From positions 1 through 64,000 of the forward strand of contig JAIVFI010000031.1 of NCBI GenBank assembly GCA_025558095.1: a stretch of DNA of 64,000 bases. The letters are read 5' to 3'. This document shows, piece after piece, positions 1-64,000 of this stretch. The stretch is from Hyaloraphidium curvatum SAG 235-1 (taxonomy: Eukaryota; Fungi; Monoblepharomycota). The notes beneath the pieces are model-generated. The model was not told the origin of the DNA and did no database searches. It saw only the letters and a program-made list of their open reading frames with translations. Numbering within the stretch: the first letter of the stretch is position 1; every line of letters starts with the position of its first letter. The position numbers and the translations under genes are program-made.

Positions 1-1
1 C

Positions 2-470
2 GACCGCAGCAGAAAGGCTGCTCCAGCACCAGAGGCTGAGCGGCAACGCGCAGCGGATGCCGGTCGGCAGAAGGGTCAGGCCAAACATCAGGCCGCTCGG
101 CAACGGCAACACGGAGCCGAGGGAGCGGAAGCTCGAAGGACGCAGCAGCAGCGGCTCGAGGGCGAAGCCCGAAAGCGGCAGGCGCAGCAGCGCGAGGCCG
201 AGCTCGCCCGGCGACTGGAGGAGGTCAATTTGCGCGAGAGGGAGGTCGAGCGCAAGATGGCTGAGGCGCACTCGATGCCCAAGCAGGCGCGAGGGGACAG
301 CGGAAGGCCCAGGCCGACCTCCGGGTACCGCGACGGACGTATGCGCATTTGGCATGACCATGTGGGAGCTCCTCTCGCAAGGCAAGACCCCGCTACTGCA
401 GGAGCTTCAGGACGAGGAGATCATCATCCCCCTACTCCCGGGGCTATTCACCCCTCCACCCAGGAGATGA
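2..470 (+). pseudogene. Partial coiled-coil coding stretch joined out of frame to a protein-kinase subdomain IX fragment (window edge)
   Basis: Frame 2 from the edge reads E/R/Q-rich (QQREAELARRLEEVNLREREVERK). A different frame from ~325 gives TATDVCAFGMTMWELLSQGKTP, which resembles the TK/TKL motif DVWSFGVTMWEL..G..P. Confidence 0.4.
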
Positions 471-628
471 TCATCCCCGGGTTCACGCGCATTCGGCCTC
501 CCACTACGGTCACCTTAGGGACGCGAAAAGGAAGCCCCCTGGATTCTCCGCGCTTGCCGCAAGCCGCCGTCTATTCCCGGGCCTCCCATCCGCGGAACGA
601 CGCCCTCCGGATGCTGGTACGCCCGCGC

Positions 629-2621
629 CTACCCGAACGACCGCTCGTACCCGTCCCTCCTCCCCCTCTCGTGCGGCGGCTTCACGGGCCCGTCGAAAAT
701 GCTCCCTACCGTCGCGTCCGACATCTGCTCCACCGCCGAGCCCAGCCGCTCCAGGTACAGGTAGGCGTCTGCCGCAACCGGGGACGTCAGCCCTTCCCCC
801 ATCGACTTCGAGACGGGCAACATACCGGTGCCGTACCCCTCCATGCTGATCACCTCCATGTGGCCCCCCAGGTACTCGGCGTACAGCCGCGAGATGGGCA
901 TGCCGTAGCCGAAGCCGGCGAGGGGGAGGTAGTACCGCACGTCGTCGAAGGGGGGCTCCTGGCCGACGCCCTCGGCGAGCTGGATGGCGTCCTCGAAGGT
1001 GAGCGTGGGCTCGGGGGCCGTGGAGCCCACTGGCGAGGGATGTGAGCGGGGCCGGAAAGCGGGCGGCAGGGGAGGCAACCCACTGTAGGAGTTCATCTTC
1101 TCGAGGTTGAGCCGCGCCACGCCCAGCCCCTGGTCCGACACCTTGATGATCATGTCCTCCTTCCCGCCCACCACGACGATCCGCAGCGGCGGGTAGCTCT
1201 TGTCCTCCCCGAACCCGCGCGACTCGACCGTCGCGCGGATCGAGTTCTTGAAGAGCTCGAAGCACATGTGGTGCAGGATCGTGGGGATGTAGGTGAAGGT
1301 CGGGCGGTCGTCCTCGGCCGAGGTGCGGATCTCGTACGAGGGGAGGTGCGTGAGTTTGGGGCCATAGTACTGGAAACGAGGGGGTTCAGTGCGCGGGAAG
1401 GCCGGCCGACGGCACGGGCAGCCCACCCTGCGGGCCACCTCGGCGGCCATGTCCCACGCGTTGACGACGACCTTGGTGATGTCCGTCTCGACATCGATGA
1501 TGCCGACGGTGCTCATGGACTTGGGGCCCTTGACAAAGTCGAGCGTCATGGCTGGTAGATGAGGACGTTATCAGCGGGTTTGGGCGCAGAAGGCTCCCGA
1601 CAGTCGACCACCTACCAATCTGGTGGCCCATGAGCAGCCGCACCCCGATCCGCCCGCGGTTGAACGAGTCCAGGAACTGCTGCAGCCCCGCGTGGTCAAA
1701 GATCATGCTGGGCACCGACTTGCGGAAGTTGCGCATGCCCAGGCTCATGAAGACCTGGTCCGCGCGGTGCCGCCACTTGATGTCCTGCAGCAGGCGCAGA
1801 AACCGGTCCTGCGAGAGCACGTGGACGGGGAGCATCTCGGGCTTGAGGAGCCCCTCGAGGTTGGGGCCGATGCTGGCAAAGACCTTGAGCGAGTCGATGA
1901 ACTCGTGGGTCGGGCGCTCGCCGAGGCGGTAGCCCGGGATGCGGGGCTCGTCCTCGGGTGTCGGGGGCGTTTGGGCGTCGCGTTCCGAGGTGAAGCGGGG
2001 GAAGTCGACGACCGACTTCCACGAGCGCAGGTAGTCGTCGCGCAGCTTCAAGATCGCGGGCTCCTCGAGCAGCTTGATGGGCAGCGAATCAAGCTCGAAG
2101 ACGCGCTTCGCCAGGCGGATCGGCAGCTCGTTGTGCACGAACAGCGCCGAGAGCAGCATCTTCTTGTGCGTCATGGCCTTGCCGGCGCGCAGCATTCGGT
2201 CCAGGTTGATGGGCGTCTGCTGCATCAGCGCGAAGCGCGTGACCTGCTGGTACAGCGCGGGGTTCGTCGACGCCAGTTTGACCGACGGCGCAGTTTTGAA
2301 CTCCCGCGGCGGGGCCGGCGGAGGGGACGCCGGGCCGCGCTGTTCGGCGCGGGGCGGGCCGGTGCTCTGGTGCCGGGCTGCCCCGGGCCCGCCTAAGCGC
2401 ACGCCTAGCGGGCCGGCCGACTGGTCCCGTTCCAGTGCGCCCCAGATAGTCCGTCTAGGCGGCCGGCTTAAGGGTGCGCGAAGTCCGTTGCCCGGTCCGG
2501 CCGAGTGCCTCCCGCGCCCCGCGCCAAACGTCCGCGCGCCGGCCGGCCGCGCCATCGCCGCCGGCGGCGCCAAAAACAAACACCGCCCGCACACCGCGAG
2601 CAGTCCGCGTGGGGCCGCCAT
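629..2621 (-). CDS. Mitochondrial pyruvate dehydrogenase/branched-chain ketoacid dehydrogenase kinase (PDK family), multi-exon
   Basis: Arg-rich presequence, ELPIRLAKRV, SFNRGRIGVRLLMGHQI, GHKL motifs ELFKNSIRATVE, IKVSDQGLG and GFGYGMPISRLYAEYLGG; joins ORFs 1386..2924 and 629..1549 through short introns. Confidence 0.92.
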
Positions 2622-2750
2622 CGGGAAGCGGCCGGGAGCACGGAAACCCGGCCTGTGAAAATCCGCAAAGGGATTGGTAGGGGACCCCGATCGAGGACTC
2701 GAGGTGTCTCTCATTCTACTGCCGCATTGCGTTCCGAGCACGGAAAAGAC

Positions 2751-3692
2751 ATGCCGGCGATCCACTTTGCCGCGATGGCCGCCAAGCCCGGGCTCGAGGC
2801 GGAGCTCGAGCAGAAGCTGGCGGACTTTGCGAAGGGCATTCGGGAGCTCAAGTGCGATGGCTACGGGGCCATCTACGCCGGGCCGGTGAATTACAATGAG
2901 GAGCGGGCGAAGCCCTTTACCCACGGTGGGCGGCCGGGTGGGGTGGTGGCCGGGTGTCGGACCGCTGACGCGCTGCGACCGCGGGAACCGCGTCCCTACC
3001 GCGACCAGTCCTCATCGTCGAGTTCGACAACCAAGACCGGATATTCAAGGTCTCTCCCACTTCTCTCGTTGTTCGACGGCATGTCTGACGCGCAGTCCCA
3101 CCCTCCCCCCAGGACTACGGCAGCGACTCCACCCCCGGCGGCAAGTTCCACGCGGCCGCCAACGCCTCCTTCCGCCCCACCTATGACTCCCTCCTCGTCG
3201 CCGACTTCGAGGCGCCCTCGTTCGCCACCGGCCTCGTGCACGTCGTGTGCTTCACCGTGGCCCAGGGGGAGGAGGCCCAGTGGACCGAGGGCGCGGGGAT
3301 GATCGCGGCGGCGTCCAAGGCGGGAAGCGGGAAGCTGCCCGTGGACGTGGTGTACTCGGGGCCCTTGGTGGGAAAGTGGAACAAGGGGTTGAACCACGGT
3401 GGGCTGCCCCACTCAGGGCCGCGTGGGGCGGGAAGGGGCCGCGCTGACGCTTGGCCCGCCCGCGCCCGCAAGTCATCTACACCGTATTCGACAGCAAAGC
3501 GGATCTGGACGTCTACGGACCGGCGCCGGAGCACCAAGCGGCCGTAAAGGGCTTTCTGCTCCCCGCTTGCGGCCGTGGGTAGCCGCCCTGTCTCGGTTGG
3601 ATGCCCTGCTCGTCCTGACACCAGCCTTTCCGACCGCAGCCGACGCGCTGAGCACGCTCAAGGTATTCGACTTTGACGTGCCGCGATCGTAG
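2751..3692 (+). CDS. Stress-responsive alpha/beta-barrel (Dabb-like) protein with two tandem domains, multi-exon
   Basis: Two repeats of H-(F/V)-hydrophobic...YxGP...K(P/G)xxH...xxxFD...Y...H...D(F): IHFAAMAAKP..YAGPV..KPFTH..VEFD and VHVVCFTV..YSGPL..KGLNH..YTVFDSKADLDVYGPAPEHQA..KVFDF. Confidence 0.7.
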
Positions 3693-3874
3693 TCACCGCG
3701 GAGCGGACCGGCGGGATGTAGTGGTCTGATGAATCTGAGCCTGATGTTGCCCTTTTCGAGGGTCGAGGTGGGACAAGGCTAGGCCCTGCCTCGTCCCTGT
3801 GCAGAGCACCCCCAAGCAAGGACACACCCATCTGCGCCCCTCCACACGTCTTGGAGCCACCCGCGCCCGCCACC

Positions 3875-4470
3875 ATGAAGATTACGGCGCTCTATGTGCT
3901 CCTGGGCGTGGCCGCGGTGGCGGCGCTGCCCCCCGCAAGGTGCGGCCCTGTCGACGCTTCCGCGGCACCGCCCTGATCGTGCATTGTCCCGCGCAGCGCC
4001 GCGCCCTCGGACGCCCACGCGGTGTTCCGCCGCAGCTGCGACCTCTGCGCCCCCGAGGACTACTGGTGGGCCGATCGCCCCCGGGCGGTGGCGACCCTGA
4101 CCGCCGCCCATTCCCGCCCAGCGAGTTCGCGTACCCCGGCGCGCCCGCCGGCTCCGTCGCCTGCGTCAAGTACCGCTCGTCCGTGCACCTCTACCGCCGC
4201 TACGGCGACCCGTTCACGCAGTGCGGCACCGGCAGCGACTGCTGCGGGGCCTTCCTGTCGAGCATGCCGACCCCGCCGGCGTCCCTCCAGGAGTGCACCG
4301 ACGCGTGCAACGCCTACCCCGGCTGCGCGTACGTCACCTACGGCGACACAGCGGTCCCAAAGACGTGCGCCATGTGGTCCAGCTGCAACGAGTTCGAGGA
4401 GGCGTCGGGGATGTTTCCGGTGTACGCGCGGGGGCAGAACGCATGCCCGACGACAGCCACCGGCTGCTGA
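3875..4470 (+). CDS. Small secreted Cys-rich PAN/apple-like protein, copy 1 (2 introns)
   Basis: Signal peptide MKITALYVLLGVAAVAA; propeptide ending FRR; SLQECTDACNAYPGCAYVTY...CAMWSSC fits the PAN/apple CxxxC...C..(F/Y)...C pattern. Confidence 0.8.
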
Positions 4471-4559
4471 TGCCGAACGAGACTCGGGCTGGATGGCGGC
4501 TCGACGAACGTCCTTGGATGCATGTACCTTCCGCCGAATGAGCACTGTCGGATGCGTCG

Positions 4560-4682
4560 CTGCCCCGAATCCACGGCGGTGCCGGTGGCACGGTCGGCCA
4601 ATTTCCGCTCGCCTGCCTCATTGTGTCCTTCATTTCCCTCTGTCCCGTACGGAAAGGCTGCGTCCGAAGGAGGCTCCTTACC
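4560..4682 (+). repeat. Diverged, 3'-truncated copy A of a ~200-nt dispersed non-coding element
   Basis: GGCGGTGCCGGTGGCACGGTCG...GGCTGCGTCCGAAGG...TTACC is shared with 7289-7520 and 9970-10205. Confidence 0.65.
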
Positions 4683-4991
4683 GATCCCATTCAGCGCATG
4701 CCTTTGAACCCGCTGGGTTCCCCAATTTCATTGACCCGGTCTTTTGCCCCGGGATGCGGATGGATATCCGTGTAGCACTGGTTGAATGCATCCAAAAGCC
4801 GACGATGGGCGTGACGTGACAAGCGAAACCGCCGTCGAAGGGGTGCCCATGAACTCGAGGGTGCCCTTTTCGAGGGATGGGCGGCTGGGGACGGGGCGGC
4901 TCGTCAAGGCAGACTCCGCCGTCAGGGCACGACAAGGACACACCCATTCGCGCCTCTCCTGCGTCCGTCGCAACCATTTGCACTCGTCGAC

Positions 4992-5341
4992 ATGACGATC
5001 ACCGCGTATTGCATGTTCCTGGCCGGCATCGTGGCCGCCGTGCTCGATCGCCTGCGTGACGTACCGCTCCGCAGTCCACCTCTACCGCCGCTACAGCGAC
5101 TACACGGCGTGCGCCGGAGGCAACGACTGCGCTTGCGGAACCTACCTGGCGGTCGCCGGCACGCCCTCGAGCCCGGCCGACTGTGCGGCCTCGTGCAAGA
5201 ACAATGCCAACTCCAATTACTTCGCCTACAACGCGGATGCTGATCCCAAAGAGTGCGTGCTGTATGGGAGCGGCGTGGGGGGTGCTGAGGGCGCTGGGCG
5301 TACGGGTGGTGCGCGAGTCGTACTGCCCGCTTTGAGCGCCC
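4992..5341 (+). pseudogene. Chimeric relic: internally deleted PAN/apple gene (copy 2) fused to the last ~70 bp of the 7-TM gene
   Basis: Signal peptide MTITAYCMFLAGIVAAVL is out of frame with ACVTYRSAVHLYRRY...CAASC...ECVLYGS; 5270-5341 is near-identical to 7082-7153. Confidence 0.8.
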
Positions 5342-5640
5342 TGCATTCTGTTCGTCGATACCGGCCTCGTCAGGCCCGACAATGGCACTCCGCCCCGGCG
5401 ATACGTCCAGGCAGGTCTTGGTTTGGGGATTCGTCCACCGGCCCGCCTTTTCAGACTGTGGAGGCGCCCATTGCCGCCCCGCCAAAGAAGGCTGCTGCAC
5501 GAAAGGAGCCACGTGAAATGAGATCTGACCTAGTATGTGGCGACGATGCGCTGCGGATCCTTGCAGCCGACTCGGGGCACGGTTGGGGCCCGGCCACTGC
5601 AGATACAACCCTCCGCCACGTCCACCGGAACGCGCACCGA

Positions 5641-7156
5641 ATGACCCCGGAGGAGCTCCTCGCCGTTCTCCCGCGCATTTCCGCGCTCACCCCGTCGCTG
5701 CCCGGCCTCCCCGCCGAGTCGGACGCGGAAACCGTCGCCGCCGTTGCGCTCGCGGGGGAAACCCCGCGGTCTCCCCGCGACCTCGCGCGCGCCGCCGCCC
5801 GCGCCTCTCCCCTGCTCGGCTTCCTCGCCGCGATCTTCCTTCCCCTCGCGGCCCCGGGGAGGCGATGGCTGTACCTCTCGGCGCTGTGGGGCGCCGTTCC
5901 CGGTGTGCTGCTGGCAGTCTCCCTGTACCCCTTCATCGCGTCCGCCGCGGGCGCCGACGACCCCGCCGCCGCCTTCGGCACCTTGCGTATTGCAGTAGGC
6001 GCGGCTGGCATCGCCTGGTTCGACCTGGCGTCGTGCGCCACGGTCTCCCTCCTCGATTACGACGGCGCCACCCGTCCGCAGAACCACATGCTGACCGTGC
6101 TCAGCAGGTGGCTCGATGTCGCCGGCGGCGGACCCCGCTCGGAGCCCCTGGCGAAGGCCGAGGATGGCTCCGCCGGAAGTGACGGCCTTGCGGATCACAT
6201 GGACGGAGACCCGGACTGTCCATGCGCGCGCGAGACCTGCTCCGGACGCGTAGGAACGCACGCTGCCCTCTTCTTCCTTGCCGACTTTTGCGTCCGGCTC
6301 CCGCTCATCGTTCTTTACTGCGCCATACTGCCGATGTGGACCCCGGCCTTCTCCGCGGGCGGGGTCCTCTGGAGGACCTGGTGGGGCTGCCTCGTAGGCG
6401 CCTCGTCGATCGCCACCACCTTCCTCAGCGCCCTCACAGCCCTCGCCCTCGCCTTCATTGCACCCCGGCCGCCGGTCACCCGTCTCTCGGCGCGGCTGCA
6501 GCGCCGCGCCGTCTCGCTCCGCCTCGCCGCACTCGTGCGCCGGTACCGCGCTCTCCTCCTCTTGCCTAGCGACGGCACCGATCCCACGGAACGGCCCGTC
6601 CCGTACGAGCCGTACGAACCCCTTCTGCGGCACCTCTCGACCTCCTGGTCGGGCATCCGAAGCGGGAGCGCCAAGACAGTGCAACGCGTCGCCCTCGTCG
6701 GCCTCCTTCTCGTCCCCCCCGCCATCGCCAACCTCGCCCTCTCGTGCATACCCGCGTGGGAAATCGCGGCGTTCCTGTGGTGGGCCTTCTTTGTCCTGCA
6801 GTCCCTCCCTCCTGGACTACGCCGCGGCCAACGCCCGAATCGCCACGGCCGAGGCCGCGGTGCGCGCGGCGCGGACCGAGATCCTGTCGCTGCTCGCGGA
6901 AGCCCGCGAGTGCGGCGCGTGCGCCGACCCCGCGCGGGCGGATCGCGCGGCCGCCCTGGCGGCGCACGGGGACCGGCTCGCGGCGTTCCTGGGCGCCGCC
7001 GAGCCCGCGCGGCTCTTCGGGTTCGCGGTGGGGTACGGGACCGCCAGGACTCTGTTCGTGACGATGCTGACGCTGGGGTTTGCGGCGTGGGGCGTGCTGA
7101 GGGCGCTGGGCGTACGGGTGGTGCTCGAGTCGTACTGCCCGCTTTGGGCGCCCTAG
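5641..7156 (+). pseudogene. 7-TM receptor/channel-like protein (gustatory receptor-like/7TMIC-like), copy 1, frameshifted at ~6803-6810
   Basis: Seven hydrophobic segments; homologous to 10455-11891 (H..VL.RW, CxCxxxxC, EPY..L...LS..W, SC(I/V)PxW, AAANA.I, H.D.L.AF, R(L/F)xGFxVGY, W.VLR..GV...E..CP). A 4-bp CCCT duplication breaks the frame QSL-LDY. Confidence 0.8.
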
Positions 7157-7288
7157 CGGAGCTTCACCTCTCGGTCGCCTCGCGCCTCCGCACCCTCCTT
7201 GTCGCCGCCCTCGACCCCGCACGTGGAATCGGCCCGCGCCCGGCTGCGGGACCACGTCGCCGCGAAGTCCCATCTGGGTCGCATGGTT

Positions 7289-7520
7289 GCTCCGAAGCCT
7301 TGGCGGTGCCTGTGGCACGGTCGCCTCGTACAGAACGAAATTACCCCTCCCCCGTCTCCATGCGCCCTTCATCCCCTCCCGCGGAGTACAGGGAGGCCGC
7401 GTCCGAAGGGGGCCCGTTACCTGGATCAAGAAGTTCGACTCTTCACCGGGGTCCTCGCACCCCGGCTGAGCCGGGTTCCCGACCCTTGACGCCGTCTTTT
7501 GCTGTAGCCCGCCATTGGCC
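7289..7520 (+). repeat. Copy B of the ~200-nt structured non-coding element (SINE-like or Pol III ncRNA candidate)
   Basis: Colinear with 9970-10205; A-box-like TGGCACGGTCG, B-box GTTCGACTC, hairpin CCGGGGT..ACCCCGG, TTTT at 7497-7500. Confidence 0.8.
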
Positions 7521-7648
7521 CCGATGTGCGGGAAAAGGCGTTGAATTCATGCGTTTTTCGAACCCACGCGAGCCGACTCGTCGTCGTGGAAAGCCGTGCG
7601 ACCGGAGCACCCCCCGCGAGGACAGACAACCCGACACGTCCCAGCCAC

Positions 7649-8330
7649 CATGGAGGTCACGGGGCACCGCGACGAGCACGCGGAGGGTCCCTCGGAGGGG
7701 CCGGACTCCGCCGTCCAGACCAGCCCGCGCGAACCCCCCCCCGCGTTCGAGGACGGGGACGCCGAAGGCGACCGCCCCTACGACGACTCGGACCGCGACA
7801 CCGTACGACATCCTCCGGACCCTCCGCGACCGCATCGCCGGGGCCAACCTCGCCCTGGGCCCGTACATGGGCAGGCGGGAGGACGACCCCGAGGTGGACC
7901 GGGTGATGCTGCACGTCCTGTGCCCCCCCGACCAGGTGCGCCTGCTGCGCGGTATTTGGGAGATCATCGACGGACCGGAGCACGCGGAGTGGTTCGCGAG
8001 GTTGGTGGAGACGGTCGTCGCGGCGCACGCGGATCTGGTGGAGGGGGGGGGCTCGGGAGGCGCGGCATCCCGAGGAAGGACTGGGACCGGTGGAGTGGGT
8101 CCCGATGACTCGATTGCGTGGCACGGGTTGTCTCATGCCTGTTTCGTCGGCCGCAGAGTTCATCATCTACGGATTTTCGGAGCTCGGTTCGGTTCTCGGT
8201 GCCACGTCATCGACGTCGCTCAACCCCCCTTCCGGCAGCCGAGGACGAAGGCTACAGAGGCCGTGCTCCCCCGATCGACTACAGCACCTCCAAGGTGCCC
8301 GAGCTGCCGTCCGTTTTGAGGCGGCAATGA
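7649..8330 (+). pseudogene. Frameshifted member of an unnamed acidic protein family (paralog of 20374-21018)
   Basis: DRDT.YDILRTLRDRIAGAN, LRGIWEII, AHADLVEG..RRGIPRKDWDRWS match the paralog; frame shifts at ~7803 and in the G9 run at 8043-8051; 3' end approximate. Confidence 0.65.
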
Positions 8331-8590
8331 TGTCGGCGAGCAGCTCGTCCGATCATGGGTTTGATCATGGGCCGATCGGAACTGGAGACAAGCGGGTGGG
8401 CCCCGATGGGCCGGGACCGGCCACCCACAGCGGGATGTTTCGAAGCAGTGGAAGCTTTGCCTTGGGTAGTTGAGACTGGAGGATTGCGGAGGATCGGGTC
8501 CTTGTAGGCGCGGAACAAGTTCGGGCGGAACCTCACTAGAGTCGCACCACGTGCCCGCGACATGGTGTCCGACTATCGCGCAGCCCGATC

Positions 8591-9021
8591 TCATCCCGGG
8601 CACACCGTCTCGAGCGTGAACCCCACCCCCGCCCCCCGCAGCACCGACCACAACCCCACCGCCACGGTCAGCACCGTCGCCAGGAACCCGCGGACGACCG
8701 CGTAGCCGACCCTGAACCCGAGGAACCGCCCCTGCTTCTCCTCCGTCCTCGCGAACGCGTCCAGCAGGTCCGCGTGCCGCTGCAGGGCCGAGGCGACGGG
8801 CGCGGGGGGTTCCCCAGCCAGTAGGACGAGGATGCGGGTGCGGTAGGCGAGGTACAGCGAGGCCGCGCGGTCGATCTCGGCGTTGGCGGCGGCGACGGAG
8901 AGCATCTCTTGGGTGAACACCACAAGGACAGTGACCAAGAGAAAGACCATCCAGAGGGCGACGCAGGAGGAGGAGGCGGCGGTGACGGCGGCGCCGGGGA
9001 GCAGCGTTCCCATCAGCGTCG
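8591..9021 (-). pseudogene. 5'-truncated recent duplicate of the 7-TM gene at 10455-11891 (TM5-TM7 only)
   Basis: Highly similar to 10455-10885 in DNA and protein (TLMGTLL...GVGFTLETVCPG*); similarity stops abruptly at ~9021. Confidence 0.85.
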
Positions 9022-9261
9022 CGAAGAGACACTCGTGCGGCTGGTTGGAAGCCTTCCCCAATCGCGTATCGCACGAAAAAGTCTTCGTTCGCTTCGGAGC
9101 TTTTTGGAGACCCCTGTCCTCGTCTGCTGTGCAGTCCACCCAGCGGTGGCACATCCGCGTGCGGCACCTGGCTGGAATCGGCCAGTGTCCTTTCAGGGGG
9201 ACGCACGGAAAGACACCTGTCTGCGCTCCTCCACAGCTCCTCCGGCCGCCTTCCCGCCGGC

Positions 9262-9881
9262 ATGAAGGTAGTCGTTGCGTTTATGCTCCTCGCCGGGGCG
9301 GTAGCCGCCGCGCTCGTCCCCGCTAGGTGCGCCGGTCTTTGTTTGCTCCGCGGGTGCGGCCACTACAGTGATTGACCCGGCCACCGGCAGCGCCGCGCCC
9401 TCCGATGCCCACGCGGTGTTCCGCCGCCACTGTTCGCAGTGCAGCCAGGAGGATTTTTGGTGCGCTGGACCGCTCTCCTCTCCAATCGTGCTGCTTATCT
9501 TCGACACCGCCCGACCCCGGCCGCAGCGAGTTCGCGTACCCCGGCACGCCCGCCGGCTCCGTGGCCTGCGTCACGTACCGCTCGGCCTCGCACCTCTACC
9601 GCCGCTACGCCGGCTCCTTCACGCAGTGCACCGGAGGCAGCGACTGCTGCTCCGGCCTTATAACGAACAAGCCCAACCGGGAGAGCGCCGCCGCCTGTGC
9701 CGCCAGCTGCACGGCCGAGTCAGGATGCAAGTACTTCTCCTTCCTCGAAGACAACGGGAACCCGGCAAACAACCAGTGCGCCCTGTATTCGAGCTGCGAC
9801 AGCTTCAACGCGCCGTCGGGGCCGATTGTGGCGTACGCGATGGACCAGAACGCGTGCCCGACGACCGTCGGGTGCGGATAA
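9262..9881 (+). CDS. Small secreted Cys-rich PAN/apple-like protein, copy 3 (2 introns)
   Basis: Signal peptide MKVVVAFMLLAGAVAA; SAAPSDAHAVFRR, EFAYPG.PAGSVACV.YRS..HLYRRY, SAAACAASCTAESGCKYFSF...CALYSSC...QNACPTT.GC; same intron positions as copy 1. Confidence 0.8.
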
Positions 9882-9969
9882 CGGGGGCCAACCTCCTGCG
9901 TGTGGCAAGTCGTTGGGTGTACATGTACGATTCATGGAATGGGAGCGCTTTTGATTCGGACGCCTCGTC

Positions 9970-10205
9970 GCTCAGAAGCCCGGGCGGTGCCTGTGGCACG
10001 GTCGCCCAGTCCGGAACAAAATTACCCCTCCACTGCCGCCGTGTGCACTTGATCCCCTTTTACGGTGAGCTGGAAGGCCGCGTCCGAAGGGTGCCCGTTA
10101 CCTGGATCAAGAAGTTCGATTCTTCACCGGGTTACGAGAGTAACCCGGCTGAACCGGGCTCCCGACCCTTGACGCCGCCTTTTGCCGACTAGCCCGACTC
10201 TGGCC
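9970..10205 (+). repeat. Copy C of the ~200-nt structured non-coding element (best preserved)
   Basis: 5' GGCGG can pair with 3' CCGCC before TTTT (10180-10183); B-box GTTCGATTC in a GAAG/CTTC stem; perfect 9-bp hairpin CCGGGTTAC-GAGA-GTAACCCGG. Confidence 0.8.
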
Positions 10206-10454
10206 ATTGTTTCCAAGAGGTTGGCGATGCAATCGTTCGCTTTTGGTTCCCTCGGGGGCAAAGTGATTGGGACAGGAGCCGTTGCGTTGCGACAGCAAAC
10301 AACCGAGAATGGAGCCGTCGCAACGAGACCACCATGGCGGGAATGGCTTGCTGATGATGGCGGACCAATGGTGTGGATTATGAGATTTTGCCGGAATTCC
10401 AAACAGAGCTGCTGCGACGTGCGGGATGCTGTCTTTACGCCTTTCCGCGCCGCC

Positions 10455-11891
10455 TCACCCCGGACACACCGTCTCGAGCGTGAACCCCACCCCCGCCCCC
10501 CTCAGCACGGACCACATACCCACCGCGACGGTCAGCACCGTCGCCAGGAACCCGCGGACGACCGCGTAGCCGACCCTGAACCCGAGGAACCGCCCCTGCT
10601 TCTCCTCCGTCCTCGCGAACGCGTCCAGCAGGTCCGCGTGCCGCTGCAGGGCCGAGGCCACGGGCGCGGAGGGTTCCCCGGCGAGGAGGACGAGGATGCG
10701 GGTGCGGTAGGCGAGGTACAGGGAGGCGGCGCGGTCGATCTCGGCGTTGGCGGCGGCAACGGAGAGCATCTCGTAGGTGAACACCGCGAGGAAAGTGACC
10801 AAGAGGAAGGCAATCCAGAGTGGGACGCAGGAGGAGGCGGCGGCCGTGACGGCGCCACTGGCGAGCAGCGTGCCCATCAGCGTCGTGATGCCCGCGCGGC
10901 CCAAGGACAGGTGCTCCAGTTCCGCGGGCCACGCTCTCGACAAAGCAAAGTGCAGGGCGATGTAGGGCTCGTCGGCGGGGCGGGGTGGGGGGGACGACGA
11001 GGTCTCCCTGGCTACGAGACGCGCCAGGACGTCGCCCAGCATGAGGTCCAAGGCGCGGCATCGCAAACGGCCGAGCAGGCGCGACATGGCGATGCTCGGG
11101 GTGTTGTAAATGGTGACAAGGTGGGTCGGCAGGGAGTAAACCAGCAGTTCGTTCACAAGGAAGAGGGCGACGAAGGTCGCGGCCCACGGGGTCGCCCGCA
11201 GCTGCCCGCCGAACGTGAATATCAGCGTCCACGTGAGCGAGAAGTTGGCAAAAAGCTCGGTGACCAGCGGGGGGAGCGGCGCGAGGCCGCGCAGGATCGC
11301 GGCCTGCCCCGGGAGAGAGCCGGAGCACGCATCGTCGGGGCAGGCGCACTGGACGTCCTCGGCGGATACATGGGCCACGAGACGCGATCCCCGGGTGACC
11401 AACCGCCGCCAGCGCACGAGCACGGCGAACGGATGCGCGTCCACGTTCGGCGCGGCCACGAAGCGCGCGGCCACGAAGCGCGCGGCGAGCATGTTCCACA
11501 GGCCTAGCGCGCCAAGCACGAGACATCCGCCGATCCAGAGGCCGGCCGACACCGTGTAGGCCGCCATGTGTTTCGTGCTGAACGTACCGGTCTCGCTGTT
11601 GAAGATCCACATCGCGGCAAACAGCGGGACGTAGGAGCCGGTCGTAGCAATGAGCCGAGCCCCGGTCCAGCGAGCGGCACCGGCAAGTGCGAGGTGCAGG
11701 CGTGTTGCGCCGTGCAGGAACGGGTAATCGGCGAGCCCGTCGAGGAGCGCCTTTCGGTCGAGCGCGTCGCCGCCCGCCTCGGCGTCGCGCCCCTTGGATC
11801 GCCCGCCGGGGCCCGGCATGCCGCCCGGAAAAAGGGCGTCCTCCTCCGCAGCGGACAGCCGCAGGGGGCCGGGCGGGGCGTCGCGGGCCAT
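10455..11891 (-). CDS. Intact, intronless 7-TM receptor/channel-like protein (7TMIC/GRL/DUF3537-like), 478 aa
   Basis: No signal peptide; 7 hydrophobic segments with short 1-2, 3-4 and 5-6 loops and long helical 4-5 and 6-7 loops; ends HADLLDAF...GRFLGFRVGYAVVRGFLATVLTVAVGMWSVLRG. Confidence 0.8.
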   Translation of the reverse strand: MARDAPPGPLRLSAAEEDALFPGGMPGPGGRSKGRDAEAGGDALDRKALLDGLADYPFLHGATRLHLALAGAARWTGARLIATTGSYVPLFAAMWIFNSETGTFSTKHMAAYTVSAGLWIGGCLVLGALGLWNMLAARFVAARFVAAPNVDAHPFAVLVRWRRLVTRGSRLVAHVSAEDVQCACPDDACSGSLPGQAAILRGLAPLPPLVTELFANFSLTWTLIFTFGGQLRATPWAATFVALFLVNELLVYSLPTHLVTIYNTPSIAMSRLLGRLRCRALDLMLGDVLARLVARETSSSPPPRPADEPYIALHFALSRAWPAELEHLSLGRAGITTLMGTLLASGAVTAAASSCVPLWIAFLLVTFLAVFTYEMLSVAAANAEIDRAASLYLAYRTRILVLLAGEPSAPVASALQRHADLLDAFARTEEKQGRFLGFRVGYAVVRGFLATVLTVAVGMWSVLRGAGVGFTLETVCPG

Positions 11892-12010
11892 GTCACTGAA
11901 CGCGGGTCCGGGTCGCGTTGGCGTCGTAAACAGGGTTCGACTTGTCCCCCCACAGCTTGCTCGAGGCGCGATGTCCGATCGGCCTGAGCCGACCCCGCAA
12001 TCTACAGAGC

Positions 12011-12410
12011 CTACAGCATCGTCGCCGCATCCACCTTCATCCCCCAGTCCGCGAGCGCGGCCCTGAGGGCGGCCTTGCCGTCCCCGAGCACGGGCCTGCC
12101 GTGGCCCGCGAGCAGGTTCTCCCACTCGAGGCCCAACACCTTCTCGAAGCCCCTCTTCACGGCGGCCCTGTCGGAATGGTAGTACCTGTGATACGACTGC
12201 CCGGCCAGCCTGCCCGCGGGCATGCCGATGAGGTACGCGTAGAAGCGGAACCACCACGGGTCCCCGGGGGCGTGCCCAAAGGCAAAGTCGGTGACAAAGG
12301 CCGAGCGGGTGGGCCGGTGGACGAGCACGTTCTCGACGATGACGGGCCCGCCGACGGTGGTGCACTCGAACTCGCCGTTCCAGACGCCGTCGTCGGGGAG
12401 CCGGGGCGGG
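12011..12410 (-). pseudogene. C-terminal half of a DUF4336-like (metallo-beta-lactamase-like fold) protein
   Basis: ENVLVHRPTRSAFVTDFAF...DRAAVKRGFEKVLGLEWENLLAGHG matches the family pattern E..F.HR.SRTL..TD...W.F.R...HG; the N-terminal half is missing and I see no splice acceptor. Confidence 0.65.
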
Positions 12411-12618
12411 CGAGATCGCGTGCGCGCCGCAGTTCCGCCCGCGCGCCGTCGGCGTCGCCCGCGCTGCGGAGGCACAGCGCCAGCAGCAGGTGCCCCGCGA
12501 TGCAGTCGGGGTGCGCGGTGGCCCACGCCGCGGCGGCCGCGGTCTGCATCGCCCCGGCAACGAGCCCGTTCCGGACGATGTCGAAGAGCTCGGCCCGGAG
12601 CGCTTTGAGCGGCGCCAT
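12410..12618 (-). pseudogene. TPR-like helical fragment abutting the DUF4336 fragment out of frame
   Basis: AHPDCIAGHLLLALCLRSAGDADGARAELRRARDL follows the TPR consensus P....A...L...L...G....A......A. Confidence 0.45.
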
Positions 12619-13315
12619 CGTGGGGGGTGCCTTTATTCCAGGAGCGGCTATAATACGGGTCCCCCAGGCCGTTGCGTCGCATTAGCCGTTCCAGGTGCCC
12701 CCTCGGGGAGCACGTCGTCCTTGTACGTGTGCGCCTGCAAAACTATCTCCGTCTCTCGAAACTGTCTGTAAAGTCGCTAGAGCTGGAAGTAGTCCTCGCA
12801 CTCTTCGAAGGGGGTACGGTCAAGGAGAAGCCCGTGACGACAGTTCCGGCCGAGTAGCAGTCGACCTTCTCGACGCAGGGCTCGCCCCGGACGATCTCTA
12901 GCTGGCGGGAGGTGGAAGGTGTGCGGACCATCGCGGTCATGCGGTGCTTGTTCCAGAGGACGACGTGGGCGAGTCGGCGAGCGAGAGGAAGCAGAAATCG
13001 TCGAAAGAGCGGAGGAGGATGTTCGGGGTTTTGAAAGCGCTATGGATGATGCCGTTGGCGTCACAGAGACGATCCGGTCCAATACGATGCGGGGATGCTG
13101 CGTGTACGTAGTCCAAAGAGCCTGTGCGAAGAATCCTTCAAGCCGTTCCCTAGCGCTTGTACCGCAACACCACGGCACGTGTCAACGCGTCGTTGAAATC
13201 GCGTTCTGCACCCTTGCACTTCTTGGGGCACCGGCTGATCGATTTTGCAGACGGAGCCATGGTGGGTCCAGCCAGCCCAGACGCGAAAATCTCCCGCGAT
13301 TGCGAATCGCAAGCC

Positions 13316-15207
13316 ATGGCCGGCTCCGTGGCCCGCGCCGCGCTCGCGGTGGTGCTGCTGGCGTTCCATGTCGCCGGTGCGGGGGCGGCAGAGGGCGCCC
13401 GGTGCCCGCTGCCGGCTTCGGCGAAGCTCGCCACCGCGTCTCCGCCGGCCGTCCTCCCGAAGCGAGTCCTGTCGCACCGCGACCGGATCACACCCGACGC
13501 GTTCTTCGACGTTATCAAGGAAATCGGATCGGGCGCGTTCGGCTCCGTGAGCGTGGCGTCGCTCAGGTCGTCGGCGCCGAGCTCGCTCGACCCGGCCAAC
13601 GGCCCGCGCCTCTTCGCGATCAAGGAGCAGAAGTACCCCAAGGACATCCCCGCGGGCGCGCCGGGGCACCAGGCGCGGACGGCCGCCCACGCCGACAAGA
13701 TGGAGCCGCACTTTGTGCGTGGCCTTCGCATCCGGTCGTGACGGTGCTTACCTGCCCGTGCCCGCAGATGTCAGTCGTCAACGGCGGCCCGTACCTGGTC
13801 CATTTCTGGGGCGCCTGGCGCGAGCAGACGGACGACATGAACAGCTTTTCCATAGCCATGCCCATCGCCAAATCGGACCTCGAGGCCGAGATCGCCGGCA
13901 AGGGCAAGTTCTTCCCCGCGGACGACCCTATCCCCGAGAACAAGGCGCGAATCCTCCTGGCGCAGCTTGCACTCGCCATCGGTCACATGCACTCCAAAGG
14001 AATCCTGCACCGGGACATCAAGGCCGGCAACATCCTGCTCGATTCCAAGCGACGCCCGATGCTCGCCGATTTCGGGTGCGCCATCAATGCGTCCTGGCCC
14101 CAGATAATGAAGGAGCACGTGGCGTTGGGATTCTGTGACTTCAGGATAGTGGCACCGGAGATTTGGTCGTTCGCGGAACGGCTGAGGGAGTTCCCGAACG
14201 AGGCGCCTTGTGGGTTAACCCCCCGACTGCCCGGGGACCTTGCCGTGCAACGGGCTTGACGATCCCCCCCAGTTGGCCGCGCATCCGACTGGTTCAGCTA
14301 TGGCGTTGTCGCCTTTGATCTCCTTACAAGGACGCCTTCTCCAAAGGACCCGACCGAAGGGGAGAGAAACGGGCCCTTCTCCATCCCAGGCTATCCGCCC
14401 GACTTCCACAAATTCTGGAGGAGCAAGTACGGCCAACAAGTGGGGGCGGATGAGTTCCTCGACGTCGACTACTGGAGGAACGCCGGCCTATCGTCGCAAG
14501 CAGGCGACCTCATCTTCAGGCTGTTGCACCCGGACCCGAGCAAACGCCTTGGCAGGTCCAGCCGCGACCAGCGCAAGCTGCAGGGTGCGTGAATGCCGCA
14601 TCCGCTCCCCACCGTCGGCGGCAGTGAGTCCTGACGCCCACCGTGCCTCCACACAGGTTGGCAGGCCGTGCTCTGCCACCCTTTCTTCGCCCCGCTCCAG
14701 CTGGAGCGACTGATCCGCGCTGGCGGCACGCAGGCCATGGAGCTCAACGAGCCCGTCAAGTTCAATACCCGGGACGGTCAGCCGCCGACACCTGGGGCGA
14801 GGGCCAACACGCCGCCTGCCAACGTGCCCCAGCAGGTCAGGGCAGCTGCCTCCGAGGCCGTGTTCGCGTACGGCTTTTCGGAGGAAGCGGATGGCGGTGC
14901 CAGCGCGTACCTCGCTTCCGACGCGGACGGGGGCGGGAGGTCCAGGCCATCAAGCTCCGGCAGCTCGGGCGGCGGGAGGAACAGGGGTTCCAGCGGGTCC
15001 GGCGACCCCTACCTCGCAGCGGCGAACGCCTACCTCGGCGCCGACGACGACGGCGGACAATCCGGGGGTTCAAACGACCCTTACCTTGCCGCCGACGACG
15101 GCGGCGGAAGATTCCGCGGCTCGAGGGGAGGCGGGCGCAACAGCGGCGGAAGGAGGAGCAAGCTCTGGAGGCGTCGCATCCTCGCGGAAGCACTTGGGAA
15201 AGCTTGA
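13316..15207 (+). CDS. AGC-like Ser/Thr protein kinase with an N-terminal signal-peptide-like segment and a Gly/Tyr/Asp-repeat tail (3 introns)
   Basis: IGSGAFGSV, FAIK, HRDIKAGNILL, LADFG, VAPE, SDWFSYGV, LIFRLLHPDPSKRLG, HPFF; N-terminus MAGSVARAALAVVLLAFHVAGAGA. Confidence 0.85.
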
Positions 15208-15511
15208 GCGCGGGGCGTCATCGGGCCGTCGGGGAGCGGCCTGGTTGGCGTGTTCATTTATTCGTTTCCGGGACCGATTCCGCCAGAGAAGACCTACATG
15301 GCGCAGGAGCTTGGAGACGGTCGGTTGCAGCGGGTGACGGAAATTCGCGATTTCCCGCATTTTGCATGTCGCATGTCTTGGATGTATGCACGTAACTCAT
15401 GTGGACGCCTCGTTGCCGCGTTCCCGCCCATGTTCCGATAAAATGCACGCAGCAGACCCTTCCTCTGTATACGTTCATGCAAGGGGCGCTACACTGCCCA
15501 GCCATCCGCGC

Positions 15512-17388
15512 CTAGAGCCTGGCCTTGCTCGCCGCCTCGCGTTCCCGCAGCACCCTCCTGAGCACCTTGCCGTTCGAGTTCCTCGGGATCTCGTCCACGG
15601 CCACCACCCCGCCCCTCAGCCGCTTGTGCGCCGCCGTCCTCCCCGCCGCCCACTCCACAACTTCGACAGGATCAAACTTCTCCCCACCCGAGGCGGGCGC
15701 GGGGACCACGAACGCCCTCGGCACCTCCCCGAACCTGTCGTCCGGCACCCCGATCACGGCGCAGTCCGCCACCCGCGGGTGCAGGAGCAGCAAGCCCTCG
15801 AGCTCCGATGGCGCCACCTGCATCGCGTTGACCTTGATCAGCTCCTTGAGCCGGTCGGTGATGTACCCCCTGCCCTCGGCGTCGATGTACCCGACGTCGC
15901 CGGTGCGGAGCCACCCCGCGCCGGTGAATTCCAGCCCGTCGGGGCCGCGCGTATCCCGTTCGCCGTCGCGGAAGGCGATAGCGGCAAGGGAGGCGGCGGG
16001 GTCGCCGAGGTACCCGACGGAGCGGTTGGGACCCCGCGCCCAGAGCTCGCCTTCTTCCCCGGGGCCGAGGAGGCGGCCGTCGGGGGATACCACTATCATC
16101 TCGGAGGAGGGGGAGAGGGTGCCAACGCTGCCCGCGGGGTTGGGCGCGTCGAGGGTGCAGCGCAGGACCGAGGACATCTCCGTCATCCCTAGCCGCCGAC
16201 GATGGAGCGTCAGCGTGCCTGCGAGCGAGGAACTTTGCCGGCGGAGAACACCCACCGTATCCCTGCTTCACCTGCACCTCGCCCGGAAACACCCCAACCA
16301 GCGCCTGCTCCGTCTCGGCGCGCATCGGCGCCGCGCCGCAGAACACGTACCGCACGCTCGACAGGTCGTAGGGGGCGAGCTCCTCCCGCGGCATGGCGAT
16401 CAGGCGGACGACCACGGGCGGGACGAGGAAGAGCACGGGGGGGCGGTACCGCGAGACGAGGCGGAGGTACGGCTCGGGGGCGAACTTGGCCATCATGACG
16501 ACCGTCACGCGCTGCAAGGGGCGGCAGGTGAGCTTCACGGGCCTCGTTGCCCACCCAACAGACACCTACCAAGCCCAACAGCGACCCCATGAAATAGTTG
16601 CACCCGTACACGTGGGCCATGGGCACGAACGCCACTGCAGCCTTGGTTCCCCCAACGGGATCCCACGCCAGCGCCCCCCGCATCGTCGAGCCGATCTGCA
16701 GCGCCGCGGCGGTCTGGTTCGCGTGCGTCAGGGCGACGGCTTTTGGGGCGCCCGAGGTGCCGCTCGAAAAGGGGACGAGGCAGACGGTCCGCTCGGCGTC
16801 GGCGGGCGAGAGGGGGTTGAATCGGACGGGCGGGAGGGTGCGGCCGAGTTCGAGGAGGTCGGGGAGGGTGGGGGTGCCCGGTGGGACGGGCGAGCCGGGC
16901 GGCGGCCGCGAGGCGAGGATCAGCAGGGGTTTCGGGTTGAGGGGGGAGGCGGCGGGAGAGCTGACGTCCCACAGGTCCGCGTCGGTGACCACGGCCGCAG
17001 CCCGGCATTTCGCCAGTTGAGCGGCTACCTCGTCCCTCGTAAGGCTGGGAGACACGGGCGACACGGCATAGCCGGCCAGCACGGCCGCGTGGAACGCGAA
17101 CGGCACCTGCAGCGAGTTGTGCAGGTGCACGCCGACCACCGCGTCCCGCGGCAGCCCGAGGGTCTGGAGCGCCGCCGCCAGCAGCCACAGGTCCCTTTTG
17201 TAGTCCGCGTAGGTGACGGACGTGCCCGTGGAGCCGTCGACGTAGATCGGCGTGCGCGAATCGCGGTCCTCTTCGGCAAGGTCGCGGGGCTCCCCCGGGA
17301 CGGGCGGGGCCAGCCGCAGGGTCTGCAGCAGATGGCGGCGGTGTTCGCCGAGGGACGCGATGTCTATCGACGATCTGAACACCGTCAT
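15512..17388 (-). CDS. 4-coumarate-CoA ligase/luciferase-like acyl-CoA synthetase with PTS1 (-ARL)
   Basis: FSSGTSGAPKAV, QGYG/MTE, GWLRTGDVG, ITDRLKELIKVNAMQVAPSELE, IPRNSNGKVLRR. Confidence 0.93.
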
Positions 17389-18124
17389 GGCGAGCGATGG
17401 GGCCGGAGTTTGTATTGTTGTCGGGCCGACGCGTTGCCGGTCCGATCAGCCGTCGGTCTTGGTCGATCCAGAGCCGACTTGCGTAACCATACGAGGCGAA
17501 ATCAAAGACGGGGATGATGATTCGGGTCAAGAGGAAACACCCTCTGAGGGTTGGGAGCGTGGTAGCCCTTACTCGATGGGATGCGTGCGCCGCACGCCCC
17601 GTTGACCCCGTTTCTTTGCGCACGATTACTAGTGGAGAAAGGCTCCAACCGGCGGCACGAGTATCTCTATAATCTTGCTTGCATAGAATCTTGCTTGCAA
17701 GTCGGCCTCCGTTTACTTTTTTGGCGTTTGCCTCTTCCCTGGGTCCGCGGACAAGACATGTCCTGTTCTTCTGGGCGCGGCATCCAACGGTCTCGCAATT
17801 CGCGGTGCTCTACGGTTGTTTGCTGGATGCTTCCAATCGAATTGACCTTGAGCTACGGGGCCGGCTCAGGCTGATCGTACTTCGCAGCCTCGAGAAAGCT
17901 GCGGGGGACAAGTCGAGCCCGTGTTTAGTGGCCGCCAACCGAGCAGGGGACGACAGATATCGGTGAACGGCGGATCCATTGAGGAGATTTTTCGGTCGTG
18001 TGGATCGTTGCCCTGCTGACCGGACTGGAGTTGCGTCATCGTGGGGGCCCCCTCACCCGCCACGCTTCCCTTCTGGGACGCGCCGTGAATCACACCAACT
18101 CGCACACACAGAATCCCCACCAAA

Positions 18125-20032
18125 ATGACCCTTCGCGGCGCAAACCTGCGCCGCACCCTGCGGCGCGCATGCCGCCCCGAGCCCGGGCTGCTCCTCGCCC
18201 CGCTGCTCGGCCTCTTTGCCTTCTTCCAGGGCTGGCAGCCGCTCCAGCCCCTCTCGTTCGCCTGGGCGCCGCTGTTCGTCCTGATGGCGCTGCACGGCAA
18301 CGCGCTGACCTTTGCCGCGGCGTGGGCGGCGTCGGTGCTCGGCTGCTGGGGCTCGCTAACGGGGAGCTTCGGTTGGATCGCCGACGAAGAGGGGCCCTAT
18401 TTCGACTCGGGGGGGCTCACGCTGTCGTTCCTCCTCGGCATGCTTGCAGCCTCCGGCATGGCCATCGTAGTTTTACTGAACATGCTAGTGGTGCGGGGCA
18501 CAGAACGCTGGGCATCGGCCCTCTGGTTCCGCATCCTCTTCTATCCGCAAGCTGCCACCGGGATGTATGCCATCCTGGCCGCCTACTCACCCCTCGGGCA
18601 GGCCGGCTCCCCCGCCGAAACCGCCTTCGCCTCGCGCGACCTCGTCGTCGGATCTTTGTACCTCGGCGGCGTGTCGCTGGCCAACCTGGCCGTGCTCGGC
18701 GCGGCGTCGCTGGCGGCCTACGTGGTCGAGAAGGCGTGGTTCGACCTCGTGGAGGAAACCACCAGCGATGGGGTCGAGCAAAGCATCGCGGTGGAGGCCG
18801 ACGCCAAGCAGGTCGATCTCGCTGATGCCGGCGTTATTGTTGCCGTCGCCGACTCGGTCGAGCGCGACCTGCCGCAACCGGAAGCCAGCGCCGAAGTTCA
18901 AACACCCCTCAAGACCAGGTGGGGATCGGAGTCGTTCCGCCGGGCAACAACCAAGCTCGCCGCCTTCGTCACCCACCCGATCTCGGTCCCGCTGACCATC
19001 CTCCTCGTCGTCGTCACAACGGGCGCGGTGTTCAACATGGAGCTCCCCCTCGTCTTCTACCAGAAGCAGGCCTTCAGCGCGCACTCGACCGATACCTTCT
19101 CCTTCGGCTGCATGGCGATCCAGTCGCGGACGGACGAGTTCTTCCTCTCGGAGGCGGCCAAGATGGCCGCGCGGGGGACGCGCTTCATCACCACCTCGGA
19201 GCTGGGCCTCGGCGCGTCCGTCTCGGCTGCCAACGAGACGGCGTGGCTCGCCAAGTTCCAGGACTTTGCCCGCAACGCCACCGCGTACCTGGGGATCGGC
19301 TACCTCGTCGCGATCGACCCCGAGGACCCGGAAGCAAACTACAACCGCTTCACAACCATCGCGCCCGACGGCCGCGTGCTCGCCAAATACGACAAAAACA
19401 GGCCGGTGCCCCTCTCGGAGGACACCTTCGTCGTCGCCGGCGCCTCCCCGCCCCCCGTGATCGAGCTGGACCCGCGCGTGCTCAACCCCTCCTCGAACCT
19501 CTCCCGGCCCCTCAGGGTGCTGGTCGCCACCTGCTTCGACGGGGAATTCCCGTCCCTGCTGCGCCCCCCCGCCCTCGCAGCGGGCGGCGCCGACCTCTTC
19601 CTGCACCCCACGTGGCTGTGGGGGTCCCCCTCCACGCTGATCGACAGGGTTTACCCCTACCGCGCCGTCGACCTGGGACTGACGGAGCTCCGCTGCGCGA
19701 GCGGGGGCACGTCGGGTGCCTACGGCCCGCTGGGCACCGCGGCGGCGGCGTACAGGACGCACAGGGACACGGTGCTCGATTTCGAGGTGCCGCTGGTGCC
19801 GGGCGCGGGGTCGGTCTATTTGCACACGGGGGATGTGGTGGGGTGGGCGTGCCTGGGGGTCGCGGGGGCGCTGCTGATCTACGTGGGTGTGGGGAGGTGG
19901 GCGCCGTTTGGCAGGGGGTTGGCAGAGTTCAGGGTGTGGGGGAGGGTGAGGCGCTACCGGACGGCGGAGGCGGCGGGGGCGCGGATGGAGGAGGAGAGGG
20001 TGGCGGACGTGCTCGCGATGGGCTGTACATAG
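18125..20032 (+). CDS. Apolipoprotein N-acyltransferase (Lnt)-like membrane nitrilase-fold protein, intronless
   Basis: Multi-TM N-terminus plus a CN-hydrolase domain with an E-K-C triad (TSEL, YDKNRPVP, TCFD), YNRF, RCASGGTSGAYGPLG, and SVYLHTGDVVGW before a final TM. Confidence 0.85.
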   Translation: MTLRGANLRRTLRRACRPEPGLLLAPLLGLFAFFQGWQPLQPLSFAWAPLFVLMALHGNALTFAAAWAASVLGCWGSLTGSFGWIADEEGPYFDSGGLTLSFLLGMLAASGMAIVVLLNMLVVRGTERWASALWFRILFYPQAATGMYAILAAYSPLGQAGSPAETAFASRDLVVGSLYLGGVSLANLAVLGAASLAAYVVEKAWFDLVEETTSDGVEQSIAVEADAKQVDLADAGVIVAVADSVERDLPQPEASAEVQTPLKTRWGSESFRRATTKLAAFVTHPISVPLTILLVVVTTGAVFNMELPLVFYQKQAFSAHSTDTFSFGCMAIQSRTDEFFLSEAAKMAARGTRFITTSELGLGASVSAANETAWLAKFQDFARNATAYLGIGYLVAIDPEDPEANYNRFTTIAPDGRVLAKYDKNRPVPLSEDTFVVAGASPPPVIELDPRVLNPSSNLSRPLRVLVATCFDGEFPSLLRPPALAAGGADLFLHPTWLWGSPSTLIDRVYPYRAVDLGLTELRCASGGTSGAYGPLGTAAAAYRTHRDTVLDFEVPLVPGAGSVYLHTGDVVGWACLGVAGALLIYVGVGRWAPFGRGLAEFRVWGRVRRYRTAEAAGARMEEERVADVLAMGCT

Positions 20033-20373
20033 CTGAGCGGATGAAGAAGGCACTGATCGAGCTATCAAGACCTGTGTCGATATTGAAATGCTAGAGCTCT
20101 CCTCAGAAGATTGAGCCGCGCCATCCGTTCAAAGATCGACCGTCACCCCTTTCGATCCTGACGCCGTTCGATCGCCTGCAGTTCACGTTAGGTCCGGTAG
20201 CGCGAGGGCACCCACCCGAAGATTGCCCCGATCCGCGTTTCTCGTCCGACGAAGACGATGCGGCCGAGGTGCCCCTTGGATGATGTTCCGGAGCCTTTGT
20301 GCGGCCGCCGTACCCGCACCCTTCCGCTGTCCGACACGGAAGAATCAACAAGTATGCTTTGGTAGCCGCTCGT

Positions 20374-21018
20374 TCAACGCACCGACATCGGTGCTCGCGA
20401 ACACCCAGTGTTCTGTTGCGGGGGATCAGCACCAGGACGATTGGAAGGGGAAGCGGAGGTACCCACTCCATTTCTCCCGGTCTGCGCTGGGAATCCCCCT
20501 CCTTTCGAGCTCGCCCTCAACGAGCTGTTCGTGTGCTCGGGCACGCTCCTCCATGGCCTCGACAGCGTCCGCCTCCCCCCCGAGGAGTTCAACCCGAGGA
20601 GTTCAAAGATCGGTCTCAGGCCGTCCACCGTCTCGAGGCGGATCATCGCGTGCCGGCTGGCTGCAGCAATAACCTTGGCGCCGAGGTCCAAACCGCCTGG
20701 AGCTTCGTCTTCTTCGCCGTCGGCGGACCCCGTGCCCACCCCGTTGATCTCGGCGATGCGGTCGCGCAGCGTCCACAGGATGTCGAACACGGTGTCTTCG
20801 TCGACGCCGTCGCGCGTCATGGGCGTGTCCCACTCGGATCCGGCGTCCGAGGACCCGTCCCCTTCGGCGTCGTCTCCGGCACCGGCGGGGCTTTCGGACT
20901 TGCCTGCGCCCGGCAGGGGCCCGTAGAACGCGGCCTTGGCGGCCTTGCGGGCGGCCATCTGCGCCGCGGTCACGCCTTCTTTGCGCTGGCCTCCGTCGGC
21001 ACGGCCCGAGTCCGACAT
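20374..21018 (-). pseudogene. Unnamed acidic protein family member frameshifted by a 14-bp tandem duplication (paralog of 7649-8330)
   Basis: DEDTVFDILWTLRDRIAEIN; removing one CCCGAGGAGTTCAA copy (20579-20606) restores IFELLGGEADAVEAMEERARAHEQLVEGELERRGIPSADREKWS; 3' end approximate. Confidence 0.65.
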
Positions 21019-21139
21019 CGCGGGAGACGCGCCGAAGAGGGGGTTGTTGATTCGATCGACACGTGGCGTCGCTCGCCGCGCCCCACCCTCCAAAACCTCT
21101 CCCGGCGGGAGCCCCGAATCGCGGCCGCAGACCGCCAAA

Positions 21140-22871
21140 ATGCTCTCCTCCATTCTCCTCTACGCGGTGGCCGTTGCCGCGTTCCTTTACCTCGTCCGGA
21201 CGCTGTTCAGGTGGGCATTTCCGCGGGCCTGTCTCCCACCTCGACCTGATGCCTCCCACGTTTCAGACGCCGCTACCTCGAGTTCGACGACGACATCGAG
21301 ACCGTCTTTGTCGTCCCCGGCCTCTCCCGCCCGCCGCCCGTCCCCACCCACGCGGCCAGCCTCCTTGGGATGCCCAAGTACGGCCCCGTCTTCCGCGTCG
21401 TCAACATGCTGCGCCCGAGCATGGCCACCGTGACCGTGGGCGATCCGATGCTGCTCAGGGAGATGCTGGTGGGGAAGAGCTGGCCGAAGTTCCAGCGCGG
21501 GGACCCCAGGAGTCCGTACTCGGAGGGCTTCATATCGGCGGAGAACGGGCAGCTCTGGAGGGACGTTCGGGCCGCGTTCGAGGCCACGTTCACCAATCTG
21601 TCGGTGCGGAGGCACGTGCCCGTGATGGAGGAGCAGACCGCGATTCTGCTCGAGCGGCTGGCGAAAGCCAGCGCCGAGAACCCCGCGGGCTTCGACCTGG
21701 TCGGATTCTTCCACCGCTACTCTTTCGACGTGGTCACGCGGCTCGTTTTCGGGGCCGAGGTCAAGGCCCAGACCTCGGCCGAAGGCGCCTCGTACGCCAA
21801 GACCTTCGATTCGTGGCAGTCCCACACGATCAGGGTCACCACGGGCAAGCTGCTGCTGGGAAGCTGGGGCACGTACCTCCTGCGCAAGGTCATCGCGGCG
21901 CAAAAGGCCGACGGGGACAGGATGTGGGCGCTGCTGGACTCGGAGAGGGAGAGGATCGCGAGGGGCGAGGCGAGGGAGAGCATCATGGACGACGCGTACT
22001 CTCGGTCCGAGGCGGGGAAGCTCGGCGCCGAAGTGTCGCCCGCGGATCTCCGCAAGGCGCTGATGTCCTTGCTTTTTGCTGGGGTGGGCATCGACGGCAG
22101 CTGCGGTCTTGCTCGCCTTCTTACCGTTCGTGGTTCGCTTCAGCACGACACGACCACCTCGACCCTCTCCTTCCTCTTCTACGAGCTCTCCAAGCGGCCA
22201 GATCTGCAGGACACCATCCGCTCGGAAGCCGCCGGAGCCCTGGCCTCCCACCTGCCGAATCTCGACGAGCTGGAAAAGTGCAGGACGCTCAACGCGTGCA
22301 TCCGCGAGACGTGGGCACCTCTTGTCCATGCCGCTGCCGGATCAGCCCGCTGAAGTTTTCCCCCCCGCCCAGGCTCCGGCGGTATCCAGCTGCGCCCTTC
22401 GGCACCGGCCGCGTCATGTTCGAGGACCTCGACTTCTCCTACACCGACTTTTCCGGGAAGCCGCGCCGCATCCGTCTGCGCAAGGGGGACAGGGTGATGC
22501 CGTACTTCTACGGGGTCCAAAACTCGGCCGCGTACTGGGACGAACCGCTCGCATGGAAGCCCGAGCGGTTCGCCGACGATCCTACTGGGGGGGCCAAGAC
22601 GGGATCGATGTTTGCCTATGCGCCCTTCGGGAACGGCGCGAGGCGGTGCATGTGGGTTGCTTGGGCCGTCAAGGGTGATTGGGATTCTAATCTCGCTGAC
22701 GACAGAGGGGAGAAGCTCGCGCTGGCGGAGATCAGGCTGTGCACGGCGTCGTTGCTCTCGCGCTTCGAGGTCGAGCACGTGCCCGAAACGGACTGGACTT
22801 TCGCGGAGGCGTTCAAGGGTACCATCGCGCCAGAAAAGGTCATGGTGAAGCTCAAGGAGGTCAAACAATAG
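21140..22871 (+). CDS. Cytochrome P450, multi-exon
   Basis: N-terminal TM anchor, LLFAG/HDTT (I helix), IRET (ExxR), WKPERF, PFGNGARRC heme motif. Confidence 0.93.
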
Positions 22872-22891
22872 AATGCCGTCGCCCGCATCGG

Positions 22892-24952
22892 CTACAGCTT
22901 CCCCTTGGCCGCCTTCTCCGCCTCCTTGAGGCACCGATCGATCTCCTTCATGCACTCCACCAGCTTCTCGTCCTCCATCCTCCTTGCCGCCACCTGCACG
23001 CTCACGGGCGCGCCGGCCATCGCTTCGCGGTTCTCGTTCCACACGCGGTGTATGTCGGACTCGCCCTTCCACCGGCCGCGGTGCGAGCTGGGACCGTCGA
23101 CCGCAGGGTCGACGGCGGTGACGGGGATGATACCCCCGGGGAAGTCGAGGACGTTGTAGATGACCTGCCGCCGAACATGGTCAGCACGGCGCCACATGGG
23201 GACCGCAGAGGGGAAACCCACTGTCCCGACGCCCATGAACGGTGCCTCGGTGTTCATCTTCCAAGGCGGCAAGGCGGGCAGAGCCAGCGCCTCGCTGATG
23301 ACCACGTCCAGCCCCTGCTTGGCCCACATGTCCAGCCACTCCTTGGCGATCGCGTTGCGCTCCAAATTGGTGCGGAACAGCTCGTCCGACGACAGCGGGC
23401 CCCGCGCCCCCGCGAGCACCAGCTCCCTGAACGCCGCGTCGTCGGGGTACTTCTTCAGCGCCCCCTCGGCCCTCGCTGCGATCTGCTCCCTGCTCATCTT
23501 GGCGAACGAAGCCTGGTACGACGTGAACCTCTCGAGCGGGTCGCCCGTCCTGTCCGCGTGCTCGGCGAGGCGGACGTAGCCGTGCGAGAAGAAGACCTCG
23601 CTCGAGATGGCCTGCAGGCGCGCGACCTTGGGCGGCTGGATCTCGACGCAGCGGTGGCCCTGCGCGCGGAGGGCGGCGACGGTGGCGAGGATGGCGCGCT
23701 TGTTCGGGGGGGAGGTGAGGTACAGGCCTGTGGGACAACAAACAACATCCAGGGTGAGCTCTTTCGAAGCACCGCAGACGGAGGTCGACCCACCGTTGTC
23801 GACAAAGTACCCCACCACGAGCTTCTTCCCGCGCACCTGCTCCTTCTCCTCCTCCCTCCACCCCACGTTGAGCACCATCGGGTCCAGCTGGTACGGCCGC
23901 GCGGCCAGGATCGTCCGCATCATCAGGTCCAGGTCCTCGACCGAGCTGCCCAGCGGGCCGCCGACGGAGCGGACGGATTCCTGCCCGCCGATGAGGGTCA
24001 TACCGCCGAGGAGGGGGATGCGGAGGGAGGTGGGCTTAAGGCCGTCTGGCGAGATGGGGTCAGAAGGGTGAGAGTAGAGTGCGCCACGGCCGGTCACCCA
24101 CAGACGCCGTTGAACGCCGCCGGCCCGCGCACGCTCCCCCCGATGTCGGTCCCCAGCCCCAGCGGGCTCCCCCGGGCGGCCACTAGCCCGCCCTCGCCCG
24201 AGCTGGAGCCGCCTGTGATCAGGCCGCGGCTGTGCGGGTTGGTCGAGCGGCCCCAGAGGGGGTTCACGGGCTCGGCAGACATCATGAGCTGCGGGATGTT
24301 GGTCTTGCAGTAGACTGGGGGTTGAAGACGTCAGCCGGTGGGGCAAGCTGGGGGCAAAGAGGACCCACTGATGGCGCCGGCGTCGCGGAGGATCTTGACG
24401 GCGACGGAGTCCTCCTTGGCGGGGCTGTTGACGAACGGCGGCGACAGGAAGCCGACCGAGGCGTCGAGCCCCTTGACGCTGAAGTTGTCCTTGATCGAGA
24501 TGGGCACCCCGTGCAGGGGCCCGACGGTCTTGCCCGTGGACTTGAAGGTCCGGTCGAGGTGCCGGGCCCGCTCCAGGGCATCGACGAAGCAGATTTCCGT
24601 GAGCAGGTTGGACAGCTGGTGGGCATAAGCCGCCCTTTTGACGAATGCCTGAGGCGGAAGCGTCGGTGTGCCGCGGGGGACAGTTTCCGTCTAGAGGACT
24701 ACGCACCCGGCACACCGTCTCGGCGTCAATCCTGCCCGCCGCGACGTCCCGCGCGATCTCCGACGCCGACATCGCCGTGATCCGCTTGTCCTCGGCCGTC
24801 AGCAGCCCCGACGCCTCGAGCACAGCAATGTCCGACGCGTTGGCCTTGCGCGCCGCCCAGATGGGGTGGCCGGTCGGCAGGCGGTACTCGGCCGGGATGA
24901 GCGACTCGCGCTTGGCGAGCTTCGCGTCGCGGACTTTTTCCCAGGCCGCCAT
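22892..24952 (-). CDS. Amidase-signature family amidase (acetamidase/FAAH-like), multi-exon
   Basis: GPLHGVPISIKD, KTNIPQ, GGSSSGEG, GTDIGGSVRGPAAFNG; C-terminus KGKL. Confidence 0.93.
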   Translation of the reverse strand: MAAWEKVRDAKLAKRESLIPAEYRLPTGHPIWAARKANASDIAVLEASGLLTAEDKRITAMSASEIARDVAAGRIDAETVCRVRSPLDGNCPPRHTDASASGIRQKGGLCPPAVQPAHGNLLRRCPGAGPAPRPDLQVHGQDRRAPARGAHLDQGQLQRQGARRLGRLPVAAVRQQPRQGGLRRRQDPPRRRRHQWVLFAPSLPHRLTSSTPSLLQDQHPAAHDVCRAREPPLGPLDQPAQPRPDHRRLQLGRGRASGRPGEPAGAGDRHRGERARAGGVQRRLWVTGRGALYSHPSDPISPDGLKPTSLRIPLLGGMTLIGGQESVRSVGGPLGSSVEDLDLMMRTILAARPYQLDPMVLNVGWREEEKEQVRGKKLVVGYFVDNGGSTSVCGASKELTLDVVCCPTGLYLTSPPNKRAILATVAALRAQGHRCVEIQPPKVARLQAISSEVFFSHGYVRLAEHADRTGDPLERFTSYQASFAKMSREQIAARAEGALKKYPDDAAFRELVLAGARGPLSSDELFRTNLERNAIAKEWLDMWAKQGLDVVISEALALPALPPWKMNTEAPFMGVGTVGFPSAVPMWRRADHVRRQVIYNVLDFPGGIIPVTAVDPAVDGPSSHRGRWKGESDIHRVWNENREAMAGAPVSVQVAARRMEDEKLVECMKEIDRCLKEAEKAAKGKL

Positions 24953-25681
24953 CGCGCGGAAAGGCGGAGGAAGCGGGTCGGAATGTTTGGTCGGCGGCCT
25001 TCCGCACCCGTCCCTTCACTCACTCTTGGTCACCGGACTCTAGGCGCCCAAGTAAGTTATGCTAGCCTCCTCGCGATGTTTTGCCGTTCTACGTCAGCTC
25101 CATTGCCTTACCCGATGAACGAACAACTGTTTGAACTACCTTCCAAGTTATGAGGCGTGACGACAGCCACGTGTCGGTCCCACCCAAATCAAGTCTCCTT
25201 CTCGCCGACGCCCCTCGCAATGGCAGCTTTCGGCGGACCCACTGAGACGGTTCTTGACGAGAGCGTTCGGCCGGAGACGAGGAGATGGTGCTAGACATCC
25301 TCTTCTCGCTGCCCGACCGCATCGCCCAGATCAACGCCTAGTACTTGGGCGGATCCGACAACGGCGAGTCCAGCTGTTGATTCGGGCACTGGTCGCGAGC
25401 CTGGTCGAGGATGACAAAGAGAGAAAGGTGGATTGCTAGCTCGCTCTTGAGGCGGTAGATTCTCGACGAAGGCGATGTCGAAGTAGTGGTAACGAAGGAC
25501 CGGGGATTACAAAACCGGATGTTGGTCGGAACTATGTTCAAGAGAAGCCAGAACAACAAGATGGCAGTCCGACAAAGCCTCGCTCCAGATAGCCTCACCC
25601 TCTCCACACCACGCCGCACCCACATCCACACTGTACAACGCCGCCACCTCCTCTTGCCTCGAGAAGATCTCCGCGTCCATT

Positions 25682-28600
25682 TCAGACGGCCGACTGCCCC
25701 ATCGCCACGATCATCGTCGCCATCCCGTCCGAGATCAATCCCCCCTCGGCCGCCCTGGCCGCGATCATCTCGATCGCCGCCTCTCCATCCGCCTCAGGAT
25801 CCTCCCCGTCCCTGGGCGTCGACGACCGCGGCGTACTCGGCGTCCACCGCAGCCTCGCCGGCACCGCGGACCTCCCCGCCCCCACCAGCTGCAGCTTGAC
25901 CACCGAGACCACGTCCTTGGACAGGTCCCGCGCCGAGTGCCCCGTGCGGGAGCGGGCGAGGCAGGCCTCGATGAACTCGACGTCCGCCACGGCGTCGGCG
26001 ATCCCCCCGCCCTGCGCGCCGGGGGCCGCGATGCCGCCCCAGGCGAGCACGGCGCGGTACACGGCCGCCTGCACCATGGCGTGGTGGCCGAGGACCGAGG
26101 TGCGGAGGAGCCGCGGGTCCACGCGGACGTAGGCCCGGATGAGGCGGATGAGGTGCAGGGTGTGGTGCAGGCAGACCTCGGGGATGGGGAGGTTGGGGTC
26201 GTCCACGGCAAAGACGGGGAAGTACGGCGCGCGGGGGTGCCCGCTCAGGTCGGGAAAGCCCTTCAGGGGAGGGAGCGCGGCGACGATCCGGGCGAGGTGG
26301 TTGGGCGTCTGCCGCGCCGTGCCGAGCCACGCGAGGTGAGAGGGGTTGACGAGGTCCGGCTGTGCGCCCATCGTAGCCGTTGCGTGAGCTGTCGGTGATC
26401 ACACGCAGCATAGCGACGAACGTACCTTTAGAGGCCCGTGCATGAACATGCAAGCTAGCCGTACCAAGAAGAGGTCGTTGAACGCCCCGTTGAGCACATC
26501 CACGCTCCTCCGCTCCCCCGCCGGCCGCGCCGCCTCCCCCGCCAGGAACCCCGCCGGATCCGAGTCCAGCTCGACGTACCAGGCCGGCAGCCTGGCGAAA
26601 AGCCCGTGGATCCGCGCCCGCATCTTGCGCACCTTGCCAGCGACCTTGCGCACCCCGCCGTCGTCCGGGTCGCACGCGGGGTCGAACACGTCCGCGCCCA
26701 GCTCGCGCGCGCGCACGTGCAGCTGCACCGCCTTGCCGATGGTGAAGATGGCCGCGATGATGACGGCGAAGCGGAGACCGATCTGCCCCGGCGGGTCGCC
26801 GCCCTTGCACCGGATCGTGTTGAACGCGCTGCCCAGCAGCCGCGCGGGGAGGCGGTGCCACGGCAGCGTGTCCAGCGCGGCAGCGGCGGCGTTGCCGGGG
26901 CGGGTTGCGACGATCGCCTCGGCGGCCGAGAGGAGCTCCGAGACGGCGTCGAAGTGGCGCTCCTCGCAGGGCAGGTTCATGGCCCAGGCCACCTCGTCCG
27001 AGATGGTGGGGTTGCTGCAGTCCAGCACCATGAGGTTGCGGTCGTGGATGTACAGGCCCCAGAAGGCGCGCCGCAGGGATTCGGCGCGGTACTGGTTCGC
27101 GTAGTAAAGGTAGAGGTCGATGCCAGAGGGCGGCAGCACGACGCCGCCGGGCAGCACTGTGCCGGAGGGGTACGGGGCGAGGAGCGACGCCGGGTCAGAG
27201 CATCCCATCTTGTAAGCCAGCGCCACTCCGACGTTCTAACATGCACGACGTCAGAACGGGTGACGACACGCCCGCGCGGTACCACCCACCATGAGACCCC
27301 GCGACGCCTCGGTCCGAAGGAACAGGCCCGACCTCCACAGCAGCGTCACCAGCGCAAACAGCACGTCCAGCGCGCCCTGGTCGATTCCCCCCTCCCTCGG
27401 CCGCGCCCGGGCCCCGCCGAGCGACCCGATCCCCATGCGCTCCAACCACGGCTGTAGGTAGCACCACGCGTGCCTTGCCAGACTGTGCGAGGTGCCGCGG
27501 GTGCGGGAGCCGCCGGCGACGGGGCTGCCGAAGTTGGCGGCGATGTCGACGGCGGGTGCTTCCGCAAAGGGGGCGGGGGGGAGGAGCTGCCGCGAGACGC
27601 CTTCCTCCGAGGGTTCGAGCTGGGTGCACCCGACGGATGCCATGGCGAGAAAGAGGGGGAGGGGTGGGGGGTAGGCACCGTTCTGGGCGGTCGGTTGGAG
27701 CTCGTTTGGGGCAAAGATGGAGGTGCGAGGGCGCGTGGCCAGGCTGGGGAAGAACATCTTGTAGTGCACGAGCTTCATCTGGGAGTGGAGGTTGTTGACG
27801 ATGAAGTAGTCCTGCACGATGCGGAGGAGGTCGGAGGAGGGAGGGAGGGGCTGCCCAGTACGTGTGAGCAAGGCGTGAACGGTGCCATTCCAAGGGATCA
27901 CAGTTACCTGGAGATCGGCGGAGGGACCGATGGAGGAGCCAACGCGGACAAGGGCGCCGGGTTCGACCGGCGAAAAGGTCGTTGCTTCGTCGGCGCTCGA
28001 GTCGTCGCTTCCCCCAGGCGAGCGGCCCGGATCCTGGAACGCAGGCCACGCGATACGCGGTTGCTGCGCACGTCCCGAAGGTATGGCGCCGCTGCGCTGG
28101 AAGAGCGCCGCCACGAGGCTGTCCAGCTGCGCGCCGGTGTAGCCCGCCCTGCTCGACGAGGCCGTGGATCCGGCCACGGAGCCCAGCATCGACCGGGTGG
28201 TCCCAAACTCCAGGTCCACGCTGCCGGCGTCGTCGGGGGGGCGGCCGACCGAACCGAGGCTGCTTCGGGCCTGGGCGGCGAACCCGCGTGCGACCGACGG
28301 GGATGCCAGCGAGCCGGACGGCCTGCTCCGCGGCCGCAGGCTGCGCTCGGGGCTCGTCCTGCGGCCCGGCACGTAGTCCGACCCGGCGTCGTCCTCCTCG
28401 TCGTCCTCGCCCTCCTCCTCGGGCTCCTCGTCCGGCCCGTCGTCGCCGTCCTCCTCGCTGCCCGCGTCCGCCGGGCCCCCGCCCCCCCCGCCGTCCCCGC
28501 CCGCGGCCACGGCGCTTCCCGCTGCGTCCGTGCGCCGCCGCTTTCGCCGCTTGTCCTTCCTGCCGGCCGAGGCGGCGCCCTTCTTGGGCCCGCGCGGCCG

Positions 28601-29165
28601 AACTTCCCGCGTGAAGACGCACTCGCGCTGGAACGCCACGCACGCCTCGCACCGCACGCCCTCCGGCAGCACGCGATCGGCGACCCCGGCTAACGAGCAT
28701 TTCTGGATAAAGTGGAGGAAGTGTGTTAGAAGTCGCCCATGCAGGCAAGGAGACACCAGGCGTGCCCGCTCGACCCCATAGCGCCACCTAGAGGCCTCCA
28801 ACCAATTTTCCCCGTCTTTATGCGCCTCCAAACGCCCAGCACGGCGTCGGGGCGTCGGCCGGCCCGCCCAGTTTCGCCCGAAGTTCGGGAACCAAGGCAG
28901 ACACCACGCGTGCCCCACGACCCCGTGCCGCCGTCTAGCCGCCGTCCTCCGCTTTAGGCGATCTCGAAGCGCAATCTAGACCCGGTGCAGACCCCGGTAC
29001 CCCGTGGGAGCCGTCCGCCGTCCAGATTCCCCCATTCACCTTCCGGAACTTGAAGCACGCGTCGCACGCCTTTGCCCGCGGCGCGCCCGCCGCCGCCCGC
29101 GGCCCGCCGTCGCTGTCGCTGCCGCTGCCGTCCCCGCCGTCGCCGGCGGGGCCCGCGCTCGCCAT
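25682..29165 (-). CDS. Zn(II)2Cys6 fungal transcription factor with middle-homology domain, multi-exon
   Basis: ACDACFKFRK/KC...CEACVAFQRECVF...RPRGPKK spliced across intron 28703-29039; ESLRRAFWGLYIHDR and NLPCEE. Confidence 0.88.
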
Positions 29166-29572
29166 GGATGGGGGGCAGCGGAAGCTCGGTCAGCCAGGGC
29201 AGATGCCGCAACACCCCCGCGATCCCCGTCACATGCACCCCTCCTCAGCGGCGTGGCGCGCACCGGACGGGTTCCTCGGGCTTCCTGGAGACGGATGGGC
29301 ATTCGGCAGCCTGGAGCCGGGCATGACGACGGCGCCGCCCCTCCATCCTTCCCGTTCAATACAGTCGCTCCGCGCACAGTTCGCGGGTCGACCGTATCCG
29401 CCGCGCTCTCGCCATCCGCGGGCTCCGGGTGCCGCATCTCTTTTTCCTCTACTCCAAAAGCCGCACATCTCCGAGGTGCCGACCACCGATGCGGACCGCG
29501 ACCCGGCGGCGACGGCCAAACGGATCGGCGCCTCCACCGTCGCCGGCCACGGTCCGGCACACGGCACCCGGC

Positions 29573-31075
29573 CTACAGCTTGGGCCCGAACAGCTTTTTG
29601 TCCCCGAACCACCGCACCCGCCCGCGCTCCACCACCTCGGGCCGGTCCTTGACGTCCTCGAGCCGCTTCCCCGCGATGATCTGGAGCACCCTGTCGATCG
29701 ACACGACGGTCCTGGACGCGTACGCCGGCGCCATCTTTCCCGATCATCGTCAGCCCGTGCGCGTCGCCGGCCCGCAGGCAGGGGGGACCCACCGGGTTGC
29801 TGTTCTGCCGCTGCGCGTACCTCGCCCCTATGCCCTGCCCGATCACCGCCCCCCTGAACCACGAGAACGCCACCACCGCCTCCCACCCCTCGATCGGGTA
29901 CGGGATGCCGGCCTCGGAGCAGTACAGCCGCATCATGTCGTCGGCCGAGGGGAGGCCCTCGGGGGGCTGCACGCCGAGGACGCCCTCGGGCGGGGGGAGG
30001 AAGTAGATCATGAGCATGTTGGCGAGGTCGGCGAGGGGGTGGCCGATGGTGGAAAGCTGGCGGGGGGCGTTTATTAGGCTTGGAGAGGAGGGGGAGAGGG
30101 CGACCGACCAACCTCCCAGTCAAGCACGGCGATGACCTCGGGCTTGGTCGGGTGGAAGATGATGTTGTCGAACTCTGCCGTGGAAGCACCTCAGCAACAC
30201 CCCGCACGTCCTCCGGCACCCGGACCCACTGTAGTCCCCGTGGAAGATGGTCGCGCGGTCCTTGACGACGGCACCCGGCCCGACCATCTTCTCCCTCATC
30301 CACGCCTTGATGTCGTCCACCCTGTCGAAGCTCCCGACCTCCACCCCGCTGTCCCTGTCCCGGACCACGGCCTGCTGGTCGTGCAGCTTGGAAAAGCTCG
30401 TGATGGAACGCTCGTAGTACCCGGACGGCTTGCCGTAGTCCCCCAGCCCGATGGCCTTGTAGTCGACGCGGTGCAGCGCGGCGAGGGTCTTGATGGCCGC
30501 GCGCCAGTACGCCGCGCGCTCGGAGGGGGGGATCTTGGGCAGCCGCGGGTCGGAGAAGATGCGGCCCTCGATGAACTCCATGATCTTCCCCGGAGCGCGT
30601 CAGCCTCCCTGCCGGAAGCGCGCCAACGCTCCGAAACCCACGAAAAACTCGGTCCCGATCACCCCGGGGTCCTTGCACAGGCAGAGCATCTTGGGGACCG
30701 GGAACCCGGTCGGCTTCAGCGCCGACATGATCCTGTGCTCCCTGTCGACCTGGTGCTGCGTGGGGCTGACGATGCGCCCCGGCGGCTTCTTGCGCATGAC
30801 GTACTTGACCCCCGCGCCGTCGGTCAGGCTTGCAAAAGGCGGGAAAAGCGCGGCGTGAGCTTCACGGTCCGGGCGCGCCCACGCGGGCGGGCCCACAAGT
30901 AGGTCGGGTTGCTCTGGCCCAGGTTGAACTGCTTGACCTGCAGGCCCTTGGTGAACCCAGCGACGTTCGCTTCCATGTAGCGCTCCAGCGCCGCGGTGTC
31001 GATGGGGAGGCGGAGGTCGGCCGAGGCGGTCTGGCCGGCCTCTTCGGAGCCCGGGAGGGGGGCGGAGGTCGACAT
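29573..31075 (-). CDS. APH/choline-kinase-like phosphotransferase (stand-alone ACAD10/11 kinase-domain type), C-terminal PKL
   Basis: QFNLGQSNPTY, YVMRKKPPG, HQVDREHRIM, VIGTEF/MEFIEGRIF, HGDY..DN, LDW..STIGHPLADL; ends FGPKL*. Confidence 0.9.
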
Positions 31076-31534
31076 TTCGGGGGCCGGGGGGAAACGGTGA
31101 AGGAATAAAGAGCTGCCGAGGGCAAAAGGAGAGGAGGGAAACCGCGTAGGCGGGTTGAGGTGGACGTGAACCCGGGAGACGGTTGCGAGGATCAGCCGAT
31201 AGCCGATCGACCGCGCGACGGGCGTCCCCAACACGCGAAGGCAAACCTGCGGCGAGGACCGGATCGAGACTGTTGCCGGCAACGATCGACGGATTGGTTG
31301 CCGATTAGCAGCCGGATGCGGTCTGCCCGCGTCTTTGGACGCCCTTGGCGAAGTGACTGTTCCCGAGGCAAGTTTGCCACCACGCCTCGCAGGGCGAAGC
31401 GAGCACACGACAGTACGACCGATTGACGCAAGACGCAGCAGGAATTCGGTGATCTAAAATCATCGGCAGCACCGCGGCTACTTGTTCCCTCGATCGGCGC
31501 ACCGTCCCCCTTCCGGGACGGGTTCGAAGCCACG

Positions 31535-32053
31535 TCACCTCGCACAGATCGGACCTAGCCCAAAGAGCACAAATCTCCACAGAGCGAGCAGCGTGCCCAG
31601 CACAAGCACAACCGCGAGGACCGCCGCGGCCAGCACCGCCGGCCATGCCCACCGCGGCCACCCCGCGGCCCACTCCTTCGCCTTGGCCTCGACCGCATCG
31701 TACGTGCCCTTGGTCGCCTCCTCCGCCGCTATCCGGGCGGTTTTCCTTCCTTCCTCGGAGCGAGACTACCGCGCCACGACGGTGACCTGCGCGAGGATGA
31801 GGTTCGCCACGATCTCCGTCGCCGCGTCCGAGGAGAGGGCGGAGAAGGCCTCGCCGACGACGGATTGGGTCGCGGCGGCGGCGTACGCGTGGGTGCGGGG
31901 GTTGTCGCTTTCGGGATGGGCGGTAAAGGGGTGCCATTCGTGCGAGGCCGTCCGTTGACGCGGCACGCCGTCCGCGTCCGAGTGGGGCGCGTCGGGTGCC
32001 ATCGCCGCCGGCTCATTGCGGGCGAGCGGCACGAGACTGTCCGTGCTTTCCAT
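31535..32053 (-). pseudogene. Small tail-anchored membrane protein interrupted by an in-frame TAG (31766-31768)
   Basis: The frame continues past the stop: VVAR*SRSEEGRKTARIAAEEATKGTYDAVEAKAKEW...WPAVLAAAVLAVVLVLGTLLALWRFVLFG. Confidence 0.55.
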
Positions 32054-32387
32054 TTTCTGCAATGACGTGGGTTCCAACAGGTTTGTCGTCGTTCGCGGTG
32101 CTTGGACGGGCCGGGGCGTGATGACGTGTTCCCAAACCGCCATCGTTGGCGTGTCACAAGCACCGGGTCATTCGCATCGAATACTTGCGGGCAATGTCGT
32201 GTCAGCACCGTGACAACCGCACAAATACCTAGCCCGAATCGAAGTGGAGACCAGGAAAAGAACGGCAAGCCCAACTCAGAATCCATGTCCCGAGCTCTCC
32301 CGCCTACATCCAGCCCGCTCGTGACCGCCACCCGACGCCCGTATCCCCCTGCTATCCGCCCTATACCCCATCGACCACCCCGAACCC

Positions 32388-33537
32388 TCAGTCGTCCGCA
32401 TCCGTCCCCGGCACGGCCCTGAGCCACGCCATCCTCGGTCCCACCGCGCTCTTCTTGCTGATCCTGAACCCGAATATCCTCGGCACGTACCGCACGGGTG
32501 CCGGCGCCGGGGGCGGCGGCTCCTCGCCCTCGGAATCCGAGCCAGACAGCCGGCGTTTCGGCTCCGGGGCGGGCGGCGCCGGCGCCGGGGCCGGGCGATC
32601 CGCGGCCTCGGAACCGCCGACGGTGATTCCCGATCCTTCCGAGCCCTCTTCGTGCTGGGAGGGGAAGATGATGGAGCCCGTGGGGATGAGCTCGGGGTAT
32701 GAGAGGAAAAGGAGGCCCGGGAGGGTGGTGGGGAAGTAGGCGCCGTCAAGGTGCCGGTAGCGGGACTGGTAACCGAGCACGTCAGCCGGCGAAGAAGCAG
32801 CGAAAAGCACGGCAGGACGCCCACCTCCCGCGGGTGGTACAGGTCCCCGCACCGCGGGCAGAACAGCTTCACCGTGTCCACGCCCGGCGAATCGGACCTC
32901 CCGCACGGCACCACCGCCTGCCCCCCGCACAGCGCCCGGGGGCACTGCCCGTACTCCCCCGCCTGGAACCGCTCCGAGACGAGCTGCAGCCCCGGCTTGG
33001 TGAGCACGTAGCGCGCGTGGATCAGGCCGTAGAGCTTCTCCGCCCCCTGCTCGACCGCGGCGCTCGGCGGGCGGTCGGAGCGGGAGGATCCCGAGGCGGA
33101 GGAGGAGGGGGAGTCCTCGATGTCCAGGATCATGTCGAGGCATTCGTTGTAGTGCGGCACCAGCGTGTTGAGCCCGCAGAGGTTGAAGTCGTCCTCGATG
33201 AAGTCCTCCGGCACCTCCAGGAAAAACTCGTGGCCTTTTCGGACGCGTGGGGAAGGCAGGGAATCCCACGAGGAGCGATTCGTCGTCCGGGCGGATCCGA
33301 CAGCGGGGCGAGGTCAGTTCCGCGTCGCCGCGCCGTAACGCGAGTCCGCGCACCTGGCAGCGAGCAGAACCAATTGACCCAGGATATTGCCGACGACGAG
33401 TTTGTCGACGTCGAGGTGGAGGACGACTCGTACGAGTCCGAGGAGACTTTTGGAGCCGCGGCGGAAAGGGGGTCGCGGTCAGCACCGAGGGCGAAACGGC
33501 GGGCCGGGCCGCGGGTGGGACGCGTACAGTCCTCCAT
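32388..33537 (-). CDS. CKB1: Casein kinase II regulatory subunit beta
   Basis: SWVNWFCSLPG/HEFF.EVPEDFIEDDFNL, YGLIHARY, CPRALC...KLFCPRC zinc ribbon, DGAYF, YVPRIFGFRI. Confidence 0.93.
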
Positions 33538-34070
33538 GGTGCCGCTGGCGGGCGGCAACGGGCCGCGAGAGGGTGGGGAGGGCGCGGGCAAAGGGGCGAA
33601 GAAACGCTGGGCTGCGCTGACGCCGTCGCGAAAAGCTGGAAGCACCGACAGACCTCACCCGCTGCAACGATCAGCGGCTTGGATTATCGGAAGCTGGGTA
33701 CGTGATTCAACGGAGGCGCCTAAGCTCCTGCGTTGCGGCGGCGGACCAGATCTCTCCTCTACCGCTCCGCATCCAAGTATGTCGTCCGGTCACTGGTTTC
33801 CAGCAACAGCAGCAGGATGTCTGCTTGCTTCATGTTGCGTTGGGCGAAAGGAAGAATAAGTACTTTCCCGCTCGCGCTCGAATCTTGTTGGCATTTCATC
33901 GGGATCCGAGGTGCACGAGGTCGGATGTACGGAAAGCAATCGGTTCAGCCAATGACCAACATGCACATCAAGACGACGTCTGCCATGTTCCTAGAATGTT
34001 TCTTCTAGCATGTCCGCTACCATCCCCGTGCCATGCCAAGTGTCCTCCCAAAATCGCGAATCGTGCCGCC

Positions 34071-34961
34071 TCACTCTGCCATCTTCCTGACCATGTCGAG
34101 GTCCCACGGGCTCTTTGCGCCAAAAGCCGTGAACGGCGGGCGCAGATCCTCGTAAACCCTATAGGCCTTGCTCCCGATGTCGTCCCGCGTCCCCTTCTTC
34201 TTCGCGATCGCGTCCATCAGCCTCTCGACCTCGTCGAACCTCGCCCCGAACTGTCCCCTGAGGAACCTTTCGGCGCCCTTGGCATCCACCGTCGACGCCG
34301 ACGTCTCGTCCGCGATGATCCCGCGCACCTCGCCTTCGGCGTTCTCGGCCGCCAGCACCTCGGTCCCGAACGCCGGGAACGCCTCGACGGGAAATTGGCC
34401 CGCCAGCGCCTGCGCGCTCCGCTTCTTGGCGGCCTGCTTCCACTTGGCTTCCTGCGGCGAGTCCTTAGGTGCCATCCCGAGGGTCTGCTTCCGCGTCTGC
34501 GCGAACTCGTGCGCGAGCACCTTGGCGAACGAGGCCGCGGTGCCGCGGGAGTAGCCCTCCAGGCGACACACGGCGGCGGCCCACATCTGCAGGACGGCGC
34601 TGCGGGTGACCATGATCACATCGGGCTTGGAAGACGCGGCCGGCTTGGCGGGGGAGGCCGGTGGCGAACTGAAGGTCGCCTCGGCGGCGTCGGCGGATGC
34701 AACCAGCGCGGCGAGGAAGGCCGGGTCGTCCTCCTGCACGTCGGCAAAGTCATCCGCGAATTCGTCGTCGGCGTCCGGCTTCGCGATGGCCGGTTGCGGC
34801 TTTCCCTCCCGGCCGGGACCGGAATCCCCATCGGGAGACGGAGGATCGGCTGGATGTGACTCCTCCGCCGGGCTGGCCCCCCTGCGACGCGTCGATCGGC
34901 GTTTCCCTTGCTCTGCAGCATCACCCTCCGCCTCAGGCTTCCTCTTCCTCGGAGAAGTCAT
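34071..34961 (-). CDS. Uncharacterised protein, intronless (NLS-like/acidic N-terminus plus globular domain)
   Basis: Clean 296-aa ORF; PRKRK; VTRSAVLQMWAAAV...FLRGQFG...AYRVYEDLRP...FGAK...DL. Confidence 0.7.
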   Translation of the reverse strand: MTSPRKRKPEAEGDAAEQGKRRSTRRRGASPAEESHPADPPSPDGDSGPGREGKPQPAIAKPDADDEFADDFADVQEDDPAFLAALVASADAAEATFSSPPASPAKPAASSKPDVIMVTRSAVLQMWAAAVCRLEGYSRGTAASFAKVLAHEFAQTRKQTLGMAPKDSPQEAKWKQAAKKRSAQALAGQFPVEAFPAFGTEVLAAENAEGEVRGIIADETSASTVDAKGAERFLRGQFGARFDEVERLMDAIAKKKGTRDDIGSKAYRVYEDLRPPFTAFGAKSPWDLDMVRKMAE

Positions 34962-35082
34962 AGGCTAAAATCGCTGCGGACGGCGATTTGAAATCCCTTG
35001 GAATCCTGACCACAGCCGTTCTCTTTAGAAGCTCGGAGGCCGGAGCGCCGCTGCCCCGGCGAAGCCGTCCCGCGCTCCGGCG

Positions 35083-38000
35083 ATGAGCGCGGACCCGCCG
35101 ATGGGCCCGGTGGCGGGGCAGAACGGGGCCGGCGCGCCCGCGGGCAACCCGCTGCCTCCCCCGCCGGCCCCCCTGGCGCAGACGAAAACCGTCGCGTCGC
35201 TCGAGTCGATGGCGCAGACTATCGTGGAGCCCGTGGAGGACCCGGACCGGGAGGTCGGTCTGCCTGGCCTGGGGCGTCTCGCGGTGCTCAACCGTCGACC
35301 AGGTCGTCTTCCCGAGCACGCGTTTCGTGAAGAACGCAAACTACATAAAGACAACAAAGTACACCATCCTCACCTTCCTCCCCCTGAACTTGTGGAGCCA
35401 GGTGCGTTTGCCGGTCGCGTTCCGCCTCCGACCGGGCCGCTGACCTCGGCAACCGCTCGCCGCCGCAGTTCCACCGCCTGTGGGCCGGAAACCCTTGCTC
35501 CGGCCTCCAATCGCGATTCCTGACACGCTGTCGTTCCAGATATAATCTCTACTTTCTCCTCGGGGCGTTGTCCACCATCGGGGGGCAGAGCGCCGTGTCG
35601 GCCGTGGGTCACGCGGCTGTCGCGGCTACATTGCGGTTTCTAACCCGGTTTCCGTGCCCAGTGGACGGCCATCTTTCCCCTCATGTTCATTCTCGCGGTC
35701 ACGGCGGCCAAGGACGGGTGGGAAGACTACGTGAGTGGTCCGCTTTCTTGCCGCCGGTCCTGTTCCAACACCGTCCCCCACGACACCCAGAAACGCTACA
35801 AGGCGGACCAAAAGGCCAACAACGAGCCCGTGACGATCGTCAAGGACGGCAAGGAGCAGGTCATCCCCAGCAAGAACGTCCAGGTCGGCGAGATCCTCAA
35901 GGTGCACAAGGGCGAGAAGTTCGCCGCGGACCTGGTTGTTCTCGACACGTCGTTCGACGACGGTGTGAGCTACATCGAGACGGCGGACCTCGATGGGTGG
36001 GCGTTGCTCGCCGCTGGGAGGACCGCGGATGGCCGGCTGACCGCCTTTCCCGGCCAGCGAGACGAACCTGAAGCGCCGCACCGCGCTGCCCGAAACCAAG
36101 GGCTTCGCCCTCTCCCCATTCCCCGGCAAGGTCCAGGCCGGCGTGCCCAACAAGGACCTCCACGAGTTCGACGCCCGCCTGGTCATCAACCGCGGCACCC
36201 GCGAGTCGGTGCACTCGCTTTCCATCAACCAGTTCCTCCCCCGCGGCGCCGTGCTCCGCAACACCGAGTTCGTGTACGCCGTCGCGGTCTACACCGGGCT
36301 GGACACCAAGGTGATGAAGAACAACACCCGCGGCGCGCTCAAGTTCTCCACCCTCGAGGGCCGCCTCAACGCCCTGGTCTTTGGCATCTTCCTCTTCAAC
36401 CTCGTCCTCCTCATCTCCGCCGTCCTCCTCTCCCTCAACGTCACCCTGACCATCTACAACGGCAACGTGTACTACTGGTACCTCGCCAACCCCAACGACC
36501 CCAACGACGAGTTCCAGCCCAACCGTTCCGGCGTCAACTATGCCGCCGTCATCTGGAACGACATCCTGACCTGGTTCGCCACCCTCTCCTACGTCATCCC
36601 CCTCTCCCTCTTCGTGTCGATCGAGCTCGTCCGGATCGTGCAGACGTGGATGATCCAGGGGGACGAGCGCATGGTCGGGTACCGCAAGCCGGACTACAAC
36701 CCCCGGACGACGGCCCTGGGCAAGGACGGCTTCCTGCAGCTGACCCTCCGCAAGAAGGACCAGACGATGAAGAAGGCCGAGGTGGCGGCCAGGTTCGGGA
36801 CGGACCTCGTGGGCGAGACGGGGGACGTGCGGGTGGGGTTCGAGAAGGAGACGGACTGGTCTGGGGTGCCGGACACGTGGACGAGGATCGGGGCCACGGT
36901 GAACAACTCGAACCTGAACGAGGACCTCGGGGTGCTCGATTTCCTGTTCAGCGACAAGACGGGGACGCTGACGAGGAACGAGGTGGGTTTCCGCGTCGGC
37001 GGACGATGTCGCCTCGACTGACGGCCTCCGCCTCCAGATGACGCTCAACAAGGCGTGGATCCCGTACCAGACCTTCGACGACGTCAAGGACGTCGGCCGG
37101 CTGGGCAAGGCCATCGCGCGCGGGCACCCCGGCGAGCAATTGCACGACGCCGCGCGCCTCTTTGCCGAGGCCCTCGCCGTCTGCCACGACGTGCTCCCCA
37201 CCATGACGGACGACCCGTCGCAGGGCCTGCTGTACGAGAGCCCGAGCCCGGACGACATCGCCATCTGCAACGGGCTCCGCCGGAACGGGGTCGAGATCAC
37301 GGGGAGGACAAAGACGCTCCTGCAGACGAGCTGGTTCAACGAGGAGAGGGACTACGAGTTCCTGAGGCTGCTCGAGTTTTCGAGCGACAGGAAGAGGATG
37401 AGCGCCATCGTCCGCAAGGACGGCGTGATCTACCTGTACATCAAGGTTGGAGTGAGCATGGGTGCCGACCTTCGACGGAACGCTGACGCCGTCTCTCCAG
37501 GGCGCCGACAATGTCATTCTTTCCCTCGCCAAACCCGACCACGACCAGCAGGTCCTGGAAGCCGCCGGCCAGGCGCTCAACGAATTTGCGCGTGACGGTC
37601 TCCGGACACTCGTTGTGGGCTACCGAACGCTGTCGGAGGAGGATTGGATCGCGTTCCGGGACCAGCTCGACGCGGCCGAGAAGCGGATAAAGGACCGGGA
37701 CGCGCGCATGGCCCGCGTCATGGATACGGTCGAGCGGGACATCACCATCCTGGGCGTCACGGGCATCCAGGACCGGCTGCAGGACCAGGTGCCCGAGACG
37801 ATCGCGTACCTGCTCCAGTGCGACATCAAGGTCTGGGTGCTCACTGGGGACAAGCAGGAGACGGCAATCAACATCGGCCTCGCCTCGCGCGTGATCAACA
37901 ACGACTCGCGGCTCTTCGTCTACAACATGCGGGACCGCGCGGCCCTGGAGGCCAAGCTCGACGAGACCATCTCCCAGCTCAAGGCCGCTGGCGAGTGGGG

Positions 38001-39734
38001 CAAAGACCACGTCAAGCCGGAGGACATGATGGACCCGGAGATCACCAAGACGCTGTCGCTGGGCCAGCGCGCCGCATATGCGTGGAAGCGGTTCCGCCGG
38101 TACATGGCCTGGCTCATGCCCGTGAACCGCAACCCGCGCGCGGGCTGGGGCGACCCGCCCGAGGTCGAGGACACCTGGAGGCGCAACGCCATGGTCGTCA
38201 CCGGGGACGCGCTCAACATCCTGTTCGAGCCGTGGGGCACGCAGCAGCACGGCCGGATGACGGACCTGCAGCGAAAGTTCCTCGAGGTCGGGACGAGGTG
38301 CAAGTCGGTGATTTGCTGCCGCGTGGCGCCGCTCCAGAAGGCGCAGATCGTACGCCTCGTGAGCGACGGGCTCCACAAGGTTTCGCTGGCGGTCGGGGAC
38401 GGCGCAAACGACGTTCCCATGATCCAGGTGGGTTGACTGCGTGTTTTGAGGGGAGCGAGCTGACGGAACTGCACAGGCGGCGAACATCGGGGTGGGCATT
38501 TCGGGCCGGGAAGGCGGGCAGGCGGTCCGCGCCTCGGACTACTCGTTCCTCGAGTTCAAGAATTTGAGGACGCTCATCTCGGTCCACGGACGGTGGAGCT
38601 TCCTGCGGATGTGTCAGCTCATCTACTACAGCTTCTACAAGGTGATTTGGACTCGAAGACGGGAAACCGCATGGCTGATAGCACGCCTCCAGAACATCGC
38701 CATGATCAGCGTCTACTGGATCTACGGCTTCTTCACCCTCTGGAGCGGCACGAACATCTATGAGGAGACCTTCCTCGTGTACTTCAACGTCGCGTTTTCC
38801 GCCGTCCCTCCCTTCGTCGTCGCGTGCTTCGAGAAGGACGTGGCGCGGACGCCGTTGTACCGCTATCCGGAGCTTTATCGTGAGGCTCGGGTTCACTATT
38901 GGAACCTGCAGACCTTTGCAGGCTGGATCCTCGCCGCCGTCATTGTATCCAACAGTGAGTTTTGCCGCCACCTCTTTCTCGAAGCCGATCTGACTCTTCT
39001 TCCAGTCGTTTTCTTTGTTGGATTCGGTTTCTGGGGTGAGGGGATCCTGTCGCCGAACGGCTGGGGTATTGGATACGACTCGGTCATCTACGTGTGGTCC
39101 TCCTTGAGTGAGTGTTCCGCCTTGAGGGCTAGCTGTCGTCCGCTCACCCAGCTTCCCTCCAGTCCTGACCACCGTCATGTATCGGCTCGCCATTATGGTG
39201 AAGGGCTGGACGCACCTCCATTGGGCGGCCATCGCGCTGTCCTTCCTCCTTTGGATCGCGCTCCAGCTCTTCTCGGTTTCGCGGGACTTCCTTGCCATCA
39301 CGTTTGGCGAGCTCCACTCGATACCGACCTTCTGGTTCATGATCATGTTCGTCCCCGTCGCGGGGATCATCCTCGATTGGGGTCTGATCGCGCGGCGCGT
39401 GCTCTTTGACACACCGGACTACCGGATCATCAACGAGGAGTGGGCCGTCGAGTGCGAGCGGAACAAGTACCTGGACCCGAACACGGGCACGGAGCTTCCG
39501 CGGGCAAAGACGCTCCCGGAAGGCTTGCCGGGGCAGACGACCATGAACATCTCCACCGTCTACCTGGACGCGGAACCGGCGTTGAACGGTTCGTCAGACT
39601 TGGGGGCGTCGCCGTCGCCGTCGCCGTCGCCTTCGCCCTCGGCCTCGCCGGGCCCGCCATCGGCACCCGTTGCCCGGGAGATTACGTGGCCGGCAGTACA
39701 AAGCGGCGGGAGCGACCGATTGCAGAGCGTTTAG
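35083..39734 (+). CDS. P4-type ATPase (phospholipid flippase), multi-exon
   Basis: TTKYT, YIETADLDG/ETNLK, IPLSLFVSIE, FSDKTGTLT, SPSPDD, EFSSDRKRMS, KGAD, WVLTGDKQETAINIG, CCRVAPLQKA, GDGANDV. Confidence 0.95.
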
Positions 39735-39828
39735 AGCGACAAGGAAGATACCATATGGATGTGTGACACTCTTTGTCTTCAGACAATTGATTCTCTCTCT
39801 CTACTCTCGGCACCGCTGCTTAACTGCT

Positions 39829-41343
39829 TCACTTGCCGTCCTTGGCAGTTTCGCCCCACATCAGCCCCTTGTAGCCCGTCCACCGGCCCCACTTCGAGTG
39901 CTGCGGATCCTCCCGCAATGCCGGGTAGTCGACGTAGCCGCGCTCGATTGTAGCGTAGAACAAGTTGGCGTCGTACTGCTGAAGGATCAGCCCGGTTGTC
40001 TGAGGCGGGTTGTAGGGATCGAACACCGTGTTGGTCACGACCGGAAGCCCCCTCCGAATCCGCTCGACCAGGTCCGGGTTCGAAATGAAGAGCCGCGCGA
40101 AGCCGACCAGATCAACGTGGCCGGTGTGCTTCGAGAGCAGCTGGGTCGCCATGTCGGGAAGGTAGCCGCCGCAGGTCAGAACCGTGATGCCGAGCGAATG
40201 GGCGAGGTTCGTCAGGGGGTCGAGGCGCGGAGTCCTGTAATCAAGCGGCTTGTACCGCATGTTCGGAGGCTCCACGAAGTGAACGTAGGCAAGGTTCAGG
40301 GCTGCCGGATCCAAGATATCAATGCCATCGATTGACTCGACTGCAGGCGAAGCACGCACGAGCCAGCATTCTTAGCAGAGTCGAGTATGTCGCGATGGGG
40401 TCCTCGTCCGAAATTTCGCCTTGACTGTCGCCAAGTGTCGTCAGTTGCCCGAAATGACGTGAGCAACATGCGGCCCACCTTCCCCAAGGGCTCAAGCGGA
40501 TTGCGACGCGGCCGCTTTCGCCGTCCAGGGCCTTGATCGTCTCCTTAACCGATTCCACGAGGAAACGGCAACGGTTCTCGGCCGAGCCGCCGTAAATGTC
40601 GCGCCGCTTGTTCGTCCCGCTTTCGAGGAACTGATTCAGGAGGTAGCCATTGGCGCCGTGGAGCTCGACGCCGTCAAATCCGGCCTCGCGAACCGCGCGC
40701 CTGGCGCCCCTCCCGTACCACGTAGTCCGCTCACGGGCCTCTTCGGTAGTCAGTTCCCGCGGGACCTCGTGCGGTACCTTCTTCCCGCGGCCAAGGATCA
40801 CATCGTCGGCCTGGGCAATCGGAGACGACGAAACCGGGAGCTGGTTGTTGGGCTGGAAAGCCGAATGAGAGGACCGTCCGCAGTGCCAGGTCTGGTAGAT
40901 GCATAGTAATCAGGAGCGCAAGAGCGATGCCGCGACCGACATCCAACCTGCATGAAGAAGACGCCGTCCGGTTGCGCAGTCTTGACGGCCCGAACGACCG
41001 AGCGCCACGACTCGACTTGCGGGTCGGACCAAATTCCAGGGCACCGCGGCGCCGCAACTCCCTCCGGATCGATGCAGGTCGCCTCTGTGAGCACGAGGCC
41101 GCCCGGCGTCGATCTCTGAACGTAGTACTTCGAAACCAAATCCGCTTTGGGCACGCCGTCGAGCCCGACACGGTGCCGGGCCATCGAGGCCATAACGATT
41201 CGATGCTGGAGCTTGAATCCCGGGGAACCGCCCAGAACGAGGGGCGAGAAGACGGGCGAGTCCTGCCCATTGCCGGGGGAGACACCGTCGTCTTTGAGGT
41301 GGCCAGCCAAGTTCTGGACCCTCTCGTTCGCCTTCTGCGCCAT
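39829..41343 (-). CDS. Old yellow enzyme (NADH:flavin oxidoreductase) with N-terminal PTS2
   Basis: LQHRIVMASMAR, YYVQRS, GFDGVELHGANGYLLNQFL, YGGSAENRCRF, IRLSP, FARLFISNPDLV, GYVDYP; RVQNLAGHL near the N-terminus. Confidence 0.93.
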
Positions 41344-41795
41344 TTCTACGGCGATTTCTATCTGTAGGAGGCAAGTTTCGTCGTGTTCAGTGCGAGGGCG
41401 GCCGACTTCTCCTGTGGCAGCGGCGGTGCGGTTTCGCAAGGAGGCGCCGAAGGTCCCAATCGCCACCACCTTCAACGTCCCAGCAGGAACGGCATCGATG
41501 GTTGAAAGTAGCTCCAGCGTACTTGTATTTCGCTGTCAGATGGTCTCCCAGCGGGATTCCTTGCGATCGCGGTCGGGTACAGAGGCGGTCATCCAGGGTC
41601 CTCGGCGATCGGACGAGGGTCTCCCACCGACCGAAGCGCCCCCTCCCACTGGCCGCAGTCCCTGCCAGTCCTGCTTGCTCACCTTTTCTATTGTCTTGCG
41701 GAGTCTCGACTACCGTCACGCACGTCCTGCGGACGGGTGAAAGCGGACAGGGGACGGAGACACGCTCGGAGCTGGACCCCTGAACCGCCGCGAAG

Positions 41796-43874
41796 ATGGA
41801 GGAGTACGTCAAGAAACTCGAAGAGGAATCGGAGCAGCACAAGCAGAAGGTCAAAGAGACCGTCATGACCCGCGATTCGCTCGGACTCCTTGGCGATGGC
41901 GCCGAACTCCGCGACGACTTCCCTTCGCCCGTTGTCCCGAACAAAATCATCATCGTGCCGGTCGATGGGAGCCCCGATTCCTGGGCAGCTTTGGAGCTCG
42001 GCATGCAGCAGGCGCTGAACCCGTCGCCGCCGGGACCCTACAGGCTCTACGTGCCGGCCCTTGCTTACTACTGGTTGGCGATTGTCATGGGCCGGGCCAA
42101 AGGCTGCATGTCCCTGACAGAATCTTTCGTTCTCCAGGGACAAGATGCCGGGCTCGAAGGAGGACAAAGAGGAGAAAGCGTCTCGCTACGCGGAATCGGT
42201 GTGCCATTTGAGAGTCGTTGGTTGTGTGTTCCGGCACTAACGCCGGTTGTTCGCAGCTCAAAGCCGAAGCCATCAAGAGGATAATGGATTTTGAGAAGCA
42301 GAGTGGCAAGAAGCTCTTCTACAACGCCGCGACCGTGTCCGTGGTTGGCAACCTGGAGAAGGAGTTCACCAAGTCGTACGATCGATGGGTCGAGAGCCAT
42401 CCCGACCCGTCCTCGCACCCGCGGATTATCATCGGCCTCCAGGATCCTTACGCCGAGGCAAAGAACAAGAAGGAGAGCGACCTCCTCAAGCAGGTCTGGA
42501 AGCACGCCTCCACCGGGACGGAAATCATCGTCGTGGACGCTCAATCGAACTCGATCGTCAAGACCTCGGCGAACCTTTCGTCTGCCTTTCCGAGCCCGTC
42601 TACTTTGCCATCTCGGGAGCAGGCCATACCCGCGGCGCTTGCTGCTATCGCTGCTGCTCACGAAGGCCAGGCTTCCAAGGCGGCGGCAGCTCGCGGGGCT
42701 GGTGCCGCGCCGCCGTCGGACGGTTCTGTTGCTGCTGCGGCGGCGGCTCCCGCAAAAGCCGATCCGTTCCTCGACGCCACCAACAAAGCATTCGACGACT
42801 TTGAAAAGGAACTGGATGCCTCTCTTGGAGCGTCGGCAGCCGATGCGGGTTCCGCGGCAGAAGCTGCGGTGTCGTCTACGGCGGAGAAGGCTGAAGCCGC
42901 GACGGAAAGCGTCCAGGCCGCTGCCGCTGCGGAGGCGCCGACAGCATTGAGCGATGCTGGTAGGACTCACCGTGTCGTCAGCGTCACTTTCTACTCACAA
43001 AGCGACTCTTCAGCTGCCGCCACCGCCAGCGTCACCGCTCAGGATTTGAAGGCTCCCGCCAGGAGCAGCAGCTTGACCGCAACCGCTGCCGCTGCCGCCC
43101 CTGCCGTTGTTGCTGCTACTGCGGCCGCGTCTGTGTCGGATTCCGGCGTGGCTTCCGGCGCCTCCGCTCAGGCGACTCAGGTCACTGTAACGCCGGTCGA
43201 CATCGACTTTGCTTCTTCAGAGATGGCCAAGCGGATGCCGATTGCTGTGAGTGTTCTCGGGCTGCTGCCGGCAGTCCCACTGAAAGTCGCCGCAGTACGC
43301 CAAGTACGTTGACAAGGCCACGGGAAAGTCGACCTACCACTCGACAATCGCGCCGGAGGTCCAGGCTTCGCACGTCGGGTCGTCCTTCACGGTGACGCTG
43401 CGGGCCGAGAATCTCGCGAAGAAGGACTTGCTTGGCAAGAGTGATGGTTTCATTCAGGTGTCTAGGCCGACGCGTGCCGGAGGTGGGCTTTGGCTGTCGC
43501 CTCAGTCACACAGTCTCATCTGACTCCGCTCCATCTAGGTCTCGTACTCGTCCAAGCGTCGTCAATCGTGCCGAAATCCCTGTCGCCGACTTGGCCTGCC
43601 ATGAAGATGTCGCTGGATGCCCTGAACCGCGGAGACCTTGACGTTCCCTTGCTTTGGGAGGTGCTCGACGACGACAACGGATCAAGCGAGCTGATCGGGT
43701 CGTTCGAGGCCAGCGTTTCGGACATGCAGAAGACGAAGGTGGGCGACACGGTTTCCGAGAAGTGCAATGGTCCTGACGAGGAACTTCCAGTCGTTCCCCT
43801 TGGTGGATCCCAAATCTAGCAAAAAGGACCTGGGCGTGGTGATCGTGGAGAGCTGGGCGCTCGGCAATGCCTAG
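41796..43874 (+). CDS. Multi-exon protein with USP-like N-terminal domain, Ala/Ser-rich linker and C-terminal copine-type C2 domain
   Basis: KIIIVPVDGSPDSWAALE (USP start motif); LRAENLAKKDLLGKSDGF...SLSPTW..MSLDALNRGDLDVPLLWEVLDDD..SELIGSFEAS (copine C2B-like). The start and exon joins are uncertain. Confidence 0.6.
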
Positions 43875-43953
43875 TGACCAAGAGCTTACGACCCACTACA
43901 TTACTTCAGTAGAAGACCTCTGAGCTCCGCGACCCTGCCCTACGCCTGAAACT

Positions 43954-45433
43954 CTACCCTCTCCAGTTCTGCGTCGGCATTGGCCGGTTCCGAAGGATGA
44001 GCTCGATCTCCTCCATAATGTCCGGCGTCAGGCGCTTGCTCAAGTCGAGCGCCTTAATGTTCTCCGTGATCTGCTCCGGCCGCGAAGCTCCGATGACGGC
44101 GCTCGTCACATCCGGGTTCACGAGGGTCCACGCGATGGCGAGCTGTGCCGTCGTACCTCCCAAGCGCTTCGCGATGGGCTTTTGGGAGCTGTGAGCCAGT
44201 GCGGGGGCGGAAAGAACCGAGATCCCACCTCGAGAAGCTTCACCCGCTCGATCTTGCTCTTCCCGTAATCAGTGAAGATCTGGTCCGCAATGTTCTTGAT
44301 GTAATCGTTGATCTTCGTTCCAAAGGCAAAGCGGGAGTCAGCGGGGAACTTGTAGTCGTTGTACTTGCCGCTCAGTATGCCTCCGTCAACGGGGGACCAA
44401 ATGAGCGATCCTGTCGGCAAGTGCATCAGAACGCTTGCCGGCGAAGTCCCCACTAGGCGCCCACCAATGCCGTGATTCCGGAACAGCGGCTTGTATTCGA
44501 CCTCTTGTCGTTCCCGCCAAAACATGTTGTCTGCGGCAGGGGAATAAGGTCAGAGGGGAGGTTGGCCGTGAATGGTGATGCCCACATTGAGGCTGCTCGA
44601 ACTGCGGACGAACGGGCACATTTAGAAAACGCTCCCGGGCCTGTCTACAAGGAATCACCCACAATCGGTCCCTGGAGCCCGAGCTGCTTGGCAACCATGA
44701 TCGCTTCGGTCGTCTCTGCCGCCGTCCACTGAGAACGGTCTTCAGCGCCGGGCCGTATCGGGACAGGCTCGAGGTACCTCGCTGACAGCCCAGTAGTAGC
44801 AGAGTCCATGGTCAATCAGGTAGTTGAAGGCCCGCACGGTCTCCTCGATCGGCGTCTCGACGTCGGAGCGGTGGGCGACAAATATGTCCATGTACTCGAG
44901 CTGCATTCTCTCCAACGAGGCCTTGGCTCCTTCGACGATGTGCTTCCGCGAAAGCCCGAGGTCGTTCGGTCCCAAAGAGCCGTCCCCAAAGAAGAGCTTC
45001 GAGGAAACGACGAGGTCGGACCGCTTGAAGCCGTGCTCCTTCAGCGCCTTCCCCATGTCGATCTCGCAACGACCATCTGAGTTCGCGGCCCGGATCAGAA
45101 CGGGAACCACCGCGAAGACCACCAGAGCGCGCCCGACCGCCATAAGACTCCGAAGTGTCAAAGTAGTTGATCCCTACGTCGAACGCGGTCTTGATACAGG
45201 CCGAGCACATCTCTGCCGAAACGCGACCGCGTTGAGGACGGAGTCCCGCCCAGCTCGGACCCGAGCCGTGTCCCACCGTACGGGACTTGCTTGCCGTACG
45301 TTATCCAGCCTCCGAGGCCTATCCGGCTGACCTTCAGGCCGGACCGCGACCCGATGCGCTTGTAGGTCATCTGCGGGGGCTTGGTGCCCCACGTCTTCGT
45401 GAAGCTGTCCCAGTGCTCGAAGAGCTGCGTCAT
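43954..45433 (-). CDS. Aldo-keto reductase, Kv-beta (AKR6)-like, multi-exon
   Basis: SGLKVSRIGLGGWITYG, GINYFDTSESY, VVSSKLFF, GLSRKHIVEG, PIEETVRAFN, WSP..GGILSGKY, AQLAIAW, GASRPEQI. Confidence 0.93.
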
Positions 45434-45868
45434 GGCTGCGCGGAACCCGGGAAACGGAGGCCGATGGCCCGGCTACAAGGCGGGAGGCAAGGGAAACAGG
45501 CACGTTCGGAGATTGACCGGATCGGCGATGATCAACCCGGGCGCCGCACGTTCCAATTACCCGGACATCGACACCAAGCCTTCGTGCTGGAATTGGACAT
45601 CATCGAGGATGGCTTCCACACCGTCTGATGGCGTCTGATCGCTTGGTCACGGGAACTTGAGAGGTTGATCCCAACTACCAGCACGCCCACTGCCGCCTTA
45701 ATGATGACCAAGGGGAATCATGAAAGGGCAAATCACTATCATTCCAACTGCTTCAAGGCCGATCTGAATTGTTCTCCTGTGGTTCGACGCTTAATCAGGC
45801 ACGTGATTGGGATGTGCGGATGTGAGCCGGGGGCGCGAGGAGTCAGCGCCACATCACAACATTCAGTC

Positions 45869-47078
45869 ATGTCGAAGCCAATCAGCGAGCTTACCTTTGC
45901 CGAGGCCATGGGCCGGGTCGGCGACCTCCCGGACCTCGTCACCGTGCCGGCGTCCGCGGCGATTCGGGACGGCCTGAAGGAGATGGCGGCATCCGGAGTT
46001 TCAGTGCTCGCGGTCACGTCGGCGACGTCCGCGGACAAGGTCATCGCCATCGTCGGGTTCCACGACGCCGTTGTGGGTGGAAGTATCGCCTTCCGGGCGG
46101 GGACGGCGCTCATTGTAGCCGGCGGGCCTCGTGGGACACGGAACAGGTCTACCTCGTCAAGAGCTTGACAAAGGACGCCAAGATGGACAAGGCCGCCTTC
46201 GAGGCCCTTCTTGAGCGGCCAATCGACGACCTGCTTACTCTGGATCCCGACCAGGAGTCGTACCGGTCGGGTCATTGTCGACGCCCGTCGTTGCGTCCCT
46301 AACCGGACCGCAACACAGCGTCTACGAACGCGATATCAACGATACCATCGGAGAGACGCTACGGCAGTTTTCCCACGGCCTCCATCGCGCCCTGTGGGTA
46401 GCTTGTTCTCTTGCCTTGTTGTCGCTGACGGTTCCTCCAGGATCACGGACGTGAGGGGCAAGACGGGCCCCCACATCTTCTCGCAATCCGACGTCATCAG
46501 CTACCTCGTTTCCCATCCGGTAAGTGCCACCGACTGAGGCCGTCCTGGATTCGTCCTAGACCTAGTTGCTCCCCGCCCAGGAATCCGCCCCCTCGGACCC
46601 GAGAACGACCACCTTGGAGAGCCTGAAGCTGGACAAGAAGGCCGTGGACAGCATCTCCGACAAGGTCACTGGGCTGGACGGGTTCCGGACCATCGTGGAG
46701 AAGAAGGTGCTCGCCGTCCCGGTGCTGGACGCCGCCGGCAAGGTCGAAGCGACGCTGGCCGTCGGAGGTGGGGCCGAGCGGAAGCGCTTCGTCCGAAAGT
46801 TGGATGTGACGATCTCGCCCCTCCATCCAGACCTCCGAGGGATCACGGGGGACACGGTCGACTCCATCCACGGCCCCGTCGTAGACTTCATCAAGTCCCG
46901 GCGCTTCTCCCACGCCACCGCCGGCGTGCGGCCCCAGGTCACGGCCAAATCGACGCTCCAGGACGTTATGGAGATAATGAAGATGCACCAGGCCCACCGC
47001 GTGTGGGTGGTGGACGCCGAGGGGAAGCCCGTAGGGGTCGTCTCGATGTCGGACGTGATCCGGGCGGTATCGGCCTAG
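45869..47078 (+). CDS. Tandem CBS-domain protein, multi-exon
   Basis: Repeated CBS motifs GVSVLAV, GLHRAL..SQSDVI, KVLAVPVLD, AHRVWVVDAEGKPVGVVSMSDVI. Confidence 0.85.
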
Positions 47079-47316
47079 CGATGCCGGATTAGACAGCTCG
47101 GTGGACATCGAGCACGCGTCGGGAGAATGATTCTTTTGTCACTCGTTCCAGTTGCTGGGAATACAGGGTATATGGCTCAAGTTGTGCGATCGAGCATCGA
47201 AAAAGTTCCTCTCCGTCCGGGCGCCCGTCTCGCACCGTCTTCCAATGAAGGAAGTCCACCAACTCATCCATCGCTTCTCGAATCCAGGTCAGGATGTCCC
47301 GAAAAGCGACCCGAGC

Positions 47317-47771
47317 TCAGCTAAAGCGGGCCTTGATGACCCCGGGCAAGTCCCCGTTCAGCGCCTGCTCACGGAAGAGCATGCGGTTGATTTTGTAGTC
47401 CATGATCACACCCTGTCCACGTAGAGCGGTTCCACAAAGAGGCAGCAAGGAGAAAGAGCCCGATTGCAGGTCCAAACGAGGTTTGCCGCGGCAAGGACGC
47501 CACGCGAGGCGAACAGAACCGTGAGCGAGTGGAGACCCTCCCCACCGCACCGCCCCACCTTGGACCTCCCGTGCTCTATGCACTTGTCCTTGACCGCGTG
47601 CCGCCGCGTGATGCGCGGGTAGGTGTTGAGCGCGAGCTGCGCGCGCCGCCGGGTTGCCGCGGGCTGCTCCGTGTCCCGCACGATGAACCGCAGCGCCTGC
47701 CGCATGACCTCGTTCTCCTGCACGAACTGCCGCGCGAGCTTGTCGCGGATCATCCACGCCACGGGCGCCAT
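47317..47771 (-). CDS. MRP2: Mitochondrial ribosomal protein S14 (uS14m), one intron
   Basis: IRDKLARQ..E..RQALRFI....R.RAQLAL...VKDKCIEHGRSK/GVIMDYKINRMLFREQALNGDLPGVIKA. Confidence 0.9.
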
Positions 47772-48046
47772 TGCCAGCGACTGATTGAACTCGAAGCAGC
47801 CAATGCGACCAAGCCCTTTGACACACAGCTAGAACGTCGGATCCAGTTCTCCCGAAGAGATCCTCCGCGGTTTCGACCGACTTTCCGTGCTGTGTTTGCT
47901 TGCGCGGAACCGTACTTAAGGCGGACATCTGCCTCGGATCTCCCGGACACGCGGAAATCAGAACCATTACGTCCTCAGAGCCGCGAATCACGGCGACTGC
48001 CCTGCTCTCTCGGATCGCCCTCCTTACTCTCTTTCTGGGAACCACC

Positions 48047-48573
48047 ATGTCGTTCCTCTCCACCATCTTCGGCGGCGGCAGCACCGAGACGAAGCCCGCG
48101 CCGGTCCAGAAGACCGACGAGGAGTGGAAGTCCATCCTGACGCCCGAGGCGTACTACGTCCTCCGGAAGCACGGAACAGAGTACGCCGGGACCAGCCCTC
48201 TAAACAGGGAGAAGCGCACGGGGATCTTCCACTGCGGTGGATGTGGAGCCCCTCTCTTCGAGTCGTCGACCAAATACGAGTCCGGGTCGGGATGGCCCAG
48301 CGTGAGTCGCTCGAGATGCCCTGCGCCGAGCTCCCTTGACTCGTCCCGCGATGCCAGTTCTGGGCACCCATCGACGGCGCCATCGAGACCTCGACCGACT
48401 ACAAGATCGGGTACGCACGGACCGAGGTCCACTGCGCGGCATGCCACGGACACCTCGGGCACGTCTTCCGCGACGGGCCCAAGCCCACGGGCCAGCGGTA
48501 CTGCATGAACGGGGTCGCGATGAAGTTCGTGCCCAAGGATGAGGCGGGCAAGCCGGCGGAGGAGAAGATCTGA
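48047..48573 (+). CDS. msrB: Methionine-R-sulfoxide reductase MsrB (Cys form, Zn-binding)
   Basis: [49 protein letters not shown]. Confidence 0.95.
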
Positions 48574-48639
48574 GGCGGTGAAGGGGAAGGTCTGAGGCGA
48601 CAAGAAGTGTATTCCCATTGTGTGCTCGTTCAAGATGTT

Positions 48640-50339
48640 TCAAGCCGCCTCTTCGTCCGTCTCCCACCCCGAATCGTCCGGCGAACCCTCGTCCCCCTCG
48701 AGCACCTCGATCTGCGCCTGCGGCTCCGCGTCCGACCCCTCATCGTCGGCAAGCTCCTCAGCGACGAAGTCGCCGTCGTCCGCCTGGTCGTGATGGTGGT
48801 GCCCGAAGTAGGGTCCCAGCCCCTCGCCGTCATCGCCGTCCCCGGCCTCCCAGTCCACGTGGTCTCCGTCGCTGCTCCCGCTCCCGTCCTCCCCCTCCCA
48901 ATCCACCCCCTCCTGCCCCTCCTCCCAGTCCGCCGGCTCGGACCCAAAGTCGCTGCTGTGCTCGCTCCCCGAAAAGTCGCTCAGATCGCTCATCTCCTCC
49001 TCGAAAGTGCCCGAGGACGAGTCCCAGTCTGTGCCCTCCTCCTGCCCGCCCTCGGTGTCGGATGACTGCGACCACTCCGATACCCCGCCATCGCCGTCCT
49101 CGCCCGCGTTCTCTTTCGCGCGCTGCTCCTCCTTCTCCTTCTCGTCAGGGAACACGAAGTGGAAAAGCCGCTTGCGCCAGATCCTGCGGATGTCCTCGAG
49201 GATGCCGTCCTTGTGGAAGCGGTCGCAGGCGTACTTGACGAGGGGCTTGGGGAGGTCCGTCCCGAGGAGGAAGCCGGCGACGTGCTCGAGGACCTGGTGC
49301 GCGGAATCGATCTGGTCCTGGGCCATGCTCCAGAGGCGCTCGACGAAGCGACCTTTCGAACAGTTGTCAGCGAAAAGAAGACGCATGCCAGCAAGCGGAA
49401 TCACGCACGTAGTTTGTACTTGTCCCAATCGACCCAGTGGAAGACGGGCGCGGCAAAGTCGAACGGCCAGAAGGTAAAGTCGCCGTCCTGGTGGTTCGCC
49501 TCGTGCTCGTCGCTCCAGCACTGCTGCATCGAGTCCAGCATGTCCAGCACGTTGGTGAACTCGGACAGGGCGCCGTGCTCGGCCAGCAGCCGGCCGAGCT
49601 CCGAGAAGCGCGTCGGGAGCTCCCTCACGATGCGCTTGTACTCTTCGGGGTCCCACTGGACGTCCGTCGGCATCTCGAACTTGGGGATCCTTTCCAAGGC
49701 GGCCATGAGCACCTTTTCGCCCATGACGCCACCGGCCATTCGCCGCGACTTGCGCACGACGGGGGCCAGGAAGTACTTGACGAAGCGGCCGACGCCGGAC
49801 CAGAAGGCGGCGAGATCCGCGGCGCCGGGCGGCGGCAGGTTGATTTGAGAAGGCTGCGCCGCCGGGGTCGCGGCGGCAGGCGTCTGCACGGGCGATTTCG
49901 GAGCCGGGGGCGTGTGCTGGCCCCCCGGCGCGGGCTCCTCCCCGTCTCCCTCCCCTTCCCTGTCGTCCTGGGGCTGATCAAAGTACTTGTTGGCCGGTGG
50001 CGGCGGTTTCTCGCCGAAAAACACGCTGTAGTCCGTGCCGGCCTTTCGCAGGACGTCCACGAGGAGGTACGGCATCCGCAGCTTGACCGACTCGAGCAGC
50101 AGCCCACTGGCCCGGAAGCCCTTGGACAGCTTCGACACGGTATAGAGGTCCACCAGCGGCAGATAGGAGAAGATAATGCGGTGCAGCTCGGGCGGGATGG
50201 ACTCGAGCGGGCACTCGGGCGCGGGCTCGGACCGCCGCCGCTTGCGCGCGCTGCGGGCCGCCGGGGTGCCCGCGGGCGTGGCGTCGGCCGTCGCGGCGTC
50301 CTGCGCTTTGCGCTTGCGGTTCGGGGCGGGCGTCGACAT
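48640..50339 (-). CDS. F-box protein with NLS-like N-terminus and long acidic tail
   Basis: RKRK/RKRRR; LESIPPELHRIIFSYLPLVDLYTVSKLSKGFR; D/E-rich C-terminus; one intron near 49360-49410. Confidence 0.78.
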
Positions 50340-50454
50340 CGCGCTGACGCCTGGAAGAAAGAAGTTGAAGACAAAGCTGGGACGCGTGCTACCTGCGCAA
50401 ATAGATCAGAGGCGTCGCCGACAACAGGCCGGAGAGCTGCGACGATTCCATCAG

Positions 50455-51784
50455 CTACATCTTGGACTCGAGGAAAATGTCCCTCCCGTTCCACTCCTCC
50501 CTCAACCAGCGGTCCAGCTTCAGCATACCCGGATGGATCTTCCTGAGCGCCTCCGGGTCCGCCTGCAACCAATCAGCACGCCATGAACACGACAAAGCGC
50601 GCAAAGACCCACGGAAAAGATCAGGTTCTTGGAGCTCCCCTTGGCCTGCCCCACGCCGGGCCGCATGGGCAGCTGCGACGGGTCGGCGCGGCGGTGGATG
50701 AACCGTCTGCCCGTGAACTTTGCGAACTGCGGGACGGGAACGTCAGCTGCGATAGACAAGAAAGAAAGAAGTGAAAGGACCTCGGCGGCGGCCTCGTCGT
50801 ACGAGAGGATCTGCGACGCCAGCTCGAGCTCCTTGCCGTAGTACTGCTCCGAGTTGGCCAGCATGTGTGCTGCGAACCAGCCGATGTCTGGCAGACGTAG
50901 CAACGGGTGAGCTCCGGAGAATGCGCCGGGGAGCTGGCGACCCACCGCGGACGGCAACGAATCGCATGCGCACGCGGCCGGGGTAGGCGTTGACGATCTC
51001 GGTGTCGGTGCTCTTGACAAGCGAGTTACCGGGATCGTTCCACTGTCAAAAATCAGTCAGAACAAGGACAAAGGGTTGCAAGATGAACAGCAGACGTTGT
51101 CAAAGAACATGCAGCTGAAGCGGGCAAGTCAGGCTCCGTCCAATAGAACAGAGACGGCCGACCCACGGCTTCAGGATGGCGAACTTCATCCCGTGCGCGG
51201 GCGCGGCCTTCTTGAGGTGCCGGGCAATGTCGATCTTGGTCTGCGAACGCGAGATTCTTGAGGTGCTGAAGGGCAGTCAGTTCGCCGCGCGTTTGACCCA
51301 CATTCCAGTAGTGGATCCCGCAGTAGTCGTCCGTCAGCCCACCAACCGACGTGCTGCGGCGAAAGCATGCTCAGCAGAGGCAAGCAGCACCGCCCGCGGT
51401 CCCCACAAGAGGAAGAACTTGACCCCCGCCTCGATCGCCGCGTCCACCGCATTCACGCCCATCTCCGTCTCCCTCTCTACCCTGTCCCTCGCCACCGCAG
51501 TCACGCAGAACACCTTCTCCGCCCCCGCAAAGGCTTTGGCGAGCGACGCGCGGTCCATCATGTCGCCCTGCACGATCTCCACCGAGCCCTCGGGGAACGC
51601 GCCCTTGAGCGCGTCGGGGCTGCGCACCACGCAGCGGATGTGGAATTTGCCGGGATGCTCCTTGAGGAGGGCCTCGACGGTGGCCTTGCCCTGCTTGCCG
51701 GTGACGCCTGCTCGGGACGGGAGTTGGCTCGGGCGGCGCGGGGGTGGCGGGCGGCGCACCGGTGACTGCCACGATGGGCGCCAT
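50455..51784 (-). CDS. NmrA-like NAD(P)-binding protein, multi-exon, C-terminal SKM
   Basis: IVAVT/GVTGKQGKATV, VQGDM, GVNAVDAAIEAGVK, HYW/TK, ILKP/CMFFDN, DIGWFAA, ELELAS; ends FLESKM*. Confidence 0.85.
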
Positions 51785-52467
51785 GGCTGCGGAACCGGCC
51801 TTTCGACGCGGCGTTTGGACGCGTTCGGAGTGTTCAGGCGCGTCGGGAGACAGTTGCAGGGCAGTCGTGGCTGGCAGCCAGCGTCCAGCACACCGCGTCT
51901 AAAGCGTACACGCGTGCCCCAGGTGCCAAGACCAAGCCATCATCTTTGTCCATAGGAAGCCTTGGAAAGAATGAGAGGACAAAAGCTCGGGAATCCACCT
52001 CGTTTCGGTTGATTCTTTGCACGAGACTAGCTGACCGAACTGTTGCTTACGGTGTAGAGGACAAAGATGTTTGTCCTTTTTATGCTAGGTGCAATCATAA
52101 GCATGATTGGAAGGCGCACGGCCGAAGCAAGTGACAGCGAGGCCTACGGGCACCACCTCGCGCTCGCCTACGCCCCCCTGGCCTACCTCTGCTCCCCATC
52201 GGATCAGTCACGCGACGACGCCCTCAAACCCTTCATCGACCCCGCGTCCCGCACCAGCAAGACCCGAACTGCGGCGTCGTTTACGCAGCTTCATGGTCAT
52301 GGTGGTCGGCAAATCGGTGAAACTCCCAGGCGATGGGATTCGCGGGGCCGGCTCTGCGGGTCCTACTTATTGCCAAACACATCTCCGCCTTCCCGCCACG
52401 CGTCCGCCTCTGCCACGGCGGGTCGGCCCACTCGGATCACCGCACTCGCCGCCACGCCTCCGCCAAC

Positions 52468-53044
52468 ATGTCCGTCCTCGCGCAGAAGGTCGCCGCCGGG
52501 CTTTGGGGCGTCTGGGGCTTTTTGCACATCTGGGTGCCGTACGATGGCTGGAAAACCTACCACGGCGAGGGCCTGAAGGGGCAGTGGCACGCGATTACGG
52601 GCGGTGCCGACGCGCCGCGTTCGGAGGTGGGTCGCCTCGCCGCGCAGCGCAACCGTGCGGCTGACGCGCTCCGAAGCTGGGCGTGACCGGCACCAACGCC
52701 AACGCGCTCTCGTCGCTGATGCTCAACTTCGTCAACGACGTCGGCGGTTACGGCATCCTCGGCCTCGTCCTCGCTCGCCGGATGTGGATTAAGCCGCGCT
52801 GGGAAGATTAACTCTTGGGCGTCGGGCTCGTCGGCATCGCTGACCTGTTGGTTCCGGCGCTCGTCGATCAGGCCGCGCTGACGAAAGCCTCCTTCACAGA
52901 TCGTTCCTGTTCCTGCTGGTCTGGCCGAACCGCGTCATCGAGATGAGCTTCCCGGTGCTGCTGGGGCCCCTGGTGTGGTTCGCGGCCGTGCTGGTGACGC
53001 CGTTCGCGCTGCCAAAAGCCGGGAGCTCCACCAAGGAGGAGTAG
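52468..53044 (+). pseudogene. Small 4-TM membrane protein (2 introns) with an in-frame TAA at 52809-52811
   Basis: LWGVWGFLHIW...NFVNDVGGYGILGLVLA..W...WED*LLGVGLVGIADL/SFLFLLVWP...GPLVWFAAVLVT; the frame and splice sites are intact around the stop. Confidence 0.65.
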
Positions 53045-53427
53045 GACATCCCCTTAGACTACATCGGAAGGCATGGCTTGTGCAGCATACATTGCATCCT
53101 CACGGTGCAAGGATGATATGAATCCGAGTTGGCAAGCCCGAAAGGAAGCATCCAGGAGCAGTCATAAAATCCTTCTTCTAACGTGGGATTTCATCGCTTC
53201 GGTCTCTGCTCGGAGATGGATGTCGTCCGCGTGAACGGAGCTGTCCGTTCTGGGACCGCGGCATCAACTCGGAAGACTCCATTTCCCTCTCCCCCACGAG
53301 CTCTTGCCCCGGCGACTCGCCCTTTTAACCCCGTGAACAGGCGCATCGCGTGACTCGCTCGCGGCGACGCCCGCGACTTTAGTCCTGCGCGCCACAGGGG
53401 AGGTCGGAAACTCCACCCGTCTGAGCC

Positions 53428-54709
53428 ATGCCGCCGAGGAAGAAGAAGGTCCCCGCGCCGCTCTCCTCCTACGATATCGTCTCCTCCCGTAAGAATTCGT
53501 GCCGGCTGTTGCTCTTCGCCCCGCGGGCTGACCCGACGTGACTCCCCGGCCTCCGTGTTCAAGAGACAACGAATGGCCGTCAGAAGTTCCCCGTCGAAGT
53601 GCTCCGCATGATCTTCAGCTACGCGCCCGACGCCGCCCTCTTCAACGCCCTGATGACCTGCCGCCTCTGGTTCATCATGGCCGCCCCCGTGCTGTGGCGC
53701 GACGGCCCCTGCTTCCGCAGGCTGGACCAGATGTACTCGTTCCTCTTCTCCAACTACACGGCCGAGGCGTACGCGGCGGGGAAGCGCAAGCCGGCCGACG
53801 GGTCGCGGAGGAAGCCGCTGCGGCTCAAGGACAGGGACGAGAAGGAGTTCAAGCTGCCGTACCTGTCGTTCGTCAGGCGGCTGCTGCCCGACCGGACGCA
53901 GCACCCGCGGGACGCCAACAACGATGAAAAGGCGCGGCTGTACGGGCGGTGCACCGGGCTCGAGCACGTCCACTTTGGCGAGTTCCACTTCAACAGCGAG
54001 GTGCAACTATCTGGCAAAGATCTCTACACTTGAACTGAAGCGCCTTCCCTCGCCCACAGTGCCTCGACCAACTTGCCAAAAAGGCTAACGCCAAGCTCAA
54101 GCACCTCCACCTGGAGTGGCTCATCAAGGACCAGCGCAACGTCGTCTCCTTCCTCGAATCGTTCCCCAAGCTGGAGTCGCTCGAGATCGTCAACTCGGCC
54201 TTCTTCGACGACACCGTCCTCATCGCCCTCTCCTACTCACACGGGACGAAGATGAAGCGGCTCGTCCTCAACCGCACCTGCGTGAGCGCGTTCGGCCTGC
54301 GGGTGGCGCTGCCCCGCTTCGCAGCTCTCGGGGAGCTGGACCTGTCGTACAAGGTGATCCGGTACGGCGAGCAGTCCGTGCCCATCTCCGACCGGGTGCT
54401 TGACACGGTCGCGGAGCACGGAAAGCACTTGAGGGTGCTCCGGATCCGGGAGCACCCGGCGGGGACCATGACCGAAGGAGGGTGGGTTTCTTCCGAATCG
54501 CACCGCCTCGAACCCACCTTTCTGACTCGACAACGACCCCCAGGGTGCTCAAGCTGATCGCGTCGATGCCCAACCTGGAGCTGCTCGACGCCACCGGCAA
54601 TGCCAGCCTGTCGGGGGGCGAGAGGATCGCCGAGGGCGGGGCGTGGGACGCGGCGAGGCTGGAGCTGATGGGGAAGCCGCCCAAGCCGGCGCCCGTCGTG
54701 AGCGAATGA
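53428..54709 (+). CDS. F-box/leucine-rich-repeat (RNI-like) protein, multi-exon
   Basis: FPVEVLRMIFSY...ALMTCRLWFIMAAPVLW; YLSFVRRL; LRR units LKHLHL, FPKLESLEI, LGELDLS, MPNLELLD. Confidence 0.82.
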
Positions 54710-54818
54710 GGAGAAAGGGGAGCGCGAAGATCGGGACCGGGGCTGCGTCGACTTTTTCGGCAATGTGCCTTCCATATCACTTTGATTCAGTTTCGATAGA
54801 TTGATCAGGATACCGACC

Positions 54819-55967
54819 TCAAGCGCGGGCTTCCACCGCTTCCTCCTCGCGGATCTTTGCCGCCAGCGCCTCGCTCTCCTCGTAGAGCTGCTCGCCCACG
54901 GCAACCCAGAACCTCCGCCTGGCCAGCGTGGCCGCGGCCCACGCCTGGCTCCCGGCCGTCGGGTTCATCCCATGCCCCGAGGCCGGGTAACCGTCCCACA
55001 GCCCCTCTGCGACCATCGCGCGGAGCTTCCGCCCCGCAAAGTTCTCCGCCGCCCGCGGTAGCATCCCCGAGAACACCCCCAGCCTCGGCGAGCTCGCCGC
55101 GGGCGAGTCCCCGAGCCTGCCGAACGGGTCGCCGACCAGGACCAGGATCTCGAGGTTGTCCGCGTGAGCGGCGAAGATTTGCGAGAGGAGAAGCACCGAG
55201 AGCGCGTCGACGGGCTCGCCGATGTTGCACCTTCGCACCGAGAGCTCAGCGAGCATGGGATGCGCGCAGAGGAAGTCCGAAAGGTCCTGCAGGGAGATGG
55301 TGCAGCCCCGGAGGTCGAGCGAACGGAGACAGACGAGGCCGGGGCGGGACAGGCGGAAGGCGGCGAATGAGGCGTCCCAGTTGCGCAGGGTGAGGGAGGA
55401 GAGAGCGGGGAGAGAGCGGGCGACGACCGGGGCAAAGGCGAGAGGCACGCGCGAGGGGGTGCAGCGCAGGTCCAGGGCGCGCAGGCTGGATCCGAAGGCG
55501 GTGAGGACGCGTGGTCCGGGGAGGCGGAGGGTCGGGTCGGCCGGGTCCTCGAACGCGTTGGGATCGGTCATGGACCGGAGGTGCGCCAGGGCGAAGCCCG
55601 GCGCCGGGGGCTCGCGCCGGGGAGGAAACACGTCCGTTCCGGTGAGAAGCAGGGTAGCCCGGCGTGCCCAGCGCGAGTACGCGGCCAGGCGATGTTCCGG
55701 CGCATCGAGGAGTAGTTGCGCCGTGGCTCCGTCGAGGTCCAGGTCCGCGTGCAGCAAAGGACACGCCGCATCGAACCACAGGTGTGACACCCGCAGAGCA
55801 CGAGTGAGCGATGGGCGGTCGAGCAGCGACAGGGCGTGCTGCAGGACCTCGAACGGGAGGTCCGCGATCGTCGGTCGCGGCGCGTCGGCGGGAGACGTCC
55901 GGGCGCCGGATCCCGGCGATGTCCCGCCGTCGTCGGCAGAAGGTTCCAAAGAGTCCGTTTCGATCAT
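54819..55967 (-). CDS. F-box/LRR protein, intronless
   Basis: IADLPFEVLQHALSLL...ALRVSHLWFDAACPLL; LRALDL, LSSLTL, LRSLDLRGC, LAELSV, LEILVL. Confidence 0.8.
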   Translation of the reverse strand: MIETDSLEPSADDGGTSPGSGARTSPADAPRPTIADLPFEVLQHALSLLDRPSLTRALRVSHLWFDAACPLLHADLDLDGATAQLLLDAPEHRLAAYSRWARRATLLLTGTDVFPPRREPPAPGFALAHLRSMTDPNAFEDPADPTLRLPGPRVLTAFGSSLRALDLRCTPSRVPLAFAPVVARSLPALSSLTLRNWDASFAAFRLSRPGLVCLRSLDLRGCTISLQDLSDFLCAHPMLAELSVRRCNIGEPVDALSVLLLSQIFAAHADNLEILVLVGDPFGRLGDSPAASSPRLGVFSGMLPRAAENFAGRKLRAMVAEGLWDGYPASGHGMNPTAGSQAWAAATLARRRFWVAVGEQLYEESEALAAKIREEEAVEARA

Positions 55968-56289
55968 TTCCAACCGAAGTTCTGAACAATTGCTCGCGGT
56001 TCGAAGTGCGGCTGTTCCAGTCCCGGGCCGACTCACTCCATATCCACGCCGACGGCGCGTCCGAGACCACACGGCAACGCAGAGCTGAACAAGAGGATGC
56101 TTCGCGTCAAAAGAAATGGTACTTGAGCGCGATTCCGCCGTGGGAAGGAACGATTTTGGCAGCTGAAGCTTATGCGATCGAGCTGCGGCTCGGCTCGCCA
56201 CGCACGACGAATCCCTCTTCAGCCCCTGGCGCGAGGCGAGTGCGGAAGACCTCTGCAACCAGAGAGCCCCAGTCCTCATTGCTCCTGAG

Positions 56290-57900
56290 CTAGTTGATGT
56301 GATTCACTAACGATGCAAACCTTCTGGCTTGAAGATATTCTTCTCCTGCCAAGAGCAAACCCCATCACAGATAGGCCTTCTTGAAGTCTGGACAGCTGGC
56401 AAACAGCGGCTTAAGCCAATAGTAGCCTCAGCAGTGACAGAGGCTATTGAGGCTGTAATCAATATCAGTTTGATGCACTTCCTCCAATTGCAAATGAAAT
56501 ACCCCTGGCATCAAGCTTTCCTAAGTCCATCAGCATGCCATGAACACCAGTGGTTGTTCTGACGAAGACAGGGTCCCATTTGGCCCGGATGAAAGCCGCA
56601 TGAATTCACAAAATAGGGGCTTTTGAGGCCAGAACTGCAATGTCTGACTTACAGCACCCTGATCAACTTGGTTGCTGATTCCTAGGGCCTCAGCAGCGCA
56701 GATCACTCACTGATCAAACAAGGGATTGGATTGAGGAAGCGGTGGTTGCCTCTGCGGTGCGTGATGGCACCCGAAAACCCAAAACTATGGCCTCTTCCTC
56801 CCCTTCATCAGGGGTCCCAAGAACCATTGCAACTCGCTTTCCTGGTGCAAAGGAGGTTTCATTCCTGCTTTTTGTCGTCCCTCCGGACGATGGCAACGGC
56901 CAGATACCGGTGTTCACAACCACCCCATACGAGGGGAGTGCGTGCCGATGCGTCGCAAAATGCCCCCACTGCGAGCACATTGCCAGCCTCCGCGGCTATG
57001 ACGGTAAATTGAAGCCAGACACGCTTTTTTGAACCATTAAATGCCTACTTGTTGACCCACTTCTCCTCCCCGTGCCGGAAATCTCATTTCTGGGGTCTCC
57101 AGGGCAACTTGCCGCCAATATCAACAAGCACATCCGTTCTAAGCATCCAAGAATGTCCAGGGTCAAGAGCAACCGCAAACGTGGCCACCGGGTGGTGAGT
57201 TGTGGTGCCAGGCAGAACTGGTACCAAGCCTCTGAGATTAATATCTTTTACCTCATTACACCTTTTGCCACCTCATTTTCTTGACCCAGAATCCAAACAA
57301 GCCTGGCATGAAGTCCAGGAAGCGCAGCAAACGATCCAACAGCTCCAAAGCAGCTTGGAATGGTGGGTTTTTGGACATGAAAACCGCATTTCTCCCGCCG
57401 GAAACCATCAAAGCATCGGCCACAAGTGCACCAAAAAAGCTACCAGACGCATCCCTTGGGCTGGCAGCAAAGCCTGGGGAGCAGGATTGCCGGGAGAACG
57501 TAGACAGTGCCATTGATGAAGCTAGCAGGCATGCAATTGGGATGGAGCTCACCATGCTTCCACCCCTGAAGCATCCTTTGGAGCTCTTGGACACTTCTGT
57601 GCTGACCTATGGGTTGCAGTGCCTTGACATTGTGCCCAACGACCGGTCTTTTGGTTGTGCAATGGATGATGGGGGTTTGTACATGGTTTACCAGGATGTG
57701 ATGCAGGAAAACGGCTCTTGGTGGGCAGTGTGACCGGTGGACTTTTGATTCATTCAAGCGATGCTGGTCGTTGTTGTTGGCTTCTGCAGCGCTTCTTTGT
57801 GTTGAAGGGAGGGGGGCAGGGGAGATGGTCTGATGTTCAGCAGCCAGGACCAGTGAAATTATAACAGCGAATCCCGGAATGGTTGCATATGGGACCCATT
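56290..57900. mobile_element. Lower-GC, CpG-depleted island with a BED-like zinc-finger remnant (probable decayed DNA transposon)
   Basis: Sharp composition shift (TG/CA rich, CG poor); + strand AKCPHC...NINKHIRSKHP; stop-interrupted frames; no transposase core recognised. Confidence 0.5.
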
Positions 57901-58216
57901 AGAAAGTTGATCGTTCGCGTTTTTCTGCTTGGCGTGCCGCTGCAGAGCAGAACTCGGGGTTTAGTCTGCGGTTGAGCGGTGGTGTCGGCCGGCCGCGACG
58001 CGCAGCAAACTCGCCCTTCCAGGAGCCCCCTCTTTTCCGCCGACGGGTTGTTCGTCGGGCTGCTTGCCTTTTCTTCAACGGCTTCGCGTCGTTCTCGGAC
58101 GGCCCCGCGGCCGTCGCATTCCGCACCGGCCGTTCGGTGCCCCTCGCGCGGCCGTCCGGCGCCGCCCCGTCCTTCTTCCCCACCGACAACGGGGCCGACC
58201 CCGACCCGCCGGCACG

Positions 58217-60958
<2,742 letters not shown>

Positions 60959-61164
60959 GCCGGACCGCGGTAGCGACCTTGGATGGCGGCAGCTAAAGCA
61001 CATTGACGTAGAATGGATGGATTGGCATCGCAGTTGATGGCGTCCTTTCCTTCAAAGCCGCTTTCGCCTCGATCGCTCGATCACAAGCTCGAGCGACCTG
61101 TCCCAGTTTCCGTCTTTGCGCCACACGCGTCATCCCGCGCCCGAACCCCTATTTACCCGCGAGA

Positions 61165-62803
61165 ATGGCCGCCACCGCCCTTGCTGGCAACGATGCGTGG
61201 CCTCCATCCCCAGTTGCGGGCTTCCCGCCGGCGCCGGCGGTCTCTGTGTCGGTCAACCCCGCGGCGCCGATGGACCCCGAGCAGGAGGCGATGCTCGCCC
61301 AGGCCGGGCTGCTTACCCTCCGCGGGGAAGGCCCGCACGTGCCCGAGGCGGTCCCGCGGCTCATCGTCCGCACGGTGCTTGTTTCCCTCTTCGGCCCGCC
61401 CGGGTCGCCGCTCACCAGGGAGCAGAAACACGACCTGACAACCATTTCGCATGTGTCGCGCCTGTTCTACATCGAATGCCTGCCGTACACTTGGAGAACG
61501 ATCGTTTTTCCTCGCAGGGACTTTGCCGTGCGCGCGATGGCCCTGCGCAGCAGGGACGGGCTCGGCCTGCTGCGCGGGGACGCCGTCAGGGAGCTCAAAA
61601 GCGGTGCCTGCGCGCCGTTCCATCCGCTGTTCGCAGAGGTGTTCAACGTCTTTTTGGGCGCCGTGTCGGACATGACGAAGCTGAGGAAGGTGGAGATAGT
61701 CGCGCGTTCACCGCGAGCGGCCGCCCTGCTTGACGCCGCCAGGCGGGTGGCACGCACTGCCGAGGCGCCCGCCGGCCCGGAAGGCCAGGCGCTCGTCCTG
61801 GCGGGATGCATGGTTTCTGCAGCGCTGGTGGAGCATTTTATGCGCACGGCGGCGTGGGACAGGCTGGAGACGCTGGAACTGGGAGTTGAGGCGCTGGCGG
61901 AAGGCGCCGTGACCGAGGCGCTCTGCAGGGCCATCCGGCGGCGCCGACCGCCGAGGTTGGCTATCGACATGCCCGTCGAGGGGGGGCATCTGCGGGCGCT
62001 CGAGCTGTTTGCCGACCTCGCTGGTTCCCTTGACACGCTGCGCTGGACGCTCCCCGGCGGCCGGCTGGCCAACTTGGTACCCGACCCCCAGGTGCTGACC
62101 GCGGCCCTCGGCCATCCGCGCTCTCTGCACCTGCGCCGCGGGCGCCCCCTCGAATTCCCTTCCTCGTGGCTCGCCTCTATCCTCCCGGAAGGCAGCCGTT
62201 TATTCCGACCTGCGCATGGAGCGGTTCGCCGCGGCCGACGCCACCGCCCCGCTCCAAGCGTCCTTCCTCGCTGCGCACGGGGAACGTCTGACCAGCCTGA
62301 CCCTGTCGGGATGGACCGTGTCGTCCCTCTCGCTCGGGGGCAACGATCCGCCGTGGTACCTCGTCTGCGCCGCCGTCCGCGATCTCCCCTCCCTGCGCCG
62401 CCTCCGGCTCATCGAATGCGGGCAGGGCGGCATGGCGACCGCCTGCATAATGCAGATGCTGGCGCTGGCGCCTGCGGATCTGGCGGAGCTGGAGCTGGCG
62501 CAGGCGCAGGCGGGGTTGAGGCTCGGGCCGCCGTGGATGGTCCTCCTGCTGAGGCTGCGGCGCCTGAAGAGGCTGCGGCGCCTGAAGAGGCTGCGGCTCC
62601 GGCTCAGGGCTGACCGATGGTCGGCCGATGAGGAGCGGGCGGCCAAGGCTGTGGGACAGATGCGGTCGCTCGAGGCGCTCGACGCCGGCGGCGCGTGGTG
62701 GGCAGATCAGGCGCGGGAGGCGGCGGCGGCGTTGGTGCCACGGCGGACACTGCGGATGGCGTGGGATCCCGATACGGAGCCGGTCGGCCCACTGTCAAGT
62801 TAA
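61165..62803 (+). pseudogene. F-box-like/LRR (RNI-like) protein with an apparent +1 frameshift at ~62203
   Basis: LTTISHVSRLFYIECLPYTWRTI; LRKVEI, LETLEL, LTSLTL, LRRLRL; deleting one T in TTATTCC restores SRLSDLRMERF. Confidence 0.65.
62551..62598 (+). repeat. 18-bp coding tandem repeat (GAGGCTGCGGCGCCTGAA, ~2.6 copies)
   Basis: Encodes RLRRLK-RLRRLK-RLR. Confidence 0.85.
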
Positions 62804-63110
62804 GTCTTGAGAGCTGTGTATTTGCGGAGAAAGGGCGGGAGCGAGCCGACCGGCGGCGCGGATCAGCGTCGACCCTCACTAGTCCGGCACTGACCGTGCT
62901 GCGATTTGGATAGAGCTGTTCCGACTTCGACGCAAAAAGGTGCGGAAAATGTAATGCCATCTCGCAGAATCCCCAAACATGATTGTTGTTGCCAGAATCG
63001 GCGAAAGCGAACCGCCCTCCCAAAACAGACCAAACTACATCGCGTTAGCACCTGCTGCGAGAGCCGGAGAAGCATTCTTCCAACCTGATCTCCCGGCACG
63101 GTGAATACGG

Positions 63111-63650
63111 TCAGTAGGCGCTGCCGAACCCGAATCCCCACCCCCCGTCCGAGCCGGACCCGTACTCGCCGTCCCCGCTGCCGCTCCCCCCGCTCCCGCT
63201 CCCGCCCTCCCCGTCGCTCTCGTCGTACTTGGCCTTCTTGGCCCCGTGCCCCTCCCCCTTCTTCCCGCCCTTGGGCACCCACTCCGCCAGCACCGCCACC
63301 TCTTCGGCCGTCACGACCCAGTCCTCGCTGCCGTCGCCCCCCGCGTGCCTCTTTCTGACCAGCCCCGTCGTCTTGTCGACCTTGTTCCGCGCCCTCATCT
63401 CCCCGGCGCCGAGGCCCCACGGGTTCCGCAGGAACACGTCCTCCGAGCACGCGTTGGCCAGCGCGACGGTGGCGAACGCGCCGATGACCTTGGTGTCGGG
63501 CGGCGAGTACGAGTGGAAGCCGTCGGGGGGGTAGCCGAAGGAGGTGCGGACGACGTAGATTTTGGGCGGGGCGGCGGCGGCCGGGGCGGGAGCGGGGGCG
63601 GGGGACGCCTTGCGCTTGGGCGCGGCGGCGGAGGTCTGCTTCGGGGGCAT
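63111..63650 (-). CDS. Uncharacterised small protein with basic/Pro N-terminus and Gly/acidic tail
   Basis: MPPKQTSAAAPKRK...KIYVVRT...TKVIGAFATVALANA; an upstream in-frame start is possible. Confidence 0.6.
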   Translation of the reverse strand: MPPKQTSAAAPKRKASPAPAPAPAAAAPPKIYVVRTSFGYPPDGFHSYSPPDTKVIGAFATVALANACSEDVFLRNPWGLGAGEMRARNKVDKTTGLVRKRHAGGDGSEDWVVTAEEVAVLAEWVPKGGKKGEGHGAKKAKYDESDGEGGSGSGGSGSGDGEYGSGSDGGWGFGFGSAY

Positions 63651-64000
63651 CGCGGGCTGCGCGAGGGGCGAGCCAGGAGGTTGCTGGGCGCGGAAAGGGG
63701 AGGAGGAGGGCTCGAAGGCGATGCGGCGGAGGGCGAAGTCGGCGGGACCGGCATACCAGAGCGCGTGGGAGGCGCAGCTCTGACCAGTCGAGATCTTCGA
63801 CGAAGCAAAAGGCCCTGAACCAGCATAGCCGCCCGGCTGGAACGGCACATCGCCGGCGAGTTCGTCCCCGGCTCCGTCTTCCGGCGGCGCAGAGGCCTCC
63901 ATCGTCGGTGCACGGGGGGAGGCGGAGTTAAACAAAGCCAGCGGTACGCCAGCTGGGACGGACCTGGCACGGAACGAATCAGCTGAACCTCCCCGGAGCT

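Follow-up and report, generated by a model that had tools for sequence, protein, structure and literature searches.

A locus lying 4 to 12 kb from a contig end in the freshwater fungus Hyaloraphidium curvatum interleaves genes for small secreted PAN/apple proteins with genes for seven-transmembrane (7TM) proteins that are predicted to be shaped like the insect smell- and taste-receptor channels. We consider it probable that what we see is a patch of birth-and-death evolution close to a contig end, in which two independently expanded, lineage-specific families have come to lie side by side. Because the genome-wide association of the two families is weak, we interpret the locus as a local duplication patch and not as a matched ligand-receptor pair. 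An earlier note on the window (the whole stretch of 64,000 nucleotides that was analyzed) had given the order of elements as PAN1, repeat A, a PAN2::7TM chimera, 7TM-1, repeat B, a relic, a 7TM fragment, PAN3, repeat C, and 7TM-2, and all of these elements are present in the sequence. Fold and profile evidence bears out its assignment of one family to secreted PAN/apple proteins and of the other to channel-like 7-TM proteins, and the local birth-and-death turnover that it described is real.

PAN1 (positions 3875..4470, forward strand) is intact, with exons at 3875-3939, 3997-4065, and 4122-4470 and GT-AG introns read from the sequence. Its product has a signal peptide, a short cysteine-containing linker, and a PAN/apple-like domain that matches Pfam PAN_4 and PAN_1 below threshold. 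The exon lengths of PAN1 are those of PAN3, whose splicing is supported by RNA, and the two genes share 69% DNA identity over 3824-4454. PAN3 (9262..9881, forward strand; exons 9262-9326, 9391-9459, and 9527-9881; annotated protein P0152) is also intact and encodes a secreted PAN/apple protein of 162 aa; its transcript spans 9202-9945, and both introns are spliced in the RNA contig exactly as modeled. The PAN2 fragment (5035..5271, forward strand) is the middle of a PAN exon 3 truncated at both ends, covers residues 8-89 of the 111-position PAN family model, and has 77-79% DNA identity to PAN1 and PAN3. A signal-peptide-like open reading frame at 4992 lies in a different frame from this fragment. 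The nearest relatives of PAN1 and PAN2 are found near the ends of other contigs: in the PAN tree, PAN1 is sister to a gene 13 kb from the end of contig C35, and PAN2 is sister to a gene 59 kb from the start of contig C1.

As the earlier note had reported, the PAN2 fragment is part of a chimera: it is joined directly to 73 nt copied from the 7TM-1 tail (5270..5342, forward strand; 96% identical to 7082-7154). Read in the 7TM frame, 5270-5342 encodes the C-terminal tail of the 7TM family (TM1b query match at 5195-5341), and this junction is a deletion or fusion scar. The 7TM-1 gene itself (~5641..7156, forward strand) belongs to a subfamily of the 7TMIC family other than that of 7TM-2, with its nearest paralogs on contigs C30 (73%) and C12 (58%). 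Its frame is broken near 6806-6815, in a CCTC repeat, and the two pieces were used in searches as separate queries that were never joined. Transcription of 7TM-1 covers at least ~5782-6820, with an RNA contig identical to the genome over 6300-6820. The 7TM-2 gene (10455..11891, reverse strand) is intact and intronless, encodes a 478-aa protein with a predicted 7TMIC fold, and is transcribed in an RNA contig that runs from 10191 to beyond 12000; no protein identical to it was found in a public protein search. Its nearest relative, on contig C37, is 58% identical. Because 7TM-1 and 7TM-2 are only ~29% identical, they are distant paralogs; with their nearest relatives elsewhere, they were not born by duplication within the locus. 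The 7TM fragment (8590..9024, reverse strand) duplicates the last 143 residues of 7TM-2 (92% DNA and 91% protein identity to 10454-10888) and holds part of TM5, then TM6 and TM7, without TM1-TM4. In the single RNA run containing the locus, contigs cover PAN3 as well as both 7TM-1 and 7TM-2, so these genes may be co-expressed.

Interspersed with these genes are copies of a locus-specific 3′-flank element, all on the forward strand: the diverged repeat A (4548..4682), repeat B (7277..7520), which is 81% identical to C, and repeat C (9958..10205), situated where the PAN3 and 7TM-2 transcripts converge, between their 3′ ends (9945 and 10191). The region at 7520-8590, labeled a relic in the earlier note, turned out to hold an expressed, spliced, single-copy orphan gene (7600..8513, forward strand), whose GT-AG introns at 8095-8156 and 8186-8237 are seen in RNA joints and contigs. 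It matches neither family: PAN and 7TM tblastn queries had no hit in the region, a Pfam search with the gene had no match, and its sole match in the genome is itself. The locus had also been described as one in which both families were duplicated, inverted, and truncated together repeatedly. Truncated copies and direct duplications are indeed present; the inversions are not, as all detectable duplications are direct and no inverted one was found. Repeated joint duplication of both families is likewise not borne out, since a repeat and a 7TM 3′ part were copied jointly no more than once. The pair formed by B and the 7TM fragment parallels that of C and 7TM-2, and its two parts differ in identity to their counterparts (81% versus 92%).

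Across the genome, the PAN family comprises ~40 small secreted proteins of PAN/apple fold, and ~90 further loci carry the N-terminal motif only. The proteins are ~160 aa long and have a single domain preceded by their own conserved N-terminal motif, EFAYPG...ACV...LYRRY. Their scores stay below the Pfam gathering threshold (best single-protein score of 18.7 bits versus a PAN_4 cutoff of 27); of 16 members, 12 still reach E ≤ 0.1 with PAN_1 or PAN_4 (best 4e−5), and all 20 PDB sequences matched by the family profile are PAN/apple proteins (MIC4, 2.4e−6; factor XI, 1e−5). The PAN3 model (mean pLDDT >90 over residues 81-150 and 87 over 151-160) has an alpha-helix packed on an antiparallel beta-sheet, with strands flanking the helix at 99-108. 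The top Foldseek rows for this model are MANEC, an Eimeria PAN module, and factor XI apple domains (probability 0.99-1.0), and the set of MANEC, Eimeria PAN, factor XI apple, plasminogen, and SML-2 aligns over ~80-93 residues with rmsd of 3.1-3.6 Å (probability 0.95-1.0). At the level of sequence conservation, cysteines C102 and C106 are invariant and C86 and C129 nearly so. The fold, the four conserved cysteines, and secretion are common to the H. curvatum proteins and the known PAN/apple proteins with which we compared them, namely the apicomplexan microneme adhesins MIC4 and SML-2, the apple domains of factor XI and prekallikrein, the N domains of HGF and plasminogen, and the N-terminal PAN module of a Colletotrichum copper-radical oxidase. 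The H. curvatum proteins differ from these in their single ~160-aa domain, their own N-terminal motif, and their subthreshold Pfam scores. PAN/apple domains are binding modules, and the members of the H. curvatum family are likely to bind carbohydrates or proteins.

The 7TM family is far larger, with about 400 to 570 loci, or ~1 per 60-80 kb. An initial search gave 572 candidates for the C-terminal part (E < 1e−27 for each of the 150 scored). At 50% identity the family has 413 representatives; all 10 of those sampled are from H. curvatum. The model of 7TM-2 (pLDDT 84.6, pTM 0.82) has seven hydrophobic or helical segments. When it was searched against solved structures, the top 18 matches were all insect OR, GR, or Orco chains (Z of 9.8 to 12.6 over 312-355 residues), and the next row aligned over only 144 residues. 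Foldseek probabilities are 0.99-1.0, and in the ESM Atlas the model resembles DUF3537, PHTF, GUR-4, and animal GRL-like clusters (TM 0.49-0.59). Among 11 paralogs, the predicted loops and termini have median lengths of 84, 10, 69, 6, 76, 2, 65, and 15 residues, and the predicted N-in topology places 30 K+R inside versus 2 outside; on the extracellular side the prediction thus leaves three short loops (10, 6, and 2 residues) and a tail of 15 residues, ~33 residues per subunit. Sequence searches link the family to no described protein: no Pfam family matched, the family profile matched no PDB sequence at E ≤ 10, and every homolog with a name is a hypothetical protein of H. curvatum. On the basis of these models, we assign the 7TM genes to the 7TMIC fold of the insect odorant- and gustatory-receptor channels.

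The 7TMIC superfamily includes GRL and DUF3537 proteins (Benton et al. 2020, PMC7746228; Himmel et al. 2023, bioRxiv 10.1101/2023.08.30.555482), and the published fungal examples that we consulted are single genes in two Spizellomyces species. With the tandem OR/GR arrays of insects, the H. curvatum family shares the predicted seven-helix fold, the predicted N-in topology in which intracellular loops are long and extracellular ones very short, and the makeup of a large, fast-diverging family with the fragments and pseudogenes typical of birth-and-death evolution. It differs from described 7TMIC members in lacking a sequence-level link to them and the TM7 motif, TYhhhhhQF, of animal GRs and GRLs; its TM7 consensus keeps R446, T451, T454, W460, and R464. 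The TM2-TM3 loop of ~69 aa, with a conserved His/Asp/Cys cluster, recalls PHTF-like Class-B proteins. The host of this family is a fungus, and its members are putative channels.

The earlier note had proposed that the two families form a coevolving pair of extracellular binder and channel. The proposal fails on the genome-wide distribution by which the note itself would have refuted it: a listed 7TM locus is found within 5 kb for only 4 of 31 independent PAN loci, versus 2.2 expected (P = 0.17), an approximately two-fold and borderline excess. A modest excess remains at 3 kb (4/31 versus 1.3 expected, P = 0.04). Both tests used 246 independently listed 7TM loci of ~450 in total, and the expected neighbor counts come from a null model without matching for contig position. 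Loci matching only the PAN N-terminal motif lie within 10 kb of a 7TM gene in 17 of 75 cases (9.6 expected, P = 0.013), and a cruder count at the same distance gave 8 of 28 PAN loci versus ~3 expected. The residual co-location of the families is therefore weak, roughly two-fold, and 7TM loci often adjoin other genes because the family is so numerous. No listed 7TM gene is found within 5 kb of 27 of the 31 PAN loci (87%), and for >98% of the 7TM loci on the list a full-length PAN gene is missing within that distance; at 1.5 kb, a 7TM gene accompanies only 4 of 24 independent PAN loci. PAN genes are concentrated about five-fold at contig starts, with 23% in the first 25 kb versus 4.3% expected (P = 3e−5); the enrichment is 4-5 fold for the PAN family and 1.5 fold for 7TM genes. 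The closest paralogs of the window genes also lack partners: no PAN gene was found in the 10-kb windows around five of the six nearest relatives of 7TM-2 (L001-L004 and L007), and no 7TM gene in those of the four nearest relatives of the window PANs (L011-L013 and L015). The sixth 7TM-2 relative, C26:550800, falls inside L003.

In neither gene tree do members with a neighbor from the other family group together. The 7TM-adjacent PANs require 7 label changes in the PAN tree (shuffled mean, 8.6), and the PAN-adjacent 7TMs require 6 changes for 6 rows in theirs. One observation runs the other way: the subfamily clade with 7TM-1 also contains the PAN-adjacent gene on contig C43 and P0147, whose identity is 87% to a C-terminal 7TM piece that lies 0.8 kb away from the PAN at C31:79.5k. 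The PANs that adjoin related 7TMs, in contrast, are mutually unrelated. Adjacent pairs are convergent, divergent, or tandem, with a different orientation and spacing at every pair, and none of the 151 7TM-family proteins contains a PAN module or fuses both families. The PAN and 7TM families are thus not consistently linked as a recognition pair.

These observations make it quite unlikely that the secreted PANs are ligands, co-factors, or extracellular partners of the adjoining 7TMIC channels, kept together to coevolve in chemosensing, self/non-self recognition, or defense. Such pairing would fit the two-fold excess at 3-5 kb, the presence of a 7TM gene within 1.5 kb in 4 of 24 independent PAN loci, the recurrence of neighbors in the window and on C17 (duplicated on C47), C43, C38, C4, C28, and at C31:79k, the transcription of both PAN3 and 7TM-2 in one RNA run, and the known binding role of PAN/apple domains. 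It is at odds with the many partnerless loci and paralogs, the varying arrangement of the pairs, the trees, and the absence of fusions; moreover, the predicted channel would offer a partner few extracellular residues, and solved 7TMIC members bind small molecules within the membrane bundle (titles of PDB matches). The Brassica S-locus, in which the receptor kinase SRK carries a PAN domain and SCR/SP11 is its ligand, similarly places a small secreted Cys-rich gene beside a membrane receptor-like gene in a rearranging region, and the SRK-SP11 complex is among the weaker Foldseek matches of PAN3 (rank 12). Unlike at the S-locus, the H. curvatum linkage is not family-wide and shows no co-phylogeny, the receptor-like protein is predicted to be nearly without an ectodomain, and the PAN module is on the secreted protein instead of the receptor.

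A modest but real association, produced without function in duplication-prone islands where multigene blocks are copied as units, is somewhat more plausible, although still unlikely. The enrichment is weak with no clear decay from 3 to 20 kb, both families are enriched at contig starts, the C17 and C30 blocks reappear, at identical scores, on C47 and C48, respectively, and the pairing of B and the 7TM fragment mirrors that of C and 7TM-2. However, the distinction between this explanation and the preferred one is a matter of degree, the borderline excess comes from tests that are mutually non-independent, and no copied PAN+7TM block was found on another contig besides the C17/C47 and C30/C48 duplicates, which are possibly haplotigs. 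We regard as highly improbable that A/B/C is a dispersed SINE or MITE that seeded ectopic recombination and so assembled unrelated genes. The element is ~230 nt long, with three copies at gene 3′ ends and a hairpin-like core, but the 22-nt core (exact in A at 4575-4596) has exactly three sites in the 31.9-Mb genome with two mismatches allowed, all in the locus; blastn recovered copies B and C alone, and Rfam and tRNA searches of the element gave no match.

The evidence thus favors co-location in a rearrangement hotspot, which the earlier note had held as its fallback. Subtelomeric multigene patches of fungi and protists have the same position near a contig end, truncated copies, fusion scars, and relatives near other contig ends; unlike them, the H. 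curvatum contig end carries no telomere repeat, and a subtelomeric position is therefore unproven. In the birth-and-death patch that we propose, local direct duplications and deletions would have created the interleaved look by copying PAN genes with their flank element and the 435-nt tail of 7TM-2, the same local turnover would have joined the 73-nt scar of the 7TM-1 tail to a truncated PAN, and exchange with other contig ends would have added to this look. The neighborhood of secreted PAN proteins and putative channels in H. curvatum would then carry no functional meaning of its own, and would reflect the turnover of two families that expanded independently in this lineage.

The locus contains two intact genes for secreted PAN/apple proteins and a fragment of another. 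PAN1 (3875-4470) and PAN3 (9262-9881) have three exons each, with first and second exons of the same lengths (65 and 69 nt); in both, the signal peptide comes from exon 1 and the Cys-rich domain from exon 3, with exon 2 supplying a short linker. PAN3 is a public H. curvatum protein of 162 aa (P0152), which was used for its queries, while PAN1 was searched exon by exon. RNA evidence throughout consists of contigs of one RNA run, in which PAN3, 7TM-1, and 7TM-2 are represented; both introns of PAN3 (9327-9390 and 9460-9526) are spliced out of the contig that covers it (9202-9945). PAN2 (5035-5271) is the middle portion of an exon 3 and nothing more, fused to 73 nt duplicated from the end of 7TM-1 (5270-5342 versus 7082-7154, 96% DNA identity). 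Single members of the PAN family score under the Pfam gathering threshold, yet 12 of 16 match PAN_1 or PAN_4. All 20 PDB matches of the family profile are PAN/apple proteins (best, MIC4, 2.4e-6), and the AlphaFold model of PAN3 (mean pLDDT >90 over residues 81-150) is closest to MANEC, an Eimeria PAN module, and factor XI apple domains. The secreted PAN/apple family defined here has about 40 members. It is enriched near contig ends: the first 25 kb of contigs hold 23% of PAN genes versus 4.3% expected (five-fold, P = 3e-5). At about 90 more loci (for example, C28:1.6-12.7k, C3:9.6-17.3k, and C9:5.8-7.1k), the family's N-terminal motif (EFAYPG..ACV..LYRRY, about 30-65 residues) also occurs without the PAN part, which suggests a wider secreted-protein superfamily; 16% of these loci lie at contig starts (4.3% expected).

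Of the channel-like 7-TM genes, 7TM-2 (10455-11891, minus strand) has an intact ORF of 478 aa and no introns, and is covered by an RNA contig that runs from 10191 past 12000. Because a search of public proteins retrieved none identical to 7TM-2 despite this RNA contig (its homologs are hypothetical H. curvatum proteins, the best matches 55% paralogs), we suggest that the public annotation lacks this gene. The final 143 residues of 7TM-2 are duplicated, at 92% DNA identity, in the 7TM fragment (8590-9024, minus strand). In 7TM-1 (about 5641-7156), a frame break near 6806-6815 sits within a CCTC repeat (CCTCCCTCC run), and the halves on either side were searched separately. The RNA contig of this gene equals the genome over 6300-6820 and is then divergent for 26 nt, which may reflect a second allele or a splice. 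The gene models are corrected accordingly, and those of PAN3 and 7TM-2 are RNA-backed.

The 7TM-2 model (pLDDT 84.6, pTM 0.82) retrieved insect OR, GR, or Orco as the top 18 solved structures (Z 9.8-12.6, 312-355 residues), and Foldseek gave probabilities of 0.99-1.0. Its ESM Atlas neighbors are DUF3537, PHTF, GUR-4, and animal GRL-like clusters. The lengths of the predicted loops from N-terminus to C-tail (84, 10, 69, 6, 76, 2, 65, and 15 residues), together with 30 K+R predicted inside versus 2 outside, predict an N-in topology with tiny outer loops, as in the 7TMIC superfamily, for which an internal N-terminus and tiny outer loops are defining traits (PMC7746228). Neither Pfam nor a comparison of the family profile with the PDB returned sequence-level similarity to described 7TMIC members or solved receptors, and the TM7 motif of animal GRs and GRLs is absent from the family consensus. 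The family comprises 413 representatives at 50% identity, with all 10 sampled representatives coming from H. curvatum; a first look at the C-terminal part gave 572 candidates, with E < 1e-27 for all 150 that were scored. In the accessible literature, the fungal GRLs listed are single ones, from two Spizellomyces species (PMC7746228). Our literature search found no paper connecting Hyaloraphidium with gustatory receptors.

Several residues of 7TM-2 are invariant. Those in the TM2-TM3 loop (H174, D179, C182, C184, and C189; window about 11325-11372, minus strand) make up what looks like a metal-binding cluster, at residues 174-189 of a long loop predicted to be intracellular. C355 (TM5-TM6 turn) and C476 (C-tail) lie at adjacent beta-bridges in the model and may form an extracellular disulfide. 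Another member of the family, the public protein P0085 (KAI9007800.1), has a SIMPL/DUF541 domain at its C-terminus (residues 574-783, E 4e-32), either through a gene-model merger or as a genuine fusion.

Contig C31 (572,809 bp), whose first 64 kb make up the window, is one of 55 in the 31.9-Mb assembly; GC content is ~67%, and the GT-AG introns are short (about 55-67 nt). No telomere repeat was found at the C31 end, and a "subtelomeric" position is therefore unproven. PAN and 7TM matches on C17 and C30 recur with the same scores on the small contigs C47 and C48 (C47:81.6-84k versus C17:634-639k; C48:17-18k versus C30:62k). These copies are haplotigs or else segmental duplications of very recent origin, and they inflate the counted family sizes.

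According to the earlier note, the two families had been duplicated, inverted, and truncated together repeatedly. Self-comparison of the locus finds direct repeats only, and the absence of inverted repeats rules out a history of inversion. 7TM-1 and 7TM-2 are ~29% identical, and their nearest relatives are on C30 (73%) and C37 (58%), respectively. The PAN tree places PAN1 and a C35 gene as sisters (support 97/85), and likewise PAN2 and a C1 gene (95/80); at the DNA level, PAN1 and PAN3 are 69% identical, and PAN2 is 77-79% identical to either. With all repeats direct and the nearest relatives on other contigs, the sequence does not bear out repeated joint duplication or inversion. At most, the flank element and the 3′ part of a 7TM gene were copied jointly in one event.

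The flank element is the 3′-flanking repeat present as copies A, B, and C. All three copies contain the same 22-nt core without a single difference, GGCGGTGCC-N-GTGGCACGGTCG, which includes a GTGCC/GGCAC hairpin (4575-4596 in A, 7302-7323 in B, and 9983-10004 in C); outside it they are 68-81% identical (81% DNA identity between B and C). Because the core has only three copies in the genome, all at this locus, the element is a co-duplicated flank rather than a dispersed element, and its reading as a SINE or MITE was rejected; it matched no Rfam family and no tRNA. Repeat C is located exactly between the convergent 3′ ends of the PAN3 and 7TM-2 transcripts (9945 and 10191), and the core may serve as a conserved terminator or as a regulatory hairpin. 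The region at 7520-8590, previously read as a relic, is not a decayed PAN or 7TM gene: neither family matches it, and it contains an expressed, single-copy orphan gene (plus strand, 7600-8513) with two GT-AG introns (8095-8156 and 8186-8237). The RNA contig of the orphan gene also has a 62-nt intron at 7106-7167, overlapping the stop codon of 7TM-1, that is canonical on the minus strand only and suggests an antisense transcript.

The earlier note had proposed a co-evolving pair of PAN binder and 7-TM channel, to be refuted if the two families were distributed independently elsewhere in the genome and their expression were uncorrelated. Three queries blind to PAN positions yielded 246 7TM loci (incomplete relative to a family of about 450), and the PAN family profile yielded 36 full-length hits outside the locus, representing 31 independent loci, plus 87 N-motif-only hits. 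Against an expectation that is analytic and not position-matched, a listed 7TM gene lies within 5 kb of 4 of the 31 full-length PAN loci (2.2 expected, P = 0.17), within 3 kb of 4 (1.3 expected, P = 0.04), and within 10 kb of 5 (4.0 expected, P = 0.37). The N-motif-only hits have an about 2-fold excess within 3-10 kb (P = 0.01-0.04). Independently of the 7TM census, a search of 1.5 kb to either side of the 30 top-ranked PAN loci revealed a 7TM gene beside 4 of 24 independent loci, versus about 1.6 expected given about 450 genes (P about 0.07, by our own arithmetic). What is left is a weak, two-fold association.

Of the six 7TM-2 paralogs that are nearest, five have no PAN in the 10 kb inspected around each (the sixth, at C26:550800, lies inside another inspected 10-kb window), and the four closest PAN paralogs have no 7TM in theirs. 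Where members of the two families adjoin, their orientation is convergent (PAN3/7TM-2, C4, and C28), divergent (C17 and C38), or tandem (C43 and PAN1/7TM-1). Members with a neighbor from the other family form no cluster in either gene tree, a comparison that the earlier note had called for. 7TM-1, the C43 gene with a PAN neighbor, and the public protein P0147 form a small clade, P0147 being 87% identical to a 7TM C-terminal piece that adjoins a PAN at C31:79.5k; the PANs beside members of this clade belong to three different PAN clades. None of 151 7TM-family proteins contains a PAN module (Rosetta-stone fusion).

The best-supported explanation is that two independently expanding families would be co-located in a region prone to duplication and close to the end of a contig, with local duplications and deletions producing their interleaved look. 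Because the channel family is very large (about 450 genes in 32 Mb), chance neighbors are expected for any contig-end family, and 7TM genes show 1.5-fold enrichment within 25 kb of contig starts. The two-fold association can be explained by a shared compartment or by duplication of blocks, such as the C17 block that is found again on C47. The minimal channel ectodomain and the binding of small molecules by solved relatives speak, by inference, against a folded 12-kDa protein as the ligand. We consider a functional pairing very improbable. Also improbable, to much the same degree, is the narrower proposal that some fungal 7TMICs, such as the 7TM-1 subfamily, work with secreted PAN/apple proteins that serve them as ligands from outside the cell or as accessory subunits, in which case the two-fold association would be the trace of this coupling.

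Such a pairing, if real, would give the 7TMIC channel superfamily its first proposed protein partner. It would supply a candidate protein ligand for a huge uncharacterized fungal family with the shape of insect chemoreceptors, as well as a clue to what fungal 7TMIC channels sense; the evidence runs in the opposite direction. The analysis supplies a baseline for how often 7TMIC genes have neighbors by chance, and elsewhere in the H. curvatum genome too, nearness to 7TMIC genes should not be taken as a sign of a functional link.

Follow-up and report, generated by a model that had tools for sequence, protein, structure and literature searches.

A short element repeated near the start of a contig of the early-diverging, zoosporic-lineage fungus Hyaloraphidium curvatum raises the question of what kind of gene it is and which part of it is copied into RNA. 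The contig, called C31 here, belongs to a 32-Mb genome of 55 contigs; the window is the stretch of 64,000 nucleotides at its start, with a GC content of about 67%. An earlier note had described the element as an unannotated structured small-RNA gene of the Pol III type, or as a SINE. The first part of this description stands on the paired ends, the T-run and the compensatory changes, while the second has to be given up. The element is best explained as a Y RNA-type small-RNA gene with its own upstream promoter of the Pol III type, a reading to which we assign a probability of about 0.7.

Copies of the element in the window

Three copies had been claimed, and all three are present in the sequence: A at 4547-4745, B at 7277-7520 and C at 9958-10205. 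Copies B and C align over 244 columns (7277-7520 with 9958-10205) with 82% identity, and the alignment ends sharply at the edges. The 5' neighbour of copy B is a 7-TM gene and that of copy C is a PAN-domain gene. Since the likeness is confined to the element, the duplicated unit is the element and not a gene flank; the similarity of B and C is limited to the promoter plus the RNA. Copies A and C, in addition, have paralogous PAN genes 75-80 nt upstream of them, and their similarity continues from the coding region. A block of 22 nt, GGCGGTGCCNGTGGCACGGTCG, is the same in A, B and C except at N and has no further match with fewer than three mismatches in the 32 Mb.

Copy A had been taken for a partial copy that ends at 4682. 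It is indeed a copy, a diverged one, and it reaches the closing strand and T-run at 4733-4745. Every motif that had been listed is found in the element, including the 3' CCGYC-TTTT; the T-arm-like GAAG-TTCGAYT-CTTC occurs in B and C and is absent from A. The compensatory change in the second hairpin, CCGGGGT/ACCCCGG in B against CCGGGTTAC/GTAACCCGG in C, is real. A coding reading of B and C was rejected, as their open frames change frame from copy to copy.

The surroundings of the element are also repetitive. The tail of the 7-TM gene (7082-7154) is repeated with 96% identity at 5270-5342, right after a PAN fragment, and the 3' end of a minus-strand 7-TM gene occurs at 8590-8889 and, with 95% identity, at 10454-10753. 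Recent rearrangements among PAN, 7-TM and Y-like genes have made a mosaic of the locus. A long open reading frame near the contig start, 629-1549 on the minus strand, is unrelated to the element. By eye it resembles a mitochondrial pyruvate or branched-chain ketoacid dehydrogenase kinase.

The eight-member family

A count of genomic copies by BLAST, which had been put forward as a check, gave B and C as the only full-length matches. A genome scan with a pattern for the inner part, GCGTCCGAAGG..TTACC, led to three shorter relatives on another contig, C46. Two covariance models, R1 and R2, were then built from the copies and run genome-wide, with matches listed up to E 10. They return exactly eight members, three in the window and five on C46, and nothing else up to that value. 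The five model matches on C46 are each about 70 nt long: H at 58866-58938 (+), E at 68184-68257 (-), D at 68496-68568 (-), G at 73480-73557 (+) and F at 73768-73840 (+). They cluster within 15 kb, include two tandem pairs about 300 nt apart, and are flanked by unrelated genes. None of them has the 22-nt block that had been read as an A box or the hairpin that had been read as a B box.

The predicted RNAs measure about 105 nt in B and C; that of A has about 90 nt, and those of the C46 members have about 70 nt. All have the same layout. A closing stem, the 5' strand of which ends in GUC and the 3' strand of which starts with GAC, is followed by the T-run. Within it come an upper-stem strand of 6-8 nt, a loop opening with GUUAYC, the returning strand, a bulge of 3-6 nt and CUUGAC. 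The upper stems are of the kind GUCCYCGG/CCGRGGRC, GCCCG/CGGGY and similar. The string GUCCGAAG is common to all eight members, with (G) next in the family layout. GUCCGA is likewise found in all eight, the full GGUCCGA in G only. The N6-GUUAYC spacing is complete in five (B-F); A has CUUACC, and in G and H the spacing is one base longer. CUUGAC is kept in six, with AUUGAC in A and CUUAAC in E. Paired ends with a T-run of four or more directly after the closing strand are present in every member.

The predicted RNA of copy C is located at 10074..10183 on the plus strand. Its length is about 104-110 nt, with a 5' end uncertain by about 5 nt, and it scores 78 bits with R1 (E 9e-16 genome-wide). 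It consists, in order, of the lower stem, GUCCGAAGG, the upper stem, GUUACC, a T-arm-like hairpin (10107-10125), a 9-bp hairpin (10127-10148), CUUGAC, the closing strand and the T-run (10180-10183). Its minimum-energy fold yields the predicted architecture with a z of -4.9. Copy B (7393..7500, +) has the same layout in about 102-108 nt and 75.8 bits with R1; its second hairpin is CCGGGGU/ACCCCGG and its T-run lies at 7497-7500. The diverged copy A (4654..4745, +) is about 90 nt long and reaches 61 bits with R1. It contains GUCCGAAGG, CUUACC, AUUGAC, the closing strand and a T-run at 4742-4745, without the T-arm-like hairpin.

When the sequences are folded singly, six of the eight give a lower stem, an internal loop, an upper stem and a loop. 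Copies A and E do not take the family shape when folded alone. For A this indicates that it may be decaying, and the same may hold for E and perhaps G. In the alignment of the eight sequences 81% of the cells pair, and eight pairs are altered on both sides. Covariation was tested on these paralogues by shuffling: the observed score is reached by none of 500 shuffles, and controls with slid partners pair at 33-50%. As the eight sequences are paralogues that fall into about three subgroups, this is moderate evidence and not proof.

Homologues were sought in other genomes, with none found outside H. curvatum in a metagenome pattern scan and in the Ro60 flanks of two relatives, so that all covariation comes from the eight paralogues. 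The metagenome pattern was GTCCGAAGG-N4-8-GGTTAYC-N15-45-CTTGAC. Its 12 matches are read as chance: three of them, two being identical, are in coding regions without a T-run, and the rest score 13 bits or nothing. The regions flanking Ro60 in the two relatives (Logan assemblies; 22 kb and 6 kb) gave no model match.

The upstream region

For comparison of their upstream regions the eight members were placed in an ungapped alignment anchored at the G of GUCCGA. An A/T-rich box is located 57-65 nt upstream of GUCCGA in seven of them, in otherwise GC-rich DNA. The box contains CGTAATT in D and H, AAATTAC in B and C, and AAAAT, GATTT or AATTT in the others. Members D and H have the same upstream box, CGCCCGTAATTCCCCC, and their CGTAAT stands 63-65 nt upstream of GUCCGA. 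A TATA-like box, CTTNAW or TCATGAA, is found about 28-35 nt upstream of GUCCGA, again in seven of the eight; member G is without the promoter spacing. In the U6 gene of the same genome CGTAAT and TATA precede the start by 62 nt and 31 nt, and in the gene of the RNase P RNA CGTAAA precedes it by 61 nt. Estimated from base composition, the chance of finding an exact CGTAAW no more than 2 nt away from a set position is about 1e-3 per gene.

In copy C the region read as promoter is 9983..10053 (+). It comprises a palindromic block (9983-10004), the A/T box AAAATTACCCC (10018-10028) and a TATA-like CTTGAT (10048-10053). The positions of the boxes match the upstream region of U6, and the A/T box also matches that of the RNase P RNA gene. 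The corresponding region of copy B is 7302..7372 (+), with the palindromic block at 7302-7323, the A/T box GAAATTACCCC at 7337-7347 and CTTCAT at 7367-7372. That of copy A is 4575..4633 (+), with the block at 4575-4596, the A/T box CCAATTTCC at 4598-4606 and CTTCAT at 4628-4633. Only A, B and C have the palindromic block, GTGCC-NGT-GGCAC, which in A lies 12 nt nearer to the A/T box than in the other two. We infer that it is a putative upstream binding site rather than an A box.

The identity between B and C is unevenly distributed. It amounts to 100% in the palindromic block, 91% in the A/T box, 83% in the TATA-like box and 60-69% in the spacers, and it is 91-94% in the body of the RNA and 70% in the variable hairpin, where pairing is kept. 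Judged by sequence, this is the pattern of a small-RNA gene with a predicted external, type-3-like promoter, and the 5' half is more likely to be a promoter than a part of the RNA.

A start at the U6 spacing would lie 1-3 nt upstream of GUCCGA. The outer pairing of up to 9-12 bp suggests that the start may be up to 9 nt upstream. Taken together, the two leave the 5' end uncertain by about 5 nt. The nearer start would give a shorter lower stem than that of vertebrate Y RNAs.

Some features of the other small-RNA genes should be recorded here. The U6 snRNA is encoded by two identical inverted copies 1.6 kb apart, at 52802-52912 (+) and 54474-54584 (-) of contig C42. After the conserved ...ACACGCA there is an extra GC-rich hairpin and no immediate T-run; the 3' end is unusual, or possibly contains an insertion. 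The RNase P RNA gene (C2, 409787-410037; 84.7 bits) ends in a T-run. A weak candidate of 20 bits for the RNase MRP RNA (C11, 393222-393689) has CGTAAA upstream, 14 nt off the register. The Metazoa_SRP model found no SRP RNA in the genome.

The Y RNA signature

It is important to compare the family with the well characterized Y RNAs of animals. For mammalian Y RNA1 the published primer GGCTGGTCCGAAGGTAGTGAGTTATC, given as the 20-mer GGCTGGTCCGAAGGTAGTGA, has the form GGCTGGTCCGAAGG-TAGTGA-GTTATC, and the fragment of the 3' stem, CTTCTCACTACTGCACTTGACTAGTCT, reads ...CTGCACTTGACTAGTCT (PMC3928194). The match of the family to Y1 consists of three blocks of 9, 6 and 6 nt in the same order, and the 6-nt spacing is the same in five of the eight members. 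The third block, CUUGAC, is separated by a few bases from the closing strand and U-run that follow it. The signature GTCCGAAG-N7-8-GTTAYC occurs seven times in the 32 Mb, each time in a family member; the reversed control occurs once.

The strand GGUCCGA is contacted by Xenopus Ro60 (PMC4201824). The Ro60 site is described as a helix of 7 bp in which one C is bulged, with a bulge of 3 nt on the other strand (PMC4726728), and the bulged C9 is the primary determinant for Ro60 (PMC4030889). In the family the register of the Ro60 helix is as in the published Y1 sequences, and the bulge on the 3' side has 3-6 nt. Transcription of Y RNAs stops at a run of 4-6 T (PMC4030889). Y RNAs have a size of about 100 +/- 20 nt, and the sizes predicted for the family are about 70-110 nt. 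Membership among the Y RNAs is supported by the Ro60 site, the fold and the terminator, with transcription and binding remaining predicted. The upper-stem GUG/CAC motif, which is tied to a role in DNA replication, is absent from the upper stems of the members.

Searches against models of known RNAs gave no name to the element, in agreement with the earlier note, which had not recognised it as a tRNA, 5S, SRP or snRNA. ARAGORN reported no tRNA or tmRNA in the window. The Rfam Y_RNA model, RF00019, has no match genome-wide at E up to 10. Scans of three stretches of 136-430 nt with the Rfam library gave no Y_RNA, YrlA or tRNA match, and a scan of 4000-11000 gave noise only. With E-values that refer to a search space of 32 Mb or of 4227 families, a match of about 15 bits would go unlisted, and the result is not a clean negative.

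The putative Ro60 partner

A TROVE search of the genome found the Ro60 gene as two identical inverted copies on contig C10, at about 630.3-631.4 kb (-) and about 642.2-643.3 kb (+), about 12 kb apart. The product has the TROVE and vWA_Ro60 domains and matches the solved human and Xenopus Ro60 structures with E 1e-114 (PDB 9nen) and 1e-111 (1yvp). A 100% match identifies it as the annotated Ro60-like protein of H. curvatum, and there are annotated orthologues in further zoosporic fungi. The TROVE matches in the genome were to Ro60 only, with no TEP1-like protein among them. The Vault repeat (PF01505) was not found in the genome, and the control genomes likewise gave no positive match.

At the Ro60 loci of H. 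curvatum there is no match to the family models; none of the Y-like genes lies next to Ro60. Only one of the two Ro60 copies is preceded, at a distance of about 145 nt, by GGCTGGTCCGA (L043:5746). The site GGCUGGUCCGA was considered as a Y RNA in its own right and rejected. It is without a UUGAC partner, a T-run, promoter boxes or a model match, and its fold is unremarkable (z -1), which makes it probably a chance occurrence; dozens of chance copies of this 11-mer are expected in the genome from base composition. The eight-member family is a better Y RNA candidate than this site beside Ro60.

Transcript contigs at the locus

The expression data are from one public run and consist of assembled contigs, from which RNA ends and levels are not readable. 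The contigs derive from RNA, as indicated by joints of 52-67 nt with GT..AG ends. These introns belong to the PAN-C gene and to the gene starting at 7651, at 8094-8157, 8185-8238, 9324-9389 and 9458-9526. A joint at 7105-7168, across the end of the 7-TM gene, has CT..AC ends and suggests an antisense or non-canonical splice. The contig of the spliced PAN-C mRNA stops at 9945, before copy C, and the depth drops from about 123 to about 5 over 10016-10212, the region of copy C. The contig end and the drop in depth fit a separate non-polyadenylated gene at C, without proving one. Copies A and B are inside longer contigs at the level of mRNA, which indicates read-through by polymerase II there.

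Alternative explanations

The element could be a type-2 Pol III RNA or a SINE of about 200 nt that starts at GGCGG, carries internal A and B boxes and pairs its far 5' end with CCGCC, as the earlier note had it. The string TGGCACGGTCG is A-box-like, GTTCGAYTC is B-box-like, the 22-nt block is perfectly kept in A, B and C, and a GGCGGTG/CGCCGCC pairing of 7 bp is possible. The boxes, however, do not belong to the family as a whole: the "B box" hairpin is missing from six of the eight members (A and D-H) and the "A box" block from five (D-H), besides being displaced by 12 nt in A, and their reading as internal promoter elements is probably wrong. The 3' strand pairs at 12 of 13 positions with the nearby GGAAGGCCGCGUC and at 7 with the distant GGCGGUG. 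This preference, together with a 5' half made of conserved boxes, two of them at the distances seen in U6, and poorly conserved spacers, makes an RNA of 200 nt from GGCGG probably wrong as well. Within such an RNA the spacers would be only 60-69% conserved, and its full fold has a z of -2.5 for C and 0.1 for B, with the minus strand no better. A SINE is also difficult to reconcile with only eight members in two clusters, each with its own upstream boxes and none with target-site duplications or tails, and with the lack of any tRNA by ARAGORN in the window. We consider this explanation very unlikely.

The read-through contigs of A and B, together with the place of A and C behind paralogous PAN genes and the A-C likeness that runs on from the coding region, would suit an element of the 3' flank or UTR of the duplicated PAN and 7-TM genes, for example a signal for mRNA stability or 3'-end formation present in polymerase II transcripts only. 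Copy B, however, follows an unrelated gene and shares the 244-nt unit alone, the five members on C46 stand beside unrelated genes, and the contig of the PAN-C mRNA stops short of the element. This reading leaves the Y1-type motif, the T-run and the boxes matching U6 (the A/T box also matching that of the RNase P RNA) unexplained, and such an origin appears improbable. It might also be supposed that the family is a lineage-specific stem-loop RNA unrelated to Ro60, for example a vault-like one, in which the likeness to the Ro60 site is convergent or due to chance. The silence of the Rfam Y_RNA model and the fact that Ro60 binding is only predicted are in its favour. Convergence or chance would have to account for a Y1 match of 9 + 6 + 6 nt in the same order, with the 6-nt spacing in five of eight members, for a signature exclusive to family genes in 32 Mb, and for a genome that encodes Ro60; no vault repeat was found, in a search that was without a positive control. 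We regard this as quite unlikely. A Y RNA-type gene with its own upstream promoter is the preferred explanation.

Proposed mechanism and significance

Each copy would combine an upstream promoter region of about 100 nt with a transcript resembling a Y RNA. Transcription would begin a few nucleotides upstream of GUCCGA and terminate in the T-run. The 5' and 3' ends would pair and form a lower stem holding the bulged helix GUCCGA/UUGAC; in vertebrate Y RNAs the bulged helix is the Ro60 site (PMC4726728). The oligo-U tail would bind La, and each paralogue would owe its particular partners to the upper stem and the variable loop. The loop of B and C would contain, in addition, a T-loop hairpin and a further hairpin. 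The family, its conserved sequence and pairing, the Ro60 gene and the boxes matching U6 (the A/T box also matching that of the RNase P RNA) are observed; that Pol III transcribes the genes, where exactly the 5' end lies, that Ro60 binds the RNAs and what function they may have is inferred.

No Y RNA or sbRNA had been identified in fungi or plants as of two reviews (PMC4726728, 2015; PMC7281143, 2020), and no later report of a fungal Y RNA was found in full-text literature searches. Ro60 is annotated in several zoosporic fungi, and the present family is a candidate RNA partner for it in H. curvatum. If the assignment is true, a fungal family with a vertebrate-type Ro60 site would date the pair of Ro60 and Y RNA at least to the common ancestor of animals and fungi, and would provide a microbial eukaryote for studying RNA surveillance by Ro60. 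The signature GUCCGAAGG-N6-GUUAYC ... CUUGAC-N4-7-UUUU could be used to seek Y RNAs in protists and algae that have Ro60. The upstream boxes matching those of U6 give a first sketch of a type-3-like Pol III promoter in this lineage.

Comparison with known systems

With tRNA-derived SINEs and type-2 Pol III genes the element shares the A-box-like and B-box-like strings and the T-run in B and C. It differs from them in that the boxes are not family-wide, the copy number is eight, and there are neither target-site duplications nor a tail. The nematode sbRNAs (CeY) form, like the predicted RNAs of the present family, a small multi-copy group of Pol III stem-loop RNAs in which the ends pair and the stem carries a bulge. 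The sbRNAs are defined by a UUAUC loop motif and an A/GUG-CAC/U upper-stem motif (in part after PMC4726728). Compared by description, the family has only the GUUAYC element in common with them.

The bacterial-type YrlA RNAs (YrlA/Yrn1) have the order Ro60 motif, conserved YUAY, optional V loop, T arm, acceptor-like stem-loop and D arm, and metazoan Y RNAs are said to lack such a tRNA-like module (PMC4201824). The loop of B and C opens with UUACC, followed by a short linker, a seven-base T-loop with a G-C closing pair (of the G53/C61 type) and a hairpin of 7-9 bp. The order UUAC, GAAG-UUCGAYU-CUUC and 7-9-bp hairpin is strikingly like that of YrlA. However, B and C are without a D arm and contain nothing tRNA-like according to ARAGORN and Rfam, and the T-arm-like hairpin is present in two of the eight members, the closely related B and C. 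The family retains the two strands of the Ro helix, as animal Y RNAs do, and its genes do not lie next to Ro60. By analogy, B and C might be eukaryotic Y RNAs with a working tRNA-like module in the YrlA order of YUAY, T arm and acceptor-like hairpin, which we regard as doubtful. If this were true, a tRNA-like character may go back to the ancestral partner of Ro60, and Y RNAs of both the plain and the tRNA-like kind would have persisted in an early-diverging fungus.

The vertebrate Y RNAs (Y1; RF00019) differ from the family in several respects. The host is a fungus. GUCCGA is preceded by C instead of G in six of the eight members, and by U in H. The upper stem of the family is GC-rich and without GUG/CAC, the predicted 5' arm is shorter, the loop of B and C has two extra hairpins, and the Rfam model is blind to the family. 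The family and the vertebrate Y RNAs both have the 5' GUCCGAAGG-N6-GUUAYC and, on the 3' side, CUUGAC with a closing strand of 4-7 nt and UUUU. Both have paired ends, a bulge on the 3' side and an upper stem with a variable loop within 70-110 nt, and in both the genes are clustered and have an upstream promoter of type-3-like layout.

Follow-up and report, generated by a model that had tools for sequence, protein, structure and literature searches.

Receptor-like gene copies and their neighbours

In the 64,000-nucleotide window analysed here, from the genome of the tiny freshwater fungus Hyaloraphidium curvatum, a gene for a predicted seven-helix membrane protein occurs in four copies, of which one is intact, one carries a frameshift and two are fragments. 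The copies and the features around them are as follows.

10455..11891, minus strand: copy A, an intact single-exon gene of 478 aa with a predicted seven-transmembrane ion channel (7TMIC) fold, insect OR/GR-like (open reading frame and predicted structure)
8591..9024, minus strand: copy B, a 5'-truncated duplicate of copy A (TM5 to the end, the 3' third), 92% identical to A in nucleotides
about 5641..7156, plus strand: copy C, a divergent, near-full-length paralogue (about 29% identical to A) with a frameshift near 6805
5270..5342, plus strand: copy D, a 73-bp remnant, 96% identical to the last 73 bp (3' end) of copy C
3876-4470, 4992-5280 and 9263-9881, plus strand: three small, probably secreted Cys-rich PAN-like genes (weak PAN matches)
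7277-7520 and 9958-10205: a 245-bp non-coding repeat, its two copies 81% identical

The translation of copy A runs through 478 residues to its stop with no internal stops. The original prediction put the number of copies, whole or partial, at four in 7 kb; this is true if remnant D is included, and the four then lie within 6.6 kb. Copy B differs from copy A by 17 synonymous and 13 non-synonymous codon changes. The frameshift of copy C falls where TCCC is repeated in a short tandem run (near 6803-6810); as protein coverage continues across it without a gap it is not an intron, and copy C is either a pseudogene or the product of an assembly error. Copy D is fused to the middle PAN-like gene, which is truncated. 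The PAN-domain matches (E 0.008-0.02) fall short of the cut-off, and at least 54 matches to this family occur genome-wide. For the 245-bp repeat we found no third copy in the genome and no Rfam match, and it was probably carried along by local duplication; by eye, a shorter stretch near 4585-4730 resembles it. An 85-bp inverted dispersed repeat (11917-11997 and 17856-17939, 84% identical) lies directly upstream of the start codon of copy A. The neighbouring genes, read by eye, encode a protein kinase (13157-14760), an acyl-CoA ligase-like protein (15512-17388), a membrane nitrilase/acyltransferase-like protein (18125-20032) and a cytochrome P450 (21063-22871).

The nearest relatives of copy A are hypothetical proteins of H. 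curvatum; word-index searches returned only three or four of these, at a sensitivity too low to judge other taxa. Pfam gave no match for three window proteins or nine paralogues, including to DUF3537 (PF12056) and PHTF1-2_N (PF12129), and a search of the genome with these two models was blank and uninformative, as its control was also silent. PDB sequence profiles of the full-length protein and of its C-terminal part gave chance matches only (opsin, E 0.07 over 51 columns; aquaporin, E 8.8). Neither Pfam, phmmer nor PDB profiles link the protein by sequence to known 7TMICs. The family is invisible to Pfam and appears in the NCBI annotation as hypothetical proteins only.

Topology and predicted structure

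In copy A alone TM1 and TM3 are weak (KD about 1.0-1.3), but hydropathy averaged over a family alignment of 128 members has seven clear peaks (residues 76-97, 109-130, 202-229, 235-259, 334-352, 355-379 and 445-466), and the seven hydrophobic helices foreseen in the original prediction recur in two AF2 models, of copy A and of the paralogue P0133. On copy A the segments map as follows, all on the minus strand.

11589..11666: TM1 (residues 76-101; family profile and model)
11499..11573: TM2 (107-131; family profile and model)
11325..11372: cytosolic loop-1 motif H174-x4-D179-x2-C182-x-C184-x4-C189 (in the family, H-x3-D-x2-C-P-C-x4-C)
11214..11291: TM3 (201-226; family profile and model)
10998..11189: TM4 with a long basic cytosolic extension (235-298), anchor-domain-like (helices 235-263 and 267-298 in the model)
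10833..10967: TM5 (332-353; family profile and model) with the cytosolic helix that leads into it (309-328)
10827..10829: C355, which is invariant (100%; conservation) and lies in extracellular loop 3
10680..10820: TM6, a single 47-residue helix (358-404) reaching into the cytosol, with invariant N382 (model and conservation)
10617..10667: TM7a (409-425), cytosolic (model)
10572..10595: beta-hairpin linking TM7a to TM7b (strands 434-435 and 438-439; G437 in 95%; model, also in P0133)
10497..10568: TM7b (442-465), the best-conserved TM and candidate pore helix (column identity and helical-face analysis)

Inspection of residues 1-75, which are hydrophilic or amphipathic, agrees with the claimed lack of a signal peptide, and the C-terminal series H-x-DLL-x-AF, GRFLGFRVGY and long TM is present at residues 418-465. 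Loops 1-2, 3-4 and 5-6 are very short, as claimed, averaging 5, 8 and 4 residues, against inner loops of about 76, 74 and 62, so that the intracellular loops are longer than the extracellular ones. Lys and Arg are scarce in the outer loops and the C-tail (0.1-0.4 per segment), while the N-terminus and loops 2-3 and 4-5 have 8-9 of them and the stretch from TM6 to TM7b about 7. By the positive-inside rule this distribution predicts the N-in/C-out topology originally proposed, which is the opposite of that of a GPCR. The extensions expected after TM4 and TM6 appear in the model as helices 235-298 and 358-404, which together with 309-353 form long TM4-6 helices of the anchor type; R275 and R279 in the TM4 extension are conserved in at least 90% of members. 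The split TM7 with its beta-hairpin likewise emerged in both independently predicted models. Ahead of TM1, amphipathic helices at 46-73 lie inside the range aligned to the N-terminal (S0) region of ORs and GRs, the VIA aligned ranges beginning at model residues 42-55 and chain residues 1-16.

The loop-1 motif is conserved at 98% for His, 93% for Asp and 98, 98 and 99% for the three Cys (n=128), which makes it a candidate cytosolic metal site. C476 (10464-10466) is conserved at 98%, and the model has strands at 355-357 and 469-471; C355 and C476 probably form an extracellular disulfide. The word 'disulfide' is absent from PMC9998090, and no such motif was found in the 7TMIC literature examined; the His/Asp/Cys3 motif and the probable disulfide are specific to this family.

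A genome-wide family

A genome search with a single protein listed at least 97 matches from the 89 of 675 candidates that were scored, and a global library gave 293 clusters at 50% identity (E up to 0.001). The codon pattern for H-x3-D-x2-C-P-C occurs 312 times in the genome, against 2 in a reversed control and about 4 expected; a variant without the Pro adds 105 occurrences, against 30 in the control. Over background this suggests about 385 motif-bearing loci, and since 108 of 128 aligned proteins have the motif at this spacing, some 450 loci in all; we estimate the family from these counts at roughly 400-450 loci. The local expansion originally noted thus stands for the four copies in the window, but its scale was far underestimated, as the expansion is genome-wide and in the hundreds.

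Twenty new pattern loci were sampled, of which 19 were clear members and one was weak. Five are single uninterrupted frames, and most of the others span the protein from end to end, usually broken by a gap or two of about 45-75 nt, the longest reaching about 145 nt; reading the pieces of each locus separately, we found candidate GT and AG sites close to most of the gap junctions. Three loci agree with annotated spliced proteins, and three contain stops in frame (one or two) or a doubtful junction. Given the end-to-end coverage and the GT/AG sites, most family loci look like potentially intact genes. The median pairwise identity in the family is 27%. Some annotated members are long (P0091, with 788 aa, P0016 and P0077) and may be merged gene models; the C-terminus of P0091 is a SIMPL/DUF541 domain (E 4e-32).

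Among the best 150 of the 293 matches listed, five come from outside H. curvatum: three from Logan run SRR26194948 (L052-L054) and two from JGI metagenomes. The four outside members with DNA have a GC content of 53-56%, and one of them lies beside genes that share 42-56% identity with H. curvatum, their sole named match, which identifies the source organism as a relative. A quick maximum-likelihood tree, in which three of the five outside rows are partial and two are long branches, places P0112 with P0019, P0084 with P0039 and P0145 with the group of copy A (SH-aLRT 99 each). The outside rows are scattered over separate subfamilies, and the radiation therefore appears to be old, having begun before H. 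curvatum split from these uncultured relatives. The Hyaloraphidium-like organism in SRR26194948 has a GC content of 53-55% and contigs reaching 48 kb. A third lineage is suggested by P0156, another Logan protein (55% identical); both would be useful for comparative work.

At 67% GC the H. curvatum genome offers many long spurious ORFs, and the family could in principle consist of such shadow frames or of a mobile-element repeat. This reading is effectively refuted, and its probability negligible: Cys, Asn and His residues are invariant in hundreds of copies only 27% identical to each other, short GT-AG introns lie at varied sites, members are annotated as genes in NCBI, and others occur in organisms of 53-56% GC.

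Another possibility is that the repertoire serves non-self or microbe recognition, as an immune-like receptor set that sets off an ion flux or the death of the cell and may have secreted PAN-domain proteins as partners. Such a role would suit a large family with fast birth-and-death and broken copies, and the three PAN-like secreted genes interleaved with receptor copies in the window. The subfamilies, however, are old and common to distant relatives, and the adjacency does not extend to the genome at large: one of 48 other receptor loci has a PAN-like match in its flanks, and one of nine PAN loci has a receptor close by (short flanks), so that a general pairing is not supported. We consider an immune-like function quite improbable.

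Fold assignment and candidate pore helix

The published criteria for 7TMICs include seven TMs, N-in/C-out topology, long inner loops, a TM4-6 anchor and a split TM7 (Benton & Himmel 2023, PMC9998090; Himmel et al. 2023), and further a re-entrant TM0/S0 helix, a link in a PSI-BLAST network and a tetramer with a TM7b-lined pore. By hydropathy, charge distribution and predicted models the H. curvatum family has the first five of these features, and it is negative in the sequence tests that define GRs, DUF3537 and PHTF more narrowly. The top structural matches of the copy A model are insect OR, GR and Orco structures and DUF3537 and PHTF models, as expected for the 7TMIC-type protein, rather than GPCR, of the original prediction; no transporter is among the best structural matches. 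The matches cover the whole chain with moderate Z and high rmsd, and the insect OR/GR structures are 6-12% identical to copy A in the structural alignments. Those values, the lack of sequence homology and the weak local match to opsin would also be expected of a convergent seven-helix bundle unrelated to 7TMICs, such as a GPCR-like receptor or a novel transporter. Against convergence stand the whole-chain coverage, the N-in charge bias, the absence of any GPCR from the 50 entries of every VIA structure list, and a split TM7 with hairpin and anchor extensions that fit the published 7TMIC checklist in two models. Convergence is thus a very improbable explanation, and copy A in all likelihood has the insect OR/GR fold, as judged from predicted models. 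TMEM39 (PF10271), missing among the structure rows, is an ESM Atlas language-model neighbour of copy A and P0133 (0.93 and 0.94), beside DUF3537; we found no paper linking it to PHTF.

In 7TMICs generally TM7b is reported as the most conserved TM, and likewise here its column identity is 0.44, compared with 0.17-0.22 for TM1-6. Positions 443, 447, 451, 454, 458, 461 and 465 fall on a single helical face, with a small or polar residue in 72-99% of members, a pattern compatible with pore lining. The end points of several structural alignments set V462 on F444 of BmGr9, L473 of Orco and V468 of MhOR5, which are outer gates (PMC11100771). This register aligns T454 (95%) with T436, and position 447, where Thr predominates, with T429, giving two hydroxyl rings; other alignments are shifted by two to four residues, and all are given as end points only, so the register against the insect channels is tentative. 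If it is right, the insect GR motif TYhhhhhQF becomes roughly T-V-hhhhh-[SGT]-[VIL], with its Tyr and Gln replaced and Gly/Ala at the inner gate. Conserved Arg residues (446 and 464) lie at the two ends of TM7b; in that register, with the replaced Tyr and Gln and the Gly/Ala gate, selectivity and gating may differ from those of insect channels. The literal motif was found anywhere in only 2 of 128 members, and we do not class the family as GRs.

A model for the function of the family

The fold and the pore-helix pattern together lead us to infer a ligand-gated channel function for the family, which we favour with slightly better than even confidence. In this model copy A would be one subunit of a seven-TM ion channel, in a family of about 400-450 loci. 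By analogy with the solved insect channels, four subunits would join through a cytosolic TM4-6/TM7a anchor, and their four TM7b helices would line a central pore with Thr rings at 447, 451 and 454 and an outer hydrophobic gate near V462. As in BmGr9 and MhOR5, the pore would open when a small molecule occupies the variable TM1-6 bundle. The His/Asp/Cys3 loop is likely to bind a metal ion, in a structural or a regulatory role. Each paralogue would have its own ligand range, adding up to a large chemosensory repertoire. As H. curvatum has no flagella (PMC8371127), the channels would act on development or metabolism, the repertoire steering germination, growth or sporulation instead of swimming.

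Proteins of the same fold might instead do something other than sense outside chemicals, acting as leak or solute channels, residing in the ER or vacuole, or being gated from the inside by metal or redox through the His/Cys loop. The invariant cytosolic motif suits gating from the inside, and the small residues found where GRs have their inner gate and Gln, the Arg at both TM7b ends and TMEM39 among the language-model neighbours suit a non-sensor; the closest predicted models, moreover, are PHTF and DUF3537 clusters, which the family would on this reading resemble more. Housekeeping channels, however, need no 400 or so paralogues at such low median identity, and the sequence variation is centred on TM1-6, the ligand-pocket region of ORs and GRs. 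We therefore regard a non-sensory role as rather unlikely, and retain the ligand-gated receptor model.

Comparison with known 7TMICs

We compared the family with the insect receptors BmGr9, DmGr43a, DmGr64a, MhOR5, AaegOR10, AgamOR28 and Orco. Unlike insect ORs and GRs, it has a loop 1 of about 75 residues with the His/Asp/Cys3 motif, and a conserved Cys pair in EL3 and the C-tail. The plant and algal DUF3537 proteins (PF12056) are Class-A 7TMICs; a predicted DUF3537 model gives TM-scores of 0.58/0.63, and DUF3537 is a language-model neighbour of copy A (0.91). Both families have a G-F hairpin before TM7b and an unrecognisable GR motif, but plant DUF3537 families have 4-12 members (PMC7746228), compared with hundreds here. 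PHTF1/2, of Class B (TM-score 0.54 over 359 residues), shares an enlarged first intracellular loop; it differs in that this loop is far longer (the cluster is 838 aa) and in being encoded by conserved low-copy genes.

Among fungi, 7TMICs are recorded in Chytridiomycota and Blastocladiomycota generally. The chytrids Spizellomyces punctatus and S. palustris, from an early-diverging lineage, have one GRL1 gene per species (PMC7746228); GRL1, which we compared by description only, is not among the named matches in the best 150 of 293 listed. Hyaloraphidium is mentioned neither in PMC7746228 nor in the paper on Chytridiomycota and Blastocladiomycota 7TMICs, and a literature search whose scope excluded subscription journals and supplements yielded no published description of the H. 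curvatum family. Fungal 7TMICs are thus already known, and what is new here is the scale of the expansion and the His/Cys loop.

Tentatively, and with somewhat less than even confidence, we propose that a chemoreceptor repertoire of insect scale, about 400 ligand-gated seven-TM channels with a family-specific cytosolic metal-binding loop, arose independently in a lineage of non-motile fungi, in subfamilies kept since before H. curvatum split from relatives only about 55% identical in housekeeping proteins. If true, no ionotropic chemoreceptor repertoire of the 7TMIC type would have been shown outside animals before. Function in 7TMICs is known almost solely for insect proteins (10.1101/2023.08.30.555482). 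With its hundreds of divergent members, H. curvatum, which can be cultured, would provide a second, independent large radiation that bears on the ancestral function of the superfamily, on whether the fold already served as a ligand-gated channel before animals and on whether receptor repertoires expand again without neurons or swimming.
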